Source of the DNA: Chitinophaga pinensis
GTDB taxonomy: Bacteria; Bacteroidota; Bacteroidia; UBA4408
Direction: 5' to 3'
Length of the DNA stretch: 64,000 bases
Assembly: GCA_945872355.1 (NCBI GenBank)
Contig: CAMBZU010000001.1
Coordinates: 16,676-80,675, forward strand
This document shows, one piece after another, positions 1 to 64,000 of this stretch (positions are counted from its first letter, which is position 1; the number at the start of each line of letters is the position of its first letter). The notes beneath the pieces are model-generated. The model worked only from the letters and a program-made list of their open reading frames with translations. It did no database searches and was not told where the DNA came from. The position numbers were made by a program, and so were the translations under genes.

Positions 1-483
1 ATTAAATTATCAGTTACAATTTTACCTCTGTTTAGTTTAATTTTTTCACGAATGTCATCTGCATCACTTTTTTTTACTCCTTTAAAACTAAATTTAGTCA
101 ATCGGGGGCGCTCTTCAACATTGATACTCAAAAATATTGACTTTCCAGTAACTTTTTCGGCACTAATTGAGATATCGCTGAAAAGATTTAAATCCCAAAG
201 GTTTTTAATTGCTTTGGTAATTGATTCACCAGGCACAAATATTTTATCACCAACAGTTAATCCACTTGAAAGAATGATAACGTTTTTATCTAAGTAATCT
301 GTTCCAAACACAACAATACCGCCTATTTCGTATTCTACTTGCACACTGGTATTTAATTCAATCTCCTGCTGGCCAAGTACCTTTTCTTGCGCAAAAACAC
401 TGTTGAGTTTTAAAGTTAGCAGTATTAAAATAGCTAAAAGTTTGGTGTTGAAACCTGTATTTTTTATGAATGCCATATTTGAT

Positions 484-1227
484 TTAAGAAATAAGCTGTT
501 CGCTGGTTTTTCCAAATCTGCGTTCGCGCGTTTGGTAATCCACAATAGCTTCGAAAAAAGCCGTCCTATCGAAGTCGGGCCAAAGGGTTTCTGTAAAATA
601 TAATTCTGCATATGCAATTTGCCATAGCAGGAAATTACTTATGCGGTGCTCACCACTGGTTCTGATTAATAATTCAGGATGCGGTATTTCCTTTGTTGTA
701 AGATGTTGTTCTATAGTAAGGTCATTTATTTGGTCGGTAGTTAAATTCCCATCCTTTACTTCTTGAGCTATGTTTTTAACAGCCTCAACAATTTCCCATT
801 TTGAACTGTAACTTAAAGCTAAAACGAGCGTTAATCCTGAATTTTGAGCAGTTTCAGCCATTGCTTCTTGCAGCTGCTCATAACATTTTCCTGGGAGTGA
901 TTTTAAATTGCCAATAGCAAGTAATCTTACATTGTTTTTATTTAAGGTTGGAGTTTCGGCCAATATGGTATGAACCAATAATTCCATTAAAGCATCAACT
1001 TCTTCTTTTGGTCTTGACCAATTTTCGGTACTAAATGCATATAAAGTTAAAAATTTAATACCAAGTTCGGCTGCCGCTTCGGTGCAATCTCTTACACTTT
1101 TTACGCCATGTTGATGTCCAAACATTCGGTGTTCGCCTTTGTTTTTAGCCCAACGCCCATTGCCATCCATAATAATGGCAACATGCTTTGGCAATTTAGC
1201 CAAGTCAATACGTTTATCTTCAATCAT
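484..1227 (-). CDS. uppS: Isoprenyl transferase (undecaprenyl-diphosphate synthase)
   Basis: N-terminal IIMDGNGRWA motif and RTSGEHRISNFLLWQ motif typical of cis-prenyltransferases; 247 aa. Confidence 0.9.
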   Translation of the reverse strand: MIEDKRIDLAKLPKHVAIIMDGNGRWAKNKGEHRMFGHQHGVKSVRDCTEAAAELGIKFLTLYAFSTENWSRPKEEVDALMELLVHTILAETPTLNKNNVRLLAIGNLKSLPGKCYEQLQEAMAETAQNSGLTLVLALSYSSKWEIVEAVKNIAQEVKDGNLTTDQINDLTIEQHLTTKEIPHPELLIRTSGEHRISNFLLWQIAYAELYFTETLWPDFDRTAFFEAIVDYQTRERRFGKTSEQLIS

Positions 1228-1486
1228 GTTGCAAATGTAATTTATTCATTTTTAAATGAAAGCACTTAATTAATTTTAACGCAAATGAGCAAATTTTATT
1301 AAGAAATGCCGCAAGAAATTGAAAATTGCCCTAAATAATTAAATATTAAAGCACTTTATTTTCAAAATTACCTGTATGTGCTCATGAAAAATGAAAAACG
1401 TGATCGGTTAATTATACAAATCGAATCTATTTTGACATTTCGTGCTAAGCTTGCTAATTTTTCAATTAAATAGCCACTTCTATTGA

Positions 1487-4045
1487 TTATTCCTTAATGA
1501 AATTTGCATGGTATTGTTTGTTACCATTATAAACTTTAAGTCTATAAACCCCTCTGCTTAAACCTGAAACATTTAATTGCTGTGTGTTTGATGTCTTCAT
1601 TACGAGTTGGCCAATTGAATTGTAAATTTCTATTTCGTTTTTTTGATTGGTCGAAAAATTTGAAAAATTCAATTCATTGATTGCAGGATTTGGAAATACA
1701 TGAACGATACAATTATTAACCAATGATATATTATTAGTAAGCACTTGAGTAATTTCAATTGTGTGGTTGCCATTTGGCAGAGTTAATGAAGTTTGCAAAA
1801 TGCCATTAAGGTCTGTGTTTATTGTTGCTATTGTTATGCCATCTACTTTTACAAAATAAGCACCTGTTGTTAAATCTGCAGCAAAAATATTGATTGCTCT
1901 ACCGCCATTGATTTGATTAAAAACATGATAAACTATACCAGTGTCACCATTCGCTGAAAAATAAAACAAAGTATCATTCCAATCGGCACCAACAGAAGTA
2001 TTGTTGCTTAGAGCAATTCCCCCAGCAACCGCAAAATTGCTGTTTTCACCAACGTTTATGGTGTGTAAATAAACTACCGAGTCTGTATGTATTGTAGGTC
2101 TTATTTCAATCCTCCAACTGCCTGGTGTATAAGCATTAGTATCTGGTGTTACTAAAGGAGGATAATTTACGCCATCTACCCAATATTCATAACCAGCTCC
2201 GCCAATTAGTGTGGTATTTGTGGCGCTGGGCAAAAGCGTTCTGATTGAAATATTTCCATTGCCATTTGTTGAAGAACAATCTTTTCCATTGTAAGTTTCA
2301 ATATGCCCTGCAACATTGGAGTTTACAATACTTCCGCTTATTGTTGGTTGATTTGCAAAATGTGCAATCCATTTGATGTCTCTTTGATTGGCAGTACTAT
2401 TTTTTAGGTGCACATGGTCTAGTACAATTACTTTATTTGGATTGAGATATAATAATCTTCTCCTAAAAAAGTCTAATTTGGCAGTATCGTATGATAATTG
2501 TGCATCTGAAATATGGTAAGAATAATTATTTCCAGTAGCGTATTTAATCCAATTCCCTCTCTGATTTTGAGGCAGAAAAATTTGATTGTAATTTTGCAAA
2601 GCATTAGATTCTATTTGACCTCCATCGTTTGATGCAGCATTTCCAAAGCAGTTGTATACATCGGTTGAATCATATACGCAAATAGTGTTATGTGCAATGG
2701 ATCTTTGGTAATAATTATTGTAATGTGAGCCGCCATAAGTATCATAGTAGCCTGCATCAATAAGTAATGGCTTGTTTTTAAATATTGTAAATGAATTATT
2801 GTCTCTATGTTCATGCGCAGCTCTTTTGCTTGGCGAATTAAAAAAGGTAACCATAGTGCTATTGCTATTCCAAGAAGAACGACTTACCGCCAATCCAACC
2901 TTATCTGACCACCAATTTAAAGGATTAAATGGCTGAGTAACTGTTGGCATCGTAAAATCCTTGTACAACAGTTTTGTGAATTTATCCATTGTATTTGGCG
3001 TAAATGCTGACTGCGAATAATATTGAGCCATCCATAAACTGCGCGGGTCGTTAAAAATTCGAGCATGTAAATACATTACTCTATCTGGAATAATTCTTGT
3101 TTCTCCATCACCAAGGTGTATGCTTTTTTCATTAGGTTGAATAAAATAGATGTATTGATTTATACTGTTTTGCACCCATGGTAAATCGGTATAAAAGTTT
3201 TTATCGGTGCCCACGCGCATGTTTTCAAACAATTGAAACTGATCGGTGAGTGACCACATGGAATAGGCTGCTCCCCAATTCCAACCCCCATCATCATCTC
3301 TATAATGTGTCCAACAAGGAATAAATCCGTTGATGTGTTTATCGTAAACATATTGATACCATTGCGTCACAGTATCTTGCTGCGATAAAGTTAAACCAGC
3401 TGACTGATGTAAAACCAATGCGTTTTGATTGCAATAAATATTATTCCAAGTATTATGACTTGAAACATAGCTCGTTCCTGCACTGGAATAGATATAAGTA
3501 TTCATAAATTCTCTATTCATGATATACAAGGATTGAGCTAATGAATCTCTTAGTGAAATTGGGAAGTCATTATAGCACCAATCAAGAAACAGATCGCCAC
3601 AGTTGCTCATTTTTCGCAATAGGTCTTCTTTTGGGAACCAAGCCATAGTGCTAAAATCGCTAGTGTTGATGGTATTTATTACCTGCCGCGCGATGAACCT
3701 ACAACGTTTTAACTCAAGTGTATCGTGGCTGAGTTTAAAAATAAGCAGCGACAATTGTGCTTGGTCATCGGCCCATTGTGAGTTCCAATTCCAAGTCCAT
3801 AATAAAGAGTCATTGCCAACTAAATACAATTGCGGATCATTGATCCACCAGCCATTGTAGGCAGTTACAATATTATTAAAAGTGGTTTGGCAATCGCCCG
3901 GAATAAGAATATTGTTTTGCAGCCAAGCAATTCTGTTAGCGTCGGAATAGATGCGCGGTCTGTTATTATTTATTATAGGATACTGCGCAGTTGCAAATTG
4001 CAAAGTCAACAAAAATAGAAGACTTAGTATTGTTTTTTTGCTCAT
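1487..4045 (-). CDS. Secreted heparinase II/III-like protein with T9SS C-terminal sorting domain
   Basis: 852 aa. N-terminal signal peptide (MSKKTILSLLFLLTLQFATAQ). Central region resembles alginate-lyase/heparinase II/III folds. C-terminal ~80 aa (YRLKVYNGNKQYHANFIKE) looks like a Por/T9SS CTD. Confidence 0.6.
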   Translation of the reverse strand: MSKKTILSLLFLLTLQFATAQYPIINNNRPRIYSDANRIAWLQNNILIPGDCQTTFNNIVTAYNGWWINDPQLYLVGNDSLLWTWNWNSQWADDQAQLSLLIFKLSHDTLELKRCRFIARQVINTINTSDFSTMAWFPKEDLLRKMSNCGDLFLDWCYNDFPISLRDSLAQSLYIMNREFMNTYIYSSAGTSYVSSHNTWNNIYCNQNALVLHQSAGLTLSQQDTVTQWYQYVYDKHINGFIPCWTHYRDDDGGWNWGAAYSMWSLTDQFQLFENMRVGTDKNFYTDLPWVQNSINQYIYFIQPNEKSIHLGDGETRIIPDRVMYLHARIFNDPRSLWMAQYYSQSAFTPNTMDKFTKLLYKDFTMPTVTQPFNPLNWWSDKVGLAVSRSSWNSNSTMVTFFNSPSKRAAHEHRDNNSFTIFKNKPLLIDAGYYDTYGGSHYNNYYQRSIAHNTICVYDSTDVYNCFGNAASNDGGQIESNALQNYNQIFLPQNQRGNWIKYATGNNYSYHISDAQLSYDTAKLDFFRRRLLYLNPNKVIVLDHVHLKNSTANQRDIKWIAHFANQPTISGSIVNSNVAGHIETYNGKDCSSTNGNGNISIRTLLPSATNTTLIGGAGYEYWVDGVNYPPLVTPDTNAYTPGSWRIEIRPTIHTDSVVYLHTINVGENSNFAVAGGIALSNNTSVGADWNDTLFYFSANGDTGIVYHVFNQINGGRAINIFAADLTTGAYFVKVDGITIATINTDLNGILQTSLTLPNGNHTIEITQVLTNNISLVNNCIVHVFPNPAINELNFSNFSTNQKNEIEIYNSIGQLVMKTSNTQQLNVSGLSRGVYRLKVYNGNKQYHANFIKE

Positions 4046-4204
4046 TTACCCTGTTTTAATGAGGTGAATATAGTGATTGTACAATTATCTTTTATTTTTT
4101 TATTCGCTTTCTTAATAATTATCAACCATTAAGGTGGTTTGAGTAAACCCTACTTATTTCACATCGGTATAAATTAAGAAAGTTTAAACTAGATAACTTC
4201 AATA

Positions 4205-4243
4205 AAAAAAAGCCCCAACAAATAAATGCTGAGGCTTTTTAAA
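4205..4243 (-). terminator. Probable rho-independent terminator downstream of atpC
   Basis: GC stem (agcctcagc...ggggct, allowing G-U) followed by a T-run on the minus strand. Confidence 0.5.
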
Positions 4244-4259
4244 TTTTAATATTTAACTT

Positions 4260-4493
4260 TTACTCAGCCAATACAATAACTTTATTTTTTAAAACTTCAA
4301 CCACACCACCTTTAATGGTAAAAGATTGTGTGCCAGCATTATCAGTTACCTTAACTTTACCTGCTTTTAAAGCACTAATCATTGGAGCATGGTTATTTAA
4401 AATACCTAATGAACCATCGCTACCTGGTAATGAAACTGACTTTATTTCGCCTTCAAACAACTTTTTATCAGGACTTATTATTTCTAAAAACAT
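4260..4493 (-). CDS. atpC: F0F1 ATP synthase epsilon subunit
   Basis: 77 aa beta-sandwich epsilon N-domain (LPGSDGSLGILNNHAPMISALKAGKVKV), immediately downstream of atpD. Confidence 0.85.
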   Translation of the reverse strand: MFLEIISPDKKLFEGEIKSVSLPGSDGSLGILNNHAPMISALKAGKVKVTDNAGTQSFTIKGGVVEVLKNKVIVLAE

Positions 4494-4520
4494 GCTTTCT
4501 AGTTTAGTGAATTAAGCTAA

Positions 4521-6029
<1,509 letters not shown>

Positions 6030-6212
6030 TTAATGTGATTTTATTCTGTATTTTGTTACAGTGATTATTTATTTTCGGGCGCAAAAGTACACTTTTTTTA
6101 AGAGAAATAGACATATCTTCAAAAAAATAATGACTGTTGTAAACTTATTGATAATCAAACAAATAATGTCTTAAGATAGTATCAACGCAGAAATCACAAT
6201 TAAAAAACGGGC

Positions 6213-6605
6213 TTAAAAATTATTTGGTTTTTGTTTTCGATGATGCCATTTAACCAGTTCGAACCAAATTACAGCAAAGAAGCCTAAGGCAAAGCTTATC
6301 CCTAATTCACTAAAATTTAACGCTTCGAATTCAAAAAAGCGCCTAAATAGTGGAATATAAATTAACAATGCTGTAAGTATTAAGGTAGTACTTATAATGA
6401 TTGATACCAGTTTGTTTTTGTATTTAAGCGTGGTTAAAATAGAATAATAAAAGGACCTGTTTACAAGGGTAAGGAAAATATTTGCTGCAATTAAAACAGT
6501 AAAAACAATAGTTCTGGTATGCGCTTCACCGCCTCCTTGTTTAAGGCTCCATCGGTAGGCAATTATACAGCCAATTGCAATGGCCAATCTTATAATAATG
6601 CTCAA
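6213..6605 (-). pseudogene. Stand-alone fragment resembling the C-terminal TM bundle (M7-M10) of a P-type cation ATPase
   Basis: 130 aa, 4 predicted TM helices; TRTIVFTVLIAANIF...SFALGFFAVIWFELVKW pattern resembles the Cation_ATPase_C domain. No N-terminal ATPase domains upstream (short intergenic, then the divergent PrsW gene). Confidence 0.45.
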
Positions 6606-6724
6606 GCGAGCATGGTATGTTGCTAAAGAAATGTATTTTATATTTCAAAGATATGATTTAAGCATTGTGAATTCTTTTTTTAATAAGTTTTAATTGATAC
6701 TTTGGTGCAAATAATATAATAACA

Positions 6725-7426
6725 ATGGACAAGAATTTATTGGCTTTAACCTTAGGTCCGGGTTTGGCAATAGCAATATACATTTACTGGTACGATAAAT
6801 TAGATCGAGAGCCCAAAAAGCTGCTCATACGTGCATTTATTTTGGGTTGTGTTAGTTTGATTCCAGCCATTCTTTTAAATATTATTTTGAAATCTATATT
6901 AAATGTAGAAAAAAGTGAATCCATTTTTGAAACATTTGTTTTTGCATTTTTTGTTGTAGGAGTTGCCGAAGAGTTCAGTAAATTTATATTTTTGAGATGG
7001 AATTTATTTGTAAGACCTGAATTTGATGAACCTTATGATGGAATTACCTATGCGGTTATGATAGGAATGGGCTTTGCCACACTCGAAAATATTTTATATG
7101 TTTACCAATCATCGAACGCCTACGGTGTGGCATGGATGCGCGCATTTACAGCCGTTCCTGCGCATGCTACTTTTGCAATAGCTATGGGCTACTATACCGG
7201 TTTGGCAAAGTTTAATCCATCAAAAAAAATAGTTTATTTAATTAAAGGGTTTGTATTAGCTGTTGTTATGCATGGTTTTTATGATTTTTTATTGATGCAA
7301 AAAAGCTATCCTAAAATAGCGATAGGTGCTTTTGTTTCCTTAGCTATATCTGTGTTTTTTTCTTTCAAAGCAATTAAGTTGCATAAGCAAATCCCGCCTT
7401 ATAATACAATGCTAAAAAAGGAATAG
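6725..7426 (+). CDS. PrsW-family intramembrane metalloprotease
   Basis: Multi-TM protein with EExxK (GVAEEFSKF) and HGFYDF motifs characteristic of PrsW/YpdC proteases. Confidence 0.7.
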   Translation: MDKNLLALTLGPGLAIAIYIYWYDKLDREPKKLLIRAFILGCVSLIPAILLNIILKSILNVEKSESIFETFVFAFFVVGVAEEFSKFIFLRWNLFVRPEFDEPYDGITYAVMIGMGFATLENILYVYQSSNAYGVAWMRAFTAVPAHATFAIAMGYYTGLAKFNPSKKIVYLIKGFVLAVVMHGFYDFLLMQKSYPKIAIGAFVSLAISVFFSFKAIKLHKQIPPYNTMLKKE

Positions 7427-7735
7427 CATTGTGTTTTTTTAACCGAAGCTTAATGTCATTGGTATTTATGCTTGAAACATATTGCGCTCTTTAAATTTGT
7501 GTTGGCTTGTGTTAAGGTATTTTACATCGGTATAACATTGCGCTCCTTTTAATGACATTAGTTTTAACAACCTTTTAATGTTTCGTAAAAATTTTGATTA
7601 CGGTGCCTGATAATAAGATATGTGATGCAGCTATTTGGTGAATTGTAATTATTATTACTTATAAAACTTAAGTTTAGCTATTAGAAAGGTATTTGTATAA
7701 ATTTGCAACTTTTATTGAAAAACATATAACCATAC

Positions 7736-8566
7736 TTGGCACTTTTTAAAAACAATAGCGAGAAGGCAGAAATGTCATTTTTAGAGCATCTTGAAGCTTT
7801 GAGATGGCATTTGATGCGGGCTGTAATAGCTATTATTACATTAGCCATAGTATTGTTTTTTTACAGAGAAATAGTATTTGATAATTTTCTTTTTGCGCCT
7901 AAGCATCCCGATTTTTGGACCTATCGCATGTTATGCCTTTTGAGCGATTATCTTGATATGGGCGATGCACTTTGTATTAAAGAGTTGCCATTTGAGTTGA
8001 TTAATACTGAATTATCGGGTCAATTTACCATGCATATTTGGGTTTCGTTTGTGGCAGGTTTTATTTTAGCCGCGCCCTATGTACTATGGGAAATATGGCG
8101 TTTTATAAAGCCAGCTTTGCATGAAAAAGAAAGAAAGTACTCTAAAGGTGTGGTGTTTTTTAGCACACTTTTATTTTTTGCAGGCGTGCTTTTTGGTTAT
8201 TATGTTATTGTTCCTCTATCCATTAACTTTCTTGGAAGTTATCAAGTAAGTGCCGATGTAAAAAATATGATTGCAATGGATTCATTTGTATCTACGGTAA
8301 CCACAATTACATTTGCATCTGGAATAGTGTTTGAGCTGCCTATAGTAATTTACTTTCTTACACAAATAGGATTAATGACCCCGCAATTTATGCGTACCTA
8401 TCGTAAGCATGCTACTGTAATTATATTAATTGTAGCTGCTATTATAACACCATCGCCTGATGTAACATCGCAATTACTTGTTGCCATTCCATTATACTTG
8501 CTGTATGAATTAAGTATTTTTGTGAGTATGTATGTGGTAAAAAAGGCAGAAAGAGAACTTCGTTAA
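7736..8566 (+). CDS. tatC: Twin-arginine translocase subunit TatC
   Basis: SFLEHLEALRWHL N-terminal signature and 6 TM segments; true start possibly at Met13 (about 7772). Confidence 0.9.
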   Translation: MALFKNNSEKAEMSFLEHLEALRWHLMRAVIAIITLAIVLFFYREIVFDNFLFAPKHPDFWTYRMLCLLSDYLDMGDALCIKELPFELINTELSGQFTMHIWVSFVAGFILAAPYVLWEIWRFIKPALHEKERKYSKGVVFFSTLLFFAGVLFGYYVIVPLSINFLGSYQVSADVKNMIAMDSFVSTVTTITFASGIVFELPIVIYFLTQIGLMTPQFMRTYRKHATVIILIVAAIITPSPDVTSQLLVAIPLYLLYELSIFVSMYVVKKAERELR

Positions 8567-8583
8567 TTATAAATTAATATCAA

Positions 8584-8946
8584 ATGTCGCAAAGCCCCGA
8601 AGAATTTAATGCCTACAGAAGCAAAATGAATGAACGTATTTTGGGGCAAAATAATAAGGTCATTAATCGCTTCTTTAATTTAGACACCAACACTTATGCC
8701 GAGGGCGCTTTGTCTGTAAAAACAAAAGAAATGTTGGGTTTAGTATCAAGCATGGTATTGCGTTGCGATGATTGCATTAAATACCATGTTGAAAAATGCT
8801 TTGAAGTTGGTGTAACTGAGGAAGAAATATTTGAAGTTTTTTCTATTGCTAATATAGTAGGAGGGAGCATTGTAATTCCCCATTTTAGAAGAGCAGTAGA
8901 ATATTGGGACTTGTTGAAAGAGAAAAAAGATGAAGTAATTATTTAA
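8584..8946 (+). CDS. Carboxymuconolactone decarboxylase (AhpD-like) family protein
   Basis: 120 aa with CDDCIKYH CxxC-type motif of the AhpD/CMD fold. Confidence 0.7.
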   Translation: MSQSPEEFNAYRSKMNERILGQNNKVINRFFNLDTNTYAEGALSVKTKEMLGLVSSMVLRCDDCIKYHVEKCFEVGVTEEEIFEVFSIANIVGGSIVIPHFRRAVEYWDLLKEKKDEVII

Positions 8947-8958
8947 TAAAAAAGAAAG

Positions 8959-9288
8959 ATGGAAGAGGCAAAAGCAAGATACGAAAAGCACCTATTTATT
9001 TGCACAAACCAAAGAGCCGAAGGGCAGAGAATTTGTTGTGGCGAAGCACATGGAATGGCATTAACCGCTGCATTTAAAGAAGCCATTAAAGAGAAAAAAT
9101 TACAAGTTAAAATGCGTGCTCAAAAGGCTGGATGTTTTGATATATGTGAATTTGGACCCAATGTTATTGTTTATCCAGAGGGCGTGTATTATGGTAAAGT
9201 TACGCTTGAAGATGTGAATGAAATTGTTGAAGAACACCTTGTAAACAATAGACCAGTAGCACGTTTACGACTTAATTTTGCAAGATAG
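8959..9288 (+). CDS. Thioredoxin-like [2Fe-2S] ferredoxin
   Basis: LFICTNQR...CCGEAHG...GCFDICEFGPNVIVYPEGVYYG pattern of 2Fe-2S thioredoxin-like ferredoxins. Its last 35 nt are repeated at 11675-11709, so the present stop arises inside the repeat. Confidence 0.8.
   Translation: MEEAKARYEKHLFICTNQRAEGQRICCGEAHGMALTAAFKEAIKEKKLQVKMRAQKAGCFDICEFGPNVIVYPEGVYYGKVTLEDVNEIVEEHLVNNRPVARLRLNFAR
9249..9283. repeat. Left copy of the 35-bp perfect direct repeat (tagaccagtagcacgtttacgacttaattttgcaa)
   Basis: Identical to 11675-11709; overlaps the ferredoxin 3' end. Confidence 0.9.
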
Positions 9289-9354
9289 CAAAACTATTAT
9301 GCTAAGCCCTTTTTAGTGGTTTTTAATGAATCAATTACTTAAGGAGAATTATAG

Positions 9355-10065
9355 TTACAATTTAATCGATAAAGCGCAATTAATGTTGTAGGACATAGAA
9401 TTGTTTATTACATAGTAACCTTTCATCGAGGTTAATTTCAGATTGTAAAAATTAAGGAAATGATAATCACTCCTTGCTATCAGGAAAATTCCTACTTTCT
9501 TTGTAATTAAATAACCCATTCCTAAAGACGTTGAAACAAAAATACTATTATTTGATACATCTGCTAAAGAAGTTCCAATAGCAATTCTATTATCTGATAT
9601 GTCTGCTTTTCTTTCTGAATTTAATCCACCAATACCTAACCCTATGGTTGGCTGAAGCTTTGTTTTCAGTATTTCCGCGAAATTATACTTAAATTGAATA
9701 TTCAAAGGGATATATCTTCTATTGGATTGTTGGTAGATTCTCTTTCGATTGCTGATAATACCAGTAGATATCAAAGTAGTATCAAAGTAAGCGCCAGTGC
9801 ACATTGAGATACTTGTTTTTTTATTAATCATGTAGTCAAATTCCAAATACAAACCCTTTGCTATTTTTTCATCAAATGGAATAGAAGTCATTTTATTGGA
9901 TAATTCGAAATTTGGGTTAAAGATGCCAAGACCAACTAAAACATTTGCTTTGGATGAATTTACATCTTTGCCTTTATCTTCAGTGATTTTCTCTGTGTTA
10001 ATATTCTGACTAAAGAGTATGATAGGATAGAATAATATTAAATTGATAATGTTAAACTTTTTCAT
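9355..10065 (-). CDS. Outer-membrane beta-barrel (porin-family) protein, hypothetical
   Basis: Signal peptide; alternating amphipathic beta strands; C-terminal ...LSIKL. Confidence 0.5.
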   Translation of the reverse strand: MKKFNIINLILFYPIILFSQNINTEKITEDKGKDVNSSKANVLVGLGIFNPNFELSNKMTSIPFDEKIAKGLYLEFDYMINKKTSISMCTGAYFDTTLISTGIISNRKRIYQQSNRRYIPLNIQFKYNFAEILKTKLQPTIGLGIGGLNSERKADISDNRIAIGTSLADVSNNSIFVSTSLGMGYLITKKVGIFLIARSDYHFLNFYNLKLTSMKGYYVINNSMSYNINCALSIKL

Positions 10066-10067
10066 AA

Positions 10068-10553
10068 TTATTTAATTTTAACTTTAGCTCCGTATCCAGC
10101 AACTGTTGCGGTTACCTTCTTAACAAATAAACTTTTTTGCACCTCAATAATGTACTTAGGGTTAACTAAAATATCATACGGGGTTCCCTTAAGTGCTTTG
10201 TAAGTAGCGGCCTTTTTTTCTAGCTCACCAATTCCACTATTGGAAGTTAAGGCATCACTGAAAAAATTGTCTTGTGACTTAAAAACTCCGAAATACACAC
10301 TTGTTGTCGAAGTTGCCTGAAGTGTCTTACTTTTATCAATCTCTACATCAATATCTATATTGTAATTCATAGTAATGGTTGGCTGAACAGATTGTCCGCT
10401 ATAGTTTGTCGTTTTACATGAAACAAGTGATGTTATAAGCAACAATAACAGTAGTAAGTTTTTTAAATAGTAATTTTTCAATGCGTTATCTCTGAACAAG
10501 ATTCTGATTTTATAAAAAGTGCAATAAACCAGATTGATTAGATTTTTTTTCAT
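10068..10553 (-). CDS. Hypothetical lipoprotein
   Basis: Leu-rich signal with lipobox (LVSC); C-terminal region resembles the lipoprotein at 11792-12259 (YDILVNPKYIIEV vs YDVVFYPTYEIKV). Confidence 0.5.
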   Translation of the reverse strand: MKKNLINLVYCTFYKIRILFRDNALKNYYLKNLLLLLLLITSLVSCKTTNYSGQSVQPTITMNYNIDIDVEIDKSKTLQATSTTSVYFGVFKSQDNFFSDALTSNSGIGELEKKAATYKALKGTPYDILVNPKYIIEVQKSLFVKKVTATVAGYGAKVKIK

Positions 10554-10622
10554 GTTTTTTGTTTTTGAATTGTAGTTGAATAAAGTTTCGATTATTTCTC
10601 GTTTGAATAATTTTTACAATTA

Positions 10623-11096
10623 CTATTTGCTAGAATTGTTATTTTTGCAAATAGATGATAGCTTTTTGCTCAAGGTCAAACCCATACGAGAAGTATTACT
10701 TGCATCCTCCAAAAATGAATTGATATCGATTGTTGACGTTTTTGGATAAGACTTACAAATTTGATGAATTGCAATACATCTCTTTTCCCAAAACTTTACA
10801 ATCTCAGATTTGGTTGGGTTAGGGATTAACTCTTCCAAATCTTTGAAACGAACAAAGTCCCCAACTGTAATTTTTGAAATGTCTTTTTTTGGCATTTTAC
10901 CTTTCATTACATAAATACTATAGAGTCTATCACATATTATTGATTCTTCAATTGCAATAGCCTCAAAGTAAAAGCCCTCTTTGATTGACTCTTTTATTCT
11001 ATTAAAAGCTTCAGAATAGGAATTGTGTTTCTCAATATTTCCTTTTTTTGCAAGCCCAATTTTTTTAGATGTGGTAAGATTTATTATTTCTGACAT
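10623..11096 (-). CDS. Hypothetical cytoplasmic protein (157 aa)
   Basis: ORF only; no recognisable motifs; divergent from the XRE regulator. Confidence 0.4.
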   Translation of the reverse strand: MSEIINLTTSKKIGLAKKGNIEKHNSYSEAFNRIKESIKEGFYFEAIAIEESIICDRLYSIYVMKGKMPKKDISKITVGDFVRFKDLEELIPNPTKSEIVKFWEKRCIAIHQICKSYPKTSTIDINSFLEDASNTSRMGLTLSKKLSSICKNNNSSK

Positions 11097-11279
11097 AAAT
11101 TAACTTGCTAAACAATTTTCAATAATTTATCCGTATCCAGAAAGAAGTATTCATGCAAGATTTTTTGCATAAATACAATTCGCAAAATATTTTTTACAAA
11201 TCTATACTATTAACAAAGTATTTTGTTGCACATGTGTTCTAAATTAGTACCTTTGAAATTGTATCATAGAACCTTAATA

Positions 11280-11672
11280 ATGGAAAAAAATTTTAAATCG
11301 GTCGCAGATCGCGTTAAAGAAATGAGGCTAAAAAAAAATTACTCGCAAGATTATATTGCAAAAAAATTAGGTATCAGCCAAAAGGCATACTCAAAAATTG
11401 AAAACAACGAAACGCGACTTAATGTTGAAGCATTACTTTCTATTTCTGAGATATTAGAAATACCAGTTAATAATTTTTTTGGCGATTCTAAAGCGCCAAT
11501 GCTTAACGACTTTAGTTCTGGCAGAGACGGTGATAATGTAATTTATAAGACGATAAATGACAATGCAAAAGAGGATTTATATCAGCAACTACTCAAAGCG
11601 AAAGAAGAAATTATACAATCAAAAAATACTGAAATTGAAACTTTAAAAAAGCAAATCGAAAAAGTAGTATAA
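11280..11672 (+). CDS. XRE-family HTH transcriptional regulator with C-terminal coiled coil
   Basis: YSQDYIAKKLGISQKAYSKIENNE is a classic Cro/C1-type HTH. Probable start at the internal Met (MEKNFKS); ORF track start 11223. Confidence 0.75.
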   Translation: MEKNFKSVADRVKEMRLKKNYSQDYIAKKLGISQKAYSKIENNETRLNVEALLSISEILEIPVNNFFGDSKAPMLNDFSSGRDGDNVIYKTINDNAKEDLYQQLLKAKEEIIQSKNTEIETLKKQIEKVV

Positions 11673-11674
11673 TT

Positions 11675-11709
11675 TAGACCAGTAGCACGTTTACGACTTA
11701 ATTTTGCAA
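11675..11709. repeat. Right copy of the 35-bp perfect direct repeat
   Basis: Identical to 9249-9283; in frame it would encode ferredoxin ...RLRLNFAKPV*. Confidence 0.9.
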
Positions 11710-11724
11710 AGCCTGTTTAAAAAT

Positions 11725-11760
11725 AAAACCGCCAAAACAATTTTTGCTTTGCGGTTTTAT
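11725..11760. terminator. Probable bidirectional rho-independent terminator
   Basis: aaaaccgc ... gcggtttt stem followed by tttat; sits between convergent genes. Confidence 0.5.
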
Positions 11761-11791
11761 TTACATTCATTGCAGCTAAAACTGCCAATTA

Positions 11792-12259
11792 CTATTTATT
11801 CAATTTTCCTAAGCGTGCTGTAGATTTTACGTGTGTTGTTTTAAGTATAAAACCAATACCTATAATTGGTTTCACAACTTTAATTTCATAAGTAGGATAA
11901 AAAACTACATCATAACCCGGGTTAGCATTCATCATTTCATATAATGAATAGTTTACTGTTTTATCCCCACTTACAAAACCTCCAACTACAGGTAAGCTAG
12001 CTAAATTGATTAAGCTAGAAAAGCTTCCTCCCGCTTCAATGTTTCCAGTTTTTTTGGTAAATATCCTGGCAAAGTCAATCCCAAAAACTCTTGTTGTATT
12101 TGCTTCAGCCGTCAACTGATCTGATAAAGTAAAATCACTTTTAGAAAATTGAACGCGATTGTTAGGCTCACGCATTGATTTGTTAATTGTTGTACAACTG
12201 CTAATTAATGTAGCCAATAATGCTACAAATGCCAATGCCTTAAAGTTCATTTTTTTCAT
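11792..12259 (-). CDS. Hypothetical lipoprotein (paralog-like of 10068-10553)
   Basis: Signal peptide with lipobox (LISSC); C-terminal similarity to the cassette lipoprotein. Confidence 0.5.
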   Translation of the reverse strand: MKKMNFKALAFVALLATLISSCTTINKSMREPNNRVQFSKSDFTLSDQLTAEANTTRVFGIDFARIFTKKTGNIEAGGSFSSLINLASLPVVGGFVSGDKTVNYSLYEMMNANPGYDVVFYPTYEIKVVKPIIGIGFILKTTHVKSTARLGKLNK

Positions 12260-12429
12260 TTTTTTAAATTATTTAATTACCCCTACTCTTATGGATTTTC
12301 GGTTACTCCTATTATCCCAAAAATATATTTGTAGCCAATAATTTTAGACGCTATAACTTAGAACTTATCCTTAATGAGGTGTTAATAATACCTTAAAGTG
12401 CCTTTTTATAGCGCATTGCAGCGTAAAAA

Positions 12430-12912
12430 TTATTTTAAAACGTAACGAAGTGTTAAAGCCCCATCAAACCAAAACTTAGTGTCTGCAGTGAAATTCAATT
12501 CAGGTTTAATATTAATACCTATATTAATAGGGCTTTCTTTAAAGGTATATTCCAAGCCCAAAATGCCATCAATACCTAAATTTATATGCCTTGAAAGGTC
12601 TTCATAAAATACGTTAGCTCTGCGTCCGTTTACAAGCTTAGCATGTGCTCCAAATCCGTAGTACCAATCAAATTTATCAATATCAAACGGATGCCTATGA
12701 TTGAATTCATAGAGTAGCGTAATGCCTGGGCCATAATTAAAGTTTGCAATGCCTTCAATCATATTTTTGGTGTTCAAATAATGTTTAAGTGTAATGCCAT
12801 AATTGTAGCCAGCATTAACACCAATAGCTGTATAGTAAAGTTGCGGTTGTGCTTTTGATGTATTTGCCGCAGCAATTAACAGCAACAAACAAATTGTAAT
12901 TTTCTTTATCAT
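12430..12912 (-). CDS. Small outer-membrane beta-barrel protein
   Basis: Signal peptide (AANTSKAQ), 160 aa, alternating beta-strand pattern, C-terminal aromatic (RYVLK). Confidence 0.55.
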   Translation of the reverse strand: MIKKITICLLLLIAAANTSKAQPQLYYTAIGVNAGYNYGITLKHYLNTKNMIEGIANFNYGPGITLLYEFNHRHPFDIDKFDWYYGFGAHAKLVNGRRANVFYEDLSRHINLGIDGILGLEYTFKESPINIGINIKPELNFTADTKFWFDGALTLRYVLK

Positions 12913-12915
12913 AAT

Positions 12916-14574
12916 TTAAATTGTATAATTTGCAACAATTGGCATTCTTCTACCCATGCCAAAAGCCTTAGGTGATATCCTAATTACAGGCGCAGCCTGC
13001 TTGCGTTTATATTCATTTTTGTTGACCATATTTAAAACTCTTTTTACCAATTTTTCATCATAGCCAAGCTCGCAAATTTCTTCTGCCGACATTTTATTTT
13101 CAATGTATTGAAACAAAATAGCATCTAACATATCGTATTCGGGCAATGAGTCTGAATCTTTTTGATTTGGCCTGAGTTCAGCAGATGGAGGCTTAGTAAG
13201 GGTGTTTATTGGGATAATTTCTTTTTCTTTATTGATATATTCACAAAGCGCATACACTTCTGTTTTATATACATCTCCAATAACAGCAAGGCCACCGCAC
13301 ATATCACCATAAAGAGTACCGTAGCCAACAGCCATTTCGCTTTTATTGCTTGTATTAAGTAAAATATAACCAAATTTATTGCTCAATCCCATTAATATTA
13401 CTCCTCTTAATCTAGCTTGAATGTTTTCTTCTGCTACACTAAATGCGGTGTCAGCAAAGCTTGGTGCTAATGTTTTTAATACCGATTGAAAACTATCTTC
13501 TATTGGAACTACTTGATGTTTGCATGCTAAGTTGTTTACTAAGGCTAAGGCATCATCAATACTATGTGCACTGCTAAAGGCTGATGGCAGCAAAACAGCC
13601 ATTACATTTTCTTTGCCCAGCGCAGCAACAGCAAGTACAAGTGTTAGCGCTGAATCAATACCACCGCTTAAACCTAAAATTGCTTGTTTAAAGTTTTGTT
13701 TGCTAAAATAGTCGCTGATGCCACAAATTAAGGCTTTATAAATTAATTCATTTTTAGATGGAAAAGCGTACTCAACTATGAGTTTTTCATCGCTTTGAAA
13801 AAGATTGAAGTGCTGATAATTCTCTTTAAAAAAAGGGGCAGTGGCAATAAGTTTTCCCTCTTTATTAAATGCACATGAACCGCCATCAAAAACTAATTCT
13901 GTTTGAGCGCCACAATGATTTACATAAATTAAAGGCAGTTGATATTTAATGGCATTTCTTTGAAGTACCTTTAGTCTAGTTTTATGTTGCACATAACTAA
14001 AGGGCGAGGCCGCAATATTAATGATGCAGTCGGGGTTTAATTTCATTAGCTCTTGCATAGGGCTAATGGTATACATTTTAGCATGATTTAATGGGGTAAA
14101 TGTTTCATCTTGTTGGTCCCATAAATCTTCACATATGGTAAGTGCAATTTTATGGTTATTAAATGCTATTATTTCAAAGTTGATATTTGGCTCAAAATAC
14201 CTGTACTCGTCAAATACATCATAATTTGGGAGCAATGTTTTTTTAATTATTTTTTCAATGCATTTATTGTTTAAAAAATAGGCGGCATTAAAAAGTCTTT
14301 TTCCGGTTTCATTATTATTTATGGCTGGTGCTCCAATAATTGCTGCTATTCCATCGCAATGCATGGCTATAAGTGCAATTGTTTTTGAACATTCTTCAAT
14401 AAAATGATTGGATTCTAAAAAATCTAGGGGAGGATAACCACAGAGCGATAATTCTGGAAAAACGATTAAATCAACCGAATCAACTTTAGCGATGTTGATT
14501 TGTTCAATTATTTTAGCGGCATTCGCATTAAAATTACCAATATGAAAGTTAAGTTGTGCCCAGGCAATTTTCAT
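12916..14574 (-). CDS. nadE: Glutamine-dependent NAD+ synthetase
   Basis: 552 aa; N-terminal CN-hydrolase domain plus C-terminal PP-loop SGGIDS. Confidence 0.9.
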   Translation of the reverse strand: MKIAWAQLNFHIGNFNANAAKIIEQINIAKVDSVDLIVFPELSLCGYPPLDFLESNHFIEECSKTIALIAMHCDGIAAIIGAPAINNNETGKRLFNAAYFLNNKCIEKIIKKTLLPNYDVFDEYRYFEPNINFEIIAFNNHKIALTICEDLWDQQDETFTPLNHAKMYTISPMQELMKLNPDCIINIAASPFSYVQHKTRLKVLQRNAIKYQLPLIYVNHCGAQTELVFDGGSCAFNKEGKLIATAPFFKENYQHFNLFQSDEKLIVEYAFPSKNELIYKALICGISDYFSKQNFKQAILGLSGGIDSALTLVLAVAALGKENVMAVLLPSAFSSAHSIDDALALVNNLACKHQVVPIEDSFQSVLKTLAPSFADTAFSVAEENIQARLRGVILMGLSNKFGYILLNTSNKSEMAVGYGTLYGDMCGGLAVIGDVYKTEVYALCEYINKEKEIIPINTLTKPPSAELRPNQKDSDSLPEYDMLDAILFQYIENKMSAEEICELGYDEKLVKRVLNMVNKNEYKRKQAAPVIRISPKAFGMGRRMPIVANYTI

Positions 14575-14636
14575 TTCTTTAGATATATAAAAGCCTTGCT
14601 ACTATTCAATAAAAAGACTTTAGTAGCTTAAAATTT

Positions 14637-15428
14637 CTAAAATAAAATTCCTATGTTTAATTGGAAGAAATTAGATTTAGCATTTTGCTGTAGGGCCTGA
14701 CCTTTTTTGGCAAGAGATTTAATTGTTTCTGATTCTTTCTTTAAAACATTTGTAAAGCCGTTTTGAAAATTCAAACTTGCAAAAAGAGCTGTTGTTCCTG
14801 CTATTCTATATTCAGCGCCAGCGCCAACATTTAAACCTGCTCTAAAAAAACTCATATCTTTGGTTACAATTAAATCTGGAATTTCATAATCGTTCACCAC
14901 AGTAATTATAGTGTCTTTATAGTTTACTAGTGTGCCAATATCATTGGCTTTTACTTTTCCTCTAATAGAAAGGTTTAATCCAAACATCCCAAAATAGGTA
15001 AAAGCGCCAACTTCTGGAGTTCTCATTTTTAGCAGAAGCGGAATATCAACGTAAGTAATTTTATAACTTCTTTGAGCAATAAGATATCTATCAAAGCTAC
15101 CTGTAACAGGCAATGTATATTCCGAAGGATCATAAAAAGCTGAATCGGCTGCATTGGCAAAATTTAGTCTTCCTCCAGTATAGTTAACTTCTAAACCGGT
15201 AGAAAAACTTGCAACTGAGGTTAATCTAAACTCAGCAACTAAGCCATATGCAAATTTTAGCAAGCTGCCATCGCTTAATAATTTTTTCTTATCATCTGGT
15301 TTCATCCAAGCAATAGATGGTGCCATTTTTAGCCCAAATCTAAATTTTTGCGCTTCAGCTTTGTCCTGCGCAATTAGTTTTCCAAAAATCATTGAAAAAC
15401 ATATAGTAAATAAGAAAAGCTTTTTCAT
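14637..15428 (-). CDS. Outer-membrane beta-barrel (porin-family) protein
   Basis: Signal peptide (MKKLFLFTICFSMIFGKLIAQ, probable start at the internal Met); beta-strand periodicity; C-terminal ...NIGILF. Confidence 0.55.
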   Translation of the reverse strand: MKKLFLFTICFSMIFGKLIAQDKAEAQKFRFGLKMAPSIAWMKPDDKKKLLSDGSLLKFAYGLVAEFRLTSVASFSTGLEVNYTGGRLNFANAADSAFYDPSEYTLPVTGSFDRYLIAQRSYKITYVDIPLLLKMRTPEVGAFTYFGMFGLNLSIRGKVKANDIGTLVNYKDTIITVVNDYEIPDLIVTKDMSFFRAGLNVGAGAEYRIAGTTALFASLNFQNGFTNVLKKESETIKSLAKKGQALQQNAKSNFFQLNIGILF

Positions 15429-15476
15429 ACTTTTGAACGTTTTTTTTATATAGTACAATATTAAGTATAATTTTTA

Positions 15477-16496
15477 ATGAAGCATACCACTAAGATTTTT
15501 TTGTTGTTAACAGTGCTTTGTTATATTTCATGCGATAACAAAACAAAGCATCAGGTGCCAGAGGAGGTTATTGAAAAAGCTTTTTCACTTAAAATAAATA
15601 GATTCGATAAAGATTTATTTGCATTGAAGTTAGATTCAGGTAAAATGAATGTTTCGGCTATGGCCCAGCAATATCCCGACTTTTTTTATTTATTTACCCA
15701 ACGGATTATTAATATTGGCGATTCATCAAACCAGCAACTGCCAAAACTTTTGCAAGGGTTTTTAAACGATCAATACATTAATGAAATGTATAATGAAGTT
15801 AATCATTCTTTCCCTGATTTAAATCAATATAACCAAGCACTAACACAAGCTTTTAAAGGATATCATTATTTTTTTCCTCAAGCTAAGGTGCCTGAAATTA
15901 CATACTTTGTATCGGGCTATAATTTTGCTAATGTAACCACAGCAAATACGCTGGGTATTGGTCTTGAAATGTATTTAGGTAGCGCTTATAAACCATATAC
16001 CTTGATGGAAATTCCTGTATATAAACAAAAGTTAATGAGCAAAGATTATTTAATTGCTGATGCAATGCAAGCCTGGATAGCAACAGAGTTTGAAAAGGAG
16101 GAAGATTATGCTACGCTTTTACATCAAATCTTGCATCGTGCAAAGGTTATATATACAATGGAAAGTTTAATGCCAACCCTGCCCGATACTATCATATTTG
16201 GGTACTCGGCGGCTCAATTAAAGTGGTGCCAAAACAACGAATCAAAAATATGGGCGCATTTTATTGAGAAAAAACTATTGTTTGCACAGTTAAAAGGGGA
16301 TAGTTATAAATACATAAATGAAGGTCCTTTTACTGCTGGGTTTCCAAGAGAATCTCCCGGAAAGCTAGGTGTTTGGCTGGGCTATCAAATTGTAAAAAAA
16401 TACATTGACCAACAGCCAAAAATTACATTAAAGCAATTGCTCGATAATCATAACGCACAACAAATATTAACCCAATCAAAATATAAACCTAAGTAA
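15477..16496 (+). CDS. gldB: Gliding motility lipoprotein GldB
   Basis: Lipoprotein signal (YISC), RFDKDLF, ESPGKLGVWLGYQIV and C-terminal SKYKPK match Flavobacterium GldB; followed by gldC as in F. johnsoniae. Confidence 0.75.
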   Translation: MKHTTKIFLLLTVLCYISCDNKTKHQVPEEVIEKAFSLKINRFDKDLFALKLDSGKMNVSAMAQQYPDFFYLFTQRIINIGDSSNQQLPKLLQGFLNDQYINEMYNEVNHSFPDLNQYNQALTQAFKGYHYFFPQAKVPEITYFVSGYNFANVTTANTLGIGLEMYLGSAYKPYTLMEIPVYKQKLMSKDYLIADAMQAWIATEFEKEEDYATLLHQILHRAKVIYTMESLMPTLPDTIIFGYSAAQLKWCQNNESKIWAHFIEKKLLFAQLKGDSYKYINEGPFTAGFPRESPGKLGVWLGYQIVKKYIDQQPKITLKQLLDNHNAQQILTQSKYKPK

Positions 16497-16505
16497 GTAA
16501 GTAAT

Positions 16506-16850
16506 ATGAAAACCTCTGAAATAAATATAAAAGTTGTAACTGATGTTAACCATTTGCCTGAGCATATTACTTGGCAAGCCACCGACTCAGGAATGGAAGG
16601 AGAAAATGAGTGCAAGGCAATAATGATGGCTATTTGGGATGCTGATAACCAAAATACATTGAAAATTGATTTGTGGACAAAAGATATGATGGTTGAAGAA
16701 ATGAAATTATTTTTTTATCAAACCATGTTAAGTATGTCGGCTACGCTTGAAAGGGCTACAGGTGATAGCTCATCGGCGGCAGATTTAAGAGAGTTCTGCA
16801 AACATCTAGGTCAAAAAATGGAAATAGAAACTACACCTCCTAAAAGTTAA
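16506..16850 (+). CDS. gldC: Gliding motility-associated protein GldC
   Basis: 114 aa, IKVVTDVNHLPEHITWQATDSG resembles the GldC N-terminus; operonic with gldB. Confidence 0.7.
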   Translation: MKTSEINIKVVTDVNHLPEHITWQATDSGMEGENECKAIMMAIWDADNQNTLKIDLWTKDMMVEEMKLFFYQTMLSMSATLERATGDSSSAADLREFCKHLGQKMEIETTPPKS

Positions 16851-16853
16851 TCA

Positions 16854-17816
16854 TTAGCTTCTTGTACAACACTTGATAATAGCTGCTGCCAATACTTGTG
16901 CTAGTTTTATGTTAGACTGATGTGACCATCCTGCAATATGCGGTGTAAGTATTACTTTTGGAGATGCAAAAAGTGCTTTTATAGTGGCGTTTTGATGCGA
17001 AGCATTTAAATGTTCAAAGGAGGTATCCTCATATTCTAGCACATCCAAACACATTCCTTTTATTTTGTTTTCCTCCATCAAGCGCATTGCATCTGCTGTA
17101 TTTAATATTTTGCCACGCGCAGTATTAATTAAATAGATGGGCAATTTAAAAGCTGATAGCCATTGGTAGTTAATCATACCATTGGTTTCATTTGTTAATG
17201 GGATATGAAAAGAAATAACATTGGCTTCATTTTGTATGCGTTCCAAAGTAGACTCTTCGATCCATTGAGAGGCACCAATGTAATTACTTTTGTATTTATC
17301 GTACACCAAAACTTTTACATCAAAACCTTGCAATCTCTTTGCAAATGCGCTCCCCATATTGCCATAACCAATAATGCCAACTGTTTTACCTGCCAATTCT
17401 TCACCTCTATTGGCTTCTCTATGCCATTGATATTGCTTTACTTCTGCGTCTGCTTTATTAATGTTGTTAAATAAATTAAGGAGCATGCCAATGGCGTGTT
17501 CAGCCACTGCATCCATATTTCCGGCAGCAGCATGTAAACATTGTATATTTTTACTTTCAGCATAGGCCACATCAATATTTTCCATGCCAGCACCATAGCG
17601 GGCAATAAACTTCAACTCTTTTGCAGCATCAATAATTTCTTTGTCAATTGTAATTCTGCTCCGTATAATTAATCCTTTATAATTAGGTAGCTCTTTGCTT
17701 ATTTTTTCTTTATCCCAATCGTAACCTTCAGTTAGTATAAAGCCTTGTTCAATAAGCAATTTATGAAGCAAAGGATGCACTGTGTCTATCACAAGAATGG
17801 GCCAGTTGTTATACAT
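16854..17816 (-). CDS. D-isomer-specific 2-hydroxyacid dehydrogenase (NAD-binding)
   Basis: GIIGYGNMGSAFAKRL Rossmann motif and catalytic His region; probable start at the internal Met (MYNNW). Confidence 0.8.
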   Translation of the reverse strand: MYNNWPILVIDTVHPLLHKLLIEQGFILTEGYDWDKEKISKELPNYKGLIIRSRITIDKEIIDAAKELKFIARYGAGMENIDVAYAESKNIQCLHAAAGNMDAVAEHAIGMLLNLFNNINKADAEVKQYQWHREANRGEELAGKTVGIIGYGNMGSAFAKRLQGFDVKVLVYDKYKSNYIGASQWIEESTLERIQNEANVISFHIPLTNETNGMINYQWLSAFKLPIYLINTARGKILNTADAMRLMEENKIKGMCLDVLEYEDTSFEHLNASHQNATIKALFASPKVILTPHIAGWSHQSNIKLAQVLAAAIIKCCTRS

Positions 17817-17820
17817 CTTT

Positions 17821-18303
17821 TTATTTTTTTTCGTAGGTAATGAAAGAAAAATTATAGGCATGATTATCATCAATAAAGTGATCTTCCCTGCCTGTTTCTA
17901 ACCAAATATTTGGGTCAATTGCCGGGAAAAAAGTATCTCCTTCAAAATCATGATGCACGCGAGTAATATATAACTTGTGAGTTAAATGCATGCTTTGGGC
18001 ATAAATATTTGCACCACCAACAATAAATACATCTTCTGAATCAGCATTGGCAATGGCTTCTTTAAGGTTTGTAACAAGCAAACAACCTGGGGCAAGGAAA
18101 TTAGCATTTGAACTAATTACAATATTTTTTCTTTTCGGCAAAGCTTTGCCAATACTTTCAAAGGTTTTACGACCCATGATAATAGTGGAATTCAGCGTTG
18201 TTTTTTTAAAAAATTGCAAATCGGCAGGTAAGTGCCAAATCAATTGGTTGTTTAGTCCAATGGCATTGTTTTGAGCAACGGCAGCTATAATAGATATTTT
18301 CAA
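17821..18303 (-). CDS. folA: Dihydrofolate reductase
   Basis: ISIIAAVAQNNAIGLNNQLIWHLPADLQFFKKTT..IMGRKTFESIG canonical DHFR N-terminus; 160 aa. Confidence 0.9.
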   Translation of the reverse strand: MKISIIAAVAQNNAIGLNNQLIWHLPADLQFFKKTTLNSTIIMGRKTFESIGKALPKRKNIVISSNANFLAPGCLLVTNLKEAIANADSEDVFIVGGANIYAQSMHLTHKLYITRVHHDFEGDTFFPAIDPNIWLETGREDHFIDDNHAYNFSFITYEKK

Positions 18304-18366
18304 GGGATGTTATTTTAGGCAAAGGTATTAGCCTATTTTAATAATTCAAATTTACTATTGTTTTAC

Positions 18367-19101
18367 TCAACGATAATCAGCATTTCCTGTGTAATCGTCA
18401 AAGCACCTACTTACTTTGTAATATAAATCATAATCATTGGCATAATTTACCATGTCTTCGGTAATTTTACAAAACATGATAAAGGCGCGCTCATCAAATT
18501 TTGATAAATCTATTTTTTTTGCACTAAAGAAATAAGCCAATCTCCTTTCTGCCTTTTCAAAAAACAATTCTCTTTTGTAAATTTCAATTAATTTTTGGCG
18601 TTCTCTACCTTCCTTACTGTATTCGTAGTACAAAGCACTAATAGGACTTGTAAGCGGTGGCGCTGGAACATTAATAAATCTTTCGTAAAAATTTTTCTGA
18701 TTTTGACTAAGCTCCTTGGGGCTTATCATTACGGTATTTAAGTTATAGGTTTTGGCAAAAAGGATGATGCCTTGATGAATTTTATAACTTGGCAATGCTA
18801 TAATGTCTTTAGTTGAAATTTTGCGTGCTATGTATCCAATACAACTAATTAAAATAGTATCGGTAGTACTTGCTTTTAATTCAAAATAACCTTTATCAGA
18901 AGTTACAGTGCCAACGCCACTTTTTTTATTTACAACATAGGCAAAGGGAATACTTGTACTGCTATCTTTTTCAGTAATATAACCTTTAATCATAATACTT
19001 TGAGCAATGCACTTATCTGATAAGACAAAGCAAAGGATAACTCCCAAAATAGAATGGATTGATAATAGTCTCAAGAATTTAAATCTAATTATTTGGTGCA
19101 A
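18367..19101 (-). CDS. Hypothetical secreted protein with carboxypeptidase-regulatory-like domain
   Basis: Signal peptide; IKGYITEKDSSTSIPFAYVV..GTVTSDKGYFEL resembles the CarboxypepD_reg fold. Confidence 0.45.
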   Translation of the reverse strand: MHQIIRFKFLRLLSIHSILGVILCFVLSDKCIAQSIMIKGYITEKDSSTSIPFAYVVNKKSGVGTVTSDKGYFELKASTTDTILISCIGYIARKISTKDIIALPSYKIHQGIILFAKTYNLNTVMISPKELSQNQKNFYERFINVPAPPLTSPISALYYEYSKEGRERQKLIEIYKRELFFEKAERRLAYFFSAKKIDLSKFDERAFIMFCKITEDMVNYANDYDLYYKVSRCFDDYTGNADYR

Positions 19102-19195
19102 GTTATATTAAAAGTTTTATACCTAAGACTTGTTATATTATTTTTGCATTTTTAAAGGTTTCAAAAGAGCTAAACAATATTAAATTAATCACAAA

Positions 19196-19990
19196 ATGTG
19201 TGGACGTTATGTCGTAGTTCAAAAATGGGAAGAGCTTGAGCTTGCTTTTCATCCCATTGCAATTAATGTAACTGATACTTTTGTTGCTAATTATAATACC
19301 GGTCCCGGAAGTTATGCTCCTGTAGTTGTTTTAAAAAATGGATTTACAGCTTTAGTTAATATGCAATTTGGACTCACCCCATTTTGGGCAAAGAAAAAAA
19401 TGTATCTGTTTAATGCGCGTGCAGAAGGTGATGGTAATGTTACTGATGATATAAACTACACAGGCGGAAAAGGAATCATTACTAAACCGGCCTTTAGAAA
19501 ACCAATTAGAGAGCAACGTTGTTTGGTTGTTGCAAATGCTTTTATGGAAGGTTCAAAGCTTGAAAAACTAGCTAAACCTTATTTATGTTATTTGCGAAAT
19601 AGAGAGCGCTTTTGCATGGCAGGTATTTATGATGTATTTATTGATAAAGACACAGGTGAAGAAACCCATTCCTTTGCAATTATTACCACTGTGGCAAATG
19701 AACTTATGCAAAAAATAGGGCATCATAGAAGTCCGGTTATATTGGAACAAGCAGACGAAATGAAATGGTTGCAATCAACAAATTTGTCGGAAATAACCGC
19801 TATGCTCAAGCCCTATCCAGCGCATTTAATGAATGCCTATCCTATAGATGCAGCCATTAAAAATCAAAAAAATAATGCACCTGAATTTTTAAAACCTGTT
19901 GGTGCAACATTATTGACAGAAACAGCACAAGTAATGGTTGCTGAAGATTATTACTGGAATAAAAGTAAACGAAATTTAAGAAAGGAGTAG
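19196..19990 (+). CDS. SOS-response-associated peptidase (SRAP/YedK family)
   Basis: Starts MCGRY (catalytic Cys2), 264 aa. Confidence 0.8.
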   Translation: MCGRYVVVQKWEELELAFHPIAINVTDTFVANYNTGPGSYAPVVVLKNGFTALVNMQFGLTPFWAKKKMYLFNARAEGDGNVTDDINYTGGKGIITKPAFRKPIREQRCLVVANAFMEGSKLEKLAKPYLCYLRNRERFCMAGIYDVFIDKDTGEETHSFAIITTVANELMQKIGHHRSPVILEQADEMKWLQSTNLSEITAMLKPYPAHLMNAYPIDAAIKNQKNNAPEFLKPVGATLLTETAQVMVAEDYYWNKSKRNLRKE

Positions 19991-20154
19991 TTTTATTTCC
20001 GACAAAAAAAACAAAAATGCTGCATCAGCAATAATTAATTAACATAGCAGCTTCAATTCAATAACCTGAGCCACATGGATAGTTAGAGATCAAATGAACT
20101 GTGCAATTAAACTTGGCCATTTTATTTTAATTTTAATTTTTTTTGGGACTAAAA

Positions 20155-20170
20155 TTTAGACAAGTCTAAA
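20155..20170. promoter_or_regulatory. Candidate operator palindrome TTTAGAC-AA-GTCTAAA upstream of the DtxR/MntR-family gene
   Basis: Perfect 7-2-7 inverted repeat about 30 bp upstream of the start codon at 20201. Confidence 0.4.
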
Positions 20171-20200
20171 AATATATTTATATTTGTATAAATAATTAAA

Positions 20201-20860
20201 ATGTCATCTCAAACTCAAGAAAATTATTTAAAGTGTATTTATAAAATATCCGAAAAGTATGCGGAGGGTGCTTCTACAAATGCTATTGCCGAAGGATTGG
20301 AAACAAAGCCCGCTACAGTGACAGATATGCTTAAGAAGTTAGCAGCGCAAAAGTTGATTAATTACCAAAAATACCAAGCTGTTACGCTTACGCCTAAAGG
20401 AAGAAAAGCAGCTTTAAATATTGTTAGAAATCATCGTTTGTGGGAAGTTTTTTTAGTTGATAAACTTAAATTTAGCTGGAATGAAGTACATGATGTTGCT
20501 GAGCAATTAGAGCATATTAAATCTGAGGAACTAATTAATCGTTTAGATGTTTTTTTAGGGACACCCAAATTTGATCCACATGGTGATCCCATTCCTAACA
20601 AGGCAGGAAAAATTATAAATAACAAAGCAACTCCACTTAATGAATCAAAAGTTGGATTAAAGTTAATTGTAGCAGGTGTTTCGGAGCATAGCACTGATTT
20701 TTTGGCTTACCTTAATGAAGTTAATTTAACCTTAGGCCAAAAGGTTGTTGTTAAAAAAGTAGTCGCATTTGATCAATCGATGCAACTCATCATCAATAAA
20801 AAGGATATATTGTTTATTAGCCATCAAGTGGCAAAAAATATTTTAGTGGTATGTCAGTAA
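20201..20860 (+). CDS. DtxR/MntR-family metal-dependent transcriptional repressor with C-terminal FeoA-like domain
   Basis: N-terminal wHTH (ENYLKCIY..STNAIAEGLETKPATVTDMLKKL) and metal-binding helix; overlaps the start of the Nramp gene by 10 nt. Confidence 0.8.
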   Translation: MSSQTQENYLKCIYKISEKYAEGASTNAIAEGLETKPATVTDMLKKLAAQKLINYQKYQAVTLTPKGRKAALNIVRNHRLWEVFLVDKLKFSWNEVHDVAEQLEHIKSEELINRLDVFLGTPKFDPHGDPIPNKAGKIINNKATPLNESKVGLKLIVAGVSEHSTDFLAYLNEVNLTLGQKVVVKKVVAFDQSMQLIINKKDILFISHQVAKNILVVCQ

Positions 20861-22743
20861 ATAGAGCTAAATCTACTGAATCATTATCAGAAGTACACGC
20901 AAGTGTTGATATCAGTCAAAAAAAAGGTGTTTGGAAAAAGTTTTTTGCCTTTTTAGGTCCGGCCTATTTAATAAGTGTTGGCTATATGGATCCTGGAAAT
21001 TGGGCAACTGACCTGGCCGGTGGAAGTAAATATGGCTATCAATTAATTTGGGTTTTATTAATGAGTAATTTGATTGCGCTTTTACTACAAAGTTTGAGTG
21101 CAAGATTAGGTATTGTAAGAGGTCGCGATTTGGCGCAAGCATCAAGAGAAACCTATCCTAGATTTATTAATTTATATTTATACACTTTAGCCGAAATAGC
21201 CATTGCGGCCTGTGATTTAGCTGAGGTGTTAGGAATGGCAATTGGTTTACAACTGCTTTTTAATTTACCTTTAATGATTGGTGTAATCATAAGTGTATTA
21301 GATACTTTTATTTTATTGTTTTTAATTAATTATGGTATCCGAAAAATGGAAGCATTTATTATTGCTTTGGTTGCCATGGTTGGATTTTCATTTTTTGCAG
21401 AAATGCTTTTTGCCCAGCCTCAAATAGGTGAAGTAGTAAAAGGATTTATTCCATCACTCCCTGATAATGATGCTTTATACATTGCTATTGGAATTATAGG
21501 AGCCACCGTAATGCCTCATAATCTTTACTTACATTCTGCTTTGGTGCAAACACGTAAAATTGGACATTTGCCTTCTGATATTAAGCGTGCCATAAGATTT
21601 AACTTTATTGATTCGGCCATTGCACTCAATCTTGCTTTTTTTGTGAATGCCGCTATTTTAATATTAGCGGCCACTGCTTTTTATAAAAATGGACTATTTG
21701 AAATTGCCGAAATTCAAGATGCACATCGCTTATTAGCGCCCATGCTAGGTTCAAAATGGGCGCCAATTTTATTTGCTGTTGCACTAATTGCTGCAGGACA
21801 AAGTAGCACCATTACTGGAACCTTGGCAGGGCAAATTATTATGGAAGGTTATTTAAATTTAAGAATTCAACCTTGGGTGCGCAGAATTATTACACGTGCC
21901 ATGGCAGTGCTGCCATGCTTATTGGCCATTTACTATATGGGCGAGTCTGCCACTGGAAAGTTACTTATTTTAAGTCAAGTTATTTTGAGTATGCAATTGG
22001 GCTTTGCCATTATTCCATTGATTCACTTTGTTAGCGATAAACAAAAGATGGGCGCTTTTGTAATAGGTTTTAAGGTAAAAGCGCTCGCGTGGATAAGTGC
22101 TGCAATTATAGTTTCGCTTAATATTAAATTAGTTTTTGAAGAGGTTTTAACGTTACTTCAAAATTTTCCAAATCATCAATACCTCATTTTACTGACTATA
22201 ATTCCTATTGTTTTACTTTCTATAGGGGTGCTTTGCTATGTTACCTTTTTGCCACTCATTTCAAAAATAAAGCATCAGCAATCTGCCACACCACATGGTT
22301 TACATAAATTGGAACCTGTTATTTCAAGAAAAAAATATGAGCGAATTGCTATTACAGTTGACTTCTCCGACTCTGATAATGCTGCACTTTCTCAAGCCGT
22401 ATTGCAAGCACAAAAACATACAACACTTTTACTAATTCACATTGTTGAAACAGCCGGTGCATTATTATTAGGAGATGAAATTAAGGACCACGAAAGCACC
22501 ACAGATATTAAACAGTTGGAGCAGTATAAATTGTATTTGGTTGACAAAGGTTACAACGTTGAAACTGCTTTGGGTTATGGCAATCCAAAAAATCAAATTC
22601 CTATTATTGTGAATAAGAATAAAGCAGATTTATTGATTATGGCCACCCACGGACACAAAGGCTTGAAAGATTTTATTTTTGGCACCACACTCAATAAAGT
22701 TCGACATAGTGTTAAAATACCTGTGCTCATTGTAGGAGTTTAA
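20851..22743 (+). CDS. mntH: Nramp-family divalent metal (Mn2+/Fe2+) transporter fused to a C-terminal universal stress protein (UspA) domain
   Basis: GPAYLISVGYMDPGNWATDLAGGS Nramp signature; about 11 TM; last ~150 aa form a USP domain (HGHKGLKDFIFGTTLNKV..VLIVG). Confidence 0.85.
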   Translation: MSVNRAKSTESLSEVHASVDISQKKGVWKKFFAFLGPAYLISVGYMDPGNWATDLAGGSKYGYQLIWVLLMSNLIALLLQSLSARLGIVRGRDLAQASRETYPRFINLYLYTLAEIAIAACDLAEVLGMAIGLQLLFNLPLMIGVIISVLDTFILLFLINYGIRKMEAFIIALVAMVGFSFFAEMLFAQPQIGEVVKGFIPSLPDNDALYIAIGIIGATVMPHNLYLHSALVQTRKIGHLPSDIKRAIRFNFIDSAIALNLAFFVNAAILILAATAFYKNGLFEIAEIQDAHRLLAPMLGSKWAPILFAVALIAAGQSSTITGTLAGQIIMEGYLNLRIQPWVRRIITRAMAVLPCLLAIYYMGESATGKLLILSQVILSMQLGFAIIPLIHFVSDKQKMGAFVIGFKVKALAWISAAIIVSLNIKLVFEEVLTLLQNFPNHQYLILLTIIPIVLLSIGVLCYVTFLPLISKIKHQQSATPHGLHKLEPVISRKKYERIAITVDFSDSDNAALSQAVLQAQKHTTLLLIHIVETAGALLLGDEIKDHESTTDIKQLEQYKLYLVDKGYNVETALGYGNPKNQIPIIVNKNKADLLIMATHGHKGLKDFIFGTTLNKVRHSVKIPVLIVGV

Positions 22744-22764
22744 ACACTTGAATTATTTGCGTTA

Positions 22765-22789
22765 AGGATTGGAGCGGAAATCCTTTTTG
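22765..22789 (+). terminator. Rho-independent terminator after mntH-usp
   Basis: aggatt-ggagcgga-aatcct hairpin plus ttttt. Confidence 0.6.
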
Positions 22790-23034
22790 GCATTTATGAC
22801 AAAGAGATTGCAGCAAAAAGCCTGACCCAAAGGGAACGCCCATTAAATTATTACTATGCTTAAGGTTAAATTGTTTTACAAGTTGCTTAAAATCAAATAA
22901 TGATGAGCAATTAAAGAAACGCATATACACTAATAAACGTAGTGTAGGGTAAAAGTTGATTCGGTTTGTATTGTGTAATTTGGGTTAAAAAACAAATCGC
23001 TTAACTTCGCATTTTAAATCACCAAATTTAATTT

Positions 23035-23862
23035 ATGAAACTCTCGCTTGCCTTTTCTCCTTGCCCTAACGATACCTTTATTTTTGATGCATTGATACAT
23101 AAACGCATTGATACTTTAGGTTATGATTTTGAAGTGGTGTTGGCCGATGTGGAGCAACTGAATAAAAAGGCTTTTAAACAGGAAGTTGATATCACGAAAT
23201 TGAGTTTTCATGCTTTAGCTTATGTTACAAAAAACTATCAATTGTTACATGCAGGGAGTGCTTTGGGGAGCGGCTGTGGCCCGCTTTTAATTACAACCAA
23301 AGCGCATTTGCATGCCGTTGTGGATACATTAAAGACTGCTATACCTGGCAAATATACCACTGCTAATTTTCTGTTGAGTCTGGCCTATCCAGCTTTGGCA
23401 ACAAAGGAAGAACGTATTTTTTGTGATATTGAAGATGCTGTGCTTTCGGGTGAATTTGATGCTGGATTGATTATTCATGAAAATAGATTTACCTATCAAG
23501 AGAAAGGCTTAAAACTCATTAAAGACTTAGGGGCCTTTTGGGAAGAGTTTTCAGGTGCACCAATACCTTTAGGTGCAATTGCTATCAGAAGAAATTTGAA
23601 TGATAAGGTAAAAAAGGAGGTGAATGATTTAATTAGAAAAAGTGTGGAGTATGCTTTTGCTCATCCAGAAGCATCAATGCCTTACACCAAGCAACATGCG
23701 CAAAATATGGATGAAAATGTGATGAGGCAGCACATTGCATTGTATGTAAATAAATATAGTGTTGATTTAGGAGAAGAAGGCAAACGGGCTGTTCGCCTTC
23801 TTCTTGATACAGCTAGCAAAAAAGAATTAATTCCTGCCATTACCGAACCATTATTAATTTAA
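23035..23862 (+). CDS. mqnD: 1,4-dihydroxy-6-naphthoate synthase (futalosine pathway) or close MqnA/MqnD-family homolog
   Basis: N-terminal LSLAFSPCPNDTFIFDALIH signature of the MqnA/MqnD family; 275 aa. Confidence 0.65.
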   Translation: MKLSLAFSPCPNDTFIFDALIHKRIDTLGYDFEVVLADVEQLNKKAFKQEVDITKLSFHALAYVTKNYQLLHAGSALGSGCGPLLITTKAHLHAVVDTLKTAIPGKYTTANFLLSLAYPALATKEERIFCDIEDAVLSGEFDAGLIIHENRFTYQEKGLKLIKDLGAFWEEFSGAPIPLGAIAIRRNLNDKVKKEVNDLIRKSVEYAFAHPEASMPYTKQHAQNMDENVMRQHIALYVNKYSVDLGEEGKRAVRLLLDTASKKELIPAITEPLLI

Positions 23863-23863
23863 T

Positions 23864-24229
23864 TTAAAATGGTAAATCGTCTGGTTCACTTGGTGCTAAA
23901 GGTTCAGTAATTACTGGCGGTTGACCAACTTGAGGACCATTGTTTGCCTGTTTGTTACTTTCAATTTTCCAAGCCTCTAAAGAGTTGAAATATTTAATTT
24001 CGTTTTGAGGGCTTGTCCACTCGCGTCCTCTTAAATTAAAATGCACTTTTATTTCGTCGCCAACATTTACGCTTTCTATTAAAGAGCAGCGATCTTGTGT
24101 AAGCTGAAATGAAAGCATTTGAGGGTATTGTGAACTGTTTTCAGTAATCACAAACTCGCGTTTGCGAAACTTATCCGACACTTGTTGTTCGGTTTGTTTT
24201 GATTTTAGGGTACCTGTAATTTGAAACAT
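23864..24229 (-). CDS. DUF3127-like small protein
   Basis: 121 aa; pattern conserved in Bacteroidota DUF3127 proteins; low-complexity Pro-rich tail. Confidence 0.4.
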   Translation of the reverse strand: MFQITGTLKSKQTEQQVSDKFRKREFVITENSSQYPQMLSFQLTQDRCSLIESVNVGDEIKVHFNLRGREWTSPQNEIKYFNSLEAWKIESNKQANNGPQVGQPPVITEPLAPSEPDDLPF

Positions 24230-24242
24230 GATATATTTAGTA

Positions 24243-25136
24243 TTAATTTTTTTCTGATAATAGTATTTTCCAAGCCGTAGTGCTATCGTTTTTTACTAGA
24301 AAATGCTTTGCTGCTTGGTGTTTGGCATTTTCGCCATTTTGTTTAAACTTAAATTCTTCGCTCACCAAAATAAATTCGGATGATTGTGTGTATGATGTTA
24401 TTTCATTGGCAGAAGGCATTTGATCAACATTGCCTAATTTACCTAAATCATTGCCTGTTAAAATAGTGCTGTTTCTAATATTTTTAGGAATAGCATCAAC
24501 TCCAATTCCTAGAGTAGTTATTGGTTTTGGAACCTCAAAGAGTGCATTTCCAGAATTTCTACTGTACCAATCGCTACCTAAACGAGACACAAGATCAATT
24601 TTATGTTGGTCTATTCGGCCTTGATCATCTAAAATACTCTCTTGAATATGTACCAATAAAATTTCGCAAACTATTAAATTTCCTGCTCCGCCTTTATCGC
24701 CAAGGGCAATCACTTCATTTACTTTACATTCCAATTGAACCGGACTTTCCTTCACCCTAAAAGGTTTTACAAGTTCTGAGGCCACAGGTGTAAATCCAGC
24801 TTTTTCAAACTCATTTACACCAAAAGGATATTCGGAACTTGACAAAGACATTTGCTGTACCATATCATAATTTACAGCATTAAGCACCACTTCGGGATGA
24901 TGCAATACATTATCAAGTGTGTGTTTTGTTGTATTGTCTCTTACCCTCCGAGCAGGAGAAAATATGGCAATAGGCGGATTACTGCTGAATACATTATAAA
25001 AACTAAATGGACTTAAATTAGGAGTTCCATCTTGATTCAATGTGCTTGCAAAGGCTATTGGACGGGGTGCTATAGCCGATAATAAGTAGGCGTGCAGTTT
25101 ACCAGTAGCAATATCTTTGGGGTGTATAGTTAGCAT
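24243..25136 (-). CDS. Flavin reductase-like (FMN-binding split barrel) family protein
   Basis: LSAIAPRPIAFASTLNQDGTPNLSPFSFYNVFSSNPP typical of flavin reductase domain proteins. Confidence 0.7.
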   Translation of the reverse strand: MLTIHPKDIATGKLHAYLLSAIAPRPIAFASTLNQDGTPNLSPFSFYNVFSSNPPIAIFSPARRVRDNTTKHTLDNVLHHPEVVLNAVNYDMVQQMSLSSSEYPFGVNEFEKAGFTPVASELVKPFRVKESPVQLECKVNEVIALGDKGGAGNLIVCEILLVHIQESILDDQGRIDQHKIDLVSRLGSDWYSRNSGNALFEVPKPITTLGIGVDAIPKNIRNSTILTGNDLGKLGNVDQMPSANEITSYTQSSEFILVSEEFKFKQNGENAKHQAAKHFLVKNDSTTAWKILLSEKN

Positions 25137-25313
25137 ATTTCGTAACGCAAAAATAGCAAAATATTATTCATTTTTTATTACATTATACAATTAGAAAACT
25201 CTTTTTTTTGTTAAGAAGTGCAATAATTTTGAGTGTTATCATTTGTTTGGAATTATTTATTGTGATTTAATGTTTTGTGAATAGTTTTACACTGTTTTAT
25301 CAATGACTGCTGG

Positions 25314-26561
25314 ATGCGTTTGCTTTATACCCTTTTTATTCAAATTTACACCTTTTCGATTACATGCTATGCAGCTGTAAACGATAAGGCAAATTTGTGG
25401 ATTAACGGTCGAAAAGATTGGAAAAAAAAGTTGCAAAGCTTTAATTTTAAAGGACATGATATATACTGGTTTCATTGTGCTTCATTAGGAGAGTTTGAGC
25501 AGGGTAGGCCACTTATGGAAACAATTAAAGCAGATGAAAAAAATAAAATCCTACTTACTTTTTTTTCACCTAGTGGTTATGAATTACGCAAGAATTATAA
25601 AATGGCCGATTGGGTTTTATACCTTCCCGCGGATCTTCCAAAAAATGCAGAATTTTTTATTAATGCTGTTAATCCTAAGGCTGTATTTTTTATAAAGTAT
25701 GAATTTTGGTTCAACTATTTATTTGAACTCAAAAAAAGAGCTATTCCCGTTTTTTTAGTGTCGGGCATTTTTAGAGAAAGTCAATATTTTTTTCATTGGT
25801 ATGGCGCCTGGGCACGAAAGCAATTAGGAGCATTTTCTTGTTTTTTTCTGCAGAACCAAAAGAGTTTAGAACTTTTGAATAATGTTGGATTTAAAAATGC
25901 AATAGTAACTGGCGATACTAGATTTGATAGGGTTTTGCAAATTATGAAAGAACGCAAAAGGATGGAGCTACTTGATGTGTTTGTAAAAAATACAATGGTT
26001 ACTGTTGCTGGAAGCACCTATGTTGAAGATGAAAAATTGCTTAAAAAGGCCAACAACTTTTTGGAAAAATCACATTTAAAGGTCAAATTTATTATTGCAC
26101 CACATGTTGTAACACAAAATAGAATAAGGGAAATAGAAGGAATTTTTGGCATTGATCAATGTGTTAGATTTTCAATAATGAAGGCCGAGGACATGCACAA
26201 AAAGGTTTTAATCATTGATAATATTGGTATGCTATCATCTTTATATGGTCATGCAACTTTAGCCTATATAGGTGGTGGATTGGGCAAAGGCATTCATAAT
26301 ACTTTAGAAGCTGCGGTTTATGGTATTCCATTAATTTTTGGAAATAAATACCATAAATTTGATGAAGCAAAGGCACTGATAGAAACAGGTGCAGCATTTG
26401 TTGTTACCAATGAGGTAGCGTTAAATAATAAATTGCTTAGCTTGTTTTCTGATGAAAAATTAAGAAAAAGTATAGGCTTAAAAAGCAGTAATTATGTAAC
26501 TGAACAAAAGGGATCCTTGGCAAAAATTATAGATGAATTAAAAATGAGAAATATACTTTAA
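25314..26561 (+). CDS. waaA: 3-deoxy-D-manno-octulosonic acid (Kdo) transferase
   Basis: N-terminal membrane anchor, KANLWINGRKDWKKKL and FHCASLGEFEQGRPL motifs of KdtA/WaaA; 415 aa. Confidence 0.85.
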   Translation: MRLLYTLFIQIYTFSITCYAAVNDKANLWINGRKDWKKKLQSFNFKGHDIYWFHCASLGEFEQGRPLMETIKADEKNKILLTFFSPSGYELRKNYKMADWVLYLPADLPKNAEFFINAVNPKAVFFIKYEFWFNYLFELKKRAIPVFLVSGIFRESQYFFHWYGAWARKQLGAFSCFFLQNQKSLELLNNVGFKNAIVTGDTRFDRVLQIMKERKRMELLDVFVKNTMVTVAGSTYVEDEKLLKKANNFLEKSHLKVKFIIAPHVVTQNRIREIEGIFGIDQCVRFSIMKAEDMHKKVLIIDNIGMLSSLYGHATLAYIGGGLGKGIHNTLEAAVYGIPLIFGNKYHKFDEAKALIETGAAFVVTNEVALNNKLLSLFSDEKLRKSIGLKSSNYVTEQKGSLAKIIDELKMRNIL

Positions 26562-26613
26562 ATACGATGGGCCCGATTTTTGAAAATAGAATTTATAAAT
26601 AATAATTATCCTT

Positions 26614-27048
26614 ATGAAAAGTATTCAATATCAAAATAGAATTTTACAGTTTGCCATCATTTTAATGATGGCATTTTTGGCTTCATGTGCTCCTGAACCT
26701 CAAGATGAAGTTGTTGTAGATTATACGGGCACATGGACTTGCAGTGAAACAACAAGCAATCCTGCAAGCACTTCAAGTTATTCGGTTAAACTTAAAAAAG
26801 TAGGTAGCAGCACTACTGAATATAAAATTGAAAACTTTTACAATTTAGGATTTAATTATGAAGCTGCTGTGAGCATTGGCGCGGCTGCCATTTCTATTTC
26901 ATCCCAAACTATTGGTGCTGGCAATACTTCATTTACTGCTAGTGGAAGCGGAACAGTAAATGCTAGCACTAAACTTACAATGACCTATAAAATGGAGGAT
27001 GGAAGTGGTGCAGCAGATAACTGCAGCGCAACCTTTAATAAACAATAG
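26614..27048 (+). CDS. Hypothetical lipoprotein
   Basis: Signal peptide with lipobox (LASC), Ser/Thr-rich; 144 aa. Confidence 0.5.
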   Translation: MKSIQYQNRILQFAIILMMAFLASCAPEPQDEVVVDYTGTWTCSETTSNPASTSSYSVKLKKVGSSTTEYKIENFYNLGFNYEAAVSIGAAAISISSQTIGAGNTSFTASGSGTVNASTKLTMTYKMEDGSGAADNCSATFNKQ

Positions 27049-27056
27049 TTTATTTG

Positions 27057-27160
27057 TAATACCGATGTGAAATAAGTAGTGGCCCAAACTTTTTCCGATC
27101 GGCACTTACCAATGTAAGATTTAAAATTATTGGCATAATTTATAAATTACATTGGTATAA
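27057..27160. repeat. Mosaic intergenic repeat, copy A
   Basis: Shares taataccgatgtgaaataagtaRtggcccaaa and ttttccgatcggca modules with copy B, and the attattggcatRatttataaatYacattggtRtaa module with copy D. Confidence 0.7.
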
Positions 27161-27321
27161 GATACACCCAAAATGAAACTCGATATAAAACCCCTAAGTG
27201 AAAAAATTGATCATTTATTGGTTCATCAAAGTAAAAAATTATTGGAAATTCAAGATGTTTAAATCGATTATTTCAATTTCCTTTGCTTCGTAAACTAAAA
27301 GTTTTTATAAATTGGGTTAAA

Positions 27322-28110
27322 TTATAAACAACTTGTTCTGCCGCCATCTACAGGAACATTGATGCCATTGATGTAGGCAGCAGCAGGGCTTGCTAAAAAT
27401 GCAACTGCAGCAGCAATTTCTTCAGCTTCAGCGAACCTTCCTGCAGGTATCTCATTCATCATTTCCTGCGAAATTTTATCAATAGGTTCATTGTTTTTAA
27501 CAGCTTTATTACTAATAATTCCTTGTAATCGGGCAGTTGAGGTAGCACCTGGCAATACATTGTTTACTGTAACTCCATCAGCTGCAACTTCCATCGAAAG
27601 TGTTTTAGCCCAATTAGCAACAGCTGCTCTAATGGTATTAGAAACTCCTAAGCCTTTTAATGGTTGCTTAACCGAAGTAGAAATGATATTAATAATTCTA
27701 CCAAATTTTTCTTCTTTCATAAAAGGTAAAACAGCTTCAGCTAAAATATGATTACATATTAAATGATTATTGAAAGCGCTTAAAAATTCATGTGTTTTAG
27801 CATCTGAAATTTTGCCTGCTGGCGGACCACCTGTATTGTTTACTAAAATATGCGCCGCCCCATTTTTATCAATATACTTTGCCAATGTTGCTCTTAGTTG
27901 TGCTGGATCGGAAAAATCTACAACGATGTAGTCATTTTCTAAATTATTGATGGCATTTATTTCTGATACCACATTTTTTAACGAAGCCTCATTCCTAGCT
28001 ATTAAAACTATTTTAGCTCCTAATATTGCTAATTCTACTGCACTTGCTTTGCCTATGCCTTGTGTACTGCCACATACAAAGGCTGTTTTGTTTTTTAAGT
28101 TTAAATTCAT
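27322..28110 (-). CDS. SDR-family NAD(P)-dependent oxidoreductase
   Basis: N-terminal AFVCGSTQGIGKASA (TGxxxGIG) motif, 262 aa. Confidence 0.85.
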   Translation of the reverse strand: MNLNLKNKTAFVCGSTQGIGKASAVELAILGAKIVLIARNEASLKNVVSEINAINNLENDYIVVDFSDPAQLRATLAKYIDKNGAAHILVNNTGGPPAGKISDAKTHEFLSAFNNHLICNHILAEAVLPFMKEEKFGRIINIISTSVKQPLKGLGVSNTIRAAVANWAKTLSMEVAADGVTVNNVLPGATSTARLQGIISNKAVKNNEPIDKISQEMMNEIPAGRFAEAEEIAAAVAFLASPAAAYINGINVPVDGGRTSCL

Positions 28111-28335
28111 GTTGCTAAAGTAATGGATTGCTGCGTGCTTATAAAATATTTTTTGCCGAATTGGTCAATACCTCATTCGATAATTTTTATCCCAAATGTA
28201 AAACCAGATTCCCTAGTAGGAATCGTTAATCAACAAAATTTTACAATAATACCAATTGCTCACGGTCCTTAAGATTTCCAAATTGGTGCCTTGATGCTAA
28301 GCCTATCTTTATACTAAATTACATTAGCAGATATG

Positions 28336-29400
28336 CTAGTGTAAAATCTTAAACACCATTTCACGCATGAGCTCGCTTTTTTCCATTTGAATACCGTCAA
28401 TACCCTTGCTGCGCATATCGTATTCGTGCAGATAACCAATTATCCTAACCAATTTATCAAGGGAGTAATTTCTGCCTGCAGTTTCCAAATCTTTAAGTTG
28501 GTTGGAATAAACCCTCATTTGCGACATAACTGCCCCCGAAGATTTATCGGGCAAGGTTTGATAATAAAGTAACTTTGAAAAATAGGTATAAAGCACTGCC
28601 AAATTCATTTCGAAAGGATGCTCCTTGGGGTTTTTGGAAAAATAATCTATAATTTTATTAGCTTTAAATACATCTTTAGAAGCAATGGCATTTTGCAATT
28701 CAAAAATATTAAAATCTTTACTAATGCCAATAAATTGCTGCACATCATCAGGTGTAATTTCATCGTTGTTTTTTTTGTTGATGGCTAACTTGTTCAGCTC
28801 ATTTACAATTCTACTCAAATCATTCCCTAAATGATCGGCCAACATTTGCACGGCCTTGGCATTTATTTTTATTTTGTGGTCAGTGGTGTACTTTGCAATC
28901 CATTCTGCAAGTTTGTAATCTTTTACCTTTTCAGAGGAAAACATTACAGCATTTTTGTCCATCGATTTTGCTAAAGCAGTGCGCTTGTCCAAAGTTTTGT
29001 ATTTGTAACAAATAACCAAAACCGTGGTATTTAAGGGCTTTAATGCATAATCTTCGAGCGGACTTACTTCTGATTCTTTTTTGGCGCTTTTTGATTTTAT
29101 TTTAACGCTCACAGTTTCTGTGAGGTTCTTTATTTCTTGAGCTTCGCGTACAATAATAACTTGTCTCTCCGCCATCATTGGAAAGCGTTTAGCAGCACTA
29201 ATTAAACTAATTAAATCAGTGTCTTTGCCATACATTACTGTTTGATTAAATTCCTTATCAGCTGCATCTAAAATATTGTTTTCAATAAAATCGGCAATTT
29301 GATCAATATAATAGGGCTCTTCTCCTTCTAAAAAATAGACAGGAGCATACTTCTTAGCTTTTAAAGAGGCAATGATATTTTCAAAACTTTCCTTTGGCAA
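28336..29400 (-). CDS. holA: DNA polymerase III delta subunit
   Basis: 354 aa; N-terminal KKYAPVYFLEGEEPYYIDQIADFIE pattern of HolA. Confidence 0.8.
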   Translation of the reverse strand: MPKESFENIIASLKAKKYAPVYFLEGEEPYYIDQIADFIENNILDAADKEFNQTVMYGKDTDLISLISAAKRFPMMAERQVIIVREAQEIKNLTETVSVKIKSKSAKKESEVSPLEDYALKPLNTTVLVICYKYKTLDKRTALAKSMDKNAVMFSSEKVKDYKLAEWIAKYTTDHKIKINAKAVQMLADHLGNDLSRIVNELNKLAINKKNNDEITPDDVQQFIGISKDFNIFELQNAIASKDVFKANKIIDYFSKNPKEHPFEMNLAVLYTYFSKLLYYQTLPDKSSGAVMSQMRVYSNQLKDLETAGRNYSLDKLVRIIGYLHEYDMRSKGIDGIQMEKSELMREMVFKILH

Positions 29401-29444
29401 TGTGGGTATAATTTGTTGTTTAAAACTTGCTCAATGATAAAGAA

Positions 29445-30221
29445 TTATTCTTCAAATCTTAAATGTTTCACTGTGTTTTTGTTATTGATTAACTGATTTA
29501 ATGATTCAATACCAATCTTTAAATGCATATCAACAAAGTTCTCAGTTACTTTTTTGTCGCTTTCGCTTGTTTTAACACCAGTAGAAATCATGGGTTGATC
29601 ACTTACCAAAAGCAATGCGCCAGTGGGGATTTCATTGTAAAAACCAGTGCTAAAAATAGTAGCAGTTTCCATATCTATACCCATTACTCTTAACTTTCGT
29701 AAATATTCTTTAAACTCATTGTCATGTTCCCAAACTCTTCTATTGGTGGTGTATACTGTACCTGTCCAATAATCGCGGTCAAACTCGCGAATTGTTGTAC
29801 TCACTGCTTTCTGTAAACTAAATGCAGGTAGCGCGGGCACTTCTGCTGGGAAATAGTCATTTGATGTTCCTTCTCCTCTTATTGCAGCAATTGGCAAAAT
29901 CAAATCTCCTAGTTCATTTTTTTTCTTTAAACCACCGCATTTTCCTAAAAACAAGCATGCTTTTGGTTTAGATGCAGTTAGTAAATCCATAATGGTGGCG
30001 GCATTTGCACTTCCCATTCCAAAGTTAATGATGGTAATGTCGTTCGCAGTGGCATTGGGCATAATTCTATCTGTACCTTCTACCTCCACATTGTTCCACT
30101 CTGCAAACATTTTTACATAATTGTGAAAGTTGGTCAACAAAATGTAATTTCCAATTTTATCAAGACTTAGACCAGTATAGCGTGGTAACCAATTGGAAAC
30201 AATATCTTCTTTGCTTTTCAT
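29445..30221 (-). CDS. AMP nucleosidase / PNP-UDP-family nucleoside phosphorylase-like protein
   Basis: 258 aa with phosphorylase-family-1 fold motifs (FGMGSANAATIMDLL, FLGKCGGL). Confidence 0.6.
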   Translation of the reverse strand: MKSKEDIVSNWLPRYTGLSLDKIGNYILLTNFHNYVKMFAEWNNVEVEGTDRIMPNATANDITIINFGMGSANAATIMDLLTASKPKACLFLGKCGGLKKKNELGDLILPIAAIRGEGTSNDYFPAEVPALPAFSLQKAVSTTIREFDRDYWTGTVYTTNRRVWEHDNEFKEYLRKLRVMGIDMETATIFSTGFYNEIPTGALLLVSDQPMISTGVKTSESDKKVTENFVDMHLKIGIESLNQLINNKNTVKHLRFEE

Positions 30222-30403
30222 TTGCGTTGTTTTGAAGTAAATTTCTTTTCGTTAATATATATGATATGATATTAATTCGATTCTCAAAAGTAAGTAAATG
30301 TTTCATAATTTAAACTATGCTTTTGTTTAACTGTAAGTTTAGTATTAGTTTTGAATTTTAAAGCATACAAATAACTGTTAATTTCACCTTTACTTAAATC
30401 TCC

Positions 30404-30877
30404 TTGAAAACCTTTGAAAGGCTTAATTTACCTGATGTTGAATTGAAAATTAAAGAGGAAAATCAAAACACATTTGTGTTTGACTTTATTCGAAAAAAAT
30501 GGTTGGTACTCACTCCCGAAGAATGGGTTCGACAGCATTTAGTTAACTATTTAATCATACACAAACATTTTCCAGCATCTTTAATAAGCTTAGAAGCAGG
30601 ATTAAAGTATAATTCTTTGCATAAGAGGACAGACATTTTAATATACAATAAGTTAGGTAAGCCTTTGCTAATTATTGAATGCAAAGCACCTGATGTTCCT
30701 ATCTCTCAAAAAGTACTCACGCAAGTAAGCATTTATAATAAAACCATTAAAGCCCATTTTCTTTGTGTTACAAATGGAATGAAGCATTATTGTTGGACTT
30801 TTGATCCACTAACAAACAAATTTGATTTTCAAAAGCAAATCCCTGATTTTACTGATATTGATGAGTTAAAAGTATAA
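30404..30877 (+). CDS. Type I restriction enzyme HsdR N-terminal domain (PD-(D/E)xK nuclease-like) protein
   Basis: 157 aa; TDILIY...LLIIECKAP resembles a D-x(n)-E-x-K nuclease core. Confidence 0.6.
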   Translation: MKTFERLNLPDVELKIKEENQNTFVFDFIRKKWLVLTPEEWVRQHLVNYLIIHKHFPASLISLEAGLKYNSLHKRTDILIYNKLGKPLLIIECKAPDVPISQKVLTQVSIYNKTIKAHFLCVTNGMKHYCWTFDPLTNKFDFQKQIPDFTDIDELKV

Positions 30878-31058
30878 AAAAGCGCAATATTTTAAACTCA
30901 ACATTTCATCAATTAATTAATACTCATTGCAGTAATTGTCAAAATTGAAAATTAAATGTTGGTCAATTCACAGAAAAAATTTACTTTTGCACTACTTTAT
31001 TATAACAAAATACAAACATTGTTGTTATACAAATAATATTCACATTAAAAACAAATAA

Positions 31059-32378
31059 ATGAGCAACACAAAAACATCTCCAGCTGAAAAGTTTAAGGTA
31101 AAAGATCTTTCTTTATCTGATTGGGGAAGAAAAGAGATTAAATTGGCTGAGGTTGAAATGCCGGGCTTAATGTCAATTCGTGCCGAGTTTGGCGATAGTC
31201 AACCATTAAAAGGTGCACGTATTGCTGGTTGTTTACATATGACCATTCAAACTGCTGTTTTAATTGAAACATTAACGCATTTGGGCGCGCAGGTTTCTTG
31301 GTCTTCTTGTAATATTTTCTCAACGCAAGATCATGCTGCTGCTGCAATAGCTGCTGCTGGTATTCCTGTTTATGCTTGGAAAGGGATGAATGAAGAAGAA
31401 TTTGATTGGTGTATTGAACAAACATTGTTTGCATTTGAAGATGGCCAACCATTAAATATGATTTTAGATGATGGTGGTGATTTAACCAATATGGTTTTTG
31501 ATCGTTATCCAGAGTTAATGAAAGATATTAAAGGTCTTTCTGAAGAAACTACTACTGGTGTTCATCGTTTATATGAGCGTATGAAAAATGGTACTTTGCA
31601 TATGCCAGCTATCAATGTTAACGACTCAGTTACAAAATCTAAGTTCGATAACAAGTATGGTTGCCGCGAATCTTTAGTTGATGCTATACGTAGAGCTACG
31701 GATATTATGCTTGCAGGTAAAGTAGCAGTTGTTGCTGGTTATGGTGATGTAGGAAAAGGTTCAGCACTATCTTTAAGCAGCCAAGGTGTGCGTGTTATTG
31801 TTACTGAAATCGACCCAATTTGTGCATTGCAAGCTGCAATGGATGGGTACCAAGTTATGAAAATGGACAATGCAGTTAAAATTGCTGACATCGTTGTTAC
31901 TGCAACTGGTAATAAAAGCATTATTGTAGATCGTCATTTCAAAAATATGAAACACAATGCTATTGTTTGTAACATTGGTCATTTCGATAATGAAATTGAT
32001 ATGGCTTGGTTAAACCAAAACCATGGTGCTTCTAAAGATATAATCAAACCACAAGTTGATAAATATACTGTTGATGGTAAAGATATTTTAGTTTTAGCCG
32101 AAGGTCGTTTAGTTAACTTAGGTTGTGCAACAGGGCATCCATCATTTGTAATGAGTAATTCATTTACCAATCAAACGCTTGCGCAATTAGAACTATGGGA
32201 AAATTCAGCTAACTACGAAAATAAAGTTTACACTTTGCCAAAGCATTTAGATGAAAAAGTTGCTTTTTTACATTTAGCTAAAATTGGTTGTGAATTAGAA
32301 ACCTTATCAACTGAACAAGCCGATTATATTGGAGTTACAGTTCAAGGTCCATTCAAATCAGAAATGTACAGGTATTAA
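31059..32378 (+). CDS. ahcY: Adenosylhomocysteinase
   Basis: 439 aa, highly conserved SAHH sequence including NAD-binding GYGDVGKG. Confidence 0.95.
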
Positions 32379-32398
32379 TTTTTTGATATTACCTTATA

Positions 32399-32440
32399 CA
32401 ATCCCTGTTTTGTTATGCAAGGCAGGGATTTTTTTTCATA
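32399..32440 (+). terminator. Rho-independent terminator after ahcY
   Basis: atccctg-ttttgttatgcaagg-cagggat hairpin followed by tttttttt. Confidence 0.65.
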
Positions 32441-32461
32441 TTAACATTAAGTAATACTATT

Positions 32462-33499
32462 TTGCAAAATACAATTCCATTAAAAAATGATTTAATTGTT
32501 CGCGCTGCGAAAGGCGAAAAAACAGAAAGAACACCCGTATGGTTAATGCGCCAAGCGGGTAGAATTTTACCCGAATATAGGGCTGTTCGTGAAAAAATGG
32601 GTGGCTTTAAAGAATTAGTTAAAAATCCTGAATTTGCTTGCGAAGTTACCATACAGCCTGTAGACATTTTAGGTGTAGATGCAGCCATTATTTTCTCCGA
32701 TATTTTAGTGATTCCTGAAGCCATGGGTCTAAATTACCAAATGATAGAAGCTAAAGGTCCTTGGTTTGAAAAAACAATTCAAAGCAAAGCAGATATTGAT
32801 GCTTTAACGATTGCCCAAGCTGATGATTTAAGCTATGTTACCGAAGCCATTAAGCTTACTAAAAAGGAATTGAATGGAAGAGTTCCTCTGATTGGTTTTG
32901 CTGGTGCACCTTGGACTATTTTTGCATACATGATAGAAGGGAAAGGGTCTAAAACCTTTTCTTTAGCGAAAAAGTTTTTGTACACCAATCCTGTAGATTC
33001 TCATTTGCTATTAGAAAAGATTACACAAAGCACCATTAATTACTTGAAAGCACAAGTGGCTGCAGGCGCTGATATCATTCAAATATTTGACAGTTGGGCA
33101 GGCATACTTTCTCCTGAACAATACGCAACATTTTCATTAAAATACATTGATGCTATTTGTAATGCTATAACAGAAGTTCCAGTGACCGTATTTGCTAAAG
33201 GTGCTTTTTTTGCAAGAAAAGAAATGGGTGCATTAAATTGTGCCACCATTGGCTTAGATTGGAACATGGAAATTGCTGAAAGCAGAGCTTTGATAGGCCC
33301 AAATAAAACCTTGCAAGGCAATTTGGATCCTTGTTTGCTGTATGCTGATTTTAAAACCATTAAAAAGGAAACTGAAAAAATGTTGAGGCTTTTTGGAAGT
33401 CACAGACATATTGCGAACCTTGGACATGGCGTGTATCCCGATATTGATAAAGATAAGGTAAAATGTTTTGTTGATACAGTAAAGGAATTTCGCTTTTAA
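32462..33499 (+). CDS. hemE: Uroporphyrinogen decarboxylase
   Basis: [15 protein letters not shown] signature; 345 aa. Confidence 0.9.
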
Positions 33500-33512
33500 T
33501 AAATATATAAGT

Positions 33513-34526
33513 TTGAAGGCCAAAACAGATTTTGAGGAATTAATTAGTTTCGTGCAATACAGCAAGGGCCAGTGCTACGTGCTTTGCGATGAAAACACTT
33601 TTAAGCATTGCTACGAGGTTTTTTGTCAGCTGATTGCCCTTAAAGTTCAACCTATTGTAATAAAAGCAGGAGAGGCGCAAAAAAACATTGCTACTTGTGA
33701 ATTTATTTGGCAAAAGTTAATAGATAACAAAGCTGATAAAAATGCTTGTATTATTAATTTGGGTGGTGGTGTTGTGAGCGATATTGGAGGTTTTGTTGCT
33801 GCTACTTATAAAAGAGGTATAAAATATATAAATGTACCAACTTCGTTATTGGCGATGGTAGATGCAGCCACAGGTGGAAAAACGGGAATTAATTTAGGTC
33901 ATTTTAAAAATATGATTGGCTTAATACAACAACCAGAAATGGTTGTATTGCATGCTCCTTTTTTAAACACATTGCCAAAAAAACACCTTAAAAATGGCTT
34001 TGCAGAAATGTTGAAGCACGCCATTTTAAATGGGAAAGATGCCCTCAACGAACTAACATTGAATAAAGATATTACTCCTCAATTGAACGAAAAAGTAATA
34101 TTAAAAAGTTTAGCTATTAAAGAGGACATAGTAGCGCAAGACCCACAAGAAAAAGGACATCGTAAAATATTGAATTTTGGACATACTATTGGACATGCTA
34201 TTGAATATGCTGCCCAAGAAAATGGCTGTGAAATTTTGCATGGAGAAGCAGTTGCCATTGGAATGATTGCCGCTTTGAAATTATCAGTTTTAAAGTTGGA
34301 ATTTGATTGTAATGAAGCAGATTTAGTGATCAACTTTATACGTTCTCATTTTTCAAAGCCAGCTTGGATAAGTGCCAATCATAATAAAATAATAAACGCG
34401 ATTTTACAAGATAAAAAAAATAGTAATCAAGAAATTAATATGGTTTTGCTTGCCGATTATGGCAAGCCTGTTTTTGATGTTGTTTGTACATTGGATGAAA
34501 TAGCAAAAATCTTGTTGGAGCTTTGA
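33513..34526 (+). CDS. aroB: 3-dehydroquinate synthase
   Basis: GGGVVSDIGGFVAATYKRGIKYINVPTSLLAMVDAATGGKTGIN Gly-rich NAD-binding motif of DHQ synthases. Confidence 0.8.
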   Translation: MKAKTDFEELISFVQYSKGQCYVLCDENTFKHCYEVFCQLIALKVQPIVIKAGEAQKNIATCEFIWQKLIDNKADKNACIINLGGGVVSDIGGFVAATYKRGIKYINVPTSLLAMVDAATGGKTGINLGHFKNMIGLIQQPEMVVLHAPFLNTLPKKHLKNGFAEMLKHAILNGKDALNELTLNKDITPQLNEKVILKSLAIKEDIVAQDPQEKGHRKILNFGHTIGHAIEYAAQENGCEILHGEAVAIGMIAALKLSVLKLEFDCNEADLVINFIRSHFSKPAWISANHNKIINAILQDKKNSNQEINMVLLADYGKPVFDVVCTLDEIAKILLEL

Positions 34527-34600
34527 AAATAAGATAGAATTTTTAACTTTTAATATACTCCAGACCTCCCTGCGGGCATGATCCGCAATTATACAACTTG

Positions 34601-35527
34601 CTAATAAAAAGTAAAATTGAAGTTGAAAATTTCAATAAGACTGTCGTTGTTTGATTTACTTAAGATACTCTCTAAAATCATGTTTTCTTTGTTGTAAAAA
34701 TAAAAACGGTGGTTTTTTAATGATGTATTTCTAAAATATTTTTCTTCAGTTAAATTGTCAGCCTCATAGCTAAATTTTGTATTTTCTTTTAAATCACCTG
34801 CCGCATTGCTTGAATAAAAAGATTCTAGCGTACGGCCCTTATCATCAAAATTAGTATTGTAATTTACGCGCACACCCGTGGTTGTAAACGTGTAATCTTG
34901 TGCTTTCAATAATTTATTTTTTCCTTCAAAGTATAAGATGCCTTCTTTGTAAATCAAGTTATTATCGTTGAGGAACTTCTTACGTGTTTGATTTTCATTG
35001 ATAATTTCATAACTATAACTTTCACTTTGCATTAATGTTTGTTGACCTAATTTAAAAAACCTAAAGTCGTCGCTCAAATTGGTTTCGTTACAAACAATAT
35101 GCTTGGTTACTTGATTGTACTCATTTGATGTTTCATAAATAGCAGTATAACGTCCTTTATTGAAAGTTCTGGCAATGTGTGTTCTTGTTTCTTTGTTATA
35201 GTAATGAAATGTAAAAATACTATCATAGTTATATTCTTGCCTTGTTACTTCAACAAATGATGCTAAATCACCTTGCAGATTGTAGGTAAAAATATATTTT
35301 TTACCTGTTTTTTCAATCCGCGCATTTTCACGTTTAATACCAACTTCAACTTCTATGGTTTGTATTTTTTTATCGACATGTATTTTGCTTGGATAAAGGC
35401 GCTCGATGGAGTTGTTTATCCATTCTTGCTGTTGGTTAATTTGTGCGTTTGTATTTAATGCTATAAAGCACATCAATATCACCAATCTAAGCATAATATA
35501 ATGGATGGATCTAATTTTAAGAATCAC
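34601..35527 (-). CDS. Hypothetical secreted protein (308 aa)
   Basis: Signal peptide (MLRLVILMCFIALNTNAQ); Tyr/Asn-rich; no known motifs. Confidence 0.4.
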   Translation of the reverse strand: MILKIRSIHYIMLRLVILMCFIALNTNAQINQQQEWINNSIERLYPSKIHVDKKIQTIEVEVGIKRENARIEKTGKKYIFTYNLQGDLASFVEVTRQEYNYDSIFTFHYYNKETRTHIARTFNKGRYTAIYETSNEYNQVTKHIVCNETNLSDDFRFFKLGQQTLMQSESYSYEIINENQTRKKFLNDNNLIYKEGILYFEGKNKLLKAQDYTFTTTGVRVNYNTNFDDKGRTLESFYSSNAAGDLKENTKFSYEADNLTEEKYFRNTSLKNHRFYFYNKENMILESILSKSNNDSLIEIFNFNFTFY

Positions 35528-35575
35528 TCAGAAAAAGGTTTAAAAATTCAAATATCTAACAAAATAATTTATGGA

Positions 35576-37582
35576 TTACCATGCTGCTAAAGCAGTTATT
35601 AACTCGTTTTGGTTATTAAGTGGCAACCCGCATACTTTATCGGCACATAAATAAAAACTTTCCTTGCTTTTTTTGTCTTTAACAAAAGGCAATGTAACTT
35701 TACTATTGGTGCTGTATGGAAACAAATTAATCTTATTTGAATGATTTATTTTAACAACTGTTTTTAGAAATTCATTTTCAGGAATGGAAAATTGAAACAC
35801 TGGTGTCTTGAAACGAAGTAACAATAATGCCCAATTTGCATAGGCGCTGGCATATTTTTCAATTTCATCATAAAAATGTGCACACATTTTTTTCGACATC
35901 AACACATAATCTTCTTGTTCAAAGTAAATTCCAATTTGAAATAATACATGTGCCATAATTGAGTTGGAAGCAGGTATTACATTGTCTTGCACTTCTTTTT
36001 GACGTGCTATTAAAGGTGCATCTTTTTTGCTATTGAAATAAAAAAGCCCATCTGTTTCATCATAAAAAATATCAATTGCGCATTCAGTAAGTATTTTAGC
36101 TGTGTAGAGCCACTTTTCATTACCTGTGGCTGCGTAAAGTGCTATAAAACTCTCGGCAACTAAAGCATAATCTTCTAAAAAACCATTGATGCTTGATTGT
36201 TTGTTTTTATAGGAATGATAAAGATACTTCCCTTCATATATTTGGTGACTTAAAATAAATTGTGCGCTCTCAATAGCCTGATTTAAATAGGTTTCTTCCT
36301 CTAAAGCTAAAAAGGCATCAATATATCCTTTAATCATCATTGCATTCCAAGAGCTTAGTGTTTTGTCATCTAAGCCAGGGGCTATTCTTTTGCTTCGGTA
36401 TGGCAGTAAAATTTGTTGCCATTTTTTAAGTAGTAATTGCAAGTTTATTTCATTCAACTCATTTTCTTTGCAGAAAATTTCATCGCTTTGTGTCCGCATC
36501 AAAATATAATTACCATGCTCCCAATAGCCTGTTTCATTTATATTGTAATACTTGCTAAAAATATCAAAGTCGTGGCTTAAAAGATTTTGCAATTCGTCTA
36601 ATTGCCAAACATAAAATTTGCCTTCTTCGCCCTCACTATCGGCATCTAGCGCTGAATAAAATGCTCCTTGCTCACCTTTGAGTTCATTGCTAACAAAACC
36701 AAGTGTTTTTTCAATAACTGTTTTGTAGTTTTTATTGCCACTTATTTGATAGGCTTTACTGTATAGTGAAACAAGTTGAGCATTGTCATAAAGCATTTTT
36801 TCAAAATGTGGTACTTTCCAAATACCATCGGTACTGTAGCGCGCAAAACCACCTCCAATTTGATCAAATAAACCTCCATAGCTCATTTTGTCTAAGGTAA
36901 CAAAAACATGCGCAAGTATTTCTTTATTTTGATAAATACTACCAAAATGCATCAGAAATAAGTAATTACAAGGCATGGGAAATTTAGGCACGCGCTGCGT
37001 TCCGCCATCAATTAAATCGAAGTGTTTTTGCCAGTGTGTGGTACATTGAAATAGTAGTGCACTAATATCAATTTCAGTAGGTTCAGGTGCAGTATAAATT
37101 TGTGTTTGTTGAATACCTTTCAAAAGCCGCTCAGCATATTCTTCCATAGCTGTAAGGTTTGTTTCAAAAAGGTTTTGAAGGTTTTCGAGCACTGCCATCC
37201 ATTTTTCAAGAGGAAAATAGGTGCCTCCATAAACAGGTTTTCCATTAGGTAATGTAAAGCAATTTAAAGGCCAGCCGCCTTGCCCACTTATTAATTGGAG
37301 GGCCTGCATATAAACTGAATCAATATCGGGGCGTTCCTCACGATCAACCTTTACACAAATAAAATATTTATTCATAATGCGCGCTGCTTCTTCATTTTCG
37401 AAGCATTGTTTTTCCATTACATGGCACCAATGGCAAGCACTGTAGCCAATACTAATGAGCATTAATTTATTTTGTGATTTTGCTAAAGCAAGCGTTTCAT
37501 CATTCCATGCGCGCCAATTAACTGGGTTGTGAGCATGTTGCAACAAGTAAGGGCTAGATTCGTGCAAGAGCAGATTGGCCAT
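35576..37582 (-). CDS. Thioredoxin-domain protein of the YyaL/DUF255 family (thioredoxin plus six-hairpin glycosidase-like domain)
   Basis: N-terminal SPYLLQHAHNPVNWRAW..GYSACHWCHVM thioredoxin-like motif; 668 aa. Confidence 0.8.
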   Translation of the reverse strand: MANLLLHESSPYLLQHAHNPVNWRAWNDETLALAKSQNKLMLISIGYSACHWCHVMEKQCFENEEAARIMNKYFICVKVDREERPDIDSVYMQALQLISGQGGWPLNCFTLPNGKPVYGGTYFPLEKWMAVLENLQNLFETNLTAMEEYAERLLKGIQQTQIYTAPEPTEIDISALLFQCTTHWQKHFDLIDGGTQRVPKFPMPCNYLFLMHFGSIYQNKEILAHVFVTLDKMSYGGLFDQIGGGFARYSTDGIWKVPHFEKMLYDNAQLVSLYSKAYQISGNKNYKTVIEKTLGFVSNELKGEQGAFYSALDADSEGEEGKFYVWQLDELQNLLSHDFDIFSKYYNINETGYWEHGNYILMRTQSDEIFCKENELNEINLQLLLKKWQQILLPYRSKRIAPGLDDKTLSSWNAMMIKGYIDAFLALEEETYLNQAIESAQFILSHQIYEGKYLYHSYKNKQSSINGFLEDYALVAESFIALYAATGNEKWLYTAKILTECAIDIFYDETDGLFYFNSKKDAPLIARQKEVQDNVIPASNSIMAHVLFQIGIYFEQEDYVLMSKKMCAHFYDEIEKYASAYANWALLLLRFKTPVFQFSIPENEFLKTVVKINHSNKINLFPYSTNSKVTLPFVKDKKSKESFYLCADKVCGLPLNNQNELITALAAW

Positions 37583-37647
37583 AGTGTATAGGAATTAATT
37601 CACTAAAAGATACAACATTGGTTTCTGCCAACGCTTTAAAAAAGAAA

Positions 37648-38736
37648 CTAGATAAACTTATCGCCTTTGGCCATTTTTACATCATTCACAAATTGACGAA
37701 TATGCTGTTCATTTTCTTTTTTACAAATGAGTAAAACGTCTTTGGTATCAACAATAATATAGTCATCAAGACCTTCAATTACTAATAGTTTTTGCTTCGG
37801 CGCGCTAATAATACAGTTTTCTGAATCATACATTAATGCATTCTTATTGATCACCGCATTTTGCTTGTCATCTTTTGGAATGTGCGTATATAGAGAGCCA
37901 TAGGTGCCCAAGTCGCTCCAGCCAATAATAGATGAACGCACGTATACATTTGATGCTTTTTCCATCACACCGTAATCAATGGAAATGTTTTTACATACGC
38001 TGTAAACACCTTTAATAAATTCATTTTCTTTACTCGTATTGTATAGGTCTTCGCCTTCTTTAAAAATTAAAGCAGTTTCGGGCATATGCATTTCAAATGC
38101 TCTTAAAATGCTTTTAGCTGTCCAAATAAAAATCCCAGAATTCCATAAAAAGTCACCACTTTGCATGAAGAATTTAGCCATTTCAAAGTCTGGCTTTTCT
38201 GTAAAAGTTTTTACCTTTTTAATACGCTTGTCTGTTTCAGCAACATCACTTTCTTTAAATTGAATGTAGCCATAACCTGTATCAGGTCTTGAAGGTTTAA
38301 TTCCAAGAGTTACAAGGCAATCTTCTGATACTGCTTTGCGGTAACAAGAGTTGATTGCTTTTACAAAGGTTTCTTCTTTTAAAATAAGGTGATCTGCCGG
38401 AGAAACAACAATTTTTGCATTTGGATTTTGCGCATGTATTTTATAACAAGCATAAGCAATGCAAGGAGCAGTATTCCTGCGCGCAGGCTCCAGTAAAATT
38501 TGATTGTCGGACAATTTGGGTAATTGCTCTTTTACAAGGTCTTTATAGATATCGTTTGTAACAACAACAATATTTTCGGCAGGACATAGTTTTAAAAACC
38601 TTTTATAGGTTAATTGCAACAAGGTGTCACCTAATCCAAGTATATCGATAAATTGTTTTGGGTAGTTAGTTCTGCTCATTGGCCAAAAGCGACTACCAAT
38701 GCCCCCGGCCATAATTACACAGTAATTATTTTTCAT
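37648..38736 (-). CDS. manC: Mannose-1-phosphate guanylyltransferase
   Basis: YCVIMAGGIGSRFWPMSR nucleotidyltransferase motif; probable start at the internal Met (MKNNYCV). Confidence 0.8.
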   Translation of the reverse strand: MKNNYCVIMAGGIGSRFWPMSRTNYPKQFIDILGLGDTLLQLTYKRFLKLCPAENIVVVTNDIYKDLVKEQLPKLSDNQILLEPARRNTAPCIAYACYKIHAQNPNAKIVVSPADHLILKEETFVKAINSCYRKAVSEDCLVTLGIKPSRPDTGYGYIQFKESDVAETDKRIKKVKTFTEKPDFEMAKFFMQSGDFLWNSGIFIWTAKSILRAFEMHMPETALIFKEGEDLYNTSKENEFIKGVYSVCKNISIDYGVMEKASNVYVRSSIIGWSDLGTYGSLYTHIPKDDKQNAVINKNALMYDSENCIISAPKQKLLVIEGLDDYIIVDTKDVLLICKKENEQHIRQFVNDVKMAKGDKFI

Positions 38737-38970
38737 CTTTTTTTTAACAAGTCGCAAAGATAAATTTTAAACGATAACTTTAATAGAACTAATTTTATTT
38801 TAGCATAAACCTTATTGCAAATGTACTAATGTGAAATCAACATAACAAGCTGTAATTTAATTCATCAGATGAAGCCGGTAGGGGAAGTTGAGTAGATTTC
38901 TAATACGAAATTTGGGTTTATACTGATTGCACTTTCAATTTAGTCCAATTGCGGCATTCCCTTATTGTAC

Positions 38971-39113
38971 TAATACCGATGTGAAATAAGTAATGGCCCA
39001 AATTTGTTTCACGGCATTTGTCCCAAACTTTTTTCCGATCGGCATTAATCGTTGCATATTTATTTTTTAGTTGTACTAAAAAATAAATGCAATTGGCATA
39101 AGAAATCTATAAC
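38971..39113. repeat. Mosaic intergenic repeat, copy B (longest copy)
   Basis: Contains all modules: ataccgatgtgaaataagtaatggcccaaa; internally duplicated tttgtttcacggcatttgtcccaaa; ttttccgatcggcattaatcgttgcatatttatttttt..gtactaaaaaataaatgca; attggcataa. Confidence 0.7.
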
Positions 39114-39170
39114 CTGAGAACTGTTATTAATTTAAAATGCAATATTTATGATGGGAGTTAAAATAAAAAA

Positions 39171-39200
39171 AGGCTGTTTCCTTTGGAAACAGCCTTTTTT
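39171..39200 (-). terminator. Rho-independent (bidirectional) terminator downstream of the Omp28-like gene
   Basis: aggctgtttcc-tttg-gaaacagcct perfect hairpin flanked by A-run and T-run. Confidence 0.75.
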
Positions 39201-39219
39201 ATAAAGGTAAAAACCTTAA

Positions 39220-41100
39220 TTATTTGATTACATTAATTTTCTTAGTGATTGAACCACCTTCAGAAGAATTGATATTGATAAAATAGATACCAGCATTCCA
39301 AGAAGAAGCATCAATTGATTGACGATATAAACCATTTACAACTCCTAAATTTTGAGTCATCACTTTATTACCTAACATATCAACAACATCAAAAGAAATT
39401 CTTTCAGATTTAGTAGTATTGATATTTAAAGTAGTTTGATTTTGGAAAGGGTTAGGGTAAACTTCAAAACTGCTGATAGAATTAATTTCTTTAATGCTTG
39501 CAGGATTAGATGCGCCAGCGTGAAGGTTAACTTCATCAATGTAGAGGTTGTTACCATAAGCACTAGTAGCAACAAACTTAACTAAAACATTAGTTTGATT
39601 AATGTAAGGCGTCATGTTTACACTTTCAGCTCTCCATTGTGTTGCACTCGGCGTAAAAGCAGCAGTTGAATTTGCGGCTGTTGCAAGTGTAGTGCCTGCT
39701 TCGTTGTAAGGGGTTGCCCAAGTAGCGCCACAGTCAGTAGAAACTTTCACTTCTAACTTATCTGCTTCTCCTGCATAAGATGCATAAGCAACGTAGAAAT
39801 CTAAAGTAGCTTGCGTAGCAGTCATTGTCATGTTAGCATTTGGCATAAAAAACTCATCTACTTGCCCAGCCGAACTATTGTAAAAATCCATTTTAGCAGA
39901 AGTAGTTGTAGTGCTAGCACCAGCAGTAGTTATACGCGTCCAAGTTGGACCTAAATCTGGGTTATCTATAACCCAACCTGTTGGAGGGAAAGAAGTAGCA
40001 CTGTAATTTTGAACAATTGGAGAAACAGAACCAACATTTGTAAAAATGCTGAAATTAATATTTGTTGACTCAAACAAGGTATTAAAATTCGCATTCCCAT
40101 TAGGGTTTGTTATATACGATTTGAAATTATGACTACCTACAGTAGTAGTAAGACTTGGTAAAACTTGCGTTGCAGTTGCACCAGCAGCGATAGATCCAGT
40201 CCAAGGTAAAGTTGAAACTGTTCCGCCATCAACTTGGTAGTTAATTGTACCAGAAGTTAAAGTAGCAGTACCAGTATTTTTAATAGTGATTGTAGGTGTA
40301 AAAGTTGTAGCGCATTGCACCACAGGAACACCAGAAATAGCCGTAACAGCTACATTTTCATTAATTGTTTGAGGATAGCTATAAGCCGCCTGTGGAACAC
40401 TTTTGTTTCCATTGTCCTGCATCCAACCAACAAAAGCTATTTGGCTTTCATCATAAATATAAGTTGGTGTATTTACATTTAATGTAATTGTTTGTGTTTG
40501 ACCTACAGTCCAAGTACCCGCTAATGCAGTTCCATTTTGGTTAGGCAACATTTTTCTCATTACACTATAAAAATCTTTTTCACCATTACTACCTGGAGCA
40601 TTTGCAAAATTAATTTCCTGTTCAACTAAACCAACTTGCAATACCATTGCACCACTAGCGGTAAAAGCTTGTGTAGCAGTAATTACAGCTGTTACAGTAG
40701 CTGCTGAATGGTCAGCGTTAAAAACATGACTTAAATCAATAGTAAATGGTGATGAAATTGGATATCTACCTCTTATAGTAGTAGCATCAACTGTTGTGTT
40801 GGTACCATCTAAAATTCTATCAGGAACACCAGTGATACCGTAATAAGAAACACGAGCAGCAACTTCAGCAGCATTTTGTGCATTCATAGGGTCGATACCT
40901 GGCCAGCTGGTTTGGTATTTAATTGATACAACTGTATCATGCGTTGCAGCAGTTAGAGCAGCATTTAAAGCTGGATTTTGAGCTGCACAAGGCCCGCATG
41001 ATGCTTGAGAGAAACCCTCAACTAATACCAATCTTTGAGATTGTGCAAAAGCTAAACTTCCTGCTAACATCATACTTAAAATCGTAAATGTTTTTTTCAT
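39220..41100 (-). CDS. Omp28-related thioredoxin-like outer membrane protein with T9SS C-terminal sorting domain
   Basis: Signal peptide; LVLVEGFSQASCGPCAAQNP resembles the Omp28-family thioredoxin-like N-terminus; Thr/Ala-rich middle; C-terminal about 80 aa (VYPNPFQN...GIYFININ..KINVIK) typical of a Por secretion CTD. Confidence 0.6.
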   Translation of the reverse strand: MKKTFTILSMMLAGSLAFAQSQRLVLVEGFSQASCGPCAAQNPALNAALTAATHDTVVSIKYQTSWPGIDPMNAQNAAEVAARVSYYGITGVPDRILDGTNTTVDATTIRGRYPISSPFTIDLSHVFNADHSAATVTAVITATQAFTASGAMVLQVGLVEQEINFANAPGSNGEKDFYSVMRKMLPNQNGTALAGTWTVGQTQTITLNVNTPTYIYDESQIAFVGWMQDNGNKSVPQAAYSYPQTINENVAVTAISGVPVVQCATTFTPTITIKNTGTATLTSGTINYQVDGGTVSTLPWTGSIAAGATATQVLPSLTTTVGSHNFKSYITNPNGNANFNTLFESTNINFSIFTNVGSVSPIVQNYSATSFPPTGWVIDNPDLGPTWTRITTAGASTTTTSAKMDFYNSSAGQVDEFFMPNANMTMTATQATLDFYVAYASYAGEADKLEVKVSTDCGATWATPYNEAGTTLATAANSTAAFTPSATQWRAESVNMTPYINQTNVLVKFVATSAYGNNLYIDEVNLHAGASNPASIKEINSISSFEVYPNPFQNQTTLNINTTKSERISFDVVDMLGNKVMTQNLGVVNGLYRQSIDASSWNAGIYFININSSEGGSITKKINVIK

Positions 41101-41169
41101 TTTTGTAAATTTATTATGTTTAGAATTAATGAACGAAAATAGTTTTATTTTAATCTACCCCCAAAAAAA

Positions 41170-41580
41170 TTAACTTTTATTTTTTAAGTCTTTGTAAATC
41201 AATTTTTTAGTTATTAGTTTATTTTTACCCGATAGATATGCCCAAGCCAAGCAACAGCCTAAGGTATTTGCCAAAAAGTCGAATATGTCGGCAGTTCTTT
41301 CTGTAAAAAATTCTTGTTGCATGATCTCAAGCATTGCACCATAAGGGATGCTAAAACACAAGGCATAAAGAATAGCGTTTTTTTTATTTGGTGTTTTTTT
41401 TACGGCAAGTTGAATAAGTAAAACTAAAACAAAAAAGATAAATGCATGAACTAATTTATCAAAACTGAGGAGCTCTAAAAAAGAAATATGCGGAATATCC
41501 CTTCCAGGTAAACCGCATAAAATTGCAATTAACAGCGCCCAAAGGATGGGCGGAGCAAATATCTTAAGTTTGTTATTCAA
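41170..41580 (-). CDS. VanZ-family membrane protein
   Basis: 136 aa, 4 TM, LSFDKLVHAFIFFVL motif. Confidence 0.6.
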   Translation of the reverse strand: MNNKLKIFAPPILWALLIAILCGLPGRDIPHISFLELLSFDKLVHAFIFFVLVLLIQLAVKKTPNKKNAILYALCFSIPYGAMLEIMQQEFFTERTADIFDFLANTLGCCLAWAYLSGKNKLITKKLIYKDLKNKS

Positions 41581-41604
41581 ACCAAGGTCTGAATTTTTAA
41601 ATAA

Positions 41605-41985
41605 TTAATAACCAATAAGTGCTTTGTACTGGGTTGCAGTTAACAATTCATCAAGCTCGGCTGTATTGCCAATACTCATTTTTATCATCCACCCATTTCC
41701 GTAAGGATCAGTATTAACACTTTCAGGGTTGCCATCTAAACCCTTGTTAACCTCTAAAATTTGGCCGCTTATTGGTAAAAATAAATCTGAAACTGTTTTC
41801 ACAGCTTCTACAGTGCCAAAAACAACCTCTTTTTCTAATGTTAATCCTTCTGTGCTGATATCTACATATACTATATCACCCAACTCTCCTTGAGCAAATT
41901 CGGTAATGCCAACAAAGGCCTCATTGCCTTCTATTCTGATCCATTCGTGATCTTTTGTGTACTTTAAATTTTCAGGGAAATTCAT
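41605..41985 (-). CDS. gcvH: Glycine cleavage system H protein
   Basis: [35 protein letters not shown] with lipoyl-Lys context ([10 protein letters not shown]); start at the internal Met (MNFPENL). Confidence 0.9.
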
Positions 41986-42199
41986 AATTATAGGTTTTAA
42001 AGTTACAAACGTAAAAAAAAAATCAATAAAAATGAATCTTGCCAAATTTTATTCATTGCATTCAAGCCTCATGCATTTTTTAATTTATGCTTAGCGAGCA
42101 CCTTAAGTGCTTAATTTAGCTTATTGTGTACTTATTGTATTAACTGAAGTAAAATTCTTTTTTAAATTTATTTAGCTTTGTGGGCCTTAAAAAACAAAT

Positions 42200-43165
42200 A
42201 TGATAGTAATTACTGGTGCCGCTGGATTTATTGCGAGTTGTTTAGTTTCTAAGTTAAACGAACAAGGGTTTACCGATTTAGTGTTGGTTGACGATTTTGC
42301 AATGGCATCAAAACATGGCAACTGGGCATTAAAAAAATATAGAACATTAGTTCAAAGAAATGTTTTTTTTGATTGGCTTAAAGATAATCAGCAACAAGTA
42401 CAATTTATTTTTCATTTAGGTGCTAGAACTGATACTACCGAATTTAATCAGCATATTTTTGATGAATTGAATTTAAATTACAGTAAAAATATTTGGCATG
42501 CCTGTGTAAATTATAATATTCCGCTTGTATATGCATCTTCAGCTGCTACTTATGGAGCGGGTGAAATTGGCTATGATGATAATGAAACAAAAATTCAACT
42601 TTTGAAACCTTTAAATCCCTATGGAAATTCGAAAAATGATTTCGACAATTGGGCATTGATGCAAGAAAAAAAGCCATTGTTTTGGGCTGGTTTAAAGTTT
42701 TTCAATGTGTATGGTCCGAATGAATATCATAAAGGCAGAATGGCCTCGGTTATTTTTCATGCCTATCATCAAATTGCAGCTACAAGCGCTATGAAGCTTT
42801 TTAAAAGTCATAAAAGCGAGTGTGAGAATGGTGAACAATTACGAGATTTTATTTATGTGAAAGATGTTATAGAAGTTTGTTATTTTTTAATGCATTTGCG
42901 CAGGCACAGTGGTATATATAATTTAGGAACCGGAGTTGCCAGAACTTTTAAAGCTTTGGCACAGCAAACTTTTAAATCGATGGGCAAGGTTGAGCAAATT
43001 GAATACATTGATATCCCAAGCGACATAAGAGCTACTTATCAATATTTTACCGAGGCCAACATGCACAAATTGCAAAATATAGGATACAATAAAAATTTTT
43101 ATAACCTGGAAGATGGGATAGATGATTACGTGCAAAATTATCTTCATCAAAAACAGTATTTTTAA
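42200..43165 (+). CDS. hldD: ADP-L-glycero-D-manno-heptose 6-epimerase
   Basis: MIVITGAAGFIASCLVSKL Rossmann motif, YASSAATYG and YGNSK catalytic motifs. Confidence 0.8.
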   Translation: MIVITGAAGFIASCLVSKLNEQGFTDLVLVDDFAMASKHGNWALKKYRTLVQRNVFFDWLKDNQQQVQFIFHLGARTDTTEFNQHIFDELNLNYSKNIWHACVNYNIPLVYASSAATYGAGEIGYDDNETKIQLLKPLNPYGNSKNDFDNWALMQEKKPLFWAGLKFFNVYGPNEYHKGRMASVIFHAYHQIAATSAMKLFKSHKSECENGEQLRDFIYVKDVIEVCYFLMHLRRHSGIYNLGTGVARTFKALAQQTFKSMGKVEQIEYIDIPSDIRATYQYFTEANMHKLQNIGYNKNFYNLEDGIDDYVQNYLHQKQYF

Positions 43166-43173
43166 TTTTTGAG

Positions 43174-43704
43174 ATGAAAAGATTCACTGCCTATAAAACA
43201 GACAAACTAAACCCAAAGCAAACCATAGCTTTGATTGCTCAATTTAAACTTTTTAATTTGAATTGGTGGTTGCAAGTGATTGATAGTTTATGGCAACAGC
43301 GTGTAGTAAGATATTTTTTTGCAGCCGCTACGGCCACGGTTGTGGATGTTTTGGTATTTTGGTTTGTATTCAATAAAATACTTCACCAGCATAATCATAA
43401 TTTGTTGGGGATGATAGTTTTAAAAGCGCCAACTTTATCATTGATTTGTGGCTTTGGTTGTGGGCTAGTTACTAACTTTTTAATTACCAAATTTTTTGTT
43501 TTTAATCAATCAGATGCAAAAACAAGGTGGCAATTGATTAGGTTTATTTTAGTAGCTATTGTAGTGCTTATTTGTAATTATTATTTTATGTGGTTTTTAA
43601 CAGCTCAATTAAATTGGTATGCAACTGTTTCAAGAGCTGTTTCTGCTGTTACAATTGGGGTATTTAGTTTTACGGCACATAAGTTTTTTTCATTCAAATT
43701 ATAA
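43174..43704 (+). CDS. GtrA-family membrane protein
   Basis: 176 aa, 4 TM helices, RYFFAAATATVVDVLVFW N-terminal pattern. Confidence 0.55.
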   Translation: MKRFTAYKTDKLNPKQTIALIAQFKLFNLNWWLQVIDSLWQQRVVRYFFAAATATVVDVLVFWFVFNKILHQHNHNLLGMIVLKAPTLSLICGFGCGLVTNFLITKFFVFNQSDAKTRWQLIRFILVAIVVLICNYYFMWFLTAQLNWYATVSRAVSAVTIGVFSFTAHKFFSFKL

Positions 43705-43712
43705 AGTTGTAA

Positions 43713-45083
43713 ATGCTAGCTACTTCCGAAATAAAAGCCTTATTGGATTTGAAGAATAAAAGAGGATTGAAAGATTTTCTTTCTGATTATGGTGCTGAAG
43801 AAGTAGCTGATTTATTAAATCATCTTGAAGAAGAAGATTTGGTCTTAGTATTTAAAGCGATTGATCGCGATACAGCTTTTGCAGCCTATGAACTTTTAGA
43901 CATTAACTTTCAAATTGCCTTGCTCGATTTGTTGCCAAATAAGTTGGTAACACTCATCATTAATGATATGAGTCCTGATAAAAGAACTGCTTTATTTCAG
44001 GAGTTAGACAATGAAATGTTGAACAAGCATTTGAAATTACTAACATTGAGTGAAAGAACAGTGGCGCTTAATTTATTAGGCTATCCAGAAAATTCTATAG
44101 GACGATTGATGACGCCAGATTATATTGCCGTGAATGCAAGCTGGACAATTGATGATGTGCTGAGTTACATTAGAAAATACGGTGAAAATTCTGAATCTTT
44201 AAACGTAATTTATATCATTGACGAAAAGGGCATTTTAATAGATGATATAAAAGTAAGAGAAATATTAATTGCCAAACCTGAAACAAAGCTGCAAGAAATT
44301 ATTGATGGCAGATTCACCGCATTGTCAGTGCTAGATGATGAAGAGGTGGCGATTAATGTATTTAGTAAAACTAACAGAATGGCTTTGCCTGTAATTGACA
44401 AAAATGGATTATTACTGGGTATTGTTACAATGGATGATGTGTTGAGGTTATCAAAACAAGAAGATACAGAAGACATTCAAAAACTGGGTGGTGTTGAGGC
44501 CTTGCAAGAGCCCTACATGGATGTGCCTATTCCATTAATGATAAGAAAAAGGGCAGTATGGTTAATTGTGTTGTTTTTTGGAGAATTATTGACTGCTTCT
44601 GCAATGGCCTATTTTGAAGATGAAATTTCTAAAGCGGTTGTATTGGCTCTTTTTGTGCCGTTGATTGTAAGCAGTGGAGGGAATTCTGGCTCGCAGGCAG
44701 CAACACTTATTATCAGGGCAATGGCCTTAGGTGAAATAACAATTAATGACTGGTGGCGTGTATTAAAGAGAGAAATAGTTTCTGGTTTTGCACTTGGGCT
44801 AATACTAGCTGTGATAGGATTTATTAGAATTGGTATGTGGAATTATTTTACCCATGTTTATGGCATACATTGGATGGGAATTGCCGCCACTGTTAGTTTC
44901 TCTTTATTGGGTATTGTAATGTGGGGTACATTAATGGGAAGTATGTTGCCTATTGCACTTAAAAGATTAGGAGCTGATCCTGCTACTTCTTCAGCTCCAT
45001 TTGTGGCAACTTTGGTTGATGTAACGGGGCTAATCATTTATTTTACTTTTGCTTTGTTATTTCTTAAAGGAACTTTATTATAA
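43713..45083 (+). CDS. mgtE: Magnesium transporter MgtE
   Basis: N-terminal MgtE_N, two CBS domains, C-terminal TM domain with GGNSGSQAATLIIRAMALG. Confidence 0.9.
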   Translation: MLATSEIKALLDLKNKRGLKDFLSDYGAEEVADLLNHLEEEDLVLVFKAIDRDTAFAAYELLDINFQIALLDLLPNKLVTLIINDMSPDKRTALFQELDNEMLNKHLKLLTLSERTVALNLLGYPENSIGRLMTPDYIAVNASWTIDDVLSYIRKYGENSESLNVIYIIDEKGILIDDIKVREILIAKPETKLQEIIDGRFTALSVLDDEEVAINVFSKTNRMALPVIDKNGLLLGIVTMDDVLRLSKQEDTEDIQKLGGVEALQEPYMDVPIPLMIRKRAVWLIVLFFGELLTASAMAYFEDEISKAVVLALFVPLIVSSGGNSGSQAATLIIRAMALGEITINDWWRVLKREIVSGFALGLILAVIGFIRIGMWNYFTHVYGIHWMGIAATVSFSLLGIVMWGTLMGSMLPIALKRLGADPATSSAPFVATLVDVTGLIIYFTFALLFLKGTLL

Positions 45084-45152
45084 AAAAAATGTTTGTTTAT
45101 TTTACAATAATTAAAATCAAATTCACTTTTAATCAAATTAATATTTAAGCAC

Positions 45153-45689
45153 ATGTTATCTAAAAAAATTGAATCAGCAATAAATAAACAAATAGAATTA
45201 GAAGCAGCGTCTTCTCAATTGTATTTATCAATGGCCTCCTGGGCCGAAACAAAAAGTTTTAATGGAGTAGCGGCTTTTTTATTTAAGCATGCTGATGAAG
45301 AACGTTTTCATATGATTAAATTATTGAAGTTTGTTAACGAAAGAGGCGGTCATGCTTTGGTTCCAGCACTGAAACAACCTGATAAAGAATTTAAAACCTT
45401 AAGTGTAGTTTTTGAACAAATATTGAAACATGAAATTTATGTATCAAATGAAATAAACAAGTTAGTTGATATTTGTTTACAAGAAAAGGATTATACAACA
45501 CACAACTTTATACAATGGTATGTTTCTGAGCAAATAGAAGAGGAGTCGTTAGCGCGTAATGTGCTTGATAAGTTGAAACTCATTGGAGGTGATAAAGGCG
45601 GCATTTATTTCTTTGATCGTGATCTTGGTGCAATGGCTGCTATGAGTGCCCAAAACGAACAAGGTGGAGGGAAAGAAGGCAAAGCCTAA
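45153..45689 (+). CDS. ftnA: Non-heme ferritin
   Basis: INKQIELEAASSQLYLSMASWAE..ADEERFHMIKLLKF ferroxidase-centre residues. Confidence 0.9.
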   Translation: MLSKKIESAINKQIELEAASSQLYLSMASWAETKSFNGVAAFLFKHADEERFHMIKLLKFVNERGGHALVPALKQPDKEFKTLSVVFEQILKHEIYVSNEINKLVDICLQEKDYTTHNFIQWYVSEQIEEESLARNVLDKLKLIGGDKGGIYFFDRDLGAMAAMSAQNEQGGGKEGKA

Positions 45690-45709
45690 ATTTTATTTAA
45701 ATTCTTTGA

Positions 45710-45746
45710 AGGTCTTGGTTGTATTATGATCAAGACCTTTTTTATG
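45710..45746 (+). terminator. Rho-independent terminator after ferritin
   Basis: ggtcttg-gttgtattatgat-caagacc hairpin plus tttttt. Confidence 0.65.
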
Positions 45747-45803
45747 CATTTACCAATATAATATTTTGAATTATTGGCATGATTTATAAATCACATTGGT
45801 GTA
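45746..45803. repeat. Mosaic intergenic repeat, copy D (partial)
   Basis: About 80% identical over about 60 nt to the right module of copy A (gcaYttaccaat..attattggcatRatttataaatYacattggtRtaa). Confidence 0.65.
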
Positions 45804-45885
45804 ACTTGTGATGTTTCTAAAAAATAATTTGCAAATAATAAAAGGTTTAATTATTTTGACCAAAAATTAAACAAAATAACAATCT

Positions 45886-46809
45886 TTGCGTTATAGTTTA
45901 GCAACAATAATCAAAAACCAAAACTCAATTAAAGTGTCTTCATATTCAATTAAAGATTTAGAACGTATTTCTGGGATTAAAGCGCATACTTTAAGAATTT
46001 GGGAACAACGATATAATATAATAAGTCCAAAAAGATCTGAAACAAACATTAGGAACTACAATGACGAAGATCTAAAAACGATACTTAACATTGGTATTTT
46101 AAATAACTCAGGATATAAAATTTCTAAAATTGCTGAAATGCCGAAAGCAGCAATAACGGCTTCGGTGCTCGAAATTACATGTAGTAATTTTGATGCAAAT
46201 GTTCAAGTTGATAATTTAATTATTTCAATGACTGAAATGGATGAAGAACGCTTTGAAAAGTTTTTGTCAGCCAATATTATTCGTTTAGGTTTTGAAAAAA
46301 CATTTTTAGAGATTTTACATCCATTTATGGTGAAGGTTTCAATTTTATGGATTACAAATTCTATTAATCCTGCACAAGAGCATTTTATCTCTAATTTGGT
46401 GCGTCAAAAATTGATAGCTGCAATTGATGGTGTTTCAATAGACATAAAATCTAATGCAAGCAAGTGTTTGTTATACTTGCCCGAAAACGAGCTACATGAA
46501 ATTAATTTATTGTTTGCCAATTTAGTATTGAAAAGGCAAGGGTATAAAACTATTTATTTAGGGCAATCAGTTCCATATAGTGATATTAAAATGGTTTGTG
46601 AATTACATAAGCCCAAGTACATCATTTCAGTTATTACGTGTACTATGGCCGATATTAGTGTTGAGCAATATACAGAGCAGCTTTGTAATGATTTCCCAAA
46701 ACAAAAAATATTGCTTTCTGGTTACCAGTTTTTAAATAACTTCGCTAAAGTACCTGCCACGGCAAAGGTATTTAAAACGCCAACAGAATTGTTGGCTTTG
46801 GTAGCTTAA
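45886..46809 (+). CDS. MerR-family transcriptional regulator with C-terminal B12-binding-like domain (CarH/LitR-like)
   Basis: N-terminal MerR HTH (YSIKDLERISGIKAHTLRIWEQRYNII). C-terminal Rossmann-like region with degenerate E-x-H-x-x motif (ENELHEINL) instead of DxHxxG. Sits directly upstream of an ECF sigma and crtI-crtB. Confidence 0.55.
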   Translation: MRYSLATIIKNQNSIKVSSYSIKDLERISGIKAHTLRIWEQRYNIISPKRSETNIRNYNDEDLKTILNIGILNNSGYKISKIAEMPKAAITASVLEITCSNFDANVQVDNLIISMTEMDEERFEKFLSANIIRLGFEKTFLEILHPFMVKVSILWITNSINPAQEHFISNLVRQKLIAAIDGVSIDIKSNASKCLLYLPENELHEINLLFANLVLKRQGYKTIYLGQSVPYSDIKMVCELHKPKYIISVITCTMADISVEQYTEQLCNDFPKQKILLSGYQFLNNFAKVPATAKVFKTPTELLALVA

Positions 46810-46820
46810 TTTCAAGAAGT

Positions 46821-46880
46821 ATCGGCATTAACCATTGCATATTTATTTTTTTTGGACTAAAAAATAAAAGCATTTGTTAT
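46821..46880. repeat. Mosaic intergenic repeat, copy C (partial)
   Basis: atcggcattaaccattgcatatttattttttttggactaaaaaataaaagca matches the central/right module of copy B. Confidence 0.65.
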
Positions 46881-47317
46881 TACTTATTGTAAAATCAACT
46901 GGGATGTAATTTTTTTAGACCCATTGATTGGGACGCATTGCTTCATTGTAAAAAAATATTTGCTCTATCGAGTTTTATACTATTGTTCTCAAACAACATA
47001 AAAAGTATCCGCTTGGGTAATAAAAATGCCTCCTAAATCATCATATGCATTTTTGAATCCTATTTCTTATTGTGTTAATTTTGTTTTAAACACGCAGCAG
47101 AAGCCTATGCTTATTGATATTCTGTTATTAATTGATGTCTACAATCAATACAGTTAGTATCCGATAAATATATAAACAACAGCAATCGCTTAATTATAAA
47201 AAGTTTGATAGTGTTTAAAAAAAGAAGCAAAAAGATAAACAAAAATACAATTAATGTTAAACAAATTTGATTATTGTTTAATAAAAGAGTACATTTGTTC
47301 AACAAAAAATAAAGGTC

Positions 47318-47821
47318 ATGTCAACAATTGAATTCAACAATCAAGTATTAAACTTTAAATCTGCATTGAGCTATTTTGCATTAAGCCTCACTTGTAACTC
47401 AGAAGATGCAAAAGATTTACTTCAAGATACATTGGTAAAAGCTATCGTTTATAAGGATAAATTTGCCGATACTACAAATTTAAAAGCATGGTTATATACC
47501 ATTATGAAGAATACCTTCATAAACAACTATAGAAAATCAGTCAAAGTAAATAAAATAGTTGATAATACTAAAGATTTGTACTTTATGAATATCCCACAAA
47601 ACAGTGGTGTATCATCTCCGGTTGCTCAAATCTCAATTAAGGATATTAACTATGCAATTGATGGTCTTGGTGAAGATTTGAAAGTGCCCTTTAAATTATT
47701 TTTTGAGGGTTATAAGTATAAGGAAATTGCCGACCAATTTGATTTACCTATCGGAACTGTAAAGAGTAGAATTTATTTAGCTCGAAAACAATTAATGTTG
47801 GAGCTAAAAGATTTTAGATAA
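47318..47821 (+). CDS. ECF-type RNA polymerase sigma-70 factor
   Basis: Region 2 (LLQDTLVKAIVYKDKF..WLYTIMKNTFINNYRK) and region 4 (YKEIADQFDLPIGTVKSRIYLARKQL); 167 aa. Confidence 0.8.
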   Translation: MSTIEFNNQVLNFKSALSYFALSLTCNSEDAKDLLQDTLVKAIVYKDKFADTTNLKAWLYTIMKNTFINNYRKSVKVNKIVDNTKDLYFMNIPQNSGVSSPVAQISIKDINYAIDGLGEDLKVPFKLFFEGYKYKEIADQFDLPIGTVKSRIYLARKQLMLELKDFR

Positions 47822-47858
47822 TTATTTGCTTAATTTTACAAGCATTTAATTTTTATTT

Positions 47859-49340
47859 ATGGGAAAGAAAAAAGTTATAGTAATAGGTTCAGGTTTTGCA
47901 GGTTTATCTGCAGCTTGTTTTATGGCTAAAGAAGGTTATTTTGTAACTTTATTAGAGAAAAATAACAGTGCAGGTGGAAGGGCAAGAAAATTTGAAGCAG
48001 CAGGCTTTCTATTTGACATGGGGCCAAGTTGGTATTGGATGCCAGATGTGTTTGACAGATTTTTTGAACAATTTGATAAAAAAGCTGCAGATTATTATGA
48101 TTTGGTTAGATTGAATCCCTCTTATCAGGTGGTTTACAGTGCACATGAAAAGTGGAATATACCCAAGGATGTAGAAGATTTGGCGACTATGCTGGAGCAA
48201 ATTGAGGTTGGAGCAGCAAATAAGCTTAAATTATTTTTAGCTGAAGCTTCAATAAAATATGAAGTAGGCATGAAGGATTTGGTATTTAAGCCAGGCAGAA
48301 GTTTAAGGGAGTTTATGAGTATTGATTTCTTTAAAGGCTTATTTAAATTAGACTTATTTACTTCACATAGTCAGCATGTTAGAAAGTATTTTACAAATCC
48401 TAAAATCATTAGTTTGTTGGAGTTTCCGGTGCTGTTTTTGGGTGCAAAGCCGCAAGATACACCAGCTTTATATAGTTTAATGAATTATGCAGATATACAA
48501 TTAGGTACTTGGTATCCAATGGGAGGAATGCATAAAATTGTAGGAGGAATGGTTGAATTAGCTACTTCACTTGGTGTTGAAATAAAGTACAATCAAGCAG
48601 TAACTGGTTTTAATACAAAAAATGGTAAGGTTGAGGCAGTTAAAACTACTGATGTTAATTACGATTGCGATATTGTAATAGCAGGAGCTGATTATCATCA
48701 TATAGATCAAGAAGTTTTATCATTGCCAAATAGAAATTACACAGCAGCATATTGGGATAAGCGCACAATGGCTCCTTCCTCTTTGCTTTTTTATATTGGA
48801 ATAGATAAGAAAATTGATGGATTGCAACATCACAATTTATTTTTTGATGAAGACTTTGGAAAACATGCCATTGAGATTTATGATCATCCGCAATGGCCAT
48901 CAAAACCATTGTTTTATGTAAGTTGTCCTTCTGTTACTGATCCTTCGGTGGCTCCAGCTGGGAAAGAAAATTTATTTATTTTAATACCTGTTGCTCCTGG
49001 TATTGAAGATAACGATCAAATTAGAGAAAAGTACTTCAACATTGTGATGGATCGTTTAGAAACCTTAATAGGGCAATCAATAAGGCCTCACATTGTTTAC
49101 AAGAGAAGTTACGCGCATAAAAATTTTATAGAGGATTATAATTCTTTTAAGGGCAATGCCTATGGCTTGGCAAACACGCTGAAACAAACAGCTATTTTGA
49201 AGCCAGGTATAAAAAGTAAAAAATTAAATAATTTGTATTTTACCGGACAACTCACTGTGCCTGGGCCAGGGGTACCACCATCATTAATTTCAGGTGAGGT
49301 TGTGGCTAAAGAAATTATTAAAAATTTAGCACGAAATTAA
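47859..49340 (+). CDS. crtI: Phytoene desaturase
   Basis: KKVIVIGSGFAGLSAACFMAKEGYFVTLLEKNNSAGGRA FAD-binding motif; 493 aa CrtI-family. Confidence 0.85.
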   Translation: MGKKKVIVIGSGFAGLSAACFMAKEGYFVTLLEKNNSAGGRARKFEAAGFLFDMGPSWYWMPDVFDRFFEQFDKKAADYYDLVRLNPSYQVVYSAHEKWNIPKDVEDLATMLEQIEVGAANKLKLFLAEASIKYEVGMKDLVFKPGRSLREFMSIDFFKGLFKLDLFTSHSQHVRKYFTNPKIISLLEFPVLFLGAKPQDTPALYSLMNYADIQLGTWYPMGGMHKIVGGMVELATSLGVEIKYNQAVTGFNTKNGKVEAVKTTDVNYDCDIVIAGADYHHIDQEVLSLPNRNYTAAYWDKRTMAPSSLLFYIGIDKKIDGLQHHNLFFDEDFGKHAIEIYDHPQWPSKPLFYVSCPSVTDPSVAPAGKENLFILIPVAPGIEDNDQIREKYFNIVMDRLETLIGQSIRPHIVYKRSYAHKNFIEDYNSFKGNAYGLANTLKQTAILKPGIKSKKLNNLYFTGQLTVPGPGVPPSLISGEVVAKEIIKNLARN

Positions 49341-49341
49341 A

Positions 49342-50184
49342 ATGGACCAAATTTCTTTGTACAATAAAAATAGTTTCAAGTGCAGTAAACTTACTACACA
49401 AAACTATAGTACTTCATTTTCGTTAGGAATATTGTCTCTTAATAAAAAATTTCGTGATCCTATCTATGCCATCTATGGTTTTGTAAGGTTTGCAGATGAA
49501 ATTGTAGATACTTTTCATGATTATAATAAGCATGATTTAATTGAACGATTTGAAAAAGACACCTATCTCGCTATTCACGAAAAAATAAGTTTAAATCCAA
49601 TTTTACATAGCTTTCAATTGGTAGTAAACAATTACGGAATAGAAAGAGATTTGATTGATTTGTTTTTAAAAAGTATGAAAATGGATCTTCAGCAAAAAGA
49701 TTATGAGCAACAAAGTTTTGAGCGTTATATTTTGGGTTCTGCAGAGGTTGTTGGTTTAATGTGTTTGCGCGTATTTACCGTGGGCGATGATCATTATTAT
49801 CAAAAATTGAAACCGCAGGCAATGAAGCTTGGTGCTGCTTTTCAAAAAATTAATTTTTTACGTGATTTAAAGGCCGATTATTTTGCATTGGGTCGTGCTT
49901 ATTTTCCGGGTTTTGAATTGGATGAATTTAATGAGGAGAAAAAGAAACAAATAGAGTTTGATATTGAGCATGATTTTAAAGCCGGACTCGAAGGCATTAA
50001 GCAATTGCCTTATGGTGCTAGATTTGGCGTATATGTAGCTTATGTTTATTACTATTCTCTTTTTACAAAAATACAATCACTATCTGCAAATAAAATACTT
50101 ACGGAGCGCATTAGAATACCTGACTTCAGAAAATATATTTTAATTGTTAGGTGTTATTTTAAGCATACATTTAATAGCATTTAG
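49342..50184 (+). CDS. crtB: Phytoene synthase
   Basis: Squalene/phytoene synthase family (YGFVRFADEIVDT; Asp-rich region); adjacent to and co-oriented with crtI. Confidence 0.8.
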   Translation: MDQISLYNKNSFKCSKLTTQNYSTSFSLGILSLNKKFRDPIYAIYGFVRFADEIVDTFHDYNKHDLIERFEKDTYLAIHEKISLNPILHSFQLVVNNYGIERDLIDLFLKSMKMDLQQKDYEQQSFERYILGSAEVVGLMCLRVFTVGDDHYYQKLKPQAMKLGAAFQKINFLRDLKADYFALGRAYFPGFELDEFNEEKKKQIEFDIEHDFKAGLEGIKQLPYGARFGVYVAYVYYYSLFTKIQSLSANKILTERIRIPDFRKYILIVRCYFKHTFNSI

Positions 50185-50744
50185 TGATGAAAATTATTTT
50201 GAAATATTTTTTAATTATGCTTGGGCTATTAAGCAATGTTTCGGCAGAAAATGTTAGTGATATTCAGCATTTAAGAAATGAATTTAACATTGCCATTACA
50301 AATAAGGAAAATGCAAATAAGTTATACTTTCAACTATCAGCCTTAAAGCCCGCTAAAAATACTTTACAATATGCCTATTTGGGAGCAACTGAAGCACTTT
50401 TAGCAAAGCATGCAATTAACCCATTCTCTAAATTAAGCTATGTTAATAGCGCTATGCGAAAATTGAATATGGCGGTTGAATTAAATAAGAACGATATAGA
50501 AATAAGATATATGCGTTTTTCTGTTGAGTCCAATATGCCTGCTTACTTGGGTTATAATGAGCATATTGAAGTGGATAAAAATATACTTATCACAGGACTT
50601 TCGAATATTTATATTGATAAATTTAATTGCAAAATGTATCAAGTTTTTGCAACAGGATTGTTGAATAGTAATTATTGCAACCTTCATGAGAAAAGTTTGT
50701 TATATGTTATTATATCAAGATGTCAAAAAGCACAATTAAATTAA
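50184..50744 (+). CDS. Hypothetical secreted protein in the carotenoid operon
   Basis: ATGA start overlap with crtB; signal peptide (LLSNVSAEN); 186 aa; no crtZ/crtY motifs. Confidence 0.4.
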   Translation: MMKIILKYFLIMLGLLSNVSAENVSDIQHLRNEFNIAITNKENANKLYFQLSALKPAKNTLQYAYLGATEALLAKHAINPFSKLSYVNSAMRKLNMAVELNKNDIEIRYMRFSVESNMPAYLGYNEHIEVDKNILITGLSNIYIDKFNCKMYQVFATGLLNSNYCNLHEKSLLYVIISRCQKAQLN

Positions 50745-50754
50745 AATTAAGACC

Positions 50755-51600
50755 ATGCTCAACCTCAACCTCACTATAGATAGCCACTCAGGATTTTGCT
50801 TTGGTGTGGTTTACGCCATAGAAATGGCCGAAGAAATATTAGATGCACAAGGTTATCTTTATTGTTTAGGCGATATTGTTCATAATGATGAAGAGGTGAA
50901 CAGGCTTAAACAACTTGGTTTAATTACGATTGATCATGCTAAATTAGCTGAAATAAAAGATGAATATGTGCTTATTCGTGCGCATGGTGAGCCGCCATCG
51001 ACCTATCAAACAGCTATTGAAAATAACATTACACTTATTGATGCCACTTGCCCTGTAGTGCTTAAATTGCAGAATCGAATAAAGAAATCTTTTGACAATA
51101 AAGAGAAAATATTTTTGTTTGGAAAGCAAGGCCATGCTGAAGTTGAAGGTCTAATGGGTCAGATTCAAAATGAAGGGGTTGTTTTTGCTGATATTACTGA
51201 TTTAGATCAATCAGTAGTACCCGATGAAATTACCATTTACACGCAAACAACAAAAAGTAAACAACGTTTTCATGAAATAACTAATATTCTTCGTGACCGC
51301 GGAATAAAGGTGAATTCGCATGATACCATTTGCACACAAGTAGCCTATAGAGATAACGAGCTTAGAAAGTTTGCCGCAAATTTTGATAAAATAATATTTG
51401 TAGCAGGCACTAAATCGAGCAATGGTAAGGTATTGTATAATGTTTGCAAAGAGGTAAATGAACAAACTTACTTTGTTTCAAATGAAGAAGAAGTAAAATT
51501 AGAATGGTTTAAAAATGGTGATAAAGTTGGTATTTGTGGTGCTACAAGCACGCCAATGTGGTTAATGGAGCAAATTCAAAGTTTTTTAGCGAAGGCCTAA
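50755..51600 (+). CDS. ispH: 4-hydroxy-3-methylbut-2-enyl diphosphate reductase
   Basis: DSHSGFCFGVVYAIEMAEE N-terminus and conserved Cys ligands (CPVV, ICTQV); 281 aa. Confidence 0.85.
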   Translation: MLNLNLTIDSHSGFCFGVVYAIEMAEEILDAQGYLYCLGDIVHNDEEVNRLKQLGLITIDHAKLAEIKDEYVLIRAHGEPPSTYQTAIENNITLIDATCPVVLKLQNRIKKSFDNKEKIFLFGKQGHAEVEGLMGQIQNEGVVFADITDLDQSVVPDEITIYTQTTKSKQRFHEITNILRDRGIKVNSHDTICTQVAYRDNELRKFAANFDKIIFVAGTKSSNGKVLYNVCKEVNEQTYFVSNEEEVKLEWFKNGDKVGICGATSTPMWLMEQIQSFLAKA

Positions 51601-51602
51601 TT

Positions 51603-52085
51603 TTACAATTTATTTTCAGCTTTTAAAACCTTCCAAATCAAGTCGCTTTCATATCCTTTTGATTGTGCGAATAATGCTAGTTTTTTTAGTTTTAATGGCG
51701 TGAGTTTTCCTACGATACTTGCTCTTTTTTTTTCAATAATTTGGATTAACTTATTTTCATAATCATTGTCAGGTATTTGCTGCAGCGCTTTTTTAATACA
51801 ATACGGTGTAATTTTATGCATTTTTAATGCTTGTGTAATTTTTACTTTTCCCCAGTGTTTTATTCTGAATTTGCCACCTGCTAAAATAATTGCAAAGCGT
51901 TCTTCATTTATAAAATCTGCGCTTACAAGTTCTGAAATACCCGCCTCAACTTCTTCACTGTGCAAGCCCCATTCGTATAGTTTATTTCTAATTTCTTGTT
52001 GAGATCGCTCTTGATAAGCACAGTATTTTTGTGCTTTTAAAAGGGCTGTTTTGTAATCAAATATCTCTTTCTTTTTTTCCATCAT
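51603..52085 (-). CDS. recX: Recombination regulator RecX
   Basis: ALLKAQKYCAYQERSQQEIRNKLYEWG three-helix repeat pattern; 160 aa. Confidence 0.75.
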   Translation of the reverse strand: MMEKKKEIFDYKTALLKAQKYCAYQERSQQEIRNKLYEWGLHSEEVEAGISELVSADFINEERFAIILAGGKFRIKHWGKVKITQALKMHKITPYCIKKALQQIPDNDYENKLIQIIEKKRASIVGKLTPLKLKKLALFAQSKGYESDLIWKVLKAENKL

Positions 52086-53953
52086 TAGTAGTCAAGATAT
52101 TCTTGAAAAAGCACTTGCAGATAAGCTTTGCCAATTTCATTTAAGCTATCAGTAGAAGCCTGGTTTTTACAAGTATTCCAATCGTTATTATTGTTTTGAT
52201 AATTATATACGAGGAATTGACCGGGTGTTGCCCATCCGAAACCACTGGTTAATGCGCAATAGGCATATGCTTGTGCGTATGGGTTCATTAAATTTTTACT
52301 CCACTCGAATTCAGCTGCATCTTGATTTAGTTGCTTAAGTAAAGTGCAAACCAAATCATTTTGAGCGCCCATCATGTGGTTAGTTTTACCTTTAAATGAT
52401 GTATTTAAAACATCGCCAAAAAAGAGCAAGGGGATATGTCTATTTTTTGGTTCAAAATAATTTCTATCATAATGTGTATGTTTACTGTGATCAGCAATTA
52501 AAACAAACAATGTATTTTTGTACCATGCTTGTTTTTTGCATTCCGAAATATAGGCTCCTATGCAACTATCGCTGTACCAAGCAGCATTTAAAAAGTCTCT
52601 TTCATCGCCACCTTTATTGATTTTCCACTTCATTGGTATATCGTATGGGCTATGCGTACTCACAGTAAATAATCCTGAAAAGAAAGGAGCAGCTTTTTGA
52701 TTGAGTTCATTTATGTGATCTGTTAAAGTATATTGATCGTGAATGCCCAATTTGCCGCGTGGAATATTACTATCATAATCATCAATATCTTTTATTTTAT
52801 GAAATTGATTGAAATACATGTAACTTTTAATATTGGCATAGGTAAGCTGTCCTCCATAGTAAAACGAAGTGTTGTAGCCAAGTTTTATGAGTCTTTTATT
52901 TAGCGAAGGCAGTTTGCTAAACTTTGCCTGTTCTTTAATAATAGAAGTGCTTGGTTGGGCAGGAAATCCACTAAAAATAGAAGCTATGCCTTGATGCGAT
53001 AATGTGCCACTTGAGTAAATATTGTCAAATAAGTAACCTTCTGAAATTAATTTTTCTATTTGCGGTGTGAGGCCAGTATCACCGCCACAGCTTTGAATTA
53101 AATCTGCTGAAAAGCTTTCTAATATTAAAAAAACTATATTGGGTTTATGGTTAGTTAAAAAATGAATAGTAGTGTCTTTCTCAACTTTCAGTAATAAATT
53201 TACTTTGCTTTTGGCACTGTCCATAGCCATTGTGATGTAGGCATTTTTGTTGAGTGTTTCAGCGTTTTGATAAATACTGCCCAATAAATTCCAAAGCGAA
53301 TTAACGCTTGCTAAATTTATTGCATTGTTGTTAGAATAATATGCCCAACTTTGATTTATAGGAATTTGCTGAATACCCCCTCTTATGCCTATTGTAATTA
53401 GCAGTCCTCCAAAAACTAACCATACAGTTGACTTTACTGCTTTTGGGATCAATGTGGCTTCGTGGAATTCAACTTTAGAAAAAACAGCATAATTGTAATA
53501 CTTAATGAAAAGTATCATTGTAACAATGATATAAACAAAGAAAAGTAAAGTTTGAGCGTAGGTAGCTGTTTGAAAAACTTCTGAAGGTTGATTTAAATAA
53601 ACAATTGCTCGATAGTCTATCTTTGTGAGCCATTCGGCATAAAGGTTAATTTCTGCAGCAGTAATTAAAAGATAAATAGCGGCAATAATAAAGGAGTAAA
53701 TTTTTATTGTTAAGATAGCGAATGGCTTTGCAATAAAATGCTGAATTACAAATAACAATAAAGGCAAAGCAATAATATAGCTGATCATACTTATATCAAG
53801 CATAAAGGCATGAAAAGGCATTGAGAGTATGCTTAAGAACGACTCCTCAATAAAGCTACTTGAATAATAAACTATAAAAAGTATTCTGGTAAAATTAAAC
53901 AGTACCAACCAAAATAAAATGTACCGTAAAAAATATTTAATTTTGAGATTCAA
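52085..53953 (-). CDS. LTA-synthase / sulfatase-family membrane phosphotransferase
   Basis: N-terminal 5 TM segments plus extracytoplasmic alkaline-phosphatase-like domain (LILESFSAD..SGTLSHQG); 622 aa. Confidence 0.7.
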   Translation of the reverse strand: MNLKIKYFLRYILFWLVLFNFTRILFIVYYSSSFIEESFLSILSMPFHAFMLDISMISYIIALPLLLFVIQHFIAKPFAILTIKIYSFIIAAIYLLITAAEINLYAEWLTKIDYRAIVYLNQPSEVFQTATYAQTLLFFVYIIVTMILFIKYYNYAVFSKVEFHEATLIPKAVKSTVWLVFGGLLITIGIRGGIQQIPINQSWAYYSNNNAINLASVNSLWNLLGSIYQNAETLNKNAYITMAMDSAKSKVNLLLKVEKDTTIHFLTNHKPNIVFLILESFSADLIQSCGGDTGLTPQIEKLISEGYLFDNIYSSGTLSHQGIASIFSGFPAQPSTSIIKEQAKFSKLPSLNKRLIKLGYNTSFYYGGQLTYANIKSYMYFNQFHKIKDIDDYDSNIPRGKLGIHDQYTLTDHINELNQKAAPFFSGLFTVSTHSPYDIPMKWKINKGGDERDFLNAAWYSDSCIGAYISECKKQAWYKNTLFVLIADHSKHTHYDRNYFEPKNRHIPLLFFGDVLNTSFKGKTNHMMGAQNDLVCTLLKQLNQDAAEFEWSKNLMNPYAQAYAYCALTSGFGWATPGQFLVYNYQNNNNDWNTCKNQASTDSLNEIGKAYLQVLFQEYLDY

Positions 53954-53990
53954 AAATAAATTGTGTTAGTACTATGACTAAAATGGTTCA

Positions 53991-54869
53991 TTAAAGATTA
54001 GCAATTGCTAATTCTATTTGTGCATATATTTTTTCATTTACATTTACCAAAGGCAGGCGCACAGCATCATTGCATACTTCTAGGATTTTTAATGCTGCTT
54101 TTACACCACCAGGATTTCCATCTGCAAAAAACAAATCGGTAATTCCTGTTAATTTATAATGCAAGGCGCGAGCATCTTCAAAATTGCCAAGCAAACATAA
54201 ATTTACCATTTTGCAATAGTCAAAAGTAAAGGCATTTGCAGTAACAGAAATTACACCATTGCCGCCGGCAGCAATTATTGGTAGGGTAAGATTATCATCG
54301 CCCGAAATCACTAAAAAATTGTCAGGTTTGTTTTTTATAATTTGCATTATTTGCTCCATATTTCCTGAAGCTTCTTTAATTCCGCATATATTAGGCACTT
54401 CATGCGCTAAGTGCAAGGTGGTATGAGCGGTTAAATTTGAACCAGTTCGTCCGGGTACATTGTAAAGAATTAATGGCAGTGCAGAAGCTTTCGCTAACAT
54501 GGTATAATGTTGAATAATGCCATTTTGAGATGGTTTATTGTAGTAAGGTGAAACAGATAGCACTGCTGAAAATCCGGTGTAATCAAATTGTTCTAATTGA
54601 TTTACTAACTCATAAGTGTTATTGCCTCCAATGCCAATTACGAGTGGCACGCGACCTGCATTTTTATTTTTTATAGATTCAATAACAGCTTGTTTTTCAT
54701 GAGAAGTTAATGTAGCAGTTTCACCTGTAGTGCCAAGCACAACAATGTAATTAATGCCTTGTGCAATGAGCCTTTCAACCAAGTTTTCAAGACCATTAAA
54801 ATCAACATTTCCATTTGGTAAAAATGGTGTAATAATGGCCACACCTGTTCCTGTTAGTTCTTTTTTCAT
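53991..54869 (-). CDS. dapA: 4-hydroxy-tetrahydrodipicolinate synthase
   Basis: GTGVAIITPF...VVLGTTGE; catalytic Lys region (ICGIKEASG); 292 aa. Confidence 0.9.
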   Translation of the reverse strand: MKKELTGTGVAIITPFLPNGNVDFNGLENLVERLIAQGINYIVVLGTTGETATLTSHEKQAVIESIKNKNAGRVPLVIGIGGNNTYELVNQLEQFDYTGFSAVLSVSPYYNKPSQNGIIQHYTMLAKASALPLILYNVPGRTGSNLTAHTTLHLAHEVPNICGIKEASGNMEQIMQIIKNKPDNFLVISGDDNLTLPIIAAGGNGVISVTANAFTFDYCKMVNLCLLGNFEDARALHYKLTGITDLFFADGNPGGVKAALKILEVCNDAVRLPLVNVNEKIYAQIELAIANL

Positions 54870-54870
54870 T

Positions 54871-55422
54871 TTATTTTTTTGGATGAATCATGTTCAAATA
54901 TTTTTCTGCTATGGTGATAAACGTTTGCAATGGAACTGAATCATCAACATTTAACATTAAGTCATAATAGGGCGCATATTTTGGATGTTGTTTTCCTATT
55001 TTAAACTTGGCCCTCGAAAGTGCTGTTACATATAGCAATGGTGTTTTATACTTTAAGCTTAAATTAATTAATAAATCAAAAGGTTCAAGTATAAAATTCT
55101 CAACAATTGGGTCGCTTGGTTTTAAATACCATTTTAATTGTTTTCTCGAAAAAAAATCATATTCTAGTTTCGAACTCATCAAAGTGGGCTCTTCTTTGCC
55201 ATCATAAAAGCCAATTGCTCTTACTTTGCGCTTATTATCTTTAAGTTTTTTAATGTACTTTTTTACAATTTCGAATTCTTCTTTATCGGTAGCGTCAAAA
55301 ATAAGCGCAATAGTTTCTGCTTCAGCAAAATTAACCACTGAAGTTTGTCTAACAATTGCAGCAAATTCTTTTTTTAAGAAATATTCGCCTACTTTTTTCT
55401 GTGTTTTCTTTACTATGCTCAA
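54871..55422 (-). CDS. Hypothetical protein (183 aa)
   Basis: ORF directly upstream of dapA, no recognised motif. Confidence 0.4.
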   Translation of the reverse strand: MSIVKKTQKKVGEYFLKKEFAAIVRQTSVVNFAEAETIALIFDATDKEEFEIVKKYIKKLKDNKRKVRAIGFYDGKEEPTLMSSKLEYDFFSRKQLKWYLKPSDPIVENFILEPFDLLINLSLKYKTPLLYVTALSRAKFKIGKQHPKYAPYYDLMLNVDDSVPLQTFITIAEKYLNMIHPKK

Positions 55423-55473
55423 AGTTTAACTGATATTTATTACAAAAGAAAGGTTTTAAATGAGATTTACCTA

Positions 55474-56292
55474 TTACAGCTCAATATCTTTTAACAAAGC
55501 TTTTCTTTCTGTATCTGACCATTTATCTTCAAATTTAATAATGTTAGCGGCATCGGCAAAAGGAATGGGTTTACTTCTAACTGTAAGCCTTATGTAATGA
55601 TGATTGTAAATATTTAATGCAATGTGGCAAGGTTTAATATCGCCAAAAGCTATATTTCGTTTTTTAGAACGCATGTAAATATCAAAATCAGCAGCTTGTA
55701 GTTTTTCATCCCAAGGGCCAATTAAATCAAGTGCTCTGCGGGTACAAAAAACGCTATGCCCTACAAATCCTTCTTTTACTTGGTTGTGAAATTTTTGATC
55801 TCTTGATGTGCAGAATTTCGCCCAATTGCCATACATGAGTTTGTGCATAAGCCTTAATGAATTTTGCGATGTTGGAAATAAGTTTACAAAGTTTTTTGCG
55901 TAGTTCCATTTTCGGCGAAGTAAAATAGTGGCTTGTTTATTTTCTACTTGTTCAATGCCACATGAAGTAACTATATCAAGCTTGTTGGCTTGCATTGTTT
56001 CCAACAATAGTTTATCCCAATTAGGGCAAACAATAATATCATTATTTAAAAAGGCAAAAACATTTCCTGTTGCAATTTTAATTCCTTGGTTTTGTGTGTA
56101 TGGATAAGAGAAGTTTTGTGTATTTCGAATTACTTTTGCTCCTACAGACGCAAAGAAATCAGCACTTCCATCGGTACTTGCATTGTCAATAATAATCAAT
56201 TCAAAAGGCATTGTGCTGTATTTACTTAAACTATGGGCAAATAGTTTATTCATTGCCAGTTGGTTGTGAACTGCGGTAATTATGCTAATCAT
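55474..56292 (-). CDS. Family 2 glycosyltransferase
   Basis: ISIITAVHNQ...IIIDNASTDGS GT-A fold motifs. Confidence 0.8.
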   Translation of the reverse strand: MISIITAVHNQLAMNKLFAHSLSKYSTMPFELIIIDNASTDGSADFFASVGAKVIRNTQNFSYPYTQNQGIKIATGNVFAFLNNDIIVCPNWDKLLLETMQANKLDIVTSCGIEQVENKQATILLRRKWNYAKNFVNLFPTSQNSLRLMHKLMYGNWAKFCTSRDQKFHNQVKEGFVGHSVFCTRRALDLIGPWDEKLQAADFDIYMRSKKRNIAFGDIKPCHIALNIYNHHYIRLTVRSKPIPFADAANIIKFEDKWSDTERKALLKDIEL

Positions 56293-56534
56293 ATTTTATT
56301 GGTTGCTAAGTTGCAAAAGTATTTGTTTAGGTTGATTTCTTTTAAAATTAAGTGTTACACGCTAATTTTTATGTCAAATGGAGGTCAATAAACACCTTTA
56401 ACTATTTGATAAGTAATGGTTTAAAAAATATTATAGTTGAAAAACAATGTTTTTTTTTGTAAATAATATTTAAGCACTATATTTGCAATCCCAAAATAGA
56501 TAGGTACTACTTGTTTATAGAAGGAAATTTTAAG

Positions 56535-56613
56535 AGGGAGATTAGCTCAGCTGGTTCAGAGCATCTGCCTTACAAGCAGAGGGTCACTGGTTCGAACCCA
56601 GTATCTCCCACCA
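56535..56613 (+). tRNA. tRNA-Val (anticodon TAC)
   Basis: Cloverleaf: acceptor GGGAGAT/ATCTCCC, D-arm GCTC..GAGC, anticodon stem TCTGC/GCAGA with loop CTTACAA, T-arm with GGTTCGAAC, 3' CCA encoded. Confidence 0.8.
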
Positions 56614-56621
56614 ATGATAGA

Positions 56622-56656
56622 AAGCCTTTCAAGCAATTGAGAGGCTTTTTTTTTAG
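56622..56656 (+). terminator. Terminator hairpin after tRNA-Val
   Basis: agcctttc..gagaggct stem followed by a T9 run. Confidence 0.55.
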
Positions 56657-56734
56657 GTTGGTTTAAACATTGTATCAATTTTGTTTTTCTTGATTTTATT
56701 GTAAAAATTGGTTTTTTAGCGCCAATTTATAGGA

Positions 56735-58282
56735 CTACATTAATATCAACTTCCATACAAAAAGGACTATCAATACTACAGCTAAACCCAAACCAAAAGC
56801 CAAAGCAAATTGTTTTCCCAATGTTTTTTTATCAGGAATAATCTCCTTCATTCTTTCAATAATTTCTACATCATCTTTTTTTGTTAAAAAAGTGACTATA
56901 AGCCATGTTAAAGTTGTCAGAAGCGTAACAATTATTAATCGTGCTTCCTCAAAAGCAAAGCCATAAACAACACTATTTTTATGATATAAATAGGGAAAAA
57001 GTAATGTATAAACACCCGACGAAATCATAGCACTTAATTGCGACCAAGCATTAATGCGATACCAAAACCATCGTAAAATATAGACAGGTGCAACGCCCGC
57101 AGCAATGCTAAATACTACCTTTAACAGCGATTGCAAACTATTTAAATTAAAAGCTATTACAACGCCGCATACAGATAAGAGCAGCATAGAAAAAAAAGAA
57201 ATGATTTGAAAATGTTTCTCACTTTGCTTTGGATTTAAGTACTTTTTATATAAGTCAACAGTTAAAAATGCCCCTCCCCAACTTAACTGAGATTCGGCAG
57301 TTGTTATAAACATTCCAAAAAATCCTATTAAACAAAAGATCTTAAAAAATTCGGGCACACAATTAAATATCGTGTAGATAAATTGAGATTCTCCTAAATT
57401 AGTTTGCTGTTGTGATAAAACTAAAATAGCCATAATTACAATAAAAAAGGATAAAAAGGCATAAAGTAAAATAGGAAACAAGGCAGTTAAAATAGCGTTG
57501 CGCTTGCCTTTTACAGCTGTAAATCTTGCCATTTCTGGCCCACCGCCATCAAATAGCTGAGCACTCCACCATTGTATAAAAACAAATGCAAACCAAGATG
57601 TCCAAGCAAGTTTAACTTCAGATGGTGGAAATAAATTTAATTTAAATGGACCTGAATTTTTAAAATTTACGATGGCAACTTTTAAGCCTCCACTTGTAGT
57701 GTACAAATAATAAAATGCCGTAAACAACACTATAAAATAAATAAACGAATGAAAGAAATCTGTTTTTAATTTAATTTGGAAACTATTTTTTAAAGCAAAT
57801 ACTATTAAAATTAACCCTGTTATGAAAATTGAAGAAAATTTATCAATATGAAAATAAATTTCAATCACTCGCGAAAAAGCCAATATATGATAACTTAAAA
57901 GGATGGCAACAACAAGCCCGCCAACATAAAAAGCACGAAATGCATGTAACACTTTGGCACTAAGACCTGAATAGCGAAATAATAAAAATTGATTATCTGT
58001 TATAAAATCAAGCTTTGACCACAAGGGGGCAAAAACAAATGGCACTATAAATGCGCCTAACAAACTCGACCAAAAAATCCAAAGGCCCCACATGCCTTGA
58101 GCGGCTAAAATGCCAGTAATAACTTGCCCCTGCTCAACAGTAACATAGTACATAAATAAGGAAATGCCCGAAATAAACCACGTAGTTTTTTTACTTGTTT
58201 TAAAAACGCCTTTTAATAATTCCCTTTTTTCAAAGTAAGTAATTAAAAGTATAACAACAATATAAATAAAAAGAACAACCAT
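56735..58282 (-). CDS. Sodium:solute symporter-family transporter
   Basis: 515 aa, about 13 TM segments, SSF-like N-terminal pattern (FISGISLFMYYV..GMWGLWIFW). Confidence 0.65.
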   Translation of the reverse strand: MVVLFIYIVVILLITYFEKRELLKGVFKTSKKTTWFISGISLFMYYVTVEQGQVITGILAAQGMWGLWIFWSSLLGAFIVPFVFAPLWSKLDFITDNQFLLFRYSGLSAKVLHAFRAFYVGGLVVAILLSYHILAFSRVIEIYFHIDKFSSIFITGLILIVFALKNSFQIKLKTDFFHSFIYFIVLFTAFYYLYTTSGGLKVAIVNFKNSGPFKLNLFPPSEVKLAWTSWFAFVFIQWWSAQLFDGGGPEMARFTAVKGKRNAILTALFPILLYAFLSFFIVIMAILVLSQQQTNLGESQFIYTIFNCVPEFFKIFCLIGFFGMFITTAESQLSWGGAFLTVDLYKKYLNPKQSEKHFQIISFFSMLLLSVCGVVIAFNLNSLQSLLKVVFSIAAGVAPVYILRWFWYRINAWSQLSAMISSGVYTLLFPYLYHKNSVVYGFAFEEARLIIVTLLTTLTWLIVTFLTKKDDVEIIERMKEIIPDKKTLGKQFALAFGLGLAVVLIVLFVWKLILM

Positions 58283-58358
58283 TTATTTTTACAAAAAATT
58301 TAAGCTAATATATGAGTGTAATTGTAAACTACTTAATTAAAAACTTACTAAATAGAAC

Positions 58359-58652
58359 TTAAGCTGCATTATTCATTTTTTCTTCCCAAGCCATTTTTAA
58401 TTCTCCTTCATTTTTATACATATAAGATTTCTTCTTAGCATCCCATTTTATTGGGGCATTTAGCTCATTCCGCATAAACCTTAAATAATGATGAGTTGCT
58501 CGCTCGCTTGCAGCTAAGTAAGTGCTGAGTGTTTTTGGCGTAACTGTGCGCTCAGATTTTATGAGATTATTTATTCTTATGATTTTTCTAATATCCAAAA
58601 TGTAAAATAAATTTTTAATTATTGGTAAAAAAGTTTGCTGCTGTTTCTGCAT
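58359..58652 (-). CDS. Stand-alone winged-HTH protein resembling the N-terminal HTH_11 domain of WYL/DeoR-type regulators (possibly truncated)
   Basis: 97 aa. RTVTPKTLSTYLAASERATHHYLRFMRNELNAPIKWDAKKKSYMY resembles the wHTH of WYL-domain regulators; no WYL domain follows. Confidence 0.45.
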   Translation of the reverse strand: MQKQQQTFLPIIKNLFYILDIRKIIRINNLIKSERTVTPKTLSTYLAASERATHHYLRFMRNELNAPIKWDAKKKSYMYKNEGELKMAWEEKMNNAA

Positions 58653-58714
58653 TACTAATTAATAAAACATATTTTTTAAAAAACGTGAGTTTAAAGTATA
58701 ATTTCAAGTTCATC

Positions 58715-58728
58715 TTAGTTCAAGTAGT
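58715..58728. promoter_or_regulatory. Shared promoter-region motif TTAGTTCAAGTA (copy 1)
   Basis: 12-14-nt motif about 63 nt upstream of the wHTH gene start; identical core at 58907-58920 and as reverse complement at 60258-60271. Confidence 0.5.
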
Positions 58729-58906
58729 ATTTATTTGTAAAATAGTTTGTCGCTAAATATTTACAATAATATTTAAATACTGCAATTACAAGTTCTACTG
58801 AGCTAAAATTAGTGCTAGAGCTATAATTAAATTCCATTTTAAATGAATATATAATATTAGAACCGATTTACCTCTTTTTTAAATTACTGCACAATTATTA
58901 GTTCAT

Positions 58907-58920
58907 GTTAGTTCAAGTAT
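58907..58920. promoter_or_regulatory. Shared promoter-region motif GTTAGTTCAAGTAT (copy 2)
   Basis: 47 nt upstream of the start at 58967; perfect 14-nt inverted match to 60258-60271. Confidence 0.5.
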
Positions 58921-58966
58921 AAATATTTAGATTCTATGTTTATTATTTATTTAATTTTATAAAATT

Positions 58967-60067
58967 GTGCCCAAACCTAAATACATATTATCGCCGTACT
59001 TAAAACAAGGCTTGTTTTGGAAAGTAATTGAAACCATTGCATTTCCTATTTACACAAAGGCTGATTGCCGGAAGGTGTGTGAACTTTTTGAGCTAAAAGG
59101 ATTGCCTGTGATATCAGAAAGTACATTGTACCGACTTTTTTTATTGGAGGGAAGTGATAACATTCCCTATTTGCAAACATTAGATATTTTAGCTAAATTT
59201 TGTAATTACAAAGATTGGTACAGTTTAGAAAAACATTTAAACGAACTATCAACATTTGAATTGTCCTTTGGAAAAGTACATGTCAAAAATAGGAGTACAT
59301 TAAGTTTACTAACCTCTTGCATACATCATAACGAATTGAAATCAGTTTATGATTTTTCAGAACAATTTGATGGAAGCCTTGAATTACAAAAAAAAGGAGC
59401 GCTCGGCGAAGAATTTTATAAAGCACTAAAAACAAATCCAAACAAAAACGACTTATTCTTTAAAAATTTTTCCAAATTACCAATAGTTAGAGAAGCATTT
59501 TTTGAATATATGGCTGATCCAACTTTTATAATACCTAGTTACGAAATTGGCTTGAAATATTATCTACTTGGAATAAAACCAGAACAGTCATCAAAATCAT
59601 TACAAGACTTTGTTTTTGGAAATTGTCTATTGTTTAGGTATTATTTTTTAGATAACGATAAATCAGAGTCAAAGAAATTAGGCATAAAATTATATGAAAC
59701 GTATAATTTTTCGTCTAAGGATTTAGCGTCAATACATATCTTTCCAAAAATTCGTTTTTTGGCTTATAAAATATTTTATTTAAATATAAATGGCACAATA
59801 CAAGAAATACAAAAATATGAAATTTGGTTATTAAATTATGTTTCAAAAATTACACAAAAACTTACTTTAGAAGAAAAAAGAATTGTGCTCTTTACAATAG
59901 CAGATGTGTTTGTAAATAATACGAGCACTAAAGTTGATATGCATAATCAATTAAAGCTAATTTTTGGCGACGTATTAAATACATTGCCATCCTTTGTAAG
60001 TGCAACCTCACTGAAGGATGCGCTGCCTTACTTGAACAGAAATGCCGCTAAAATCTGGAAAATATAG
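58967..60067 (+). CDS. Hypothetical protein with N-terminal HTH-like segment (366 aa)
   Basis: LKGLPVISESTLYRLF resembles an HTH recognition helix; the remaining about 300 aa have no recognised motif. Confidence 0.4.
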   Translation: MPKPKYILSPYLKQGLFWKVIETIAFPIYTKADCRKVCELFELKGLPVISESTLYRLFLLEGSDNIPYLQTLDILAKFCNYKDWYSLEKHLNELSTFELSFGKVHVKNRSTLSLLTSCIHHNELKSVYDFSEQFDGSLELQKKGALGEEFYKALKTNPNKNDLFFKNFSKLPIVREAFFEYMADPTFIIPSYEIGLKYYLLGIKPEQSSKSLQDFVFGNCLLFRYYFLDNDKSESKKLGIKLYETYNFSSKDLASIHIFPKIRFLAYKIFYLNINGTIQEIQKYEIWLLNYVSKITQKLTLEEKRIVLFTIADVFVNNTSTKVDMHNQLKLIFGDVLNTLPSFVSATSLKDALPYLNRNAAKIWKI

Positions 60068-60257
60068 CTTAATAAATTATACCAATTACAACAAGCTATT
60101 GTGTCAAAAAGTGTGTTATACTTTTTAATGTTTTACGTACTAAAAAATAAGTACTATAATATATGATGCGCGATACGATATGCATCTTTTATAAAACATA
60201 ATTCGTTCATAAAAAAAACGAGGAATCAAAATTTAAGATTATTCCAATTATAGAGCA

Positions 60258-60271
60258 ATACTTGAACTAAC
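60258..60271. promoter_or_regulatory. Shared promoter-region motif ATACTTGAACTAAC (copy 3, inverted)
   Basis: 61 nt upstream of the start at 60332. Confidence 0.5.
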
Positions 60272-60331
60272 TTAAACTAAAATAAAAAATATCAAAAATA
60301 TATATTTGGTAAACATTTAAAAACTAAAATC

Positions 60332-60712
60332 ATGTCAGAAATCAGCGTTTCAGGAAGAACAAAAGTAAAATCATTTTATCAAGCTTTTTTAAAAGCTTAT
60401 CCTTATTTACATGCAGGCTTACAATATCCTGATGGAAAACCAGTAGATGCTGAATCTACCGTAGCAAATGCGCGAAGCAAATCTATAGGTGGCGATTATA
60501 CTCCAACTGGTGACTCAGAACTTTCAGTAAGAGGCAATTTAAATATTGGAACATTTGAAAAGCGTTTTAAAGAAATATTTTCAATTACATGCCAAGTGCA
60601 TTTTAAAAAGAATGGAAAATGGGTTGTAACGGGGCAGAAATATGATGCTATGACATTAAACGACGCAAACACCTTAATAAAGAATGAAGGTGCAGATTTA
60701 ATAGAATTGTAA
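60332..60712 (+). CDS. Hypothetical protein, tandem paralog A (126 aa)
   Basis: Shares the FY..F...YPYL N-terminal motif and the STVANARSKS / STLANARGRS block with the downstream ORF. Confidence 0.45.
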   Translation: MSEISVSGRTKVKSFYQAFLKAYPYLHAGLQYPDGKPVDAESTVANARSKSIGGDYTPTGDSELSVRGNLNIGTFEKRFKEIFSITCQVHFKKNGKWVVTGQKYDAMTLNDANTLIKNEGADLIEL

Positions 60713-60715
60713 GAA

Positions 60716-61189
60716 ATGGCGGAATTAAAAATAAACGGAAGATTAATAGTTGATAATTTTTATAAAAAATTTGAAGCCATATATCCCTATTTAAATCCAG
60801 CATTATTTTATCCCAAAGAAATAGGAGGAGGTGAAGTTGACACCTCCTCTACTCTTGCCAATGCAAGAGGAAGGTCTTTGAGGCAAGATATTAATGGCTA
60901 TACATCAACTGGTCAAGCAGAAATAAATGTAATAGGCGAAATGAAGATCAAAGATTTTCAAACCGAATTTGAAAATCTTTTCAAAGTAAAGTGTGCTATC
61001 AATTGCAGAATGCCAAATAAAAAGTTTTTTGGATTAGGTAAAACGGAATTTAAATGGGCCGCAGTTGTAAATACCGAATTCGGAAAACTGAATTTACATG
61101 AAGCAAATGCTGCACTCGAAAATCATGGTGCGCAAAAAGTAACTGAGGTTAGAACAAAAGGAAATAATTTGGGGGATAAATTCTTATAA
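60716..61189 (+). CDS. Hypothetical protein, tandem paralog B (157 aa)
   Basis: Paralog of 60332-60712; 3-nt spacing between genes suggests co-translation. Confidence 0.45.
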   Translation: MAELKINGRLIVDNFYKKFEAIYPYLNPALFYPKEIGGGEVDTSSTLANARGRSLRQDINGYTSTGQAEINVIGEMKIKDFQTEFENLFKVKCAINCRMPNKKFFGLGKTEFKWAAVVNTEFGKLNLHEANAALENHGAQKVTEVRTKGNNLGDKFL

Positions 61190-61269
61190 CATCTCAACTT
61201 CGAAATCTTAATTTTTAAAATAAAAACAAAATCAACAAAAAAAATGAAACTAACAAAAAATTAAATATT

Positions 61270-61479
61270 ATGGCAAGAACAATGAAAGACGGGAAATTTG
61301 GCGCAGAAGGTAAAGCATATGCGTTTGCTTCAGACAAAATACCCTGTGAAAACTGCAGAAAAATCTTAATTTATAACAAAAGCAAGGCTATACACACATA
61401 TAGTTCAATTGGTATTCTTGGAAAGAAAGACCATAAACAATTTTGCAGTTGGAAATGTGCAGAGCAGTATCATGGTTAA
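61270..61479 (+). CDS. Small zf-FCS/TRASH-like Cys4 zinc-ribbon protein (69 aa)
   Basis: CENC ...(about 30 aa)... FCSWKC arrangement (CxxC..FCSxxC). Confidence 0.45.
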   Translation: MARTMKDGKFGAEGKAYAFASDKIPCENCRKILIYNKSKAIHTYSSIGILGKKDHKQFCSWKCAEQYHG

Positions 61480-61588
61480 AATCTTACAACAATATTTTTT
61501 TGAAAAATTAAAGTAGAGACCAGAACCCACTAAAAAACGGGGCGTAATCCGAAAAGTCAAAAGAGTACGGCTAAAAAAAATCTTACAT

Positions 61589-63349
61589 ATGCATTCAAAT
61601 ATAATTGATAAACCAAGAAAAGAAGGCGCCGATGATTTACTTGGCGTAGATAAATATACAGATGCCTTAATACAATTTATTGAGTCGTGCCAAATGCCTA
61701 CAACATTGGCTATTCAAGGGGAATGGGGAAGTGGAAAAACTTCTTTGTTAAATCAAATTCGCCACAGGCTTTGTGAATCAGTTTTAAATTCAAATGAAAT
61801 TAATAACCAAAAACCTTATTATGGTATTTGGGTAAATACTTGGCAATATTCTTTAATGAAAAGTAAAGATGAGGCCCTGATTGCAATTATTGGTGGACTT
61901 ACCAATGAAATATTAAACATCATAAAAAGCAAACACGAAACCAAAGCAACTGCAACAATAAATAAAGTAAAAGGTTTATTTGGTAAACTTGCAAAGGCAG
62001 GTGCAAAAGCTGCTATCAGTACAGTTGGGATTGAATCAGATATTGTTGATTCACTAACTGAAAGTGATGAAGGTGAAGTAAGTTTGATGCAATTTAAAAA
62101 AGCATTACAAGATGCCATTGAACAATGCTTAACGGAGGATAGAAAATCAGGAAATAATAATCGTGGTTTTATTTTTTTTATTGATGATTTAGATAGAATT
62201 GATCCGCCGGTTGCGGTTGAAATATTAGAATTAATAAAAAATATTTTTGAAGTTGAAAACTGCATTTTTATTTTGGCAATCGATTACGAAGTTGTTGTAA
62301 AAGGGTTGGTACCAAAATTTGGCCCACTTACAGAAAAGAATGAAAGAGAATTCCGTTCTTTTTTTGATAAAATAATTCAGTTACCTTTTTCAATGCCTAT
62401 TGCAAATTATGATGTTGCAAAATTCCTTATTCACTCATTAAAAGATATAGGATATATTGATGATAGATTTGAAAAAGACGAATCCCTTAAAGAAAAATTA
62501 ACTGATTTAACCTTATTATCCGTTGGTACTAATCCAAGATCATTAAAACGACTTATAAATACATTATCACTTTTAAATATCATTGGAAAAATTGAAGAAG
62601 ATGCTGAAAAACAAATTCATGAATTATTTATTAATTATGCATTAGTCTGCATACAGATTGCATATCCAAAAATATATGAATTATTAACGCAGGAACCTTC
62701 CTATAGAGAATGGACGGAGCAAACAGCAAAAAAATTAAGGTTACCCGAGTTAAATGAATCTCAATTAGTAGTTTTAAATAGCACCAATGAATTTGATGAA
62801 GAATGGGAAAAAGTGCTATTCAGAAAATGCCAACAAGATCCTTATATGGCATCTAGAGCATTTCAAATTTCGCAACTATTAAATTATATTATAGAATTGG
62901 TTCCGGAAAACTTAAATTTTACAGAAGAAATAACACGCATCATAGGATTTAGCTCAGTAACAAGTGTTAATCTTGATCCTACTCCAAAGACAATAATAAA
63001 AGGGAATAAAGTTAGATTTGAAGGCTTTGCATCCTTAGAAGAAATGCTGAAATTAAATAAACATTCAGCAGAATATATTTCTAATCTTAAAACAATTCAC
63101 GATAAAATAAAAGATGAATTTAAAGATTTAATCCAAATTAACTACACACCAAATTTTGTAACATTTATATGTGTTTTTCCAAAAGGAAGGAGTAAAACAT
63201 TTTTATTTATCAGATTCAAAAAAAGCAATGTCATGTTTGAATTTGCTGGACAAACAATCCTAATAAATCAATCATCTGATTTTACAACTGAAGTTATGGG
63301 TAAATTAAAGTTAGCTTTTAACAATTTATCATCAAAGGAATTAAATTAG
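61589..63349 (+). CDS. KAP-family P-loop NTPase
   Basis: Walker A GEWGSGKTS in the KAP context (LGVDKYTDALIQFIES...LAIQGEWGSGKTSLLNQI), Walker B FIFFIDDLDRIDP; 586 aa. Confidence 0.75.
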   Translation: MHSNIIDKPRKEGADDLLGVDKYTDALIQFIESCQMPTTLAIQGEWGSGKTSLLNQIRHRLCESVLNSNEINNQKPYYGIWVNTWQYSLMKSKDEALIAIIGGLTNEILNIIKSKHETKATATINKVKGLFGKLAKAGAKAAISTVGIESDIVDSLTESDEGEVSLMQFKKALQDAIEQCLTEDRKSGNNNRGFIFFIDDLDRIDPPVAVEILELIKNIFEVENCIFILAIDYEVVVKGLVPKFGPLTEKNEREFRSFFDKIIQLPFSMPIANYDVAKFLIHSLKDIGYIDDRFEKDESLKEKLTDLTLLSVGTNPRSLKRLINTLSLLNIIGKIEEDAEKQIHELFINYALVCIQIAYPKIYELLTQEPSYREWTEQTAKKLRLPELNESQLVVLNSTNEFDEEWEKVLFRKCQQDPYMASRAFQISQLLNYIIELVPENLNFTEEITRIIGFSSVTSVNLDPTPKTIIKGNKVRFEGFASLEEMLKLNKHSAEYISNLKTIHDKIKDEFKDLIQINYTPNFVTFICVFPKGRSKTFLFIRFKKSNVMFEFAGQTILINQSSDFTTEVMGKLKLAFNNLSSKELN

Positions 63350-63534
63350 TAATACTGATGTTTTATAATGTTTGGATTTAAAGGAAAATATGGCTTTTCA
63401 TTTTCTTGGAAAAGATTGTTGGGAATTAGTGGGATGCGCAATAGTGTTGCAAATAAAACTGGTATACCAACAACAAGAGGCGGTGTTGAAAGGAAAATAG
63501 GCAGGCTGTTATTAAATTTAATATTTGGCAAAAA

Positions 63535-63867
63535 ATGAAAAATAATCCTGCAGAATTAAATTCTAATTTTTCTATTAAATTAATGCTATTTTATCTTTTA
63601 TCTTCTTTTTTTGGCGGCTTGTTGTTTAGCATATTATCCTATAGGTCAAGAAAGAAAGGTAACACCGGGTTTGGTTGGATTATCTTATCAATAGTATTCA
63701 TTGTTATTTTTAGCTACATATCATTTGCATTATATAAAACATCGAGTGCAAATCACGATGCGTTTTGGTATTATTTAAGTTTAAGCACAATTGTAGCAAA
63801 TAGCATTGCCCTTTTCATTTTATTAATGTCATTTTTTTTAAATAGAAGTAATGGGATTAGTTCGTGA
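63535..63867 (+). CDS. Small membrane protein (110 aa, 3 TM)
   Basis: Hydrophobic segments; no motif. Confidence 0.4.
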   Translation: MKNNPAELNSNFSIKLMLFYLLSSFFGGLLFSILSYRSRKKGNTGFGWIILSIVFIVIFSYISFALYKTSSANHDAFWYYLSLSTIVANSIALFILLMSFFLNRSNGISS

Positions 63868-64000
63868 ACTTTTTGATGAGGTCATTCCTCTGCCAAATGC
63901 GATGCAATCAAAAATCATTGGTAAAAATGAAATGAGTGCGGTATATAACCTTAGCTATGCGTTTTTAAATACTATATTTCAAATAATAGATTGCATTATA

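Follow-up and report, generated by a model that had tools for sequence, protein, structure and literature searches.

Several families of regulators offer points of comparison for the locus described here. Regulators of the RRNPP / Rgg type (ComR, Rgg2, PrgX, PlcR, NprR, and AimR) occur in Firmicutes, combine an N-terminal XRE-type HTH domain with C-terminal TPR-type repeats, are encoded next to a short secreted pro-peptide, and have their DNA binding switched by a bound peptide. Their known boxes are dyads. SinR and other XRE-family proteins (Cop, ClgR, C-proteins, and DdrO) are small repressors. PhoB, a winged-helix response regulator of the OmpR family, carries out class II activation from the Pho box, which consists of two direct repeats about one helical turn apart, where a head-to-tail dimer could recruit sigma. 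These repeats lie directly upstream of the −10/−7 element and displace the −35/−33 element. Bacteroidota sigma-A promoters carry a −33 TTTG and a −7 TAnnTTTG, and the expected spacing from −33 (TTTG/TTG) to −7 is ~19-21 nt. In Flavobacterium, the sigma-A −7 box has the consensus TAnnTTTG at position −12 to −5 (PMC9723704).

The predicted regulator p366 (366 aa; 58967..60067, plus strand) shows no sequence similarity to the RRNPP / Rgg proteins, no Pfam TPR or HTH_3 match was found in it, and its structural scores against their architecture are no better than those for generic solenoids. Its host belongs to the Bacteroidota rather than the Firmicutes, its predicted operator is a direct repeat rather than a dyad, and its neighbor is a 126-aa protein, p126, rather than a short secreted pro-peptide. 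The N-terminus of p126 (MSEISVSGRTKVKSFYQAF...) is unlike a signal peptide, and inspection of this conserved neighbor gave no adjacent pro-peptide gene. The predicted site resembles the Pho box in being a tandem direct repeat directly upstream of the −7 box that takes the place of the −33 element. The proteins differ, since p366 is predicted to be an XRE-type HTH joined to a helical-repeat domain, with neither a receiver domain nor a partner kinase. Compared with SinR and its relatives, p366 has no significant sequence similarity and carries a helical-repeat domain of ~260 residues that the small repressors lack; the architecture and position of its site suggest activation, whereas SinR-type proteins repress. 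Like other Bacteroidota sigma-A promoters, the target promoters have a perfect −7 box, set at a constant distance; they differ in having an operator half-site in place of the −33 element.

The locus lies in a 64-kb window, the whole stretch of DNA analyzed. Downstream of p366 on the plus strand are p126 (60332..60712), a small uncharacterized protein whose gene is the operator's most consistent predicted target, and its paralog p157 (60716..61189; 32-35% identity). Because p157 begins 3 nt after the p126 stop, the two genes are probably co-transcribed. On the other side of p366, the minus strand encodes wHTH97 (58359..58652), a small winged-HTH-like protein and probable lineage-specific target. 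Its start codon is placed only tentatively, given annotated lengths of 75-79 aa in relatives. Also on the minus strand, an SSF-family symporter (56735..58282) follows wHTH97 after a gap of 76 nt. At distant loci, an SSF symporter stands directly after the p366 homolog. None of p366, p126, p157, or wHTH97 has a match in Pfam, NCBIfam, PADLOC, or PDB sequences. A PifA-like KAP NTPase adjoins the locus.

The preliminary description reported a shared motif of 12-14 nt in three promoter regions. Exact matches to TTAGTTCAAGTA number three in the window, at 58715-58726 (+), 58908-58919 (+), and 60259-60270 (−); they fall within a span of 1.6 kb, spread over three intergenic regions, and no further copy exists in the 64 kb with one mismatch allowed. 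The 14-mer GTTAGTTCAAGTAT at 58907-58920 is, as reported, the exact reverse complement of 60258-60271. The distances of 47, 61, and 63 nt given to the starts at 58967, 60332, and 58652 are also correct, measured from the 14-mer or the 12-mer. The third copy, near wHTH97, is real, and the range given for it (58715-58728) exceeds the shared 12-mer by 2 nt. Taken alone, the 12-mer is of modest significance, with three copies seen against 0.73 expected and 3 of 100 shuffles reaching three. In every copy, however, a second half-site occupies the 10 nt upstream (CAAGTTCAtcTTAGTTCAAGTA, TTAGTTCAtgTTAGTTCAAGTA, and TTAGTTTAagTTAGTTCAAGTA). When up to 3 mismatches are allowed, the 22-mer has three matches where 0.01 is expected, and 0 of 100 shuffles reach three. 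The 12-nt motif makes up the 3′ portion of an element of ~20 nt, which is built from two direct repeats of 10 nt, AGTTYAAGTT-AGTTCAAGTA. The core first described is genuine, and the full site is this 20-nt tandem direct repeat rather than a 12-14-mer.

Three predicted operator copies follow from this definition. Copy 1 (CAAGTTCATCTTAGTTCAAGTA; 58705..58726, plus strand) has its half-site-1 side toward wHTH97, 52 nt from the ATG at 58652, and has orthologs in three other loci (L025, L031, and L037). Copy 2 (TTAGTTCATGTTAGTTCAAGTA; 58898..58919, plus strand) has its core side toward p366, 47 nt from the GTG at 58967; this 47-nt geometry is repeated in L021, L024, L029, L031, and L037. Copy 3 (TTAGTTTAAGTTAGTTCAAGTA on the minus strand; 60259..60280) has its half-site-1 side toward p126, 51 nt from the ATG at 60332, and the distance of 51 nt is identical in L012, L013, L017, L021, and L029. 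L037 shows signs of decay, with a truncated p126 gene and a substitution within the core of copy 3.

The element keeps a constant position relative to the promoter. The p126 promoter has a perfect sigma-A −7 box, TATATTTG (60301..60308, plus strand), exactly 20 nt past the operator, with 23 nt left to the ATG. This box is perfect in six p126-type promoters, and the genes of the 126-aa family share a fixed register of motif, 20 nt, TAnnTTTG, 23 nt, and ATG. At the p366 promoter, a putative −7-like box with one mismatch, TATGTTTA (58935..58942, plus strand), lies 15 nt past copy 2, with 24 nt separating it from the start codon; L024, L029, and L031 have TATATTTA at that offset. On the wHTH97 side, the candidate −7-like box is degenerate (GTTTTTTA; 58677..58684, minus strand) and lies 20 nt from copy 1. 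Its counterpart reads GATATTTA in L025 and GATATTTG in L031. Across 72 sites, a −7 box with at most one mismatch occurs at an offset of 20-21 nt, on one side only, in 34, compared with ~0.9 at each of the remaining offsets. Of the perfect TAnnTTTG boxes, 19 lie at offsets 20-21 and 2 at any other offset. The motif thus holds a fixed position relative to core promoter elements, as an operator would. Sites at p366 genes are more variable in distance (37-82 nt) than target sites. No TTG is present at −33 of the target promoters, where the proximal operator half-site (…AACTAA) occupies that position.

We also asked what happens to the element in other genomes. The preliminary description had named a lack of conservation in orthologous loci as grounds for rejecting a regulatory role; the motif is conserved beside homologs of the 366-aa gene, which it accompanies across ~30-93% protein identity. 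In a genome scan, about 15 Flavobacteriales/Bacteroidota loci have the exact 20-mer next to p366, p126, wHTH97, or K-channel genes. Among them are p366 homologs at 41-42% identity whose spacers defy alignment. The scan gave 2-5 exact sites per MAG. That scan returned 31 hits, of which about 12 to half are chance hits in unrelated AT-rich taxa, and the uniform expectation is ~35, so hit counts alone are no evidence. A metagenome scan of 76 loci (339 kb) gave 44 matches compared with 1-3 in shuffles, an enrichment of about 25-fold, with matches still present at 28-34% protein identity. Within the sites, position 9 is A in 85% and position 10 is G in 73%, neither position having been used for site selection, and information content falls sharply beyond the 20 nt. 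The element is thus found upstream of both regulator and target genes in divergent genomes and is enriched over background. Several loci have a single copy (L001, L014, and L041-L043), and in others the motif precedes K-channel, TerB, or EamA genes. Conservation is not universal. For 42 of the 76 ES-type genes, there is no site in the flanks examined at the threshold used, and some of these genes sit in operons behind another gene. The full site is missing in L035 and L036 (38% and 44% identity); L035 retains only the 9-mer core and a GTTCA...TGAAC pair. A literature search with the motif strings returned nothing relevant.

The model of p366 predicts an XRE-type HTH domain at the N-terminus (~1-100) followed by an alpha-helical repeat domain at the C-terminus. 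The N-terminal domain is modeled as a five-helix, lambda-repressor-like fold of the XRE / Cro-C1 kind, in which helices 2-3 form the HTH, and the predicted recognition helix, ISESTLYRLF, comprises residues 51-58. This HTH assignment rests on fold similarity at a moderate Z. A fold search with full-length p366 gave weak, generic helical-repeat matches, and the HTH became visible after the N-terminal domain was isolated. No significant match to HTH_3/HTH_31 or related Pfam models was found for p366, and 5-6 of 30 family members have weak HTH_32/HTH_33 matches (best E 0.014). The family, for which neither Pfam nor NCBIfam has a model, counts about 300 clusters at E≤1e-10, rising to ~2000 when the cutoff is relaxed to E≤1e-3; its representatives number 2086. 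A Pfam search of distant superfamily members (400-820 aa) gave no linking domain. p366 is the first protein to be studied from this unannotated family of predicted regulators, which belongs to freshwater Flavobacteriales.

If p366 reads the site, changes in its recognition helix might be matched in the DNA. In one clade, the helix has changed from ISESTLYRLF to VSGNTLYRIF, and the operator there keeps its architecture with half-sites altered from ACTTGAAC to ACTTAATC. A loose variant pattern with 3 mismatches cross-matched type-A sites, and a per-gene test on the discriminating positions was therefore used. Genes with an xSES helix have 34 type-A (ACTTGAAC) sites and no type-B site. All seven genes with a VSGN/VSTN helix have type-B sites (ACTTAATCnnACTTAATC; ACTTAATC-type), also ~52 nt from the ATG, and none has a type-A site. 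The site thus co-varies with the DNA-reading residues, in one clade and hence as one evolutionary event, and the joint change of helix and half-site points to p366 as the binder. A second candidate is the single locus L077, where the helix ISAATLYRLL occurs with ACTTGAGAcaACTTGATC; the DT, AA, and VS variants of the helix were searched for further independent co-variation, and this AA case alone is suggestive. VS-type paralogs adjoin type-A-like sites that may belong to a neighboring ES-type paralog, and DT-type genes have no clear tandem site.

It is quite likely, judging from sequence comparison, that the three copies are operators for p366, encoded between them, and that p366 controls its own expression and that of a few neighboring genes. 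With the repeats 10 nt apart, two HTH domains would sit in a head-to-tail arrangement along a single face of the DNA. Target promoters would be those of p126/p157 and probably of wHTH97 with the SSF symporter. With exactly 20 nt between its end and the −7 box downstream, the operator is predicted to cover about −54 to −33 at target promoters, where it would replace the usual −33 element. It is this geometry that suggests activation by p366 through contact with RNA polymerase, as at a pho box; a site over −33 could equally repress. At its own promoter, the site is inverted and 5 nt closer to the −7-like box, which suggests autoregulation. The helical-repeat domain is a likely sensor. Comparison supports the conservation, the register, and the co-variation; binding, the sign of regulation, and ligand sensing are what we infer. 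The proposal that the motif is a shared operator for an HTH protein, coordinating the module, gains support from all three.

Another protein could bind the same cis-regulatory site and p366 be merely one of the regulated genes, the candidates being wHTH97, a global regulator whose gene lies elsewhere, or a sigma factor of alternative type that takes the proximal half-site as its upstream element. We consider this improbable, though it is the alternative that deserves most weight. It would fit the position of wHTH97 beside copy 1 and the sites before genes with no p366 homolog within a few kb (L002, L015, L020, L028, and L007). XRE-type regulators, moreover, usually bind inverted rather than direct repeats, which counts against p366. 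Yet the motif follows p366 homologs to ~30% identity, and its half-sites change along with the p366 recognition helix. The wHTH97 family has only 8 clusters, with identities of at least 68% throughout, and turns up at 4 of ~100 loci. Being confined to close relatives, it is not the conserved binder, and of the two HTH proteins first put forward, the 366-aa protein is most likely the one. An alternative sigma is at odds with a downstream box that is the standard sigma-A −7 and with a 20-nt element whose two equal repeats are unlike a sigma upstream element. A transcribed RNA element (a leader, small RNA, or attenuator) might be expected in intergenic regions as long as these (264 and 314 nt). 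This is very unlikely, as no Rfam match was found at motif sites, the motif lies upstream of the −7 box and so outside the predicted transcript at target promoters, and it is used in both orientations relative to genes as a direct repeat, not a hairpin.

The outer copies had also been proposed to be terminal inverted repeats of a mobile unit, 58907-60271, carrying the 366-aa gene, and a perfect 14-nt inverted match does bracket one gene. The evidence leaves this proposal scarcely tenable. Similarity between the copies runs outward, not inward, the flanks are unrelated, no target-site duplication was found, and a third copy exists in direct orientation. In relatives, blocks of homology cross copy 2 and break at ~60150 and ~60392 rather than at the repeats, so the segment does not move as a unit. 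Single-copy loci are common, copies also front unrelated genes, p366 has no transposase or recombinase similarity in sequence and fold searches, and its family was not found among viral contigs. A reading of the copies as recombination sites was likewise ruled out by the synteny breakpoints. Functionless matches, arising by chance or left behind by local duplication within the AT-rich intergenic sequence, are least credible of all. The modest surprise of the 12-mer and the share of genome-scan hits in unrelated taxa lean that way; the expectation for the 22-mer, the enrichment beside homologous genes, the exact −7 register kept despite diverged spacers, and the conservation of unselected positions do not.

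As predicted from sequence, p366 and its site form a newly defined pair of regulator and operator that is conventional in kind: an HTH regulator acting on its own gene, together with a predicted operator. A broader idea, which we regard as speculative and doubtful, is that p366 and its superfamily of ~2000 clusters are the Bacteroidota counterpart of the Firmicutes RRNPP/Rgg proteins, that is, cytoplasmic sensors of peptides or small signals that switch variable accessory genes via a portable promoter cassette. If so, the 126-aa partner would be part of the signaling or effector step, and the genes switched would include p126/p157, the TerB/EcsC protein, the K+ channel, and transporters. Little of the transcriptional regulation in Flavobacteriales has been mapped, and for most of the regulators there no binding site is known. 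An unannotated family now has a concrete predicted operator and a defined promoter geometry, with a first clue to a recognition code in that p366 helix residues 51-52 track half-site positions 5-7. The predicted regulon is small, comprising the p126 family, the SSF symporter, the K+ channel, and the TerB-like protein, and regulon prediction would open up in hundreds of freshwater and marine MAGs.

The 12-mer TTAGTTCAAGTA is confined to three copies in the 64-kb window, at 58715-58726 (+), 58908-58919 (+) and 60259-60270 (-). Allowing one mismatch adds no further match. The 14-mer inverted pair reported in the preliminary description, and the distances given there to three start codons, were correct on re-measurement. 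By itself, the 12-mer is modestly unexpected (three found, 0.73 expected; 3 of 100 shuffles reach three). Alignment of the copies revealed a second similar half-site 10 nt further upstream in each. The repeated unit thus reads wwAGTTYAnnTTAGTTCAAGTA and is made up of two direct repeats at a 10-nt period. This 22-mer, at up to three mismatches, gives three matches in the window (33% G+C) against 0.01 expected: copy 1 (58705-58726, +), copy 2 (58898-58919, +) and copy 3 (60259-60280, -). Closest to the window are MAGs of freshwater Bacteroidota, several of which carry the label Crocinitomicaceae or Flavobacteriales.

A tRNA-Val (56536-56613, +), an SSF-family symporter (56735-58282, -) and the 97-aa protein wHTH97 (58359-58652, -) are followed by p366, the 366-aa predicted HTH regulator (58967-60067, +), the 126-aa p126 (60332-60712, +) and its 157-aa paralogue p157 (60716-61189, +). 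These 97-, 366-, 126- and 157-aa proteins have zero matches in Pfam, NCBIfam and PADLOC. p126, p157 and a 132-aa relative in related locus L021 (2029-2427) belong to a small family confined to Flavobacteriales. The p126 family has 64 homologues, every one annotated hypothetical, with frequent tandem pairs and no domain match. Further along lies a 69-aa ORF (61270-61479, +) with weak zinc-finger-like matches, all under curated thresholds (zf-FCS, E 0.004; YdaE family, E 0.006). Just past it, 12 nt upstream of a KAP-family P-loop NTPase gene (61589-63349, +; 586 aa), is a full-length Rfam match to the cis-regulatory DUF805 RNA motif (RF03081; 61508-61576, +; 65.3 bits, gathering score 51.1, E 1.3e-10). 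PADLOC matches to PDC-S20 (2e-32) and PifA (7e-31) make the NTPase defence-gene-like. It is 95-99% identical in loci L029 and L021, despite different genes separating it from p366.

We searched 185,579 species genomes with AGTTYANNTTAGTTCAAGTA and recovered 31 stretches; a uniform-composition estimate puts the chance expectation at ~35 matches. About 12 lie in unrelated AT-rich taxa. About 15 are Flavobacteriales/Bacteroidota MAGs in which the motif adjoins homologues of p366, p126 or wHTH97, or a K+-channel-like gene. The motif-adjacent p366 homologues are as low as 41-42% identical (L001, L012, L014, L017, L003). Scanning metagenomes with the p366 family alignment added 76 loci (339 kb), which contain 44 matches to the 22-mer at up to four mismatches versus 1-3 in ten shuffles. 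These matches occupy stereotyped spots immediately up- or downstream of the p366 homologue. A lack of conservation in orthologous loci had been named as evidence against a shared operator; the motif can still be recognised beside p366 homologues at 28-34% protein identity (L032/L033, L034, L078, L085, L100-L103). The frequency matrix of 67 distinct sites reads AGTTYAAGTT-AGTTCAAGTA, and information content falls to background directly beyond the 20-nt element. Position 9 is A in 85% of sites and position 10 is G in 73%, although neither was used in site selection. Viral contigs yielded no p366-family relatives, Rfam has no match at the motif sites, and both motif and family are absent from the relevant literature searched.

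The 71 close homologues of p366 are all annotated hypothetical. Profile searching extends the family to 302 cluster representatives at E≤1e-10 and to 2086 at E≤1e-3, and Pfam assigns no domain even to distant members. AlphaFold models the protein confidently (pLDDT 91.9) as all-alpha. Its predicted recognition helix spans residues 51-58, and S50, S52, Y55 and R56 are family-invariant. In one clade (L063, L064, L065, L066, L069, L071, L076), VSGNTLYRIF replaces ISESTLYRLF, with VSTN in L076. Each of these genes has ACTTAATCnnACTTAATC ~52 nt upstream, a site with the tandem architecture and register of the window motif but with different half-site positions. Genes with the ES helix (residues 51-52) carry the window-type site in 34 cases, the changed site in none and no site in 42; all seven GN/TN genes carry the changed site and none the window-type site. 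Fisher's test gives 4e-8, with the seven GN/TN genes forming one clade and thus representing one evolutionary event, not seven. A single further locus, L077, has helix ISAATLYRLL and site ACTTGAGAcaACTTGATC before its p126 homologue and may be a second co-variation event. In L063-L066 and L071, two p366-family paralogues are adjacent, one ES-type and one GN-type; the ES-type paralogue is preceded by another conserved block, AACCTTTTGTGACCCCAATTGTC, and lacks a window-type site.

The preliminary description proposed a shared operator for one of the HTH proteins. Conservation, register and helix co-variation point to p366, which on this comparative evidence probably binds the operator. The other candidate, wHTH97, also has a copy upstream of its gene, but is present in only 4 of ~100 loci. 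With 8 clusters in all and no identity below 68%, its family is too narrow to accompany a motif that spans the p366 family, and we rejected wHTH97 as the conserved partner. The one remote similarity seen for wHTH97 is with the HTH at the N-terminus of Mga (E 0.44). The start codon of wHTH97 is uncertain: 5 of 8 homologue clusters are 75-79 aa, beginning at the equivalent of residue ~19, and this shorter start would put the operator ~106 nt upstream instead of 52 nt.

The inverted copies bracketing p366 had also been read as possible terminal inverted repeats of a small mobile unit, in which case segment 58907-60271 would move as one. The two copies, however, are alike outward, not inward, and no target-site duplication was found in their flanks. 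In close relatives, homology is continuous across copy 2, and the block boundaries fall near 60150 and 60392 rather than at the repeats. Many loci have a single copy, and p366 lacks similarity to transposases or recombinases. We therefore rejected the mobile unit.

The proposed p366 operator also shows a defined promoter geometry. Six loci with p126-type genes share one layout on the motif side that bears the first half-site (half-site-1 side): motif, 20 nt, TAnnTTTG, 23 nt and ATG. Their spacers are unalignable. TAnnTTTG is the Flavobacterium sigma-A -7 box, occupying -12 to -5 (PMC9723704). Among 72 non-identical sites, 34 have this box (up to one mismatch) at offset 20 or 21 on the half-site-1 side, with ~0.9 at each other offset; perfect boxes number 19 at offsets 20-21 versus 2 at all remaining offsets. 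From the box position and fixed offset, the operator spans about -54 to -33. TTG is missing from the position where general promoter spacing places the -33 element. Copy 3 follows this target geometry, with box TATATTTG at 60301-60308, as does copy 1 on the wHTH97 side, with a degenerate box. Copy 2 presents its opposite end to the p366 gene; the -7-like TATGTTTA is 15 nt away and the start codon 47 nt, and L021, L024, L029, L031 and L037 have this arrangement too. Sites before p366 genes are more variable overall (37-82 nt, both orientations).

In a gene-by-gene tally of 80 sites, ~30 lie upstream of p366 genes, 9 of them facing the gene with the half-site-1 side and 21 with the core side, and ~19 lie upstream of p126-family genes (modal distance 51 nt). 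Four others lie before an Ion_trans K+-channel-like gene containing a GYGD filter, three before an EamA transporter, and one each before a TerB/EcsC-domain protein and a T9SS-secreted protein. In L001, L014 and L035, the SSF symporter is the gene directly after the p366 homologue. The channel-like proteins of L002, L015, L020 and L028 (523-532 aa) combine the Ion_trans domain and GYGD K+-selectivity signature with a long uncharacterised C-terminal domain; their operator lies 54-64 nt upstream, and the variant -7 box ends TTCG. In L029 a 409-aa TerB/EcsC-domain gene has been inserted between p366 and p126, and it is preceded by a duplicate of the ~125-nt promoter cassette, which comprises the operator, the -7 box, the leader and the first codons (L029 3420-3542 and 4953-5042; counterpart in the window 60213-60337). 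This suggests that the cassette is reused as new genes enter the locus. Two close relatives, L037 (4372-4463) and L031 (2065-2124), retain only the first ~20 codons of p126; in L037 the truncated gene is followed by a 445-aa protein whose N-terminus resembles a signal peptide. L037 is also the sole close relative with a substitution (TTGGAC) in the copy 3 core, adjoining the truncated p126, an anecdote consistent with relaxed constraint.

Full-length fold searches with p366 gave weak matches, with PrgX, ComR, AimR, Rgg2, Rap and NprR recurring among generic solenoids. The domain plan resembles that of RRNPP/Rgg regulators, but p366 has no sequence similarity to them, its C-terminal fold scores are non-specific, no adjacent pro-peptide gene was found, its operator is a direct repeat rather than a dyad, and its host phylum differs. 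Membership is not established. The genomic comparisons support a 20-nt tandem-repeat site that accompanies p366 genes, holds a fixed register with the sigma-A -7 box and changes in concert with the p366 helix. In the proposed mechanism, one face of the DNA would accommodate two p366 HTH domains in head-to-tail order. The site would stand in for the absent -33 element of target promoters, where bound p366 would recruit RNA polymerase; given binding, we lean slightly towards such activation. It would be analogous to PhoB at the pho box, and a pho-box-type class II site is the nearest functional analogue of the operator. At the p366 promoter, the inverted, closer site may serve autoregulation, and the C-terminal repeat domain may sense a signal. 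p366 and its operator appear, with good support, to be a new regulator-operator pair, conventional in kind, from a lineage that has been little studied.

What the first reader, a model, noticed from the sequence alone, without database searches (positions are those of the whole stretch)
60332..61189. Tandemly duplicated, diverged small proteins of unknown family (126 and 157 aa)
The two adjacent ORFs share alignable blocks (N-terminal F-Y-x-x-F-x-x-x-Y-P-Y-L; S-T-[VL]-A-N-A-R-[SG]-[KR]-S; C-terminal L-x-[DE]-A-N) at about 30% identity, and their start and stop are 3 nt apart. Diverged tandem paralogs like these often form hetero-oligomers such as toxin/immunity or sensor pairs. I cannot assign them to any family I know.
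Basis: seen in the sequence. Interest (0 to 1): 0.5.

Follow-up and report, generated by a model that had tools for sequence, protein, structure and literature searches.

The report
Paired small proteins beside KAP NTPase
Two adjacent small genes are genuine diverged copies of each other and belong to an undescribed Bacteroidota protein family; each protein is built from two ubiquitin-like-looking halves, and the family usually sits in variable, membrane-linked gene clusters, most of which contain a KAP ATPase.

Summary
ORF-A (60332-60712, 126 aa) and ORF-B (60716-61189, 157 aa) are paralogs (BLASTP E=2e-26, 34% identity), 3 nt apart, and both are under purifying selection.

No Pfam, NCBIfam, PHROG, PADLOC or PDB-sequence match exists. 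Each protein is itself an internal duplication of a beta-alpha-beta unit. The AlphaFold models are confident, but their only structural neighbours are weak ubiquitin-like hits.

The family is wider than this pair: 261 clusters at E<=0.001, with those that carry a source organism name from Bacteroidota. Members occur alone, as AB-AB fusions, or N-terminal to variable repeat domains.

Genomic context is the strongest lead. A heads a conserved but cassette-shuffled cluster: HTH-like 366-aa protein, A, a variable slot, KAP NTPase, a 56-aa peptide, membrane proteins, a UDG-like protein and DUF481. B plus a zinc-ribbon ORF and a DUF805 RNA motif fill the variable slot here, and a near-identical genome has other genes there. 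DUF805/DUF805b RNA motifs lie directly upstream of AB genes in five locus types.

B is optional, so a toxin/immunity pair is not supported. Fusion proteins make a hetero-complex of AB paralogs plausible.

My best reading (about 40%) is that these are non-enzymatic adaptor or specificity subunits of a KAP/TerB/OmpA membrane-associated conflict or stress system.

The parts
60332..60712 (+). ORF-A, 126 aa. It is the 'constant' member of the AB family: two beta-alpha-beta units plus C-terminal helices, no signal peptide or TM segment, pI 8.6.
   Evidence: ORF and translation. Paralogy to B. Homologues: 93 clusters at the 90% identity level for A- and B-types together, roughly two-thirds A-type. 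AF2 model: pLDDT 84.6, pTM 0.74. Internal repeat: hhalign 92%, E=5.9e-7. dN/dS 0.08-0.27. pI.
60716..61189 (+). ORF-B, 157 aa. It is the optional paralog. Unit 1 (res 1-58) and the C-terminal tail (143-157) are near-invariant across B-types. Unit 2 (59-125) is hypervariable and carries an extended beta-hairpin insertion.
   Evidence: AF2 model: pLDDT 88.0, pTM 0.84, same element order as A, tail at pLDDT 53-72. Column entropy 0.37 vs 1.23 bits. Against L014, identity is about 100% for the first ~100 nt, then 50-75% over 60830-61125. dS is 0.85 vs 0.08 for A.
61270..61479 (+). 69-aa four-Cys zinc-ribbon ORF of the FCS/YdaE type. It belongs to the variable cassette together with B.
   Evidence: Weak, below-cutoff matches to zf-FCS (E=0.0037) and YdaE (E=0.0058). 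Analogous 73-74-aa C-x2-C...FC[ST]-x2-C ORFs follow B in L017 and follow a DUF805 RNA in L016. Absent in L014.
61508..61576 (+). DUF805 RNA motif (Rfam RF03081), a candidate cis-regulatory leader, 12 nt upstream of the KAP start codon.
   Evidence: 65.3 bits against a gathering score of 51.1, E=9.6e-11, full-length match. The same leader (85% identity) precedes a different gene in L016.
61589..63349 (+). KAP-family P-loop NTPase, 586 aa, with a C-terminal ~90-aa domain that is shared with 258-aa TerB proteins of related loci.
   Evidence: Pfam KAP_NTPase E=2.8e-38. PADLOC PDC-S20 2.1e-32, PifA 7.4e-31, QatA 2.1e-18. 98-99% aa identity and dN/dS about 0.02 against L013/L014. Shared C-domain: BLAST family 1.
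63368..63538 (+). 56-aa peptide 'MFGFKGKYGFSFSWKRLLGISG...'. It is near-invariant and a constant member of the cluster.
   Evidence: Found in 21 loci spanning genomes from the AT-rich window (about 30% GC) to visibly GC-rich MAGs. No Pfam hit.
63535..63867 (+). 110-aa multi-pass membrane protein, a constant member of the cluster, with a faint resemblance to DUF805.
   Evidence: Family 6. Pfam DUF805 is only E=0.16-0.18 for orthologues. The cluster then runs off the window end; in the relatives L013/L014 it continues with a TM60 protein (plus TM130 in L014), a UDG-like protein and DUF481.
58967..60067 (+). 366-aa conserved neighbour, possibly with an N-terminal helix-turn-helix. It is usually found next to A, in either orientation.
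   Evidence: Homologues occur in 17 loci. No family hit. The HTH assignment is my inference from the motif '...ISESTLYRLF'.
60068..60331 (.). 264-nt AT-rich intergenic region upstream of A, presumed to hold the promoter. It contains no recognisable RNA family.
   Evidence: No Rfam match at E<=10 between 60000 and the start of A at 60332. No + strand terminator-like site lies between A and the window end.

Best explanation
A and B are two paralogous members of an undescribed Bacteroidota domain family, here called 'AB'. Each is one small cytoplasmic, non-enzymatic domain made by internal duplication of a beta-alpha-beta unit, with a loosely ubiquitin-like/beta-grasp look.

I propose that they act as protein-protein adaptor or specificity subunits of the gene cluster they head. 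That cluster is membrane-associated and centred on a KAP P-loop NTPase. Relatives carry a TerB protein with the same C-terminal domain, plus OmpA-domain, DUF4230, UDG-like, DUF481 and small membrane proteins.

A is the constant subunit. B is an exchangeable accessory. Its invariant first unit and invariant disordered tail would dock on a common partner (A, or the NTPase), and its hypervariable second unit would provide variable recognition.

The cluster's biological role is inferred to be biological conflict (anti-phage or anti-invader) or envelope-stress sensing. Conditional on the adaptor model I would split this roughly 50:30, with 20% for something else.

Shown: paralogy, internal repeat, fold topology, family breadth, gene-neighbourhood linkage, cassette mosaicism, fusion architectures. 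Inferred: adaptor role, docking/recognition split, system role.
For: 1. The proteins look non-enzymatic and soluble. There is no catalytic-family hit in four HMM libraries or among PDB sequences. I see no signal peptide or TM segment in the sequences. The models are confident: pLDDT 84.6 and 88.0.

3. Linkage is consistent across lineages. AB genes lie in the same-strand cluster as four different KAP NTPase lineages: 586-aa (window, L001, L004, L014, L016, L020, L021), 631-aa (L013), 653-aa (L032) and 605-aa (L018, divergent). TerB+KAP-C-domain proteins take that place in L007, L010 and L011. Distant members keep an OmpA/DUF4230/TerB/TPM context.

4. Domain architecture fits an adaptor joined to variable sensors. 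Nearly identical N-terminal AB domains are fused to variable C-termini: Fib_succ_major 4, WG repeats 3, ankyrin 2, L7/L12 CTD 2, FGE-sulfatase 1, DUF4116 1, DUF533/TerB-like 1, and about 50 of 65 unassigned.

5. AB-AB fusions of two different subtypes exist.

6. B shows a constant-unit / variable-unit / constant-tail pattern.

7. The locus is mosaic among near-identical genomes. Against L013, homology stops exactly at the A stop codon and resumes at the KAP start. Against L014, it breaks inside B.
Against:
- Structural similarity to beta-grasp is below significance, so even the fold class is tentative.
- 8 of 19 locus types have no KAP NTPase in the sequence available.
- Several fusion partners (Fib_succ_major, WG repeats) are more typical of exported proteins, although the AB domain sits at the extreme N-terminus without a signal peptide.
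- Outside the KAP gene, only generic domain-level or marginal PADLOC matches were found: the OmpA domain matches ZorB/MotB, and the TerB protein matches PDC-S48/BnzA at E about 0.002-0.007.
- The cluster keeps chromosomal synteny with an SSF transporter or GAPDH within lineages. It could therefore be a housekeeping envelope locus rather than an immune island.
- The divergence in B unit 2 shows dN/dS of about 0.26 with saturated dS. That is old allelic variation, not demonstrated diversifying selection.
Confidence: 0.4

Rival explanations
1. A and B are RNA-binding regulators, autoregulatory or operon-regulatory, that recognise the DUF805/DUF805b leader RNAs scattered through the cluster. This would resemble ribosomal-protein leaders.
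For: DUF805 or DUF805b motifs lie 12-30 nt upstream of AB genes in L016, L027, L004, L013 (AB132) and L026 (AB108), and upstream of KAP in the window's own operon. The proteins are mildly basic, with family median pI 9.3-9.4. Two relatives are fused to an L7/L12 C-terminal domain. The neighbouring small ORFs are an FCS zinc ribbon or a very basic peptide.
Against: The window's own A has no such RNA upstream, even at E<=10. L001, L014 and L032 have AB genes but no motif. The motif also precedes non-AB genes: cc89, Zn74, a 78-aa ORF and KAP. No known RNA-binding fold or motif was detected.
Confidence: 0.12
2. A and B are a toxin-antitoxin or toxin-immunity pair.
For: The genes are adjacent, small and separated by 3 nt, in a variable region near a defence-type NTPase.
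Against: The two are paralogs of the same fold, which TA/immunity pairs are not. There are no toxin, antitoxin or immunity family hits. B is absent from most A loci and is separated from A in L010. A is strongly conserved rather than fast-evolving.
Confidence: 0.03
3. A and B are conjugatable ubiquitin-like modifiers, tandem-Ubl proteins comparable to ISG15/BilA-type bacterial systems.
Against: There is no C-terminal Gly-Gly: A ends ...DLIEL and B ends ...GDKFL. No E1, E2 or JAB/DUB gene appears in any of the roughly 19 locus types. The similarity is not significant (Foldseek E>=0.1, TM about 0.27).
Confidence: 0.03
4. A and B are housekeeping small proteins of freshwater Flavobacteriales, for example nucleoid-, ribosome- or membrane-associated. 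On this view their adjacency to the KAP cluster reflects shared regulation or chromosomal history rather than a joint machine.
For: A is highly conserved and evenly constrained. The locus keeps synteny with SSF/GAPDH genes within lineages. No phage, plasmid or viral-contig copies were found.
Against: The family was found in only 14 of 185,579 species genomes with the close-relative pattern used, so it is not a core gene. Linkage to KAP/TerB/OmpA persists in distant members in unrelated flanks. Cassette replacement occurs exactly at gene boundaries.
Confidence: 0.12

Closest known systems
Tandem ubiquitin-like proteins (ISG15, linear di-ubiquitin, bacterial BilA-type Ubls)
   Same: Small proteins built of two consecutive beta-grasp-like units. 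They are the top, but non-significant, structural neighbours.
[not shown]
   Different: 2% identity, it covers half of the query, and the biology is unrelated. This is fold-level resemblance at most.
KAP NTPase anti-phage genes in PADLOC (PDC-S20 candidate, PifA, QatA of QatABCD)
   Same: The adjacent 586-aa gene matches these models at 2e-32, 7e-31 and 2e-18. Like defence loci, the region is mosaic between close strains.
   Different: A and B match no component model. QatB/C/D are absent. PifA and PDC-S20 are single-gene entries, whereas here the KAP gene sits in a 10-gene conserved cluster. No defence phenotype is known.
Adaptor ('effector-associated') domains of NTPase-centred conflict systems described by comparative genomics (Aravind group; recalled from memory, not checked here)
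   Same: A small domain that occurs both stand-alone and at the N-terminus of proteins with highly variable repeat/sensor C-termini (ankyrin, FGE-sulfatase, WG repeats), encoded next to a P-loop NTPase.
   Different: Different fold (alpha/beta, not death-like helical). No copy of the AB domain was seen in the KAP NTPase itself, so the homotypic-pairing logic of those adaptors is not evident.
DUF805 / DUF805b RNA motifs (Rfam RF03081, RF02914, clan CL00115)
   Same: AB genes are frequent immediate downstream genes of these orphan cis-regulatory candidates in the loci examined. One copy lies in the window's operon.
   Different: The motif was named for DUF805 membrane proteins, not for this family. 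It is absent upstream of the window's A/B. Its ligand and mechanism are unknown.

Membership tests
Ubiquitin-like / beta-grasp fold superfamily | Significant structural superposition on a beta-grasp core (mixed sheet gripping one helix) | tested here: inconclusive
   [not shown]
Ubiquitin-like / beta-grasp fold superfamily | Sequence-profile match to a Ubl family | tested here: not met
   No Pfam hit for A or B at E<=1. Only a distant relative (P0102) gives Ubiquitin_2 at 22.3 bits, below the 23.1 cutoff.
Conjugatable prokaryotic Ubl systems (Bil/ISG15-like, Pup, SAMP/TtuB) | C-terminal Gly or Gly-Gly available for conjugation | tested here: not met
   A ends ...GADLIEL and B ends ...NLGDKFL. 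The family alignments show no conserved terminal Gly.
Conjugatable prokaryotic Ubl systems (Bil/ISG15-like, Pup, SAMP/TtuB) | E1-like, E2-like or JAB deubiquitinase genes in the neighbourhood | tested here: not met
   None appears among the Pfam annotations of the neighbours in about 19 locus types.
Type II toxin-antitoxin or toxin-immunity pair | Two unrelated partners, one carrying a toxin domain | tested here: not met
   A and B are homologous (E=2e-26) with the same topology. No toxin or antitoxin family hit.
Type II toxin-antitoxin or toxin-immunity pair | Obligate co-occurrence of the two genes | tested here: not met
   A occurs without B in L004, L007, L011, L013, L016 and L021. A and B are separated by three genes in L010.
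PADLOC KAP-NTPase defence entries (PDC-S20, PifA, QatABCD) | KAP P-loop NTPase present | tested here: met
   Window 61589-63349: Pfam KAP_NTPase 2.8e-38; PDC-S20 2.1e-32, PifA 7.4e-31.
PADLOC KAP-NTPase defence entries (PDC-S20, PifA, QatABCD) | A/B or the other cluster genes correspond to defined system components (e.g. QatB/C/D) | tested here: not met
   No PADLOC hit for A, B, Zn69 or the 366-aa protein. In L013, the UDG-like, DUF481, DUF4230 and hemopexin proteins have none. Only OmpA gives a domain-level match to ZorB, and the TerB protein gives marginal PDC-S48/BnzA matches at E about 0.002-0.007.
PADLOC KAP-NTPase defence entries (PDC-S20, PifA, QatABCD) | Protection against phage infection | not testable with these tools
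   Requires an experiment.
Genes controlled by DUF805/DUF805b RNA motifs | RF03081 or RF02914 match immediately upstream of the gene on the same strand | tested here: not met
   For the window's A/B there is no match at E<=10 between 60000 and the start of A at 60332. The feature is met for the KAP gene of the same operon (61508-61576). It is also met for AB homologues in L016, L027, L004, L013 and L026.
Any curated protein family (Pfam-A 2025, NCBIfam 20, PHROGs v4, PADLOC 2.0, PDB sequences) | Profile or sequence match above threshold | tested here: not met
   All 185 homologues returned with source names are 'hypothetical protein' with no precomputed Pfam domain.

The most novel reading that the evidence does not exclude
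The AB domain is the hallmark adaptor of a previously unrecognised, cassette-shuffling multi-gene system of Bacteroidota. The system comprises a KAP NTPase or TerB protein, OmpA-domain, UDG-like and DUF481 proteins, and micro-peptides. Its cassettes are individually headed by the orphan DUF805/DUF805b RNA leaders. In this reading, B-type paralogs and the AB-fused repeat proteins supply exchangeable recognition specificity, as in an innate-immunity-like sensor array. The AB proteins would also give the first functional handle on the DUF805 RNA motif.
Probability: 0.22. Interest if true: 0.75.

Novelty: new variant of a known kind. Interest (0 to 1): 0.55.

Why it matters
If the reading is right, this defines a new protein domain family for Pfam and similar databases. 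It has at least 261 clusters at 50% identity and is present in freshwater Flavobacteriales and Bacteroidales MAGs. The work ties that family to three poorly understood things:
- KAP NTPases outside the few characterised defence genes.
- TerB/OmpA/DUF4230 membrane clusters.
- The orphan DUF805/DUF805b RNA motifs, whose regulated genes and ligand are unknown.

The constant-unit / variable-unit design of B, the polymorphic AB fusions and the strain-level cassette swapping are the hallmarks of recognition modules in conflict systems. The locus is therefore a concrete candidate for a new Bacteroidota defence or envelope-surveillance system.

If the reading is wrong, the pair is simply a lineage-restricted duplicated small protein of unknown role.

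Tried and rejected
- **HMM libraries and PDB sequences.** Pfam, NCBIfam, PADLOC and PHROGs scans of A, B and five more divergent paralogs gave nothing above noise, as did PDB sequence/profile searches (with B and with a superfamily profile).
- **Mobile-element origin.** There was no tblastn hit in 50,697 phage records or 72,556 plasmids, and no confirmed hit in IMG/VR. This origin is rejected.
- **Shared domain between AB fusions and the KAP C-terminus.** The middle domain of the AB-fusion proteins (P0120/P0124 type) was tested against the KAP C-terminal domain. hhalign probability was 0.1%, so this is rejected.
- **Hairpin inside B.** The perfect 9-bp hairpin at 60825-60849, flagged as terminator-like on the minus strand, is not conserved in L014 despite an identical peptide. 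I treat it as coincidental.
- **Positive selection on B unit 2.** Crude NG86 gives dN 0.40 and dS about 1.5, which does not support it.
- **Literature.** Searches for the DUF805 RNA motif and for KAP/TerB/OmpA/DUF4230 clusters found nothing relevant. The 2017 RNA-motif survey text held here does not mention DUF805, and its supplements are not held.
- **Contexts of long AB fusions.** A third homologue search aimed at these returned only short proteins on short contigs. One context (L035) again showed OmpA/DUF4407/DUF350 neighbours, and the other (L036) was uninformative.
Full report
**1. The observation**

ORF-A (60332-60712, 126 aa) and ORF-B (60716-61189, 157 aa) lie on the + strand in the same frame. 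BLASTP of the two proteins gives 34% identity over 142 columns, E=2e-26, so the paralogy is not a chance resemblance.

Both are real genes. Against orthologues in related metagenomic loci, dN/dS is 0.08-0.27 for A and 0.11-0.23 for B. A profile of the pair finds 93 clusters of homologues (90% identity level), falling into a 125-132-aa 'A-type' and a 148-174-aa 'B-type'. The overlapping minus-strand ORFs (60496-60672, 60648-60803) are low-complexity and have no support.

**2. No known family**

A and B have no match in Pfam-A, NCBIfam or PADLOC at E<=1. B has two chance-level PHROG matches (E 0.046 and 0.2). No PDB chain matches B by sequence. Five more divergent paralogs and ten distant relatives are equally negative in Pfam. 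The one exception is a sub-threshold Ubiquitin_2 match in one distant relative (22.3 bits vs a 23.1 cutoff). A profile of the wider superfamily against PDB sequences finds nothing. Every homologue that carries a source name is 'hypothetical protein', and none has a precomputed Pfam domain.

**3. Anatomy of the proteins**

AlphaFold2 with family alignments gives confident models:
- A: pLDDT 84.6, pTM 0.74, with elements E4-7, H12-22, E27-31, H44-51, E63-66, H72-83, E86-93, E96-99, H101-105, H109-118.
- B: pLDDT 88.0, pTM 0.84, with the same element order. B has a longer beta-hairpin (92-101/111-116) around an inserted loop, and a low-confidence C-terminal tail at 143-157.

The N-terminal beta-alpha-beta unit is homologous to the second one (hhalign 92%, E=5.9e-7; 'SEISVSGRTKVKSFYQAFLKAY' against 'SELSVRGNLNIGTFEKRFKEIF'). 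Each protein is therefore itself an ancient internal duplication.

There is no signal peptide or TM segment. pI is 8.6 for A and 9.0 for B, with family medians of 9.3-9.4.

**4. A larger superfamily**

An exhaustive profile search of 1.84 billion representatives finds 261 clusters at E<=0.001. Members are of three kinds:
- Stand-alone proteins of about 100-135 aa.
- Proteins with two AB domains, such as P0102, P0104 and P0112.
- Long proteins (up to 1,294 aa) whose extreme N-terminus is an AB domain followed by variable sequence.

Among 65 long representatives, Pfam recognises Fib_succ_major (4), WG repeats (3), ankyrin (2), ribosomal L7/L12 C-terminal domain (2), FGE-sulfatase (1), DUF4116 (1) and DUF533/TerB-like (1). 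The remaining 50 or so have no assignable domain. Named members come from Flavobacteriales and Bacteroidales MAGs.

In P0112, P0138 and P0152 the first AB domain is of the B'/108-aa subtype and the second is of the A subtype. This is a Rosetta-stone hint that two different AB paralogs work together.

**5. Genomic context**

I fetched 37 related loci and clustered their ORFs. A is the first gene of a conserved same-strand cluster:

[366-aa HTH-like protein] - A - [variable slot] - KAP NTPase (586 aa) - 56-aa peptide (MFGFKGKYG...) - 106/110-aa membrane protein - 130-aa and 60-aa membrane proteins - UDG-superfamily-like 296-aa protein - DUF481 outer-membrane protein.

The window holds this cluster up to the 110-aa membrane protein and then ends.

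The variable slot contains one of the following:
- B157 (window, L014, L017, L018).
- A different paralog, B'152 (L001, L020, L027; hhalign 93% to the family).
- A very basic 51-53-aa peptide followed by a TerB protein, an OmpA-domain protein and DUF4230 (L007, L011, L013).
- A coiled-coil 89-aa protein plus a UDG-like protein (L004).
- OmpA alone (L016, L021).

In L010, A and B are separated by TerB, OmpA and UDG-like genes. L013/L015 carry a second, divergent module: AB132 - AB135 - 176 aa - hemopexin-like - KAP631 - cc89.

By my count, 11 of 19 non-redundant locus types contain a KAP NTPase within about 10 kb. Three more contain a 258-aa TerB protein whose C-terminal ~90 residues are homologous to the KAP C-terminus. 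Distant AB members keep the theme. P0255 (108 aa) is immediately followed by a 653-aa KAP NTPase. P0241 (100 aa) sits among DUF4230 x2, OmpA, TPM and TerB genes. P0358 sits with DUF4407, OmpA and DUF350.

The KAP gene matches the PADLOC models PDC-S20 (2e-32), PifA (7e-31) and QatA (2e-18). Among the other cluster genes, only the OmpA domain gives a generic ZorB/MotB match, and the TerB protein gives marginal PDC-S48/BnzA matches.

**6. Mosaicism**

Against L013 (A 95% identical, KAP 99%), nucleotide homology runs through the 366-aa gene and A. It stops at window position 60718 and resumes at 61588, the KAP start. In L013 the interval holds four different genes.

Against L014 (A 96%, KAP 98%), identity is about 98-100% through A and the first ~100 nt of B. 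It falls to 50-75% between 60830 and 61125 and recovers at the 3' end of B. The zinc-ribbon ORF and the RNA motif are absent in L014.

Synonymous divergence between the window and L014 is 0.08 for A, 0.85 for B and 0.26 for KAP. B is therefore an exchanged allele or cassette, not a vertically co-inherited partner of A.

Across 23 B-type sequences the first unit (1-58) has a mean column entropy of 0.37 bits, and the second unit has 1.23. The tail 'RTKGNNLGDKFL' is conserved yet predicted disordered. A-type proteins are evenly conserved at about 0.8 bits. A crude dN/dS of about 0.26 in the variable unit, with saturated dS, does not demonstrate positive selection.

**7. An RNA element**

Rfam finds a full-length DUF805 RNA motif (RF03081) at 61508-61576 (+). 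It scores 65.3 bits against a gathering score of 51.1 and ends 12 nt before the KAP start codon.

In related loci, DUF805 or DUF805b motifs lie directly upstream of AB genes:
- L016: 9911-9980, with A starting at 10001.
- L027: 9917-9988, with A starting at 10001.
- L004: 5943-5975, with A starting at 6001.
- L013: 8092-8024 on the minus strand, upstream of AB132.
- L026: 5401-5369 on the minus strand, upstream of AB108.

They also lie upstream of cc89, a zinc-ribbon ORF and a 78-aa ORF. The window's leader is 85% identical to one in L016 that precedes a different gene.

The window's own A has no such motif, even at E<=10, and some AB loci have none. The motif therefore marks this kind of cluster rather than AB genes specifically. 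It is an orphan cis-regulatory candidate, and I could not retrieve any description of it from the held literature.

**8. Interpretation**

What is shown:
- A lineage-restricted, undescribed two-unit domain family.
- Consistent operonic linkage with KAP NTPases or TerB/OmpA membrane proteins.
- Strain-level cassette exchange.
- Polymorphic N-terminal fusions.
- AB-AB fusions.

What I infer, at about 0.4 confidence, is that AB proteins are non-enzymatic adaptor or specificity subunits of this membrane-associated NTPase system. A would be the constant subunit and B an exchangeable one. B's invariant unit and tail would dock on a common partner, and its variable unit would recognise something variable. 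The system itself may serve conflict/defence or envelope-stress sensing.

The rivals are:
- An RNA-binding regulator of the DUF805 leaders (0.12).
- A housekeeping protein merely co-located with the cluster (0.12).
- A conjugatable Ubl (0.03; no Gly-Gly tail, no E1/E2).
- A toxin-immunity pair (0.03; the proteins are paralogs, B is optional, no toxin domain).

About 0.3 remains unassigned.

**9.

Unknown family, KAP linkage and a possible hetero-complex stand. Toxin/immunity and an obligate pair do not.

**10. Novelty and score**

No database or paper available here describes this domain or this cluster. The nearest concepts are tandem Ubl proteins, adaptor domains of NTPase conflict systems, and KAP NTPase defence genes. 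These are analogies, and every membership test that could be run failed or was inconclusive. I rate it a new variant of a known kind, with interest 0.55.

Noticed in passing
window 61508-61576 (+): Full-length DUF805 RNA motif (Rfam RF03081; 65.3 bits, gathering score 51.1), 12 nt upstream of the KAP NTPase start. DUF805/DUF805b copies precede different cassettes (AB genes, cc89, zinc-ribbon ORF, 78-aa ORF) in related loci.
   Followed up: partly
window 63368-63538 (+); L001 6848-7018, L004 9337-9507, L007 9573-9743 and 17 other loci: A 56-aa peptide (MFGFKGKYGFSFSWKRLLGISG...TGIPTT.GG.ERKIGR) is almost invariant across genomes ranging from the AT-rich window (about 30% GC) to visibly GC-rich MAGs. 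It always sits just before a 100-114-aa multi-pass membrane protein. It has no family assignment.
   Followed up: no
window 63100-63349 (C-terminus of KAP); L007 6572-7348; L013 10571-11350: The last ~90 residues of the KAP NTPase (...NYTPNFVTF...KTFLFIRFKK..V.FEFAG...) form a separate module. It also ends 257-259-aa proteins whose N-terminus is a TerB domain. In some genomes those TerB proteins occupy the KAP position.
   Followed up: partly
L013 1723-8092 (-) (same in L015): A genome with 95% identical A carries a 6.6-kb extra module between the SSF transporter and the 366-aa gene: DUF805 RNA - AB132 - AB135 - 176 aa - hemopexin-like 381 aa - KAP631 - DUF805b RNA - cc89 - 84 aa - 237 aa. It is a second, paralogous AB/KAP operon.
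   Followed up: partly
window 60830-61125 vs L014 5540-5835: A recombination-like break lies inside B. Flanks are ~98-100% identical, but the middle of B is only 50-75% identical (dS about 1.5). This coincides with the hypervariable second unit of B-type proteins.
   Followed up: yes
L007 6398-6559, L011 8394-8555, L013 10393-10548: An extremely basic 51-53-aa peptide (MPAKTRKIKAKRRKDGKLDKRTKKGKEIAARLTKARAARK...KKKRFLFW) directly follows A in loci that lack B. It is conserved across very different GC contents.
   Followed up: no
L014 3537-4766 and L016 13370-14599: A 409-aa protein that looks like EcsC (N-terminal) plus TerB (C-terminal) by eye is ~95% identical in two genomes. It is inserted at different places in the cluster (before A, and before KAP), as if it were a mobile cassette. 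In L014 a neighbouring AAA-type ATPase gene is flanked by two copies of a ~200-nt repeat.
   Followed up: no
L001 9593-10486, L004 6731-7567, L007 8752-9561, L010 7106-7909: Conserved 260-300-aa cluster proteins give borderline Pfam UDG-superfamily matches (E 1e-6 to 1e-4, around the gathering score). A DNA-glycosylase-like fold in a membrane/NTPase cluster is unexpected.
   Followed up: partly
window 56536-56613 (+) and 56735-58282 (-): tRNA-Val(TAC) and an SSF-family transporter flank the cluster on the left. The SSF gene and the 366-aa gene stay adjacent and divergent in distant genomes (L010, L011), even where the rest of the cluster lies on the other side.
   Followed up: no
window 60825-60849: A perfect 9-bp inverted repeat (GAGGAGGTG...CACCTCCTC) lies inside B, coding for GGGEVDTSS. 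It is not conserved in L014, which encodes the same peptide, so it is probably coincidental.
   Followed up: yes
window 61270-61479 (+); L016 11722-11946; L017 10861-11082: Small four-Cys zinc-ribbon ORFs with an 'FC[ST]xxC' (FCS-like) signature recur after B or after a DUF805 RNA. There are only weak matches to zf-FCS and YdaE.
   Followed up: partly
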